Below are positions 1 through 64,000 of a DNA stretch of 64,000 nucleotides, one piece after another. How positions within the stretch are numbered: position 1 is the stretch's first letter; each line of letters starts with the position of its first letter. The position numbers and the translations under genes are program-made. The stretch covers positions 2,728,001 through 2,792,000 of the forward strand of contig NW_027361801.1 of NCBI RefSeq assembly GCF_039654945.1, in the 5' to 3' direction. The notes beneath the pieces are model-generated. The model saw nothing but the letters and a program-made list of their open reading frames with translations. It was not told the origin of the DNA and did not search any database. The stretch comes from Dendrobates tinctorius. Taxonomy: Eukaryota.

Positions 1-1302
1 CATGGAACCCCCGCCTACCCGGTGCCCCAGGTAGTGGACCTCGCGCATGCCTATCTGGCACTTCCCCGGCTTGATGGTCAGGCCTGCCTGGTGAAGACGC
101 TTGAGCACCTCCTGGAGGTGCTGAAGGTGTTCCTCCCAGGTGGAACTGAAGACGGCAATATCGTCTAAGTACGCCACTGCGTACTCCTCCAGTCCCCGAA
201 GCAGGTGGTTGACCATCCGCTGGAAAGTGGCAGGGGCATTCTTCATGCCGAAGGGCATGACCGTGGACTCGTACAGTCCAAAGGGGGTGATAAAGGCGGA
301 TTTCTCCTGCGCCTCAGGGCTCAGGGGAATCTGCCAGTATCCCCGACTCAAATCCATGATGGATATGTAGTTGGCGTTTGTCAACCGCTCGAGCAGATCC
401 TCGATGCGCGGCATCGGGTGGGCATCAGAGGTTGTGATGGCGTTGAGCCCCCTGTAGTCCACGCAGAACCGGGTGGTTCGATCCTTTTTAGGCACGAGGA
501 CTACAGGTGAAGCCCACGCACCTTTTGACCGTCGAATCACTCCCAGCCTTAACATCTCATCGATCTCTTGGCGCATGACTTGTTGCACCGTTTCAGAGAT
601 CCGATAAGGTGTTCGCCGTAATGGGGCATGATTCCCGGTGTCCACCTCATGAACCGCTAACTCCGTCCTCCCAGGACGGTTGGTGAACACGGGCCGGAAG
701 AGTTCCAGGGTGGCCATCAACTGCAACCGCTGGGACACGGTGAGCGAACCACTTATCTCCATCTCCTCAATGGACCCATTGGCCTTGGCCTGGGCCAGCA
801 TGTCCAGGAGGGAATCTTCCTCCCCATCCTCTGGCAGATTGCAGACCGGTAGGATGCAAGCTTCACGTTCGTAGTGCGCCTTCAGCATGTTGACGTGAAA
901 GGCCTTGCGCCTACCCCGAGCATGGTCAAGCGTGACCACGTAGGTGACCGGGTTGAGCTGTTGGTGGACGACGTACGGGCCTTCCCAGGCTGCCTGAAGC
1001 TTATCCGTTGGTACCGGGACCAACACCCACACCTTTTGACCCACCTGGTAGGTCCGCTCCCGGGCGTTCTGGTCGTACCAGCGCTTCTGGTCAGCCTGAG
1101 CCTGCGTCATGTTGTCATGCACCAACTGCGTCAAGGTCTGCATCTTGTCACGGAAGCGCATGACATAATCCACGATGGACACTTCTGTGGGGTTTGGCTC
1201 ATCTTCCCAGGATTCTCTTATCAACCCAAGGGGTCCCCGGACTCGCCTGCCATACAGGAGCTCGAAGGGGGAGAACCCGGTCGAAGCCTGCGGAACTTCT
1301 CT
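1..1302 (-). pseudogene. In-frame continuation of pol after the stop: integrase C-terminus and reverse transcriptase
   Basis: Manual translation past the TAG gives REVPQASTGFSPFELLYGR...WEGPY...WASPVVLVPKKDRTTRFCVDYRGLN...MPFGMKNAPATFQR...VAYLDDIAVFS, open to the window edge. Confidence 0.9.
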
Positions 1303-4300
1303 CTAAGCGAACAGCAGGTGTGGGAGGTACCGCTCCCAGTCGCGCCCTTGGGTCTCAACCAGTATGCGGAGCATCTGTTTGAGGGTACCGTTGAAACGTT
1401 CACACAAACCGTTAGTCTGTGGGTGATACGGACTCGATACCAGCTGCGACACCTGCATTTTCTCACAGAGAGCCTCCATTAGGCGAGACATGAATTGGGG
1501 CCCTTGATCGGTAAGCATCTCCCTGGGAAATCCTACTCTCGAAAAGATGGTCACCAGTGCGTCAGCCACCTTATCTGCCCTGGTTGAAGACAGAGCTACT
1601 GCCTCTGGGTACCGGGTAGCGTAGTCTACCACGGTGAGAATGTATCGCTTTCCGGAGCTGCTGGGGACGGACAGCGGTCCTACAATGTCCACCGCGATTC
1701 TCTGGAAAGGCTCCTCTATCACCGGCAAAGGAATAAGGGGAGCCTTAAGAGCAGGCCCCGCCTTACCCACTTTTTGACAGGTGGCACAGGAGCGGCAGTA
1801 GTGTGTTACATCTGTCCCCATCTTGGGCCAATAGAAGTGTTGAGACAGCCGTGCCTTTGTTTTGCTGATCCCCAAGTGTCCAGCGAGTGGAATCTCATGG
1901 GCAATCCGCAACAACTCAGTTCTGAACTGATAGGGGACGACCAGCTGTCTTTCCCTCAACCACTCCTTTTTAGGATCTCCGGGTACTGTCTCCCGGTACA
2001 ACCTTCCTCGTTCCCAGAACACCCTCTCCTTATCAGACTTGGAGGTGGGCGTCTCGGCGAGACCTCTCAATTTCTCCAGGCTGGCATCTGAGTGCAGAGC
2101 AGCCTGGAACTCCATGCTGGAGGCTGCCAGAAGTGACGTCAGGGTCCCCTCTTTACTGGGACCCTCTGGAACCGGCTCTGGGTTCACCTCTGGTTCAGTC
2201 TCTCCTGTAGCAGCAGAGGGTCCAGAAGACAGTGCGTTACCTGCGATCTGGGCACTCTGACTGCGTGTGACAGCTGCTATGTATGCTGTCTCCCTGGGGA
2301 TTTCTGCAGACCCACCAGCTGGTGCTGCCCTGGGCTCTACCTCCCCATCCACCCCCAACACTTCAGGAGCAGTGCTACTTATGGGCCAGTTACCTTCCTC
2401 GGTGGCACTGGTCAGCTGCATGGCATTACCTTCCTCATGGTCCCCATGCACCTCCCCATTTCCTTGAGCACCGTTGCTTACTCCTGCCAGGGGTTCCTCA
2501 GCCGTCTCACTCCGCAGAGTGACGGGGCTGAGCACTTCGGTACCTGTGGACACATCTACCGCTTCAAAGAAAGGGTTAACGGGTTCAGTCGGCACAGATA
2601 CATCAACATCATCATCATCCTTCCTAGGAGAAGAATGGTTATCAGTTTGCTTTGGTACATTCACATCAGCATCAGCATCGTACCTGGGGAAAGAATGGTT
2701 GTTAGTTGCATCATTACTCATCAAGGCATTAGCAGGTAACACATTCAGTTTCCCATCATCCACATCATCAGGGTTAACGTTACCCTTATTATCAGTTTGG
2801 GGAAGGGTGTCAGGGACATAGTATGCAACCATCCTCCCCAAGTCAGTCCCCAATAAAACATCAGTGGGCAAATTTTCAGACACTCCCACCTCCCTCAACC
2901 CGCTCCCGGCACCCCAGTCAAGAAAAACTCGTGCCACTGGCAAGGGACAACGGGTGCCTCCAATCCCGGTGACAGTCAGGGTTTTCCCCTCAACAAACTC
3001 TTCAGGGGCCGCCAGTCCAGGACGGATGAGGGTTCGTTCAGCCCCGGTGTCCTTGAGGCCTGTAGCAAGACGGGCCCCCACCTGAACAGGTTGAACGTTG
3101 TCGTCAGCCCTCCCAACCACACCTCCCACCAAAAGAACAGAGGCATTGGGCCCGGGGGCCTTGGCTGGGGGGTTCTTCGGCCTGTTCGGACAGGTGTAAA
3201 AGAAGTGACCAGGCCGCTGGCAGTGGTGACACAGGCGACTGTCAGTAGCCGGCCTGTTGTTGGCAACAGGGACAGGGCCTCCGGAGGGACGGCTAGCTGG
3301 GGCATTGGGGTTGGTTGCTGGCTTACCCCCTTTCCAGCTGGTGGCGACTGGCCTCCGCGTCTCGGGCTTCCGGTTGGCCTCGTGGTTGTCGGCGATCTGC
3401 GCCGCTTTGTCCGCGTTCGTTGGTTCGCGGTCCAGGATGAACTGTCGGACCTCAGCTGGGCAGAGATGCAGGAACTGGTCTTTGATCATCAGGTCCCGTA
3501 GCTGCTCAAAGGTTTCAACGGACAGTCCATGGATCCACTGGTCAAAGTGGGTCCTGAGTCCTTGCACCACATCACTGTAGCTATCGTGTGGGCCACGTTG
3601 GAGGTGTCGGAACTTCTTTCGGTATACCTCAGGTGTCAGCCGGTATTTGGCGATCAGCGCCTGCTTTATGGCGTCATAGTCATCATCGGCTTCTGGCGGA
3701 AGAGAAGCAAATGCCTCCAGGGCTTTGCCTTTTAGCCCTGGGGTCAAGTACCTTGCCCATTGGTCTCTAGGCAGCTGGTACTGTCTGCAGGCTTTCTCAA
3801 AGGCTCGCAGAAATGTGTCCAAGTCCCCGTCCTTTTCCATCACGGGAAAATGCTCTGGCCGGGGTTTAGGAGTCTGGACGCTGCTGGGCTCACGGCTTCG
3901 GGCTGTGAGGGCATTCCCACCCCGCTGGAGTACCTCCAGTTCATGGGCCCTCTGCGCCTGGCGCTCGGCTCTCTCAGCCTCAGCTTGGCGCTCAGCTCTC
4001 TCCGCCTGGCGCTCGGCTCGCTGCTCTGCTCTCTCTCGAGCTTGCTGGATCAGCCTCACCCGCCCATCACTGTCTTCGGCGGGGAGTTCGTCCAAGGCCA
4101 TTTGCAGATAGGGGTCCACCCCGTTCTGGTTGAATGTGGGGCCAGCGCTCAGGAGTGGAGCCTCTGCTGCAGCCCCATTGCAACTTGGGCCAACTTCTGC
4201 GCTCGCTGGATTCTGGTCGTTGTCCAGCTGCACTAGAGCCGCGATCATTTGGGCTCTGTTTTTGTTCGTGGCGTCAAGGCCTTGGTACGTGCATAACGCA

Positions 4301-4362
4301 GCAAGAACTTCCTTTGTCTGCCGGGTGTACCAAGGTTCTCCTTTTGCCGCCATGGTTGCCAA
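1303..4362 (-). CDS. Gag-protease-integrase polyprotein (1019 aa), ended by a premature TAG in the integrase region
   Basis: ORF track. SCAN-like capsid segment (YRKKFR...DLMIKDQFL...AAQIADNH), zinc knuckle, DTGA, AHEIPLAGHLG..CRSCATC, catalytic VDIV/TDQG/LCER. Confidence 0.9.
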   Translation of the reverse strand: MATMAAKGEPWYTRQTKEVLAALCTYQGLDATNKNRAQMIAALVQLDNDQNPASAEVGPSCNGAAAEAPLLSAGPTFNQNGVDPYLQMALDELPAEDSDGRVRLIQQARERAEQRAERQAERAERQAEAERAERQAQRAHELEVLQRGGNALTARSREPSSVQTPKPRPEHFPVMEKDGDLDTFLRAFEKACRQYQLPRDQWARYLTPGLKGKALEAFASLPPEADDDYDAIKQALIAKYRLTPEVYRKKFRHLQRGPHDSYSDVVQGLRTHFDQWIHGLSVETFEQLRDLMIKDQFLHLCPAEVRQFILDREPTNADKAAQIADNHEANRKPETRRPVATSWKGGKPATNPNAPASRPSGGPVPVANNRPATDSRLCHHCQRPGHFFYTCPNRPKNPPAKAPGPNASVLLVGGVVGRADDNVQPVQVGARLATGLKDTGAERTLIRPGLAAPEEFVEGKTLTVTGIGGTRCPLPVARVFLDWGAGSGLREVGVSENLPTDVLLGTDLGRMVAYYVPDTLPQTDNKGNVNPDDVDDGKLNVLPANALMSNDATNNHSFPRYDADADVNVPKQTDNHSSPRKDDDDVDVSVPTEPVNPFFEAVDVSTGTEVLSPVTLRSETAEEPLAGVSNGAQGNGEVHGDHEEGNAMQLTSATEEGNWPISSTAPEVLGVDGEVEPRAAPAGGSAEIPRETAYIAAVTRSQSAQIAGNALSSGPSAATGETEPEVNPEPVPEGPSKEGTLTSLLAASSMEFQAALHSDASLEKLRGLAETPTSKSDKERVFWERGRLYRETVPGDPKKEWLRERQLVVPYQFRTELLRIAHEIPLAGHLGISKTKARLSQHFYWPKMGTDVTHYCRSCATCQKVGKAGPALKAPLIPLPVIEEPFQRIAVDIVGPLSVPSSSGKRYILTVVDYATRYPEAVALSSTRADKVADALVTIFSRVGFPREMLTDQGPQFMSRLMEALCEKMQVSQLVSSPYHPQTNGLCERFNGTLKQMLRILVETQGRDWERYLPHLLFA

Positions 4363-4549
4363 ATAAAAGATAGAAAAAGAAAAACGAAGAAACGGGAGGG
4401 GGATACTTGCAAGTACACACTAATGTCTCAGGACTAGTAACCACTGAGTCTGTTCTCCAAAACCTATGATGCAGGATTCCCGCAGGAACCGTGCAGGTTT
4501 TTAGTGAGAGGAATGATTGCTCAAACCAAATCACTAATGCTCTAGGATT

Positions 4550-4569
4550 ATCCCACCGCGCTGCCACCA
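4550..4569 (-). promoter_or_regulatory. Primer-binding site complementary to the tRNA-Leu 3' end
   Basis: Plus strand ATCCCACCG(CG)CTGCCACCA matches the vertebrate tRNA-Leu(AAG) 3' end ATCCCACCGCTGCCA-CCA (recalled, not searched) with a 2-nt insertion, 3 nt from the LTR terminus. Confidence 0.8.
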
Positions 4570-4572
4570 ATA

Positions 4573-6111
4573 TGTGACGAACAGCCCACCGCCGTTCGTC
4601 CACTTACGGGCGACACTAACGGGAGTCCCGCTGCCACCAAAACGCGACGGACAGCGGACCCTGTGTCACCACTATGTCACAGTCCCACCACTGACACGGG
4701 TGTATCAGCGGACGGAGGGGCGTGACACAATGCCGGCACACGGCTATCACAGGCGCAGTGGGGCTTATCTTAGTTATCCCAACACTGGCACCATGTGACC
4801 AAAAATATCCAGCAAGCTAATCTCGCTCTACAATTTGCCGCAGGGGGAGTTTAATTTGGATGCCCCACCACTGCTATCAATCTTCCAAGTACTGCGGGGA
4901 TTTATGTATATCCCACTTTCTCAGTTCCACTTTGGAACTCGCAGCTCTCCGGCGCCCCCCTTACCCTCAGGTCAGTCAGGGAACTGCACCTAGGATAATT
5001 AGTCGCCGGACGGGCTGCCTGTTGTGAACCGGCAATTAGGCTTCTGCAGTAAGGGAATTATCAATGCTGTGGCTGAAGCCCCTTACTCAGCAATATAAGA
5101 CCCTTCTAGACTGCCAGCAAGCCGTAATAGCCGTACACAACGCGCTGCCACCAGTCACGGTTACTTAATTCACAGTGTTAAATTAAGAGGGTCCGTGGCA
5201 AACCCCTTGAATTAGTAGCGATTATCTATCAAAGGCGTATAGTTCGATTCTTAGAGCATGGAGACAGATCTAAATAATTTCATTTATTTTCCGAAAGAGG
5301 ACAGTGATTACAGATAAAAGTTGCTATAAAATTGAGACATAAAATATGTACAGTACAGGTATAAAATAAAAGTGGAGAAAACAAAGAGATTACACTCACA
5401 GTTCCATATTGTTCCTTAGGCAGACCATGCGGCTAAGGTGGGTGGAGGCGGAGCTGCACTTCTCCGCTCATTGGGGTCCTTCTAGCACGACGACTTGAGC
5501 TGTTCTGAGCTGGTTTGCCCAGGAAATGCCTTATAGACTTTCCTATGTGACATCACAGAGAGGTGCATTCTGGGTTGATCCCACCTCTCTTATCCAAGTT
5601 ATGTTTTGGCTACAAAACTTAGATTAGCTATAACTTTATGGGAGAAGCTGGTATGGACTCATCAGTGGTATCATGTTTCCCAGCGTAATGAGCCCATCAA
5701 GAAAACATCAAACATCTATGCGATATGACCGTCCATTTGGGCGCAAATCCTATCTCATGTTCTGGACAGGGTAGAACTTCGAAACATACGCGGTCTCGAA
5801 GCTGGGACCGCTCAGGTTACAAAAATATGATTTTCATATCTCTAGGGTATTTGGTTCTTATGGTATAGTCTCTCATAGTTTTATTCGTTTCAAACAAAGA
5901 AGTTTTTCCCGCTCTGAAGAGGAGAGAAGGCAAATGGTGTGAGGAAGATGGTCTAGCTAATTAACATTCCTGCTCTTCCAGAGGAAGTGGCAGGGTTGAT
6001 AAAACCTGGGGGGAAGGAATTCCTACTACTGAGAGTTTACAATGTCCTAGGATGGAGGATTTGTTAGCACATTGCAACAGAAAACATATCTTGCAGACAT
6101 GGTACATCACA
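4573..6111 (-). repeat. 5' LTR of the Gmr1 element (~1.54 kb)
   Basis: TG...CA ends with a short inverted repeat (TGTGAT/GTCACA). Inner end abuts the PBS; outer end coincides with the break in the older Gypsy RT frame. The partner LTR is outside the window. Confidence 0.7.
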
Positions 6112-8427
6112 ATATTAACTTAATTATAAGCCCCTCTTGGTTTAGAAAACCATTTAGCCGCAGTAAACTGATTAGATAGGTCGCGGATGAGTGGAAGTGG
6201 GTAAGTTATTCATGACCATAGTATTGTTTAATTCGCGAAAATTGAGGCAAGGACGAGACCACCATCTTTCTTTTTAACAAAGAAATACCCAGCAGTTACA
6301 GCGGGGAGGAAGAATCTATATGACCCTTTCATGAAACTTTTCTTTACATATTCTTTCATGGTGGTAAGTTCAGGTCCCGACAAATATACAGGTGAGCTAT
6401 AGGCAATTTGGCATTAGGCATAAAATTAATAGGACAATCATAAGGACGATGAGGAGGTAGCATCTCTGCCTCTTTTTCCGAGAACACATCTTTGAAGTCT
6501 TTCAGATATTCCGGCAGATCCTCCAGACTATGTGAGCAAATTTGTACAGAACTAAGACATTTCTTATGACAATCGGGACTACACTTAACAATATCCTTCT
6601 GACACCAATCAATAACAGGATTGTAAATACTCAGGCATGGAAACCCAAATGCCAACATAGCAGGTAAATTATCCAAAACATAGGAGGAAATGGATTCAGA
6701 GTTAAGAGTTCCCACTCTTAGTGTGAATTCCACCGTTACCAGCTGGACAGAGTTCTGGAGGGAGCAACGGTGTCCTGTCAAAGGCGACTATTTGAATGGG
6801 TCTCTCTAATCTAACGGTCTCTAATCCTAGTTTAACAACCAGTCCTCAATCAATGAAGATGGCTAGAGGTCCACAGTCAATGAAAGCAAAAGCAGATTCT
6901 TGAAACATAGTTCCACGTTTAACAGCACTTTATCAGAGGAGTAAAAAGGTAACTGGAAGTCGACCTCCTCAACAATCAATCAGACTTGGGCATTTCCTGT
7001 CGCCTGTTTGTTTGAGGGCGTATCGTGCACTCCTAACGAAAATGCCCAGCGTACCCACAGTAAAAGCAGAGTCCAACATTGCGCTAACACCTCTTGATGA
7101 CATGAGAGCTGGCAGCTCCAACTTCCATCAGTTCCGCCTCATGTAAGTTGACAGATTAGAGGAGAATAACCGAACCACCCTGACTCTTATGATGCCTCTC
7201 CCGAATTCTGCGATTCATTCGAATAGCCTGGGTCATGGCCTCCTCCAAGGGACAAGGTGGAGTATGAAGAGCATCCTTGGAAGTATCTGAAAGGCCTCTG
7301 GGAAACTGGCACTTGAGAGGAGAGCTTCATCATTCCACAGCACTTCCATGGATCATTGCTGGAACTCGGTACAGTAATCCTCAGCGTTGTGGTCCCCCTG
7401 TGTCAGGGTCATAATCTTTGCCTCCACAACCTGGATCCTTTCAGGGTTGTCATAGATTAACCCTAACCCATTAAAAAAGATGTGAGCCAAAGACCGTTCT
7501 GGGTCTTGTGGGGACAAAGAAAAAAAGTCTGTGGTCCCCCTGGCAGTAACTGACATGATTATTCCCACCAGCTGGGACTCGTCCCTTGAAAACAGGAGTA
7601 ACAGGGTAAAAAATAATCTACAGTTCTCCCTGATCTTTCTCCACTGAAAATTTATATCAGTGAGAGCAACTACTGGTTCGGGAGAGACCAACTGTACATC
7701 AGAAAGTACTGCCGTCATAGCTACTGTCAGCAATGGAGGATTCTGAGTAGCAGCCATCGCTAAAAAACTGACCCAGCAGCTGAGACTGGTAAGATCCTGA
7801 ACCACCTGGGTCTGATTCATCACCTAATCATAAAGTGTGCGAATTGGTTCCATAATGGTGGGAGAAAGAAAAAAGTATTATGTACAATTGTAATGTGATG
7901 CTATGGCTACTCAGTGTGACAATAGTCACTACTCCCGGACTTGCAGTGATGTAGGGTAGTCAAGATGTCCAGGGTCAGTACCAAGAGGGCTCGTAATAGA
8001 CAAAGGGTAAAGACAATAGGTCACAGTACGAGATCAGAGTATCAGGTAGGTAGCCGATCAAGACGAAAGGGTAAATCAAATGGAAGGTCAAAGGTAAATC
8101 TAAGGTCGGCAACAGAGATCAGAATTCAACACAGAGCAAACACACACACCACTTGAGCAAAGCTACAATTTCCGATAATCTGACAATTGACAAACTGTTA
8201 AATAGCCCTGAAATCATCCAGAACGCATGACCCCTGGGGGAGATCCCATATACCCAGCCAGATAGGTCAGCTGACCTGTCATTCACAATACTCTCACCTC
8301 TGCCTTAGATTGGGAGCTAGAACTGTCACTCTCAATCCTGACAGCTCAGCAATCCCTCAAACCCATAGGGCGGTAGAGCGGTCATTCATAGCATCCATAG
8401 GATACTGTGAGTAATGGAATTGTGACA
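6112..8427 (-). mobile_element. Older degenerate Ty3/Gypsy element (5' LTR ~7889-8427, gag, zinc knuckle, PR, start of RT)
   Basis: Gag remnant 7353-7823, CFYCGYAGHFR*EC knuckle near 7030-7070, FIDCG protease near 6870-6890, LPPHRPYDCPI and FFVKKKDGG RT motifs. Many stops and frameshifts. LTR ends in TGTGACA at 8421-8427. Confidence 0.85.
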
Positions 8428-10171
8428 ATCTAAGCTAAGTTTATATCGGTCTGTCTGTCCCTATCACCTATCAAATTAGGTTGCTCCTGATGAGATAGAT
8501 TAACAAGACCTAACATGTTATAAAGAATATGTTGGGTATTGTTAATTGATCTGGATGTGAAGTCAGTGATGCATATGCTGCTAAGCAGGGACACCCACGC
8601 TAATCAGAACATGGACATTTGACCATCTGACGCACACACCCTCCTCAGACTTGATTGACTTTGGTCCAACTAGGCTTAATAAACTCTGGACTTCCACTTC
8701 CCCAACACACCTCCTGACAAAGAAGAGCGAAATGCATGTTGCAGCGGTAGGGACACGCTGAACTCAATCACACTGCATGTAAGCATCTACACTTTATTTG
8801 GCATATTTGGCCGATTGTTGTTTTTATAGGGAATTATTTTTCATGATATCTACCTTCAATTGAGTGTTCTTGTAATATATCCCTGCATATTAGGCAGCAC
8901 TTTGCCTTCACTCATTTTAAAAGAATTTTCTTAGTCTAAATTTGTGTAATATGTATGGTAGTCAAATATTTATGGGCAAAATATACTCTTCTGTTTCCAC
9001 TATTTTCCATGCCCTAATTTTAATTGGTGTTATTCATATTATAAAGAACACATTATATATTCCTATAGTATGTCAGAAAAAAAATTAAAATATAACTAAA
9101 CTATTATTTATTTAGTTATTGCAAATGTAGGATTTTTAAAAATATACTTTATTACTCTATTTTGCTTTCTTCTCCCCCAAACATTATTTTGTGGCGCTGC
9201 TTCAGTGACCAATTTATGCACCTTTAGAAGCTGCTTTTAGCTGCTGCTCAGCAAAGATCTTTATACTGTATGCAAACAGTCTGTCTACAGGAATTCCTCT
9301 GTGTGCTAGAGAGTAGGGAGCAGAGATTCTCACAGAAGGGAATTTCTAGAATCTGATTGTTTGAATATAGTATGCAGATCTTTTGTGAGCTGCAGTTGAA
9401 ATGAACATCCAAAAGAGCATGCAATGGACATTGAAACACCTTTGAAGCATGGAACTTGGTGGAGAAGAAACCAAAATATGACCATGAAGCAAATTACAAA
9501 AATAACGTTGCAATGCCCAAAAGATAATGAAATAAAAAATAGTTACTCTTTAAACCTTTTATTATTATTTAGACACATGCTTATTTGAGAGTCATAAATT
9601 GTTCCAATACACAAATTTTGAGCCTTGTTCACATACTGGTTAGTAGGGACTGGATTATTTGGCTATATGTCTAGTAGTAACCAGTCTGTTGTATGATAAA
9701 ACTATTTCAGTCAAATGTTGTTAATGCAATGACAGCAAACATAAGAGCAGCTGCCAGCAATTGTGAAATGTTATAATCATCTTGGTCTGCATTATGAATT
9801 ATTCTTTTCTAAATATAAGTTTAGGTGGAGATCCATACCTCCCAACAGATTACTGCTAAAAAATAAGACTCACCCATGATCAACCCAGAAATACCCATGA
9901 AACAATCTGGAAATGTCTTTTATGCTAATTTTTATGCACCAAACTGAGAGATGGCACAATGTTTATGTGTGCAATAGGGCAAGTTATGGGGACGACGCTC
10001 TTTGTTTTCAATTTTTTAACATTTCTTTTCAAGACCTTTAACTTTTTATTTTTTTGTTGCTAGAATTGTATCATAGCTTGTTTTCTTGCACTAAAAGCTG
10101 TAGTTTTCTTTTACATTTTATTTAAGTTTCATAAAAATGGGAGTAAACTTTTTAATATTTTTTATTTTAAA

Positions 10172-10500
10172 GGGAATCTGTCAGCAGGATTTCTCACCCC
10201 AAATTATGTACATATGGCTCCTTCAAAGGCAAGTCAGCAATACCTCTTCCTGGCCAGTCTCTTTTTCCATTACTGAGAAATCAGCATTTGAATTGATATG
10301 CAAATGAGGCTGAAGAGCTATAGTAGATCTGAAGCCTCTGTCACTCCAGCGCTATTCCACACAGCACTGCTTCTTCCTGCTTGAATGACAGTTTCTTTGC
10401 CTGAAGTCACATTGCATAGAGGCTGTCAGTGAAGCAAAAGGAGGCAGCACTGGGTGTGGAATAGAGCTGGAGTGACAGAGGCTTCAGACCAACTGTTAAA
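10172..10500. mobile_element. T2/Kolobok-type MITE fragment
   Basis: TTAA followed by AGGGAATCTGTCAGCAGG terminus; internal inverted repeat (tctgaagcctctgtcactccagc / gctggagtgacagaggcttcaga). Confidence 0.55.
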
Positions 10501-11439
10501 CTGCTGCATTTGGTACTGGCCAGCATATGCGCTGCATTGAGAAAATTCTGCTCCTGATTCTGCTCCATATATGCAGTCTACACCACACCTGCAGTAAATA
10601 TATGACAGATGTTGCTAACTGAACCCTGGGTAGAGTGGGCCCCCCATGTATTATGGGCCAAAACACTTTCCCAGGTTGGCCTGATCGTGGTGCAGACCAT
10701 GACCAAGTTCTTTTTGGGGTTGGGTTTGTGAGGTGGTGCTATTGTCAGGTATAGGAGATCCTTTTAAAAATATCCATTAAGGTAGAAAATGGGATCATTG
10801 ACAAACCTATGGGCATTACAAGGGTATATTCTTATGAAGTGTCATACATCTGTATTGGGTTGTTGCTTTCACAAGCAAACAGATTTCTAGAAGCTACATT
10901 CAAACCAATGGGACAGTCTAAAAATTTTTGCCAAGTGTGAATTCACTCTTAGACAGCATGAAATATTTTGATAAATGTAGGTACAGTATATGATAAATAA
11001 TATGCATGTTCTGACCATAAGACTAACACTAATTGAACAGATTTAAGTACTTGACTTATGACAAATATTTGGGTGTTGACTGAAGTAGGACAATTATGTT
11101 TGTGCTAATTTTAAAATCAATTCTGTACTCAATTCTTTTCAATGCAAATTTTCTCCTTGTTCTATCTATATCTATTATCTACTCTGTGACTGTAGACTTT
11201 TGAATCCCCCCAGCGCATACACTGTGTGCTGCGGAGATTCGCCGGTTTCTAAGCCGGGAACGGCGGTGATGTATGCCATATGCATACTCCTGGGCAGAAG
11301 TCGTTTAGTGGGCGAGGCTGGTGGGCTGCAGACTTTTCATTTTAGACCGGACAACTTCTTTAAAGTTTTTATGAAATAGGAGTCTAAATATATGTGATAG
11401 CTGCTGCTTAAAAGTTCGGCCATGACCACTATTCTCTCT

Positions 11440-12890
11440 TTTTACATGCAAGTCTGAGGTATGTAGAGGCTGCTCACACTGACGTCCACCATGTTTATCT
11501 GATCTAATACTCAAGATACCAGGGTTGTTGAGGTAAGAAGAGGCTGCTCACACTGCTGTCCACCTTGTTTCTGATCTAATACTGGAGATACCAGGGGTGC
11601 TGAGGTAAGAAGAGGCTGCTCACACTGCCGTCCTCTCTGTCTATGTGATCTAATACAGGAGATACCAGGGGTGCTGAGGTAAGAAGAGGCTGCTCACAGA
11701 GCAGTCCTCCCTGTCTATCTGGTCTAATACTGGAGATACCAGGAGTGTTGAGGTAAGCAGATGCTGCTCTCACTGTAGTCCACCCTGTCTGTCTGATCTA
11801 ATACTGGAGATTGCAGGGTGCTGAGGTAAGATGTGGCTGCTCACACTGCTATCCTCCCTGTCTATCTGATTTAATACTGGATATACAGGAGTGCTGAAGT
11901 AAGAATAGGCTGCTAACACTGCTGTCCACCCTGTCTATCTGATCTAATACTGAAGATACCAGAGGTGTTGAGGTAAGAAGAGGCTGCTGACACTGCTGTC
12001 CTCCCTGTCAATCTCATCTAATACTGGAGATACCAGGAGTGCTAAGGTAAGAAGAGGTTGCTCAAACTGCTGTCCCCCTTGTCTATCTGATCTAAAACTG
12101 GAGATTACAGGGTGCTGAGGTAAGATGAGGCTGCTCACACTGCTATCCTGTCTATCTGATTTAATACTGGAGATGCAAGGGTGCTGAGGTAAGAAAAGGC
12201 TGCTCACACTGCTGTACACCCTGTCTATCTGAAATAATACTGGCAACACTGGACTGGCCATCTGGCAATTCTGACAAATGCCAGAAGGGCCTGTTTGGTC
12301 GTGAGCCACCTTGTCTGCTACTCTGCTAACAGAATCGGTGTTCTCAAGACACCCATATTGTTAAGAGTTGTGACGGAGCACAAAGTCGCTGACTCCGTCA
12401 CTTACCCCGTCAGGCTGCGGGTATCATTAGAAATATTGGTCTTGTAGTAAATCTTGCTTTCCCTCCATCCAGGGTAATATTATTAATATATATCCTCATC
12501 TCATACTTGGGGACGAGGACAACATGGGCCTGTGTGATTACAAATGCCAGGGCTGAATTTCAGGCCCAGTCCGTACCTGAACACTGGAGATACCAGGGGT
12601 GCTGAGGTAAGAAGAGTGTGCTCACACTGCTGTCCACACTGTCTATATGATCTAATACTGGAGATACCAGGGGTGCTGAGGTAAGAAGAGGCTGCTCACA
12701 CTGCTGTCCACCTTGTCTATCTGATCTAAAACTGGAGATTACAGGGTGCTGAGGTAAGATGACACTGCTGTCTACCCTATCTTTCTGATCTAATACTGGA
12801 GATAGCAGGAGTGCTGAGGTAAGAAGAGACTGCTCACACTGCTGTCCAGTCTGTCTGTTATACTAATGGAGATAACAGGGGTGTTGTGGT
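11440..12890. repeat. 74-bp tandem minisatellite (~15 units), interrupted by a MITE
   Basis: Unit ~ctgatctaatactggagataccaggggtgctgaggtaagaagaggctgctcacactgctgtccaccctgtctat; period 74 measured between 11571 and 11645. Confidence 0.9.
12244..12579. mobile_element. hAT-type MITE (336 bp) inserted in the minisatellite
   Basis: 8-bp TSD aatactgg (12236-43) / aacactgg (12580-87); imperfect TIRs CA..GGACTGG / CCAGTCC..TG. Confidence 0.75.
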
Positions 12891-13681
12891 ATGAAGATGG
12901 CCAGTGTGAACAAGCTCCAATATTTTGCATCCATACCAACTTATATTTCAGTTCAGTTTTCGGTTAAGTTTTTTCCCAGTTAAGTTTCTGATTGCTAAAC
13001 AACTGCTGGGACCTGCAAATAATATACTATGCAATCTCCAGGTCACAGAAGTGGAGCTACTAACTGCACATGCATTAATATTCTAGGACAGATTCTTGTC
13101 AGTGTAACTAGATGGGGCTGTTTTAATGTGCAATAATGATTATCTCCCTAAATGTTGCAAGTGGGGAAATGTGATTGGTAAATTACAGGTAATTAGCAAT
13201 TTAATCATAATTACATTTTCTATCTTTTCTATTTTTAATTCCTTGAGAACAACTTTACATGAAGGAGAAGGTGGGAGATTAATAATACAAATATATTTTA
13301 TCATTGGTCTTCATCAGTTGCCCTACCGTAAAATCCATCCTCATCAGCAGCATGACTGAAGACATTGATGCCTAGAACACAACTCTTGTAAGATCCATCA
13401 CTAAATAAAATTAAGGTGTGCAAATGGCCGCTTAGATTAATAAAAAAGATGTTTAATTGTAGATATTCAGATTAAGCATTTAGGCAACCGAGCAAGCAAT
13501 GTCAGAAGACAAGAGGTCACCCCTTCTCTGATAGTATGGTCCAGCCATGGAACCAGGACTGAAGAGGTGGATCCATGCCTGATCATTAGGTGGTATTTGC
13601 TTCTGGCACTTAAGCTGGCCATAAACATTAGAGATTAGTTGAACCTACAAAATGTTGGCTGAATCACCTTAATGGGACTAA

Positions 13682-14263
13682 AGCCCCCCGTCACAAGTTT
13701 TGTGACGCAACAGCGATCTCAACAGTGAGATCGCTGTGTGTGACATCGATCAGCGACCGCCCCCCTGCCGGGTATCGCTGATTGCTGTGGAAATGTCTGG
13801 ACATTTTTTTGATCGCTGGTCTCCCGTTGACCAGCACGCATCGCTGCGTGTGACAGGCGGGAGACCAGCGATCAGCGAGCTGGTGCTGGTAACTAAGGTA
13901 AACGTCGGGTTTCTAAGCGGCGCGCGGCACCTAGAAACCTGATGTGTACCTTAGTTACCAGCGCGCTGATGCAGGGAGCTGGTAACCAAGGTACACATCA
14001 GGTTTCTAAGTGCCGCGCGCCCCTTAGAAACCCGATGTGTACCTTGGTTACCAGCTCCCTGCATCAGCACGCTGGTAACTAAGATACACTGTGGGTAACT
14101 AAGCGACGTGTGCCACTTGTTACCCAAGTGTCGCTGGTGCTGATCGCTGGTGAAGCTGCCTGTTTGACAGCCCACCAGCGATCATGTAGCGACAGACCAG
14201 CGATCCTGACAAGATCGTTTCGTTGTCGGGATCGCTGGTGCATCACTATGTGTGACGGGGCCC
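13682..14263. mobile_element. PIF/Harbinger-type MITE
   Basis: Ends CCCCGTCACA...TGTGACGGGGCCC, flanked by TAA/TTA; internal palindromes. Confidence 0.8.
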
Positions 14264-17254
14264 TTATAGATAAGGATTGGGCTGTTGGATTTCAAGCATC
14301 CCCTTTTGTTTTCAAGAGAGATAAAGTTTTGTTACAGGTGTCCTACAAGGCCTGCCTCTTTTCTAGCCATTCAGAACACATGCATGCTTGGCTAAACTGA
14401 TAATGCTTTTGTACGAGAGGTCAGATGGGCTAGTTTTTTGACCAATGAAAGTTTATTCCTGGTAGTTATTTAAAGCATTGACTATGTATGTAAGGTTCGC
14501 CAGATCAAATTTCGGTGGACTTGCTGATCAACTAATGTGCTTCTCAGATGTCAAGGGAAAAAAAAAAGAAAATTTCCAGTAGAAGATTTTTGCATTTCTG
14601 GTTCTTTGTTCTTGTGGGAGACAGGCCACTTTCAGAGAGGAGTCTGGCAGTGACTTCTCATTTCTCCATTAAAATTTGTGCATGCTTGGCTGACAGATAT
14701 CCATTGTGTATGGTCACCTTTATTGTTGTAGAAATGTAAGTTTGCTGAAAGTGGAAGATATCTGATTGTTGAGAGTTCCTCTATGGCTTCTTGAAACCCG
14801 TATAACCCTGAGGTAGACCGAATAAAAAAATGAGCCTCAGGGGCAAACACCCGAGAACACTGGATATCAATTTCATATATCATTGGCTCAATTAACAAAT
14901 GTTTCCTACAAGATCATCAGGTGTTTTTGCAACAATTTCTCTTCTAGAATGATCTAAAACCTACCCCAGCCTTTTTAATGAGGGTGTGATAGCTTCTCGT
15001 TAATTCCTCTCGGGGGGTGTGGTTGCAGAAACATAGTTTCTTGTCAGTCTGTTTGCCACCCAATGCCTGTCTAACCTGCCCGGCAACATTTCCCTTGGCC
15101 GAGAAGAAACCAAATAAAATCGCTGTAGATCTCCAGCATACTCTGTGTAGATAGGATGTGCTCCATGCAGAGAAATAGGGAAATGCTGCAATCGTCATTG
15201 ACGACTTTTGACTTTCTGTGCTGTTGCACATTAGTAGAATTAGTGATATACATCTGGCAGAAAAAACCCCCATTTCATATTAACATTTTGGATCCATTTT
15301 ACAGCACATATTTTGGCACTAAGATGACATTCAACAAGGGGTGGCCATATTATTGGTGCCTCAAGAGGGCCCGAGAGGTAAGGGGGTCCATTTCCACCTC
15401 CAAAGCTGGAGAAATTTTGCATTATGATGAGCTATTGGACTATAATGGACCCATATACTGTTCTTGTACAGGGGCCCTTTTCCACCAGTGCATTCAGCAG
15501 GGTACTCCACTGGTTGCACAACGACGTTCCATCAGTGTGACCTATCTACATGTAGTCAAATAGTTCCGACATTGCGTACACACCAGATGGAAAATGAGAG
15601 GAAAATATCTACAGCTAATCTTTGGGTGCCGATTTTGCTGACAAATTTAAGCAGAACTGAATTACAAAATTACACTGTGTACTACAGTATCAGAATTGTG
15701 GGTGAGATATTAAAAAACAGTACCAGGTGGTAGGCTAAATGGAAGTTTCCAGGACTTTGATATGAACGGCCTATCCATACAAAAAGTGGTGGTCTAACGC
15801 TTGGAACCCCCGTCGATCAGCTGTTTGCATCCCCAATCATTGTGTAATTTCCATTCTCTGGTACTACAGTTGGGCTCATATTGAAGGAAATGGGTTAACA
15901 GTCTTTTGTAGTGTCATCACTGGGCAATTAATGTTTGTACATGGACTTAAGCTGGCCAAACCCATCAGATAGATGTATGAAGAATCCCCCACACACGTGT
16001 ACATTTATCTCAGGCCTTTAAGACCTACGCTGACCATATACATGATAGCTGCAAAGATTAGTTTTGCAGACAACTTTCTCTACCAACTCCCCTATGCACA
16101 TGTATGTTTGGCTTGGCCGAGCACTCTGGTGTTTGTTTTAGGACTTGTTGCAATGGATGAGGAATATGGTGGTTCAGAGTCCATGCTGCCCAAGGTTCAA
16201 AGATACAATCACACACGAAGGTGAAGGTGATTTTCTTAGGACTCATGCAGACGATCATATTTTTGGTCCTAGTGCGAATCGACAAACGTTTGGATCTCAA
16301 TCAGACCAATGTTATTTTATGGGGCGGTGCACATGTTGGATCTTCTCTCTGGACCAAGTCTACTACAAGAATAAAATTGCAGCATGCACAATTTGCATCA
16401 GTAAATCGGATCACACTCACCAATGCAAGTCAATGGGGCTGTAAAAAAAAATCGGACTGTATTTGAATGCCATTCGAGGGCAGTTTAATTTTCACAGACT
16501 GACAGAATGGAGACTTTTTTTTCATCTTCTTCACATCTGAGAAAATAGGATCATACTTTGATCAAGCTCTAAACAGACACCATTAGCAGCGACTCACCTC
16601 CCTTGAAAACAAGAGGATCAACCATAGAAAATGCAACGGCCTGATTCTTCTCTCCCCCAACATTATTTGTTGGGGAAGATTTATACAAATCAGATGATCA
16701 GTCGGTTCCATTGAAACCGGCAGGCTCAGCCGATTTTCACCCGGTGTGTGTGGGGACCGAGGCACTAATCTTGCTGACCAGACCACCAAAAATGAGGTTA
16801 TTCATCAGGCTCCAAGTCAATATCACTGATATGTCGCCAGATACACACTGACGCCATCACCAACAGATACTATATGATTCACCAAGAAAGTAATCTCCTG
16901 TGAATGAGGATATTAACAAACCTGATATCTGACAATCACTGCTAATAATACCCTGCAGTGACCGGAATTAGGTGGATGTCTGCAGCAGGAATGTTTGAGG
17001 GATAAAATGAACTATGGAGGTAAGTGAGTATTTTGCACACCTGCGTCATGACTGTGCACTCCAGATCACATCAGACAGTCCAGGCCGGTGATACTTTGAT
17101 GCAATGCTTTCATTAGAGGTTTCAGTCAAGTAGTACAATGTTATCTGCAGAACAGCCAGAAAATACAATAGTGATTATTAAAAAGTGAGCAATTAAAGAA
17201 AAACTTAGCAAAATCCATTTTTCAATAAGTATAGTGCCAAGGGGGCGGGGAAAG

Positions 17255-17895
17255 TGTGACGGACACCGTAACAGACTTACCCCCTGAGACTGTCCGAGTG
17301 TCCGAGGACGTGCTGGGAAAACCAGGAACTCCTGCTGTGATGTGAGATGCTGTTGTGAGCATGCCAGAAGGTGAACAGGACCTGCAGCACGTGACCACCG
17401 TGGGAGTGGATGGAGGTGGGGATAGGTCCTGAACTCCCAGGGATGATGACAGGACCCGGGGAAGCTGGGAGAAGTGTCAGGTGAGCCGAGGTCAGACCAA
17501 AGGACAGCATGGTAGCCAAGGCGAGAGACAAATAGCATGGTAAGAGACAAGCCGGGGTCAGAGCCAGAGAGAGACACGAGGTACCAGAAGGAATAACGAG
17601 CAGGAAGTCGGGGGACAAAGCAGAGATCAAAACCAAGAGTATCACGAGAAGTACCGAATCAGGAGACAAATGCAAAAACGGGGAACAGATCAGGTCATAC
17701 ATAAGCACGCAAACAGCAGGAATAAGCAATACCCACAGGTATTCATGGGGTCAGATGCTCAGCCGAGATCAGATGTATAACTGACAACGGGCACAGCACA
17801 GGGGCGGTTAAATATAACCCTCTCCAACCCAAAGAGAGGCCACATAACATTAACCCTAGAAGTACTGCCAAAGAAATCCAGAGCAAACCATGACA
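17255..17895. mobile_element. Solo LTR (641 bp)
   Basis: TGTGAC...ATGACA ends; perfect 5-bp TSD GAAAG at 17250-54 and 17896-900; TATA-like aaatataa near 17810. Confidence 0.88.
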
Positions 17896-18553
17896 GAAAG
17901 TCTCTCTTTTTAGTAGTCATGCACCGCCCCTGAGGTTCTGCATAAGGTATAATGCATACATTTTAGTATGGTATTCCTATACTTGCACTCAAATTATCTC
18001 TCCTCCAAAAGGAAGAACGCTGGATTTCTTGTGCCACCCATAGAAGGTAGTTCCCCTATAAGGCAACGTCCGACCCCTTAACAGTCCACAAGGAAAAACA
18101 GTCCTCCCTAAATCTCCATCAAAAATCTCTATCCCGGGCCAACCAGTACAGTACTCTACACTGACAAGGAGCAAGAACCCCAAACAGCTGTCGGTAGATG
18201 GATGTCTTTTCAATTTTTAGTACACCCTATATGGAAAGGTCAGATATCAACCTATTGGTGATGATGTCACTCGAAAGAGGCAGGTTTCTTCCTCTTGGAG
18301 GAGCGCTACCTTGCATACTGTTTTCTAGGGAGCATTCCACTGGTTTAGACTAGCAGAACCAGTACCCCCCTAAACCAAAGAAAACATGACATATACAAAT
18401 AAAATCATCTTTCCTATGAAACATACTTGGTTCTGTAAAACTCTGGGTGGCTACTACCATAGTGACCATTACAGCTTCTCCCACAGGACTCCTTAATATG
18501 CCTAGTACTGCAATTTTAGGATGCTCCGTTCAGAAGGGTAGTTCTTGCAACGT

Positions 18554-19084
18554 GTCAGGATCGCTGGTGAGTCGCTACATGATCGCTGGTGAGCTGTCAA
18601 ACAGACAGCTTCACCAGCTATCAGGACCAGCGACGCCGAGCGCACGTCGTTGCTGTGTACTTTAGTTACCAGAGCGCTGATGCAGGGAGCTGGTAACTAG
18701 GGTACACATCGGGTTTCTAAGGGACGTGCGTCGCTTAGAAACCCGATGTGTACCTTAGTTACCAGCCCCCTGCATCAGCACGCTGGTAACTAAGGTACAC
18801 AGAGGGTTTCTAAGCACAGCGCCGTGCTTAGAAACCCTGCGTTTACCTTAGTTACCAGCTGATCACTGGTCTCCCGCCTGTCACACGCAGCGATGCGTGC
18901 TGGCCAGCGGGAGACCAGCGACCAAAAAAATGTCCAGGGCTTTCCAACAGCGATACTGGCAGGGGGGGCCGGTCGCTGATCGCTGTCACACACAGCGATC
19001 TCGCTGGTGAGATTGCTGTTACGTCACAAAACTTGTGACTCTGCAGTGATCTCGCTAGCGAGATCACTATGTGTGACGGGGCCC
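18554..19084. mobile_element. PIF/Harbinger-type MITE, same family as 13682-14263, inverted, one end truncated
   Basis: Reverse-complement similarity to the 13.7-kb copy; ends TGTGACGGGGCCC-TTA. Confidence 0.8.
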
Positions 19085-19654
19085 TTATCCTTTCTATAGA
19101 AGATAACATATTAACTTGACACAAAACTTTAAATAAGTGCTGCTATACCTGCTGTACTATTGATCACTGCTCGCTGGGCAGAAATCTGCTACTGGTAACC
19201 CTCGAGGCCATTAAAAGACTGCTGATTGTCTACATAGAAGAGACGGCCTTTTCCAGAGGGCCGTATAACAGTCTGTTTAGACAGGCCAACCACACATCCT
19301 TGCGCACAGAGTGATTATTCTGAGCGCAGATCATTCCATTGTTCTCGGCAGCACTTTTTTTTTATATGGGACAAAGTGCTCCCGAGAACAATGATTTTTA
19401 AGTTTAAAGCACTAAGCACTTCTCCAACAGGTTTTTTTTTTCACCGCTTGAGTAGTGCTTCAAATGTAAGTTCACTGCCCGTCACATACTCACCCTCTTC
19501 AAAACAGACACTTGTTTGTTTTTTACCGTTATCCATTTTTATTGATTTTAGCCTCTTTTATTCTTAAAAAATTTCTCCAGTTAGGCTACGTAGCATTTTG
19601 GTGCATTTTTTCCTGCAGGCAAAACCTATTCTTTTGGCAGTAAAGAAGCTGCTT

Positions 19655-22196
19655 ACAATGGAAAGGACACCATTGTAGGCATTTACTACAGGCCGCCTGT
19701 GCAAGCTGAAGATATGGATGAACTCTTTATGCATCAAATGGCCAAGTTCTCCAAAAAATATGACATAGTTGTCATGGGAGATTTCAACTATCCAGACATT
19801 TGTTGGGAATCTCTCTCAGGCAAAACTAACAGGTCAAGGAAATTCTTATCCTCTCTTGCTGACAACTTTATCTTCCAAAAGGTAGGGGAGAAAACAAGGG
19901 GAACTGCTACCTTGGATCTAATCCTTATAAACAGGGAGGAAATGGTTGAGGAGGTAAAAGTGGCTGGAACCCTAGGAGGTAGCGACCATGCTATTTTAGA
20001 ATTTTGGATAACTAGAGGCGGAAGACCTGTGAAGACTCAGACGTCAAGGTTAGATTTCAGAAAGGCAGATTTTAAGGGATTCAGAAAGAGAATTGGAGGG
20101 ATCCAATGGCTGGATATCCTTAAAGACAAAAATGTCCAGGATGGATGGGAAATCTTGAAAAATAAAATTCTCAAAGCACAGTTGTTAACAATTCCGAAAA
20201 GAGGGAAGAATAGGAAGCATTTAAGGAAACCAGGATGGGTGAACACAGAACTTAAGCACATGCTAAAAAGGAAGAAAAAAATGTTTATAAAATGGAAAGA
20301 GGGAGGCATATCTAAAGAAGAATATAATGCTGTCTGCAGAACCTGCAGGGCACAAATCAGATTATCTAAAGCTGAAAATGAATTGAGGCTTGCAAGAGAT
20401 GTCAAAAGCAATAATAAAGGATTTTGGGGATATGTCAAAAGTAAAAGAAAAGTCAAAGATGCTATAGGATTTTTACAGGATGAAAATGATGAAATGGTAA
20501 GACAGGATGTTGAGAAGGCTGAACTTTTAAATTCCTATTTTGCATCTGTTTTCTCTCAGAAAGGAAATGTAACACCAACTGTTATTCACTGTCCTATTAA
20601 GGGAATAGAAGAATCCAGGATATCTATAAACAGAAAGATAGTGAGGAAACACTTAGCTAACCTAAATGAATTCAAGTCTCCAGGTCCAGATGAATTACAC
20701 CCCAGAGTACTGAAGGAGATAGCAGAAGAAATTTTTGAACCCCTCTCCATAATCTTTGAAAATTCTTGGAGAACAGGAGAAGTGCCAGAAGACTGGAGAA
20801 GAGCAAATGTTGTTCCTATCTTCAAAAAGGGGAAGAAGGTGGACCCAGGCAACTATAGGCCGGTGAGTCTGACTTCTATACCAGGAAAGATCTTTGAACA
20901 AATTATTAAACAACATGTATGTCAATACCTGGATAAGAATGAAGTGATCAAACAGAGTCAACATGGGTTTGTAACTAATAAGTCATGTCAGACTAACTTA
21001 ATTTCCTTCTATGACGGTATCACTGATTGGGTGGATCAAGGAAATGCTGTAGATATAGTATATCTTGACTTCAGCAAAGCATTTGACAAAGTCTCTCATA
21101 CAATCCTTATTGAAAAAATGACTAAGTATGGAATGGACAAGGCAACTGTTAGGTGGATTCATAACTGGCTTAGTGATCGGACCCAAAGAGTGGTCGTAAA
21201 TGGCTGCACATCCAGTTGGAAGAATGTCTCAAGTGGGGTACCACAGGGCTCTGTCCTGGGCCCTGTATTGTTCAACATCTTTATCAACGATTTAGATGAA
21301 GGAATTGAGGGTAAACTGATTAAATTTGCTGATGACACAAAGCTAGGAGGGATAGCTAATACTAGAGAAGAGAGAGAGAGGATTCAAAAAGATTTAAATA
21401 AACTGGAGAAGTGGGCAGCAACTAACAGAATGGTTTTTAACAGGGAGAAATGCAAAGTACTACATCTGGGCAATAAAAATGAAAAAAGCATATATAGAAT
21501 GGGAGGAATAGGGCTAAGTGACAGCACATGTGAAAAAGACTTGGGTATACTAATAGATCACAGACTGAATATGAGTCAACAGTGTGATGCAGCAGCAAAA
21601 AAGGCAAATGCAATTCTAGGATGTATTAACAGAAGCATACAGTCTAGATCACGTGAAGTCATTATTTCCCTCTACTCCTCTTTGGTCAGACCTCATCTGC
21701 AATATTGTGTCCAGTTTTGGGCACCACATTTTAAAAAAGACATCAACAAACTGGAGCAAGTTCAGAAAAGAGCGACCAGAATGGTGACCGGTCTGCAAAC
21801 CCTGTCTTATGAGGAAAGGTTGCAGGATTTGGGAATGTTTAGTTTGCAAAAGAGAAGACTGAGAGGAGACTTAATAGCTGTCTACAAATATCTAAAGGGC
21901 TGTCACATTGTAGAAGGATCAACTTTATTCTCATTTGCACAAGGAAAGACTAGAAGCAATGGGATGAAACTGAATGGGAGGAGACACAGATTAGATATTA
22001 GAAAAAACTTTTTGACAGTTAGAGTGATCAATGAGTGGAACAGGCTGCCACGAGAAGTGGTGAGTTCTCCTTCAATGGAAGTCTTGAAACAGAGGCTGGA
22101 CAGACATCTGACTGGGATGATTTAGCGAATCCTGCTTTGAGCAGGGGGTTGGACCAGATGGCCCAGGAGGTCCCTTCCAACTCTACGATTCTATGA
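19655..22196 (+). mobile_element. CR1-clade LINE, 5'-truncated
   Basis: Frame begins inside the endonuclease (IYYRPP); 3' end GGTCCCTTCCAACTCTACGATTCTATGA has the CR1 ATTCTRTG tail. Interrupts a MITE. Confidence 0.95.
19699..22125 (+). CDS. CR1 ORF2 (partial APE endonuclease + reverse transcriptase), 808 aa uninterrupted
   Basis: GDFN and SDH endonuclease motifs; GNYRPVSLTS, YLDFSKAFD, GVPQGSVLGP and KFADD RT motifs. The native start and endonuclease N-terminus are missing. Confidence 0.92.
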   Translation: MQAEDMDELFMHQMAKFSKKYDIVVMGDFNYPDICWESLSGKTNRSRKFLSSLADNFIFQKVGEKTRGTATLDLILINREEMVEEVKVAGTLGGSDHAILEFWITRGGRPVKTQTSRLDFRKADFKGFRKRIGGIQWLDILKDKNVQDGWEILKNKILKAQLLTIPKRGKNRKHLRKPGWVNTELKHMLKRKKKMFIKWKEGGISKEEYNAVCRTCRAQIRLSKAENELRLARDVKSNNKGFWGYVKSKRKVKDAIGFLQDENDEMVRQDVEKAELLNSYFASVFSQKGNVTPTVIHCPIKGIEESRISINRKIVRKHLANLNEFKSPGPDELHPRVLKEIAEEIFEPLSIIFENSWRTGEVPEDWRRANVVPIFKKGKKVDPGNYRPVSLTSIPGKIFEQIIKQHVCQYLDKNEVIKQSQHGFVTNKSCQTNLISFYDGITDWVDQGNAVDIVYLDFSKAFDKVSHTILIEKMTKYGMDKATVRWIHNWLSDRTQRVVVNGCTSSWKNVSSGVPQGSVLGPVLFNIFINDLDEGIEGKLIKFADDTKLGGIANTREERERIQKDLNKLEKWAATNRMVFNREKCKVLHLGNKNEKSIYRMGGIGLSDSTCEKDLGILIDHRLNMSQQCDAAAKKANAILGCINRSIQSRSREVIISLYSSLVRPHLQYCVQFWAPHFKKDINKLEQVQKRATRMVTGLQTLSYEERLQDLGMFSLQKRRLRGDLIAVYKYLKGCHIVEGSTLFSFAQGKTRSNGMKLNGRRHRLDIRKNFLTVRVINEWNRLPREVVSSPSMEVLKQRLDRHLTGMI

Positions 22197-22290
22197 AAAG
22201 GCAGGTTGTGCTGCGTTTTTATTGTCTCTTGTGCATGATGATAAAGTTTAGTGTTCCCCCACCCCAAAAAAACATAATGCAACCTCCTTA

Positions 22291-22720
22291 GGCTAGGTTC
22301 ACATTTGCAGTTGAGTCTGCAGCGTATTGTCCGCAACCGCATACAAAAAAACGCATGCATGCGTTTGCGGATGATAGGCAAGTGCTATTTTCCCGGCCAA
22401 TTCTTGAATTTACACAAGCCATGCCCAATGGGCGTGGTTTATGTAAATTCTTGCATTTCCATAGCCAGTAATGCCGTGTTTTTTTATGCACGTCACCCGC
22501 ATGCGGATGACTGCGGATATTTGACGCTGCAGAAAATGCAGCAAGATGCGTTTGGCGCGCCCAGCCGCATACCACGAAAAGACGCAACCGTACACAAACG
22601 CAACCGAGAGCATACAAACGCATGTCCCTGCGTTCCCCATGTTAAGGATAGGTACGCAGGATGCATGCAGATGTATGCGCATCAAACGCAGAGGACTAAA
22701 CCGTAAATGTGAAACCGGTC
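22291..22720. mobile_element. Harbinger-type MITE
   Basis: TTA TSD on both sides; GGCTAGGTTCACATTT / AAATGTGAAACCGGTC termini. Confidence 0.75.
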
Positions 22721-23276
22721 TTAGGCTTTTGCCCCAAGAACGCAGCAAAATAGGATACCTGCTTTTTTGCACTTACTCACTGTTTTCTATGGGTGAAAAA
22801 ACGCTGAAAGAAGCGACATGCTGAAGTTTGCAAAAACGTAGCAGTTTTCCAAATCAGTCAGGAAGAAAAAAAAATAGTGTGTGCATGCGATTTCCAAAAA
22901 TCTCCTAGCCTTTGCTGGTAGGGTAAAACATAGCTTAAAATTTGGGTAAAAGAAGCAGCAAAAAAAAAATGCAGCAAAATTGCAACGTGTGAACATAGTC
23001 TTAAAGTGAAAGCGTTTTGCTCATGGGTAAAAATTTTTCTTAAACTTATAGATTGTATAGGAAATACTTCTAAATGTGCATTAACACAAATAAACTGGTT
23101 AATCCGGGTCATCGACTGAAATTACCGTTCAAAGCAGTGGTCTCGGCAGCACGCCCTGACTACTGCTCTGCAGCTGCACGCACATGTAGTTCTTGTGAGC
23201 TACAGACCATTACTGCCATATAGGAATGTACCCCAAGGGACCTGGGACAAATACATTATTTTTTTTAGGGCAGATA

Positions 23277-24911
<1,635 letters not shown>

Positions 24912-26390
24912 TAAGTATATACATATATAATTGCAGCACATTTATGGGACGTACGGTACCTCAATATCTCCCCCTAAACATAGTTATTGGTACTGTTATG
25001 TCTCCACAGGACATGAGTGGTATTTCTGGTATATTAGCTGCTGGCTGAGGTTTGGCCAGGCATTCCTACAGAACATGTAGGATCCTGCTCCGGGAATAAG
25101 GTGTTTCCTGATCGCAATAAAGGAAAGCAATAAAACATCAATTAATGTCAGCACTATGTAATGGAGGAAGAAACCGAAGTCGTCATTACAGGCCTGTAAC
25201 ATATCGCTTATTACTACTGATCTGGAGGTTCACTATGGCGGCCAAATAGTAGGAGGTTGCAAGCGTTAATTACAGATTTATGACCAAACTTTAGATGAAC
25301 TCTACAGCATCGTGCCACAGATACTTATTTCAACGAGATGGCTAAAAAAAGACAAAGGTTCATTAAGGCTCAACTATGATCAAACCATGTTGACTGAGAG
25401 AAAGACAAAAATCCTACTAGGCACATGCCGAATGTCCCATATTAGAAGGGGTTATCTGGGACTTTGCTTATTTTTGTGGCTAAGTTCCAACCTGACGAAG
25501 ATCTCTGCCAACCAGGAGAGGTCGTGGACCTTTGCTGCCTGATTCTTCTGCTTCCACATTAACAGAGTAGCTCCTTCTCTTCCGCTCAGCCCAGTCGTTG
25601 AGACGTCACTGCCAATGTCATTGTGATTGACAGCCGGCTCCCTGCTGCCTAAATGCGGGGAGCCGGCTGTTAATCAGCGCGGAGCAGAAGAGGAAAACCT
25701 GCTCTGTTGACATGAGGTCAAAGGAAGCAGGAGAGTCACTGCTCTGTGCCGACAGATATTGTCGGTGGGCAAAATAGGCACGTAGTTAGTAACTGCCTGC
25801 CTGTTAGTCCTCAGCCCCATAAGTAAAGAAAAACAATATACTCAAGACATTGGAAAGTTATGAATTTTTGTAATATACTTTATTACATTATTTTGCTTCC
25901 TTCTCTCCCAAACACTATGTCCCAGTGCTGTTTCAATGCAGTGGTAATGCTCCTTCTGAAACTGCTTTCAACTGCTGCTCAGCAAAGAGGTGGACACTAT
26001 GGGGCAGATTTATTAAGACTGAAGTAACGCACAAAAGTAGTACGCCATACTTACTGAAACAGAAGGTGATGAATCCATTAAGATGTACAGTCCATTTAAT
26101 GAATTCGGCACCTCTTGTAAGCGACACGCGCCTCTGTGCACTGCGCCAGTCCCAGACTGTTGTAGTTTTTCCGGCATACAACGCCCAGACATTTTTGATG
26201 AACTTGACATGTGTATGTAGCCATGCCCTAGTCACGTTCATGTTGGTGGCGCTGAGTGAAATTGGTGAAAAAAAGCAACAAAAGTCGAAAAAATTTAGCA
26301 GAACTCCCCACTGCGTAAAGAATTTTGCAACTTTTCAAAAATTTTATGCCAGCTTATTCGAGTAGAAGCAACAACGAACTGGTCCATATA

Positions 26391-26703
26391 CACTCATGGC
26401 AGAAAGTGTTGGCACCCTTGAAATTGTTCCAGAAAATGTAATATTTCTTCCAGAATATTTTTGCAATAACACATTTTGTTATACACATGTTTATTTCCTT
26501 TGTGTGTATTGGAACAACACAAGAAAACAGCGAAAAAAGGCAAATTGGACATAATTTCATACAAAACCTCGAAAATGGTCCGGACCAAATTGTTGGCACC
26601 TTTCCAAAATTGTACTTAAACAATCTTGATTTAAGCATGTGATGCTTGTTCAAACTCACCTGTGTCAAGTAATAAGTGTGGGCAATATTAAAATTACTCC
26701 GTA
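26391..26703 (+). mobile_element. Tc1 left-end fragment
   Basis: TA followed by CACTCATGGCAGAAAGTGTTGGCACCC; reverse-complement similarity to 28620-28829. Confidence 0.7.
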
Positions 26704-27639
26704 TACACACATGGAGCTGCTTCAGTCACCACTCACGGCATTGTGATTGGTGGCCGTTTGCACTCCTCAACACTATAATTAATAGCTCGCTCTGCAGTTC
26801 ATATGCGTAGACTGAGCTGTCAAAGTGCTTCAGTGCGCTTACAGCCCCCATGTACAATGCTGTGAGCGGTGGCTGTAGCCGTGCTGGCCACGCCTCTATG
26901 ACTGAAAGCTGGCGGCTCACCGGAAAGGAAAAAAGTTAATTTTATCCCAGTAGCCTCGCTTTCCGTGCCATGGCCCGGCTGCTTTCTAACGTTATTAACC
27001 TGCAAATAATCCCTATATCTCTAAGGTTATCTGTGTTTGGGGATATGACAGGCTCACCTTAAGGGGTGATGTACAGATGAGTGCGGTTCAACCATCTATT
27101 TACCGCAAACCTCAGGCTCATAATACTATCCTTAGGGTGAATAGCTCACACCCTAAACATACAATTAAATCGACTCCAACAGGGGAATGTATTTGTGCCC
27201 AAAGCGACTGTTCAGATGATGCTCCCTAGAATGTATCTGAATTATCATATTAGCACCAGTAAACCTTAAAAGGGCTTGTCCACCTTTTAGGACATTTTTT
27301 TGTAATGTAAATACATGTAAGTGAGATGAAAAATTTAGTTTTGCTATTTTCATTACTTTTTTTTAACTGTTTGCTTTCTATAGCCTCTATATTGCACTGT
27401 CGTTTGCAGGCTGCGGAATGAGTTAACTGAGAATCCATCAGTCAGACTATCCCCAAATAAATGCATTTGATTAAAACTAAATAACTAAATGTCCCCAAAG
27501 CTGGAAAAACATCTAAAAATTCACATCATTATTGTTTAAATACATCATAAAGAGTATGCTGGACTAAGGGTAGTAGTTGAGAATCAAACGTTCATTTATT
27601 GAACTAATTACAAGTATTATTGGTCTAAGTGAGAAGGTG

Positions 27640-28829
27640 TCCTTGTGAATTTTTAGGATATCATAAAAAAAAAAAAAACACAGAAAAAAAAAAAGTCAAA
27701 TTGGACATAATGTCACACAAAACCACAAAAAAAAAATGGACGGGATAAAATTGTTGGCATCTTTCAAAAAATGGGGGTAAACAACTTTGATTCAAGCAGG
27801 TGATGCTCATTCAAAGTCACCTGTGGCAAGTAGCAGTTGTGGGCAATATCAAAATCACACCTGAAACCAGATAAAAAGGGGGAGAAGTTGACTCAATCTT
27901 TGCATTGTGAGTCTGTGTGTGCCACACTAAGGCTACTTGCACACTTGCGTTCCTTGGAGCTGCGCACGGCCGCTGCTAAGCTCCGCCCCTGCCGCGCCTC
28001 CTCCTGTTAGCTCTGCCTATGAGCGCATGACGCTGCATGCGACCTGCGTACCCTATCTTTAGCATTTGGTACGCAGGCCATGCACAGGTATGCGTTTGCC
28101 GGCACATGCGTCCTTTTGACGGTGCGTTGACCTGTGCCAAATGAACCCTGTTGCATTTTGGTGCACTCGGCGCACCATCAAAAGGACGCATGCGCCGGCA
28201 AACGCATACCTGCGCATGGCCTGTTTACCAAATGCTAAAGATAGGGTACGCAGGTCGCATGCAGCGTCATGCGCCCATAGGCGGAGCTAACCGGAGGCAC
28301 GGCAGGGGATGAAGCTTAGCGGCGGCTGTGCGCAGCTCCAAGGAACGCAAGTGTGCAAGTAGCCTAAGCATGGAGAACAGAAAGAGGAGAAGAGAACTGT
28401 CTGAGGAATTGAGAACCAAAATTGTTCTCTGAAGTGGCCAGCAATGAGTCTGGATCTAAATCCCATTGAACACCTGTGGAGAGATCTTAAAATTGCTGTT
28501 TCGAGAAGAAGTCTTCAATATACTCCAGTTGAGAGGTGTAAGAAGCTTGCTAATGGTTATAGGAAGCGACTGATTGCAGTTATTTATTCTAAAAGGTGTA
28601 CAACCAAATATTAAACTTAGGGTGCCAACAATTTTGTCCTGCCCATTTTGGGGTTTTTGTGTGAAATTATGTCCAATTTGCCTTTTTTTCCCCCGTTTTT
28701 TTTTGTTGTTACATACACATGAAGGAAATAAACATGTATATCAAAACGTGTCATTGCAATAATTTTCAGGGAAAAATACTTCATTTTCTGGGACAATTTC
28801 AAGAGTGCCAACTTTTTCAACCATGACTA
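27640..28829 (+). mobile_element. Internally deleted Tc1 remnant
   Basis: MENRKRRRELSEELRTKIV joined directly to the [21 protein letters not shown]-terminal segment; right TIR ends near 28829. Confidence 0.75.
27931..28364. mobile_element. Harbinger-type MITE, near-perfect 434-bp palindrome
   Basis: TAA TSD (27928-30 and 28365-67); GGCTACTTGCACACTTGCG / CGCAAGTGTGCAAGTAGCC termini; inserted just before the Tc1 ATG. Confidence 0.9.
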
Positions 28830-30228
28830 CAAATACATACATACATACACTTGACAGCAGACTGTCACGTACCACCATAGCTCCCCTCTTGTTAGGGATT
28901 TTATCATACGATCTTAAATATGTTAGATGCATGTCTTGTTCACACGTGGCATTATTTAGGCATTTTTTTCTGTATAAAAAACCCAAGCTATGGCTAGAAT
29001 ACCACACTAGTAATTAGACTTATTTGTGTTGCCTATTTTGGTGCGTTTTTTTGTTTTTTTTTTGTACTAAAATCATTGGGGAACAACTGAAATGCTGAAA
29101 ACATTGACATGCTGTATTTAGAAAAAAAAATGCAAAACAAAACAAGAACTGCGTTGTGTGAATGAGATTTTATGAATTTTATTCATTTTGCGGTTACTGT
29201 AAATCGCTGCATATTTTTCCCATCCGCATAAAAACCTCATTAAATAAAACGCTACTTGTGAACGAACCCTAAAGATAGGAGTACGCCTTGAGTATTTGTA
29301 ACAGAATTTTCTGTACCAACAACCAGTGTAGTTGAAGGAAAAACTCTGCAATATGAGCATTTTTTATTATATTTTTATGGTTTTTTTTCTTCCATTCATT
29401 TGAATGGTTGAAGAATGTTGCAAAACCATTGATTATCCCCAAAAAGATGATATCAGGAAAGAGAAGGATCAGCCATGTTGAATTATCATGCCCATTCTTT
29501 TTGCTCTTGGTAGGTGATACACTGCCTCCAGAGAAGCCTGGCAGAGTTTTATCCCACTCTCTCCTCATCGAAAAAACATGGATGTTGGTCGGAGACTAGC
29601 ATCCATTTGGAGTTTTGGGTGGTTGTCTGTTAAAGGCAATAACTAACTATTCGAGTACTAACGTCACTGGCTCCACAACATTGCTGATCAGTTTGTCATT
29701 TGTGTTACGGCATCGCTTCCTCCGGTTGGCAGGTCTCACCTTTACTTATGTCATACTAAGGACTATTCAACGTAAATTAAAGGGTGGAAATGTAAAGAAA
29801 ACCCTCCATGTATCTGTTTTCTAACTTTCATAAGATTCCTCTTTACTGCCTTAGAGGATACAAATTTGATTATTTTTTCACAAACAACATTGTGCGCTCA
29901 TCCTTGGGTCGATGCCAAAAGCATCGTAGTAATCACATCAGATCAGGTCATTGATGTTATAGGGATCGAGTAGGAGAAAACTGAAAATGTCCGTACTACC
30001 TGACAATCGTTCCTCAAAGTGGGCATACGCCTTAGTGCGCCTGCAAGTGTGTAAATGAAAAATCGACCGAGTTTCATCATGAAAACTCAAACCATTTTTT
30101 CTATAATTGTCATCAGATATTCATCCATGTTCTATCAGTGTGTCCATTTTTATGTCTACTATGTCTGGCGTACATGCCCGAAAATGTTGCACAACAGATC
30201 ACATGTTCACTCTGTCAGCATCTATATA

Positions 30229-31876
30229 CAGTCATATGTAAAAGTTTGGGCACCCCTATTAATGTTAACCTTTATCTTTATAACAGTTTTGTTTTTTGCA
30301 ACAGCTATTTCAGTTTCATATATCTAATAACTGATGGACTCAGTTATATTTCTGGATTCAAATGAGATTTATTGTACTAACAGAAAATGTGCAATCTGCA
30401 TTATAATAAAATTTGACCAGTGCAAAAGTATGGGCACCTCAACATAACAGTGACATTAATATTTCGTAGATCCTCCTTTTGCAAAAATAACAGCCTCTAG
30501 TCGCTTCCTGTAGCTATTAATGAGTTCCTGGATCCTGGATGAAGGTATTTGTGACCATTCCTGTTTACAAAACAATTCCAGTTCAGTTAAGTTTGATGGT
30601 CGCCGAGCATGGACAGCCCGCTTCAAATCATCCCAAAGATGTTCAATGATATTCAGGTCTGGGGACTGGGATGGCCATTCCAGAACATTGTAATTGTTCC
30701 TCTGCATGAATGCCTGAGTAGATTTGGAGCGGTGATTTGGATCATTGTCTTGCTGAAATATCCATCCCCTGCGTAACTTCAACTTCATCACGGATTTTTG
30801 CACATTATTGTCAAGAATCTGCTGATACTGAGTTGAATCCATGCGACCCTCAACTTTAACAAGATTCCCGGTGCCGGCATTGGCCACACAGCCCCAAAGC
30901 ATGATGGAACCTCCACCAAATTTTACTGTGGGTAGCAAGTGTTTTTCTTGGAATGCTGTGTTTTTTAGCCTCCATGCATAACGCCTTTTTGTATGACCAA
31001 ACAACTCAATCTTTGTTTCATCAGTCCACAGGACCTTCTTCCAAAATGTAACTGGCTTGTCCAAATGTGCTTTTGCATACCTCAGGCGACTCTGTTTGTG
31101 GCGTGCTTGCAGAAACGGCTTCTTTCGCATCACTCTCCCATACAGCTTCTCCTCGTGCAAAGTGCGCTGTATTGTTGACCGATGCACAGTGACACCATCT
31201 GCAGCAAGATGATGCTGCAGGTCTTTGGAGGTGGTCTGTGGATTGTCCTTGACTGTTCTCACCATTCTTCTTCTCTGCCTTTCTGATATTTTTCTTGGCC
31301 TGCCACTTCTGGGCTTAACAAGAACTGTACCTGTGTTCTTCCATTTCCTTACTATGTTCCTCACAGTGGAAACTGACAGGTTAAATCTCTGAGACAACTT
31401 TTTGTATCCTTTCCCTGAAAAGCTATGTTGAATAATCTTTGTTTTCAGATCATTTGAGAGTCGTTTTGAGGAGCCCATGATGCCACTCTTCATAGGAGAA
31501 TCACATAGGAGAACTACTTGCAAGTGGCCACCTTAAATACCTTTTCTCATGATTTGATACACCTGGCTATGAAGTTCAAAGCTCAATGAAGTTATAAAAC
31601 CAATTTAGTGCTTCAGGAAGTCAGTAAAAAGTAGTTAGGCGTGTTCAAATCAAGAAAATGATAAGGGTGCCCATACTTTTGCACCGGCCAAATTTTGTTT
31701 AAATGCAGATTGCACATTTTCTGTTAGTACAATAAACCTCATTGGAATCCAGAAATATAACTGAGTCCATCAGTTATTAGATATATGAAACTGAAATAGC
31801 TGTTGCCAAAACCAAAATTGTTATAAAGAAAAAAGGTTAACATTAATAGGGGTGCCCAAACTTTTACATATGACTG
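30229..31876 (-). mobile_element. Tc1-like IR/DR transposon, full length (1648 bp), intact ORF
   Basis: TA TSD; ~210-bp TIRs starting CAGTCATATGTAAAAGTTTGGGCACCCC with inner direct repeats AAAAGT(T/A)TGGGCACC. Confidence 0.96.
30456..31478 (-). CDS. Tc1 DD34E transposase (340 aa from MGSSKRLS)
   Basis: Paired-like HTH region, GRPRK, WTDE, QQD followed by 34 residues then E (NIIE); no stops or frameshifts. Confidence 0.93.
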   Translation of the reverse strand: MGSSKRLSNDLKTKIIQHSFSGKGYKKLSQRFNLSVSTVRNIVRKWKNTGTVLVKPRSGRPRKISERQRRRMVRTVKDNPQTTSKDLQHHLAADGVTVHRSTIQRTLHEEKLYGRVMRKKPFLQARHKQSRLRYAKAHLDKPVTFWKKVLWTDETKIELFGHTKRRYAWRLKNTAFQEKHLLPTVKFGGGSIMLWGCVANAGTGNLVKVEGRMDSTQYQQILDNNVQKSVMKLKLRRGWIFQQDNDPNHRSKSTQAFMQRNNYNVLEWPSQSPDLNIIEHLWDDLKRAVHARRPSNLTELELFCKQEWSQIPSSRIQELINSYRKRLEAVIFAKGGSTKY

Positions 31877-32122
31877 TAGTCTAGGGCCCCAATGGCACAC
31901 ACGCCTGAATCCTGTTTTGCGTGGGGGTTCGTTGGCCCAGAGAGGCCCAACGAACGGAAGCCAGAACACAAGGTGTATAGTCAGCTTTAGCCAAAGAACA
32001 ATAAGCATAGCTGTCAAGGGAAAGAAAAGCTCTGCAGTCAGAATTTTGTCAATTCTACAGTGTAATTGTATCTCCACAAACAATGGATTATGCAGTTCCT
32101 AGATACAAAAAAGGCAATCTTA

Positions 32123-32410
32123 GGGCCCCGTCACACATAGCGACTCACCAGCGATCCCGACAACGATATGACCTTGTCAGGATCGCTGGCGAGTCGCTAC
32201 CTGATCGCTGGTGAGCTGCCAAACAGACAGCTTCACCAGCGATCAGCACCAGCGACGCCGAGCGCGCACGACGCTGTGTACGTTAGTTACCAGCGCGCTG
32301 ATGCAGGGAGCTGGTAACTAGGGTACACATCGGGTTTCTAAGCGGCATGTCACTTAGAAACCCGATGTGTACCTTGGTTAACTAAGGTACACAGAGGGTT
32401 TCTAAGCACC
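32123..32410. mobile_element. Truncated Harbinger-type MITE (family of the 13.7-kb and 18.6-kb copies)
   Basis: TTA followed by GGGCCCCGTCACACATAG; shared internal motifs gttaccagcgcgctgatgcagggagctggtaac. Confidence 0.75.
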
Positions 32411-32984
32411 GTTCCAGTTCCTAGAGAGCTGGCAGAATGCTGCCGATGTAGAGGAACTGCCCAATATAAAAACAGAGTGAATGGTAAGTTACAAAAAACG
32501 AGAATTGGGACACTTCCATACTAGTCTGCTATGCGCACCAAAAACAGTTTTACCTTTCGAGGCATTTGGTCATGTTTTTCTACAAGTCTTGTGAAATAGG
32601 AAATGTAACCAATTATGTAATTTTGTTTTCTTATTAAAAAAAAGAAAATAATTAGGCCACGTTCACGTGATCAGTTTTTTGCCTCAGTATTTGGAAGCCA
32701 AAACCAGGAGTGGGTGATAGAAGTGGTGACGTGTTTCCATTATACTTTTCCTCTGACTGTTCCACTCCTGGTTCTGGCTTACAAATACTGGGGTAAAAAA
32801 CTCACCAAATACTGAATGTGTGACCTTACACCTCAGCAATATGCATGGCATCTATAGATGGGAAGGTCTCCCCAATCATCATTTCCTAATGTGACCCTCA
32901 CAACAAACAACCTTACATTAATAAAGCCAAATAACAGGGATATCCCTGTGGGATATGTGCATTCAGTAGACTAAAAAAGGTACA

Positions 32985-33208
32985 GATGGGTTCTTTACAG
33001 TTAGAGCATTCAGACTGTGGAACGCCCAACCACAGGAATAGTAATGGCAGACACTATAACAGCTTTTATTAAAAAAAGAGCTGGATGATTTCTTCAGTAC
33101 ACATAACACTGCAGGTTATAGTCAAATTTAATGACCAAAAAGTGTATATATATGGGAAAAGGTTGACCTTGATGGACCGAGGGCTTTTTTCAACCTATGT
33201 AACTATAT
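32985..33208 (+). mobile_element. Old CR1 3' fragment
   Basis: FFTVRAFRLWN C-terminal ORF2 motif; 3' UTR gttgaccttgatggacc...caacctatgtaactat. Confidence 0.7.
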
Positions 33209-36200
33209 CATGCAACACGAACCTCCGACCGTACAGTATGTCCACCATTGAATAGCCTTCTAGTTCTCTAAATAAATGCACCGATCCTAAGTTACAGCCT
33301 ATATTATACTGCAGAGCTGAATTTATAATTCCGCAGGCTTCTAATCTAAAACTTCCTACTATTTCTTGCTGCACAGAACCTACATGGGCAATTTGCTGTC
33401 TAGAAAGTGTAGATGTTGGACAAGGCGCTGCAAAGTAATCTAATGCCAAAAAAACTTAAAGATGATCTGCTGAGGATGCGTCTGACGACAAGCTTGTAAA
33501 CAGTTTCCATTGAAGTGCAGCAGAATTATGAATGGAGCTCTGAATCCTGACATATACTCCCAGCTTTAGCTCCTTGCAGGCACCAAGATGCTACTTCTGC
33601 ACCTCCTATAATCACCTCTCAGGACAACTTTCATTTACTAAATGCATGTATTTGTGGCTAAAAAATTATGTTTACAATTGGGTTTCAATAAAAATATTGC
33701 ACAGTTTGGATTTTACAGGTTCTTTATTGCCTTGTACATTCAGTTTTGTGGTCTGTGGTCAAAAATCAGCTGAGAATAGCTCAGAAAAGGACAAATAAAA
33801 GAGTTACAGAGATGTAGCTCACTGATGGATTCTCAGTTAACCTATTCTCCAGCCAGTGCAACAGAGAAGCCATAGGAGGCAAACGATGCAATTTTTTTTT
33901 AATGAAACCCAATTACAAAAATTAGTTTTTAGCCAAAAAGAACCTGTAAGAATCATCTACACCCCCAAACCATTTATATGTGTGTTTCCCTTGACAAGAT
34001 AAGCATGTCTAATCTCATTATGACCCTAAAAACGAGCCTCCAACAGCAAGAAATTGCATTCTGAAGGTCTGTATGTATATATATATGTGTCTGGAAGTGC
34101 ATGGGGCGTGACAATGCACTTCCAGCGTCTCAGTCCCATGCTGTACTCCCGACCTGGAGCCACTCTGCGCCAATTGATCGACAGGAGGTGGTCTCCAATT
34201 TACAGCGGGGAACACAGTGTGAGGCCGAGGATCTGGAAGTGCATCGTCACGCCCCAATGCTCTTCCAGACACATTTGCACAGGAGGTTCAGAAGAGGACT
34301 TCTCACAAAGACCATCGCTTTGGGGTCATAAAGAAATCAAAGTGCTAATCTTTTAAAGGGACACACAGTTATATTAATGCTTTGGGGATGTAGAAGTTTC
34401 TGAAATGTAAATAAAATGTGTCCTCAAAGATGGACAATCCCTTTAAAGCTCCTGGGTCCCAAAGGCCAAATCTGTAAAAGCCCCGATCCTAATTTCTTAA
34501 GCGTCAGTATCAGTTTTCTCATCCTTTTGGGCCCACCTAGGTCAAATATTAACCCATTTTTCTACGGCCTTCATTTCACAAACAATATAGAATCAGCCGC
34601 CCGTACTGAGAATCACACCATATAATTTAGATACAATCTTCTCTAAATGCCAAGAAAACAAAGGCAGAGATATGTTTACAAGCCAAGGACGGTGCACAGG
34701 GCAACAGCGAAATAACCCGATCAGGTATGTACAGATGTAGCAGAGCCAATTTTGGACAACTCTGCTCCTACGATGAGCCGCGACAAATGGCAAACCCAGC
34801 TCTACATCGCTTTGTTGCACAATTGCATGGACAGAACAGGCGTTTTATGCTTATAGTCAGATGTCAGTGAATGTTGGGAGTTGTAGTTTCACAAGACCAA
34901 AACATTCTGTCCAGTATATATTTATAGAGAATAGTCATAAAATTAATCTAATTTACAAAAAAATAGCCAAAACGCAGTTAGAGGTTGAATGGGTGTTTAC
35001 CGCGCAGAAAATATTATGTGCGGTTAACCTTTTAAATGCCAGCGCTGCATATCTAAAGAATCCTATAAAATACATTAGTCTGTAATAAACCGAAACTTTA
35101 AAAGGGCCATAAATACCTAATAATATCTGCAACCTATAAAAATGCAGATTGCAACAGCTCACACATGGGCACGGATGTGTTCCCTGGTGCCGCAGATGGG
35201 CGAGATAAAGTAAGGGTCATCGCGGCAGGGATTACATTGAATAACAGCCATTTTCCCTTTACCAATTGATATGGCTGATAGCAGGGGACAATAGCGGAAC
35301 CTCAGTATTTACAGAGAGAACAGATTGGCTGCAGGTTGACGATCAGATGGTTATGGAGAACATAAGGCAATGCGGGAAAGTTGGAAACACATTTTAATAA
35401 ATGAATGAATAGCAATGTATATATAAGTGCATCAATATATATGGTAATGTGGGTGAACCAGGGATATAACACAGGCAAATAAAATCAGTATTTTTGCACT
35501 AGCTCTGGTGTAACCCATGCCTGTATGACATATATGGGACATGCTGCACAAATTACGGCAGAGCGACATATATTGGACATGCTGATGAATGGAATACATA
35601 CAACACACAGCAGGTCCTTAAACCCATATGCATATATGGCAAGAACCATAAAATTCTGCATGGACGTAACCACCGGCTCCTCCACTCCATACTTTATTCA
35701 GAGCGCTCCTTCATTTCAGCCATATCCCTTTAAAGTGCCCCTATGATTTTTTTCCAGAATCAGTTTTTACCTGCGCTGTGAGGTTTTACAAATCCTGCGA
35801 CTTATAAATTCAGACCTTGGGCTTGTTGAGTAATCCCAGTCCAGGCGTTGTCTGTAGTACCTGTCTCCAGAGCTGTCAGGTCGATGTGACTCAGGGTTAC
35901 CTGAGCTCTGACTGAAGATGTGCTCTACTGAAAACAGCCAAGCCCAAGGTCTGAGGACTGGGAGGAGCGGAGGGAGCTGTGCCCTTCAGGGAACCAAACA
36001 GGTTTGTCCTACAAAAATTCCTCCGTCCTCATCTTTCTCTTTCTCTAAGTGGGCATAGCTGCCACATTCTTCACATTCTCACCGAAGGCGTCATCGCTGA
36101 CCCAGTCTCCTGGAAACAGTCACCGAGCTTATTTTTTCATGTTTAGTCATTGACCATCCATGGTCAGGTTGAAAGATTCTAACCATTGCTGACAATTATA

Positions 36201-36864
36201 GATTTTTCCACCACAAACCAGTTTAGCAGCTTTGAAGAACACAAGACATTATGGGTTTTTCTGACTAATTCTTTGCAGTGTATTGTGGAAACAACGATGA
36301 CAGATCTATAAAATGCTTCTTGCCGCTGTCATTGAGTGTCACACGGAGACACCATGTTTCATTCTTTGGCCTTCTTTCTCCAGGCACAAGCGTAAAGTAG
36401 GAGTCTGAATGAAGGGTTATCATGTATCCGGCGTGGAGAGATGATCTTCTCTATCAGTAAGGATTGGTGATGAGGGTATGTGTTGAGATAGTCTTATCTG
36501 AGCATGCTCAGGTGCTAACCGAGTGTCTTCGGCGTGCTCGAAAAATATGTTCGAGTCCCCACGGCTGCATGTCTCATGGCTATTCGATAGCCACAACACA
36601 TGCTGGGAGTGCCTAAGAAACAGGCAATCTGACAGATAATTCTGGAGGAGATAAAAGTTGCATAATTTCAATTTTAAGGCCTAACCATTTTGTCCTTCAG
36701 GAGATAAGAACACAATGTCAACTTTCATCATTTGCAATAGAGCATTTCCACAACTAAATCCACCGTGAAATCAAATCGGTTTGGATTGATTTTATTGCTG
36801 CCAATTTTCAGCTTTAGAAAAGGAAAATCAGTAGCAGATATGTCTTGTGCAGAAATACCCCTAA

Positions 36865-37499
36865 GGCCGAGGTCACACTAACCGACGCAAAATATGGTCA
36901 GTATTTTACATGCGTAATACGGATGAATGGCCCCTAAACAGTGCTCCGTATGTCATCCGTAATCAAGGTGTGGTCGCGTATTTTGCGCATGTGAGCATCC
37001 GTATGTAATCCGTATGGCGAGATTTTCTCGCAGGCTTGCAAAATGGACATATAATGGAGCCCTATGACAGGGTTTCTAACAGAAAACAAAGGATATAGAC
37101 ACATAGAATACATATATATGTATATATATATATATATATGTATTATATGTGTATATATCTATTCTTTTGTTTCTTTATTAAACCTGTCAGTGTGAGTTTA
37201 CTGTATCGCGCACTGAATTGCCGGCTTTGCTAAAAGACACCGGGTGCGTATTTCTCGCAAGTCACATGTGTGGTCCGTGTGTAATCCATATTTTTTGCGC
37301 ACCCATAGACTTGCATTGGCGTACTACGGCCGTAGTACGCTGACAATCGCAGCATGCTGCGATTGGCACGGACCGTAGAATACGGATGAGAAATATACGG
37401 CTGGTGCGAGGGACCCTATAGAGAATCATTGGTCCGTGTCTAATGCGTGCTTTTAGCGCCTCTCACTCGGCCGTATTCCTCGCCAGTGTGACCCCGGCC
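36865..37499. mobile_element. Harbinger-type MITE with internal (TA)n
   Basis: TAA TSD; GGCCGAGGTCACACT / AGTGTGACCCCGGCC termini. Confidence 0.8.
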
Positions 37500-37742
37500 T
37501 AAAGGAGATGTCCAAGGCCGACATCAATATGAGATTGGTGGGGTCCGGCAACCAGCACCTCCATCAACAAGCGTGCGTTCTCAATAGGGCAGAAGAATAA
37601 GCTGTTATCAGACACTGCAAATGTTGGGCCTATTCACATGGTAGAGGAGACACGACATCCTAACACTCACACGTGGTTATCCCGTTCCACCAAAATGAAC
37701 AGGCTTTGGACCACAAATATCTGATAGGTATAGGCACATATA

Positions 37743-40700
37743 CATTGGGGAAAATAAGTATTTGATACACTGCCGATTTTGCAAGTTTTCCCACCTACAA
37801 AAAAATGGAGAGGTCTGTAATTTTTATCGTAGGTACACCACCTATGAGAGACAGAATCTTAAAAAAATTTCAGAAAATCACATTGTATGATATTTAAATA
37901 ATTAATTTGCATTTTATTGCATGAAATAAGTATTTGATACAGTAAAAAAACAGAACTTAATATTTGGTCAGACGTTTCATGAATTTCTTGACCAAGTTTG
38001 CACACACTGCAGCAGGGATTTTGGCCCACTCCTCCATACAGATTTTCCCCAGATCTTTCAGGTTTCGGGGTTATCACTGGGCAACATTAAGCTTCAGCTC
38101 CCTTCAAATATTTTCTATTGGGTTCAAGTCTGGAGACTCGCTAGACCGCTCCAGGATCTTGAAATGCTTCTTATGGAGCCACGCCTTAGTTGCCCTGGCT
38201 GTGTGAAACAGGTTATTGTCCTGCTCGAAGACCCAGTTACAACCCATCTTCAATGCTCTTACAGAGGGACTGAGGTTGTTGGCCAAAATCTCGCTATACA
38301 TGACCCCATCCATCCTCCCTTTAATTTGGTGCATTCATCCTGTCCCTTTGCAAAAAAAGCACCCCAAAAGTATGTTTCCGTCACCATGCTTCACAGTTGG
38401 CACGGTGTTCTTGGGGTTGTATTCATCCTTCTTCCTCCATCACAGCGATTTGAGTTGATACCAAAAAGTCCTATTTTGGCCTCATCTGACCACATGGCCT
38501 ACTCCTAGGAATCCTCTGGATCATCCAGATGGTCAATGGCAAACTTCAAGCAGGCCTGGACATGTGCTGGCGTGAGAAGGTGAACTTTGTGTACCATGCA
38601 AGATTTTAATCCATGACGACGTAGTGTGTTACTAATGGTAATTTTTGAGACTGTGGTCTCAGCTCTCTTCAGGTCATTGACCAGGTCATCCACTGTAGTT
38701 CTGGGCTAATTCCTGACCATTGTCACAATTATACAATCATGAGGCGACATCATGCATGGAGCTCCAGACAGAGGAAGATTGACAATTATCTTGTTTCTTC
38801 CATTTTCTAATTATTGTGCCAACAGTTGTTGCCTTCTCACTAAGCTGCTTGCCTATTGTCCTATAGCCCATCCCAGCCTTGTTCAGGTCTACAATTTTGA
38901 TCCTGGTGTCCTTACACAGCACTTTGGTCTTGGGCATGTTGGAGAGGTTGAAGTGTTATTGAGTTCAAACAGGTACAAATAGTACAGATAACGAGTGCAG
39001 AGTAGGAGGCTTCTTAAAGAAAAACTAACAGGTCTGTGAGAGCCATAATTCTGGCTGCTTGGTAGGTGATCAAATACTTATTTCATGCAATTTAATTATT
39101 TAAAAATCATACAATGTGATTTTTTTGTTTTTAGGTTCTGTCTCACAGTTGAAGTGTACACCACCGTTCAAAAGTTTAGGGTCACTTAGAAATTTCCATA
39201 TTTTTGAAAGAAAAGCACAATTTTTTCCAATGATGCTAACATTAAATGATTCAGAAATACACTCTATACATTGCTAATGTGGTAAATGACTATTCTAGCT
39301 GCAAACGTCTGGTTTGTAATGCAATATCTTCATGGGTGTAGAGAGACCCATTTCCAACAACCATCACTCCAGTGTTCTTATGGTACTTTGTGTTTGCTAA
39401 GTGTGTAAGAAGGCCAATGGATGGTTAGAATACCCTTGAAAACCATTGTGCAAGTATGTTAGCACAGCTGAAAACAGTTTGGCTGATTAAAGAAGCTATA
39501 AACCTGAACTTCCTTTGAGCTAGTTAAGAATCTGGAGCATTACATTTGTTGGTTCCATTAAACTCTCCAAATGGCCAGAAAAAAGAACTTTCATGTGAAA
39601 CTCGACAGTCTATTGTTCTTAAAAATGAAGGCCATTCCATGCGAGAAATTGCCAAGAAACTGAAGATTTCCAACAACGGTGTGTACTACTCTCATCACAG
39701 GAGAGCACAAACAGGCTCTAACCAGCATTGAAAGAGAAGTGGGAGGCCCCGCTGCACAATTGAGCAACAAGACAAGTACATTAGAGTCTGTAGTTTGAGA
39801 AATCGACGCCTCACAGGTCCTCAACTGGCAGCTTCATTAAATAGTACACATAAAACGCCAGTGGTAACGTCTTCTGTGAAGAGGTGACTCTGGGAGGCTG
39901 GCCTTCAGGGTAGAGTGGCAAAGAAAAAGTCATATCTGAGACTGGCTAGTAAAAGGAAAAGATTAATATGGGCAAAAGAACACAGACATTGCATAGAGGA
40001 AGATTGATAAAATGTGTTATGGACAGAAGAATGCAAGTTTGAGGTGTTTGGATCACACAAAAGAACATTTGTGAGACGCAGAACAACTGAAAAGATACTG
40101 GAAGAGTGTCTGATGCCTTCTGTCAAGCATGGTGGAGGTAATGTAATGGTTTGGGGCTGCTTTAGTGCTCGTAAAGTGGGAGATTTGTACAAGGTAAAAG
40201 GGATTTTGAATAAGGAAGGCCATCACTACATTTGCAACACCATGCCATACCCTGTGGACAGCGCTTGATTGGAGCCAATTTCATCCTACAACAGGACAAT
40301 GGCCCAAAGCACACCTCCAACTTATGCAAGAACTATTTAGGGAAGAAGCAGGCAGCTGGTATTCGATCTGTAATGGAGTGGCCAGCGCAGTCACCAGATC
40401 TCAACCCCATTGAGCTGTTGTGGGAGCAGCTTGACCGTATGGTACGCAAAAAGTGCCCATCAAGCCAAACCAACTTGTGGGAGGGGCTTCTGGAAGCATG
40501 GGGTGAAATTTCTCCAGATTACCTCAGCAAATTAACTGCTAGAATGCCAAAGGTCTGCAATGCTGTAATTGCTGCAAAGGGAGCATTCTTTAACGAAAGC
40601 AAAGTTTGAAAGAGAAAATTATTATTTCAAATAAAAATCTTTTTTTCGAACCTTGTCAATGTCCGGACTAGATTTTAAATTCATTTGGCAACTCATTTGA

Positions 40701-40863
40701 TTAATAAAAGTATGAGTTTTCATGGAAAACACAAAATTGTCTGGGTGACCCCAAACTTTTGAACAGTAGTGTATGTAAGATAAAAATTACAGACCTCTCC
40801 ATTCTTTGTAGGTGGGAAAACTTGCAGAATTGGAGGTGTATCAAATACTTATTTTCTCCACTG
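37743..40863 (-). mobile_element. Degenerate Tc1 element hosting a nested Tc1
   Basis: TA-CATTGGGGAAAATAAGTATTTGA...TCAAATACTTATTTTCTCCACTG-TA; transposase fragments MPKTKVL and [13 protein letters not shown]. Confidence 0.88.
39159..40771 (+). mobile_element. Degenerate Tc1 element nested in the TIR of the previous element
   Basis: TA TSD; CACCACCGTTCAAAAGTTTAGGGTCAC / GTGACCCCAAACTTTTGAACAGTAGTG; [16 protein letters not shown] fragments. Confidence 0.9.
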
Positions 40864-41579
40864 TAAGTTTATATCCCATGTTGTGAGTATGCCGCTGTGG
40901 ATTTGTGTGCAGAAAACCTGCTGCAAATTACAGTACAGAGAAATCTCATTCACATGCTGCAAGGAAAATACACACAGAAAATTGACTTGTGCAATGTAAA
41001 AGGTGTAATGTGTCGAAAATCCACAACTTCCATTATAGTGAAAATTCCACAGCAGATATGGGTCGTGGGAACATACCCTTAAGTTAGGTCTATGCGTTGC
41101 AAAAGGTGAAATGCTTTGCAACTATCTGCTGTAAATACCCAACATCTATAAAAAAAAATGAACAAAAAAAAAAAAAAAATACAAAAACCGTAAAGTGACA
41201 AGATACACAAACTACTTCATAGACAATTGTTTTATTAGCAATTTTCAGTACAATATTTAGGAATGTTAGATTCAATATGAACATTTACATTTAAAAATTA
41301 CTGACGAGCAAAAAAAAATGGCATCGAAAATGAGCACTGAAAATAAGTCTGGGATCTGAATGAAAAACTGTGATCTGGTCTTTATGACCAAATTTATAGA
41401 TCAATAGATTTAAAGGGATTTTTAATTATGCCCTAGTATTTTAGCTTTCAGATTTGTTTTGCTCACATTTTCATTAAAATGCCAAAATAAATCAATGCTA
41501 TGTGAGAGTCAGATTTATTTAATAATGTTGCTACTTGTAGAAAATAATTTACAGAAGTCTTCCTCGTTGTCACGTCTTC

Positions 41580-59075
<17,496 letters not shown>

Positions 59076-59934
59076 TTCTTAAGTAATTTTTCCAACGCCC
59101 ACCTGAAAACCAAAGAGATATAAATATGGATCGAATACAATCTACCCTACTGAAAAAGTGACCAATATACATGAACGGCCAGCAGTAGCCAATCTGATGG
59201 GGCTGCGTTACGGTCACGTTCCTGGAGCCACAATATTTTTATCGTGGACGTAGCGGTATGACGGGCTTGATTTTTGCTGGCGGATTTTTACTAGCTCTTT
59301 GTGGGGAGAAATAGAAATCTACACCCCGGTTATTGAGATACCACATATATAGCATTAATTACCTTTTATTAATTTTATACACTACCATATAGTTTTAATA
59401 TTTTACCATATGTCTTTTGTTGGTAGAAAATACTTTGTCTGGGGAAAAAAATATATATCGCTTCTCTGTGACCATCTGAGTGGTATAAATTTTTCAATTT
59501 TCCATGGATGGAGCTGTGAACACTTACGTTTATATGAAAAGGTTAAGTGGTCCCATTTTTGGACTTTTTGATCACAAGAATTCTTCAACTCTTACAAGTT
59601 TAAAGGGAAGCTGTCAGCTGTTTTGGCCGCTATAAGATGCGGCCGCCGCCTTTCAGGGCTTATCTACAGTGTTCTATAATGCTGTGTATCTGCCCCCAGT
59701 CCGACCTGAAAGATGAGAAAAACAAGTTTTATTATACTCACCTGGGGGGACGGTCCGGTCCGATGGTGTCGCAGGTCCGGGTCCGGCGCCTCCCATCTTC
59801 TTGCAATGACGCCCTCCTGCTTGCTACATGGCTCCCCGACATCGCACTCCTGCGCAGGTGTACTGATCTGCCCTGTTGAGGGCAGGCACAGCAAATTCCT
59901 GCAGTGCGCAGGCGCCAGGAAAGATCAGAGGCCA

Positions 59935-62797
59935 CACACGTGCAGTATAGGTCCGCCCACTGGACTCCCACACGCACAGTAAGTCCTCCTACTGGACTCC
60001 CACACACGCACAGTAGGTCCGCCCACTGGACTCCCACACACGCCGCGTAGGTCCGCCCACTGGGCTTCCACACAAGCCGCGTAGGTCCGCCCACTGGGCT
60101 TCCACAAACGCGCACAGTAGGTCCGCCCACTGGACTCCCACACGCACAGTAGGCCTGCCCACTGGACTACCACACATGCGCCCAGCATAGGTCCGCCCAC
60201 TGGACTCCCACACGCGCCCAGCATAGGTCCGCCCACTGGACTCCCACACGCGCCCAGCATAGGTCCGCCCACTGGACTCCCACACGCGCGCAGCATAGGT
60301 CCGCCCACTGGACTCCCACACGCGCGCAGCATAGGTCCGCCCACTGGACTCCCACACGCGCGCAGCATAGGTCCGCCCACTGGACTCCCACACGCGCCCA
60401 GCATAGGTCCGCCCACTGGACTCCCACACGCGCCCAGCATAGGTCCGCCCACTGGACTCCCACATGCGCCCAGCATAGGTCCGCCCACTGGACTCCCACA
60501 CGCGCCCAGCATAGGTCCGCCTACTGGACTCCCACACGCGCCCAGCATAGGTCCGCCCACTGGACTCCCACACGCACAGTAAGTCCTTCTACTGGACTCC
60601 CACACACGCACAGTAGGTCCGCCCACTGGACTCCCACACACGCACAGTAGGTCCGCCCACTGGGCTTCCACACGCACAGTAGGTCCGCCCACTGGACTCC
60701 CACACGCGCAGCATAGGTCCGCCCACTGGACTCCCACACGCACAGTAAGTCCTCCTACTGGACTCCCACACACGCCCAGCATAGGTCCGCCCACTGGACT
60801 CCCACACACGCCACGTAGGTCCGCCCACTGGACTCCCACACACGCGCACAGTAGGTCCACCCACTGGACTCCCACACATGCGCGCAGCATAGGTCCGCCC
60901 ACTGGACTCCCACACGCGCCCAGCATAGGTCCGCCCACTGGACTCCCACACGCGCCCAGCATAGGTCCGCCCACTGGACTCCCACACGCGCCCAGCATAG
61001 GTCCGCCCACTGGACTCCCACACGCGCCCAGCATAGGTCCGCCCACTGGACTCCCACACGCACAGTAAGTCCTTCTACTGGACTCCCACACACGCACAGT
61101 AGGTCCGCCCACTGGACTCCCACACACGCCGCGTAGGTCCGCCCACTGGGCTTCCACACGCACAGTAGGTCCGCCCACTGGACTCCCACACGCGCAGCAT
61201 AGGTCCGCCCACTGGACTCCCACACGCACAGTAAGTCCTCCTACTGGACTCCCACACACGCCCAGCATAGGTCCGCCCACTGGACTCCCACACACGCCGC
61301 GTCGGTCCGCCCACTGGACTCCCACACACGCCGCGTCGGTCAGCCCACTGGACTCCCACACACGCGCGCAGCATAGGTCCGCCCACTGGACTCCCACACA
61401 CGCGCGCAGCATAGGTCCGCCCACTGGACTCCCACACACGCGCGCAGCATAGGTCCGCCCACTGGACTCCCACACACGCGCGCCGCATAGGTCCGCCCAC
61501 TGGACTCCCACACGCGCGCAGCATAGGTCCGCCCACTGGACTCCCACACGCGCGCAGCATAGGTCCGCCCACTGGACTCCCACACACGCGCGCAGCATAG
61601 GTCCGCCCACTGGACTCCCACACACGCGCGCAGCATAGGTCCGCCCACTGGACTCCCACACACGCGCGCAGCATAGGTCCGCCCACTGGACTCCCACACA
61701 CGCGCGCAGCATAGGTCCGCCCACTGGACTCCCACACACGCGCGCCGCATAGGTCCGCCCACTGGACTCCCACACGCGCGCAGCATAGGTCCGCCCACTG
61801 GGCTCCCACACGCGCGCAGCATAGGTCCGCCCACTGGGCTCCCACACGCGCGCAGCATAGGTCCGCCCACTGGACTCCCACACGCGCGCAGTAGGTCCGC
61901 CCACTGGACTCACACACACGCACAGTAGGTCCGCCCACTGGACTCACACACACGCACAGTAGGTCCGCCCACTGGACTCACACACGCACAGTAGGTCCGC
62001 CCACTGGACTCACACACGCACAGTAGGTCCGCCCACTGGACACACACACGCACAGTAGGTCCGCCCACTGGACTCACACACACGCACAGCATAGGTCCGC
62101 CCACTGGGCTCCCAAACGCGCACAGTAGGTCCTCCCACTGGACTCCCACACGCGCACAGTAGGTCCGCCTACTGGACTCCCACACGCGCACAGTAGGTCC
62201 GCCCACTGGACTCCCACACGCGCACAGTAGGTCCGCCCACTGGACTCCCACACGCGCACAGTAGGTCCGCCCACTGGACTCCCACACGCGCACAGTAGGT
62301 CCGACCACTGGACTCCCACACGCGCACAGTAGGTCCGACCACTGGACTCCCACACGCGCACAGTAGGTCCGACCACTGGACTCCCACACGCGCACAGTAG
62401 GTCCGACCACTGGACTCCCACACGCGCACAGTAGGTCCGACCACTGGACTCCCACACGCGCACAGTAGGTCCGCCTACTGGACTCCCACACGCGCACAGT
62501 AGGTCCGCCTACTGGACTCCCACACGCGCACAGTAGGTCCGCCCACTGGACTCCCACACGCGCACAGTAGGTCCGACCACTGGACTCCCACACGCGCACA
62601 GTAGGTCCGACCACTGGACTCCCACACGCGCACAGTAGGTCCGACCACTGGACTCCCACACGCGCACAGTAGGTCCGCCTACTGGACTCCCACACGCGCA
62701 CAGTAGGTCCGCCTACTGGACTCCCACACGCGCACAGTAGGTCCGCCCACTGGACTCCCACACGCGCACAGTAGGTCCGACCACTGGACTCCCACAT
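59935..62797. repeat. GC-rich 30-34-bp minisatellite (~85 units) in the probable NSDHL 5'-UTR intron
   Basis: Unit aggtccgcccactggactcccacacgcgcacagt with blockwise variants. Confidence 0.96.
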
Positions 62798-63162
62798 ACA
62801 AACCTCAAGGATTCCAATGAATGTAATGCAAGTTTTACTGAAACTATTCCCACAAGAAATGTGCATCACCTCCTCCCGCTCTATAACACGCTGCCTGCAG
62901 ATCATAGAACATTTTCATCGTGACTGGTTGCCATAATGAAAGTAGGAAGGCTATACATAAAATAGTAAGAAACAATCAATGGAGCAATTAGCCAGAGGTC
63001 AAATAATATTACTGATCACATGAATAGGCTACAGAGCCAAAGCCTCATAGTCACCAGCAGAGCGGGAAGCCTGCTTGTCTGTACTGCTGCTTCCACTAGA
63101 CTAGACAGCACTGAGCCTGTGCTGCGGTGCAGGTGCTGGTTGGCACGGCTGCCCTCTCTTAC

Positions 63163-63270
63163 CTGTCCCCTGTGCTTTCAGCTCTCTCCCCTCTGTTATC
63201 TGCTGATCTCCCAGTATAACATGCAGATAACATGCCTGACTATGGGCTGAGAATCAGCAGAGCTCAGACA
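63163..63270 (-). other. NSDHL: Probable non-coding exon 1 of NSDHL
   Basis: CAG|GTAAGA donor at 63163/63162 just downstream of the CCAAT cluster; the ATG exon has its own acceptor so an upstream exon is required. The 5' boundary is a guess. Confidence 0.55.
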
Positions 63271-63274
63271 CTTG

Positions 63275-63525
63275 CAACCGATTGGTTAAACTAACACGCA
63301 ATAAACCAATAGAAAAAGACATCAGCATCTCCCATGGTAACCAACATGTTACGTCACTCACTATGCGCCGGGAAGTAGCGCTGAGTGTCAAGCCTCGTTC
63401 TGCTCAATGACAGTCTATTTCTTATTGGTTAAGCTGTTGACAGATGGCCAATAGGAATCATCTTGACTTATCTGCTGAGCGTTGATTGGTTGAATTAGTG
63501 TGTCCTATGTTAATGATTGGAGCAG
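63275..63525. promoter_or_regulatory. Bidirectional promoter (NSDHL / CETN2-like)
   Basis: Six CCAAT boxes (63281, 63306, 63424, 63448, 63485, 63516), RFX X-box-like site 63328-41, CRE-like TTACGTCA 63349-56, ETS-like GGAAGT near 63371. Confidence 0.75.
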
Positions 63526-63579
63526 GCGGTTGGGTCGTGTAGTAGGAGAGGTACTGGTTCGGCAGCGCTGCAGCCCGAT

Positions 63580-63582
63580 ATG
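63580..63582 (+). CDS. CETN2: ATG-only first coding exon of a divergent gene, likely centrin-2
   Basis: gatATG|GTGAGT strong donor. CETN2 lies head-to-head with NSDHL in mammals and its first exon contributes only the ATG. The identity rests on synteny, not on protein sequence. Confidence 0.55.
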
Positions 63583-64000
63583 GTGAGTTGTAAAGAGATA
63601 TGAGGCCGAGTCCGTGTCCTAGTGATGGTACAGTGTAGTTGAGGCTGTGTGGCTGCCCACACCTCACCTGGGATCTGCAGGAGGCTGCCTCTGTAGTAAT
63701 GTCTTATTGTATCTGTGGGACTGTGCTGCCTTGGGAAGGAAACCTGAAGGATTTCATAAATACAGATACATATGAAACAATAAGAGAAATAAATAATAGG
63801 AAAAATATGATAAGAGAAATGAGAAAACATAATAAATATTAAATATAATGTATAAATCTTTCGCTCCCCCTTAGGCAGTGGTGCCGTTCTGGGCCCACAA
63901 GGTTAGATACCAGAGCCCGTTGTATCCCCATGATGGGCCCTGATTGCGATTATCTCTCATGTACACACCATAGTATAATTTTTGGTGATCCCCAATATTT

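Follow-up and report, generated by a model that had tools for sequence, protein, structure and literature searches.

The left end of the 64-kb stretch of DNA analysed here (the window) raises the question of why one LTR retrotransposon should carry, besides the primer-binding site (PBS) next to its LTR, a whole row of further stretches resembling the complement of the same tRNA-Leu 3' end.

The element and the end of its LTR

Judged from its sequence, the element is a Gmr1-like Ty3/gypsy LTR retrotransposon of a frog, lying on the minus strand. Gmr1-like Ty3/gypsy elements of vertebrates have a SCAN-type capsid and an integrase encoded ahead of the reverse transcriptase (RT), and about 200 copies have been reported in Xenopus tropicalis (PMC4131045). 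The window element resembles them in both respects. Its gag-pol (1-4353, minus strand) has its ATG at 4353 and leaves the window within pol at position 1, and a leader (4549-4354, minus strand) lies between the PBS and this ATG. Pfam recognises a SCAN-type capsid and an integrase in the product of the open reading frame that runs from 4353 to 1303. The capsid match (PF02023, E 9.9e-12) is above the cut-off and gives the element the SCAN-related Gag of the clade, and Integrase_H2C2 and rve are found at residues 806-995. In tblastn searches, P0005, from the full-length Dendropsophus relative, aligns to window positions 4329-2812 and 2292-1. Since its RT-bearing part (residues 589-1351) aligns at 2292-1, downstream of the integrase, RT comes after integrase in the window element, which is the order of the Gmr1-like clade; in full-length relatives the domains follow one another as SCAN, integrase, RT and RNase H. 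The window Gag shares 39-57% identity with proteins from many frogs and has no closer match, so the host is an anuran. An in-frame stop is present in pol at 1305-1303, between integrase and RT, and the alignment with P0005 goes on in the same frame past it. No further LTR copy or solo LTR of the element was found within the 64-kb window, and the 3' LTR and target-site duplication of this copy lie outside it. No tRNA genes were found in the window either.

The 5' LTR has 1539 nt (4573-6111, minus strand); it begins with TGTGATG at 6111 and ends with TCGTCACA at 4573, so that its termini are the inverted TGTGA/TCACA. At the outer edge, 6111, contig depth drops after 6106 and a contig loose end is found at 6112. 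A different repeat lies just outside the LTR, at 6107-6800, with similar depth in organisms A and D (bins 6107-6774). The polyadenylation signal AATAAA is located at 5283-5288 (minus strand), with the R/U5 border about 20 nt downstream, and its context (..TGCTCTAA..) has positional homologues in the Dendropsophus, X. tropicalis, Rhinoderma and Ranitomeya elements.

The inner edge has been placed by means of relatives fetched via their gag proteins, namely from Dendropsophus (L001), X. tropicalis (L002), Rhinoderma (L004), Ranitomeya (L005), Phyllobates (L006), Lithobates (L007), X. laevis (L008) and Rana (L009). The two LTRs are 99-100% identical in six of them (L001, L002, L004, L007, L008 and L009), and in these six verified pairs the LTR ends with ...(C)GT(G/C)ACA, followed by 2-3 nt and then by the PBS. 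For example, the junction in the Dendropsophus and Rhinoderma elements is ...CGTGACA, 3 nt and TGGTGGCAGCGGTGGGAT, and the same junction is present in Phyllobates, where no LTR pair was found. The Dendropsophus element has the full cis structure of an LTR retrotransposon, with two TG..CA-ended LTRs, a PBS after the 5' LTR and a 5-bp target-site duplication (GTCCT). An exact 18-mer PBS, the complement of the 3' end of tRNA-Leu(AAG) including its CCA, occurs in the Dendropsophus, Rhinoderma, Ranitomeya and Phyllobates elements (the last two without a checkable LTR pair). The assignment of this 18-mer to tRNA-Leu(AAG), and its one-base difference from Leu(UAG), were confirmed against published human probe and tRF sequences.

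In the window, the present LTR terminus GTCACA (4578-4573) and a 3-nt spacer TAT (4572-4570; both together 4570-4578, minus strand) are laid out as in L001, L004, L006, L007 and L009. The working PBS follows at 4550-4569 (minus strand; Smith-Waterman score 30), and directly after it stands the leader sequence TAGAGCATTAGTG, common to L002, L003 and the Ranitomeya element. This PBS is the best tRNA-Leu motif of the stretch. With human tRNA-Leu probes as the reference, its match to tRNA-Leu is not uninterrupted: the complement of the tRNA-Leu(AAG) 18-mer is split by an insertion of 2 nt. The insertion looks fixed in the family, as no well-supported deletion variant occurs in X1 among the rows listed. 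In the two ranid elements (L007:3750-3790 and L009:3430-3470) the PBS also departs from tRNA-Leu by inserted bases, TGGCTGGCAGCGTAGCGGGAT, and the insertion of the window element is at the same place. Both ranid elements were inserted recently, because their LTRs are 100% identical to each other.

The preliminary description had put the motifs of 4550-5158 in "U5/leader". Verified LTR pairs in the relatives put the PBS at 4569-4550 and the end of the LTR at 4573, so that the array would lie wholly within the 3' part of U5, next to the PBS, and the leader would have no part in it. In every relative with a checkable pair, all the sequence upstream of the LTR end occurs in both LTRs. Contig depth in organism A, which as a count of contigs is a rough guide and a poor measure, steps down near 4570 and not at 5158. 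This placement draws on homology to the relatives and on that rough depth. In the predicted fold, the end of U5 forms a long hairpin, which takes in the LTR terminus as well as the first part of the PBS (z = -3.6). In the Phyllobates element, GCAGCCACCA (L006:5880-5895), located in the leader some 100 nt beyond the PBS, is a near-complement of the PBS start and pairs with it in the minimum free energy (MFE) fold.

PBS-like units in U5 and their counterparts in other frogs

The motifs previously listed are all present, and they are far more frequent than in shuffled sequence. A Smith-Waterman scan of the element-sense strand of 4540-5170 with the complement of the 18-nt tRNA-Leu(AAG) 3' end gave 5 matches with a score of at least 20 and 7 with at least 16. 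In 500 dinucleotide shuffles the means were 0.024 (maximum 1) and 0.46 (maximum 3), respectively. The antisense strand of the same stretch gave no match, and only 3 matches of at least 20 were found in the rest of the window (about 127 kb, both strands). The 11-mer CGCTGCCACCA has exactly three exact occurrences in the window, all within the array. It had also been noticed that several motifs have an LTR-terminus motif of their own. In fact, the pattern GT[GC][AG]C, 0-4 nt, TGGTG is found five times in the stretch and three times elsewhere in the window by regular expression. The spacers are non-repetitive, as had been stated: they range from 10 to 90 nt and are unrelated, self-comparison of the array revealed no similarity between them beyond the motifs, and Tandem Repeats Finder (TRF) detected no tandem array in 4550-5158, which separates the array from a simple tandem repeat or satellite.

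All units lie on the minus strand. Farthest from the PBS, the PBS-like cassette remnant TGATAGCAGTGGTGGGG (4863-4879; score 17) is without a clear terminus motif. The cassette at 4776-4800 (score 21) consists of GGTCACA followed directly by an 18-nt PBS-like unit ending in GGGAT; its position 4782 is C in most organism A contigs, one step nearer to the tRNA complement. Next come the remnant GTGTCAGTGGTGGGA (4683-4697; score 20), which is predicted to fold back on a partial complement upstream of it, and a cassette with a decayed PBS, GTGACA, TAG and TGGTGACACAGGG (4659-4680), recovered as a regular-expression hit. The cassette nearest to the PBS is GTCGCG, TTT and TGGTGGCAGCGGGA (4626-4648; score 24), whose PBS start is exact over 12 nt. 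Two of the motifs listed earlier are present, although weak. The one at 4584 (GGCGGTGGGC, 4584-4593; score 16) resembles the 3' half of the PBS and forms the loop of the U5-terminal hairpin, with the stem GACGAAC/GTTCGTC; the one at 4910 falls in a conserved U5 block (4896-5060, minus strand) common to Ranitomeya and organism D, a related species. This block is 74-85% identical to two Ranitomeya copies, and its bin has the highest depth in run X9 of organism D. Three upstream units have CAGTG, and CAGCG is kept in the two units nearest to the PBS. Such a gradient is expected from CpG decay if new units arise next to the PBS.

A counterpart of this array has been found in Ranitomeya. Two members of this LTR family lie on the L005 contig, with 74-85% identity to the window over 5060-4896, and these have compact ladders of 5 and 3 units placed after the conserved block. 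Each unit consists of a terminus, (G/C)TGACA, 3-4 nt and a PBS-like unit that nearly always ends in ...GGGAT. It is here that plus-strand strong-stop synthesis comes to a halt on the primer tRNA, after 18 nt and at the modified A58. One of the two copies has the perfect 18-mer as its final unit, with the leader after it. Hardly any unit continues into the tRNA T-loop sequence TCGAACC. Because the units end at the 18-nt limit of the tRNA copy and almost none enters the T-loop sequence, they would thus be copies of the junction between U5 end and PBS as made by RT, and not pieces of tRNA genes. Capture of a tRNA gene or of a SINE has been ruled out on the same boundary. The U5 of the first Ranitomeya copy is interrupted by 295 bp (L005:33834-34128) that are 94% identical to their own reverse complement, a perfect-hairpin-like insertion and perhaps a MITE.

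The number of units varies. The units of the window ladder cannot be aligned one to one with those of Ranitomeya, which means that the ladders have changed since the two lineages separated. In contigs of organisms A and C, 4583-4627 is skipped or replaced by 7-10 other letters (contig joints). In contigs of organism D, 4582 is joined directly to 4897, with the array absent and the PBS and the conserved block kept. The Anomaloglossus relative, which has the most similar leader, is without a ladder, and similar decayed cassettes are found near the U5 end of the Lithobates element, a ranid copy with LTRs 100% identical.

A conserved motif in distal U5

At 5141-5158 (minus strand) GTGAC stands before TGGTGGCAGCGCG, which is complementary to the final 11 nt of tRNA-Leu(AAG), and this motif is conserved across frogs. 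The 9-mer TGGTGGCAG occurs inside eight of nine anuran Gmr1-like LTRs, with one mismatch in the ninth (k-mer survey), and is the only 9-mer common to eight of the nine, which are otherwise not alignable by BLAST. It is always in sense orientation and 95-330 nt after a polyA-like signal; in the window the motif (5153-5141) is 135 nt after AATAAA. The distance to the LTR end is 118-300 nt, and 581 nt in the window because of the ladder. Both LTRs contain it in the Dendropsophus, X. tropicalis, Rhinoderma and X. laevis elements. The position after TGGTGGCAG varies between C and T and between G and A, as a CpG site does, and the stretch that is conserved is the complement of the 3' acceptor strand together with ACCA. 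This distal motif (5153-5141) stands apart from the ladder. TGGTGGCAG may have been kept as a second place at which the 3' end of tRNA-Leu docks, and it probably still binds tRNA-Leu in such an auxiliary role, with primer capture and alternative initiation among the possible functions. A role as one arm of a conserved helix has been dropped, as the MFE folds of six U5-leader RNAs share no common partner for it.

Second tRNA contacts are known from other retroelements. For example, Ty3 and Drosophila Gypsy have a bipartite or second PBS near the RNA 3' end, which pairs with the anticodon and T stems (PMC1635307). The likeness is that the genomic RNA binds tRNA at one further site in addition to the 5' PBS; the frog U5 motif, in contrast, would pair with the same 3' acceptor end as the PBS itself. 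Another example is that of the retroviral U5 helper motifs, such as the HIV-1 primer activation signal and the avian contact between U5 and the T-loop, which contact the primer tRNA upstream of the PBS and pair with the T arm freed once the tRNA sits on the PBS. These are also short conserved U5 motifs upstream of the PBS, whereas TGGTGGCAG would compete for the acceptor end itself. The conserved 9-mer is a candidate for a new kind of contact with the primer tRNA, in the vertebrate retrotransposon clade from which the SCAN domain arose.

In Ranitomeya imitator the motif has been amplified: the U5 of another Gmr1-like LTR contains about 27 tandem units of 44 bp (L005:15696-16841, minus strand), each with GGTGAG and TGGTGGCAGCG; after them come GTGACA, AAT and a decayed PBS at 15549.

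Origin of the array

The array is probably a ladder of decayed terminus-PBS cassettes, that is, fossils of repeated duplication during reverse transcription, each followed by priming from further downstream, so that the LTR end was pushed outwards. Each cassette would, on balance, once have consisted of a U5 end with the integrase-recognised terminus GTGACA, a 3-nt spacer and an 18-nt tRNA-Leu PBS. Such a process might have run as follows. Plus-strand strong-stop synthesis halts on the primer tRNA after 18 nt, at modified A58, and the DNA made would hold a copy of the U5 end and then of these 18 nt. A template switch or a slip-back at a short homology would occasionally duplicate the segment that comprises ~8 nt at the end of U5, the spacer and the 18 nt copied from the tRNA, leaving tandem cassettes. 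Such a homology is at hand, since the bases immediately ahead of the terminus are often similar to the PBS 3' half. During the next cycle, priming from the downstream PBS would carry the upstream cassette into strong-stop DNA and into both LTRs, and the end would move out by one unit, with the new integrase end supplied by the duplicated terminus. Buried cassettes would then be free to decay through CpG loss, indels and spacer growth. The duplication and the shift in priming are the steps that we infer.

Growth of the LTR by capture of U5-PBS junctions was one of two explanations in the preliminary description, and the comparative data (position, compact units and varying number) favour it. 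The other, i.e., decoy or alternative PBSs matched to several Leu isoacceptors, did not hold up: the AAG-like and UAG-like variants are one CpG-to-TpG transition apart, so that CpG decay makes several isoacceptors unneeded, and most units are truncated or indel-bearing. Self-priming of the Tf1 type has also been rejected, the complement of the motif being absent from the part of the element in the window.

Some observations count against the ladder of fossils. The 2-nt insertion in the window PBS and the deviating PBSs of the ranids are not predicted by the classical correction of the PBS from the tRNA copy. The unrelated spacers of 10-90 nt mean that later insertions must be assumed. Finally, as far as the nine LTRs indicate, the conserved distal motif makes at least one PBS-like site no mere fossil, which speaks against a purely fossil reading. 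A wider proposal, possible but tentative, is that anuran Gmr1-like elements keep TGGTGGCAG under selection as a second site for the tRNA-Leu acceptor end, and that a self-copying U5/PBS junction in addition shifts the LTR boundary between cycles. If true, this would be a natural multi-PBS system linking primer docking, choice of the initiation site and LTR length.

Alternatively, the units might be a working system, in which several cassettes and the distal motif are used in parallel for initiation by tRNA-Leu and the end of the LTR shifts inwards or outwards from cycle to cycle. Five units do keep a terminus-like motif beside the TGGTG start, engineered retroviral vectors with two PBSs reportedly initiate at both, and the distal 9-mer is kept in eight of nine LTRs across frogs whose gag is only 39-57% identical. 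We consider this unlikely, however, as truncation, indels or loss of the CpG affect most of the buried units, and the contig rows listed include no alternative termini. In addition, the distal motif has no adjoining terminus motif in most relatives, so DNA primed there would lack an integrase end.

Ordinary tandem-repeat growth of a U5 segment with a tRNA-binding motif, by slippage or unequal exchange and with decay afterwards, would do without reverse transcription altogether. Tandem repeats are common in the LTRs and UTRs of LTR elements, and the other Ranitomeya Gmr1-like LTR with its array of 44-bp units shows that they can hold TGGTGGCAGCG. This origin nevertheless seems quite improbable for the window array, where the spacers share nothing and TRF reports no array; moreover, the compact Ranitomeya units start at the U5 terminus and end at the 18-nt limit, which slippage has no reason to respect.

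Much weaker is the case for decoys, in which the units would bind 3' tRNA-Leu fragments and so keep them from blocking the real PBS. The units do lie in transcribed U5 and could pair with the 18-nt tRF-3 of tRNA-Leu(AAG), to which they are complementary and which is known from mammals; extra targets in the element's own RNA, though, would more likely draw silencing than relieve it, and with units that decay and one related species without the array, a sponge is very improbable. Chance resemblance in a GC-rich stretch, to which the motifs at 4584 and 4910 might be ascribed since they are weak on their own, is hardly credible for the array, being refuted by the shuffles, by the restriction to a single strand and by the presence of the feature in relatives.

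With regard to the ladder of terminus-PBS cassettes, known systems offer partial likenesses. HIV-1 isolates of the MAL type (subtype A-like) carry a partial PBS duplication, and so are a natural retroelement with an extra partial PBS copy near the real one (PMC3185550). In HIV-1 MAL, however, there is a single 23-nt insertion, downstream of the PBS and in the leader, whereas the frog element has a row of units, each with an LTR-terminus motif, upstream of the PBS and inside the LTR. The engineered two-PBS retroviral vectors of Voronin and Pathak (2003 and 2004) are said to start reverse transcription at either PBS. They would illustrate the step by which an upstream cassette could enter the LTR, although they are laboratory constructs and the frog array is natural, multiple and mostly decayed. 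In the searchable literature, outside which most subscription journals fall, the only duplicated or multiple PBSs found in natural LTR elements were those of HIV-1 MAL and the second PBS of Gypsy and Ty3, and no description was found there of a Gmr1-like PBS, an internal U5 tRNA-Leu motif or terminus-PBS ladders.

The ends of an LTR are commonly regarded as fixed, and the ladder would record lengthening of an LTR at its U5 end through errors of RT and shifts in priming, as a natural counterpart of the two-PBS vector experiments. It is also of significance for annotation, because tools that use the PBS to locate the end of an LTR can be misled by ladders of this kind.

Other repeats are found in the window. 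Two copies of AGCGGTGGGAT, which corresponds to the 3' half of the Leu PBS, are located at 50461-50471 (minus strand) and 51345-51355 (plus strand), inverted and about 875 nt apart, and may be the ends of another element. Satellite-like arrays occur at 59865-62854 (units of 34-38 bp), 52217-52960 (31 bp) and 11454-12865 (about 74 bp). Finally, a 91-nt repeat with internal inverted symmetry is present at 18553-18643 and 32175-32265, its two copies being 95% identical and 13.6 kb apart.
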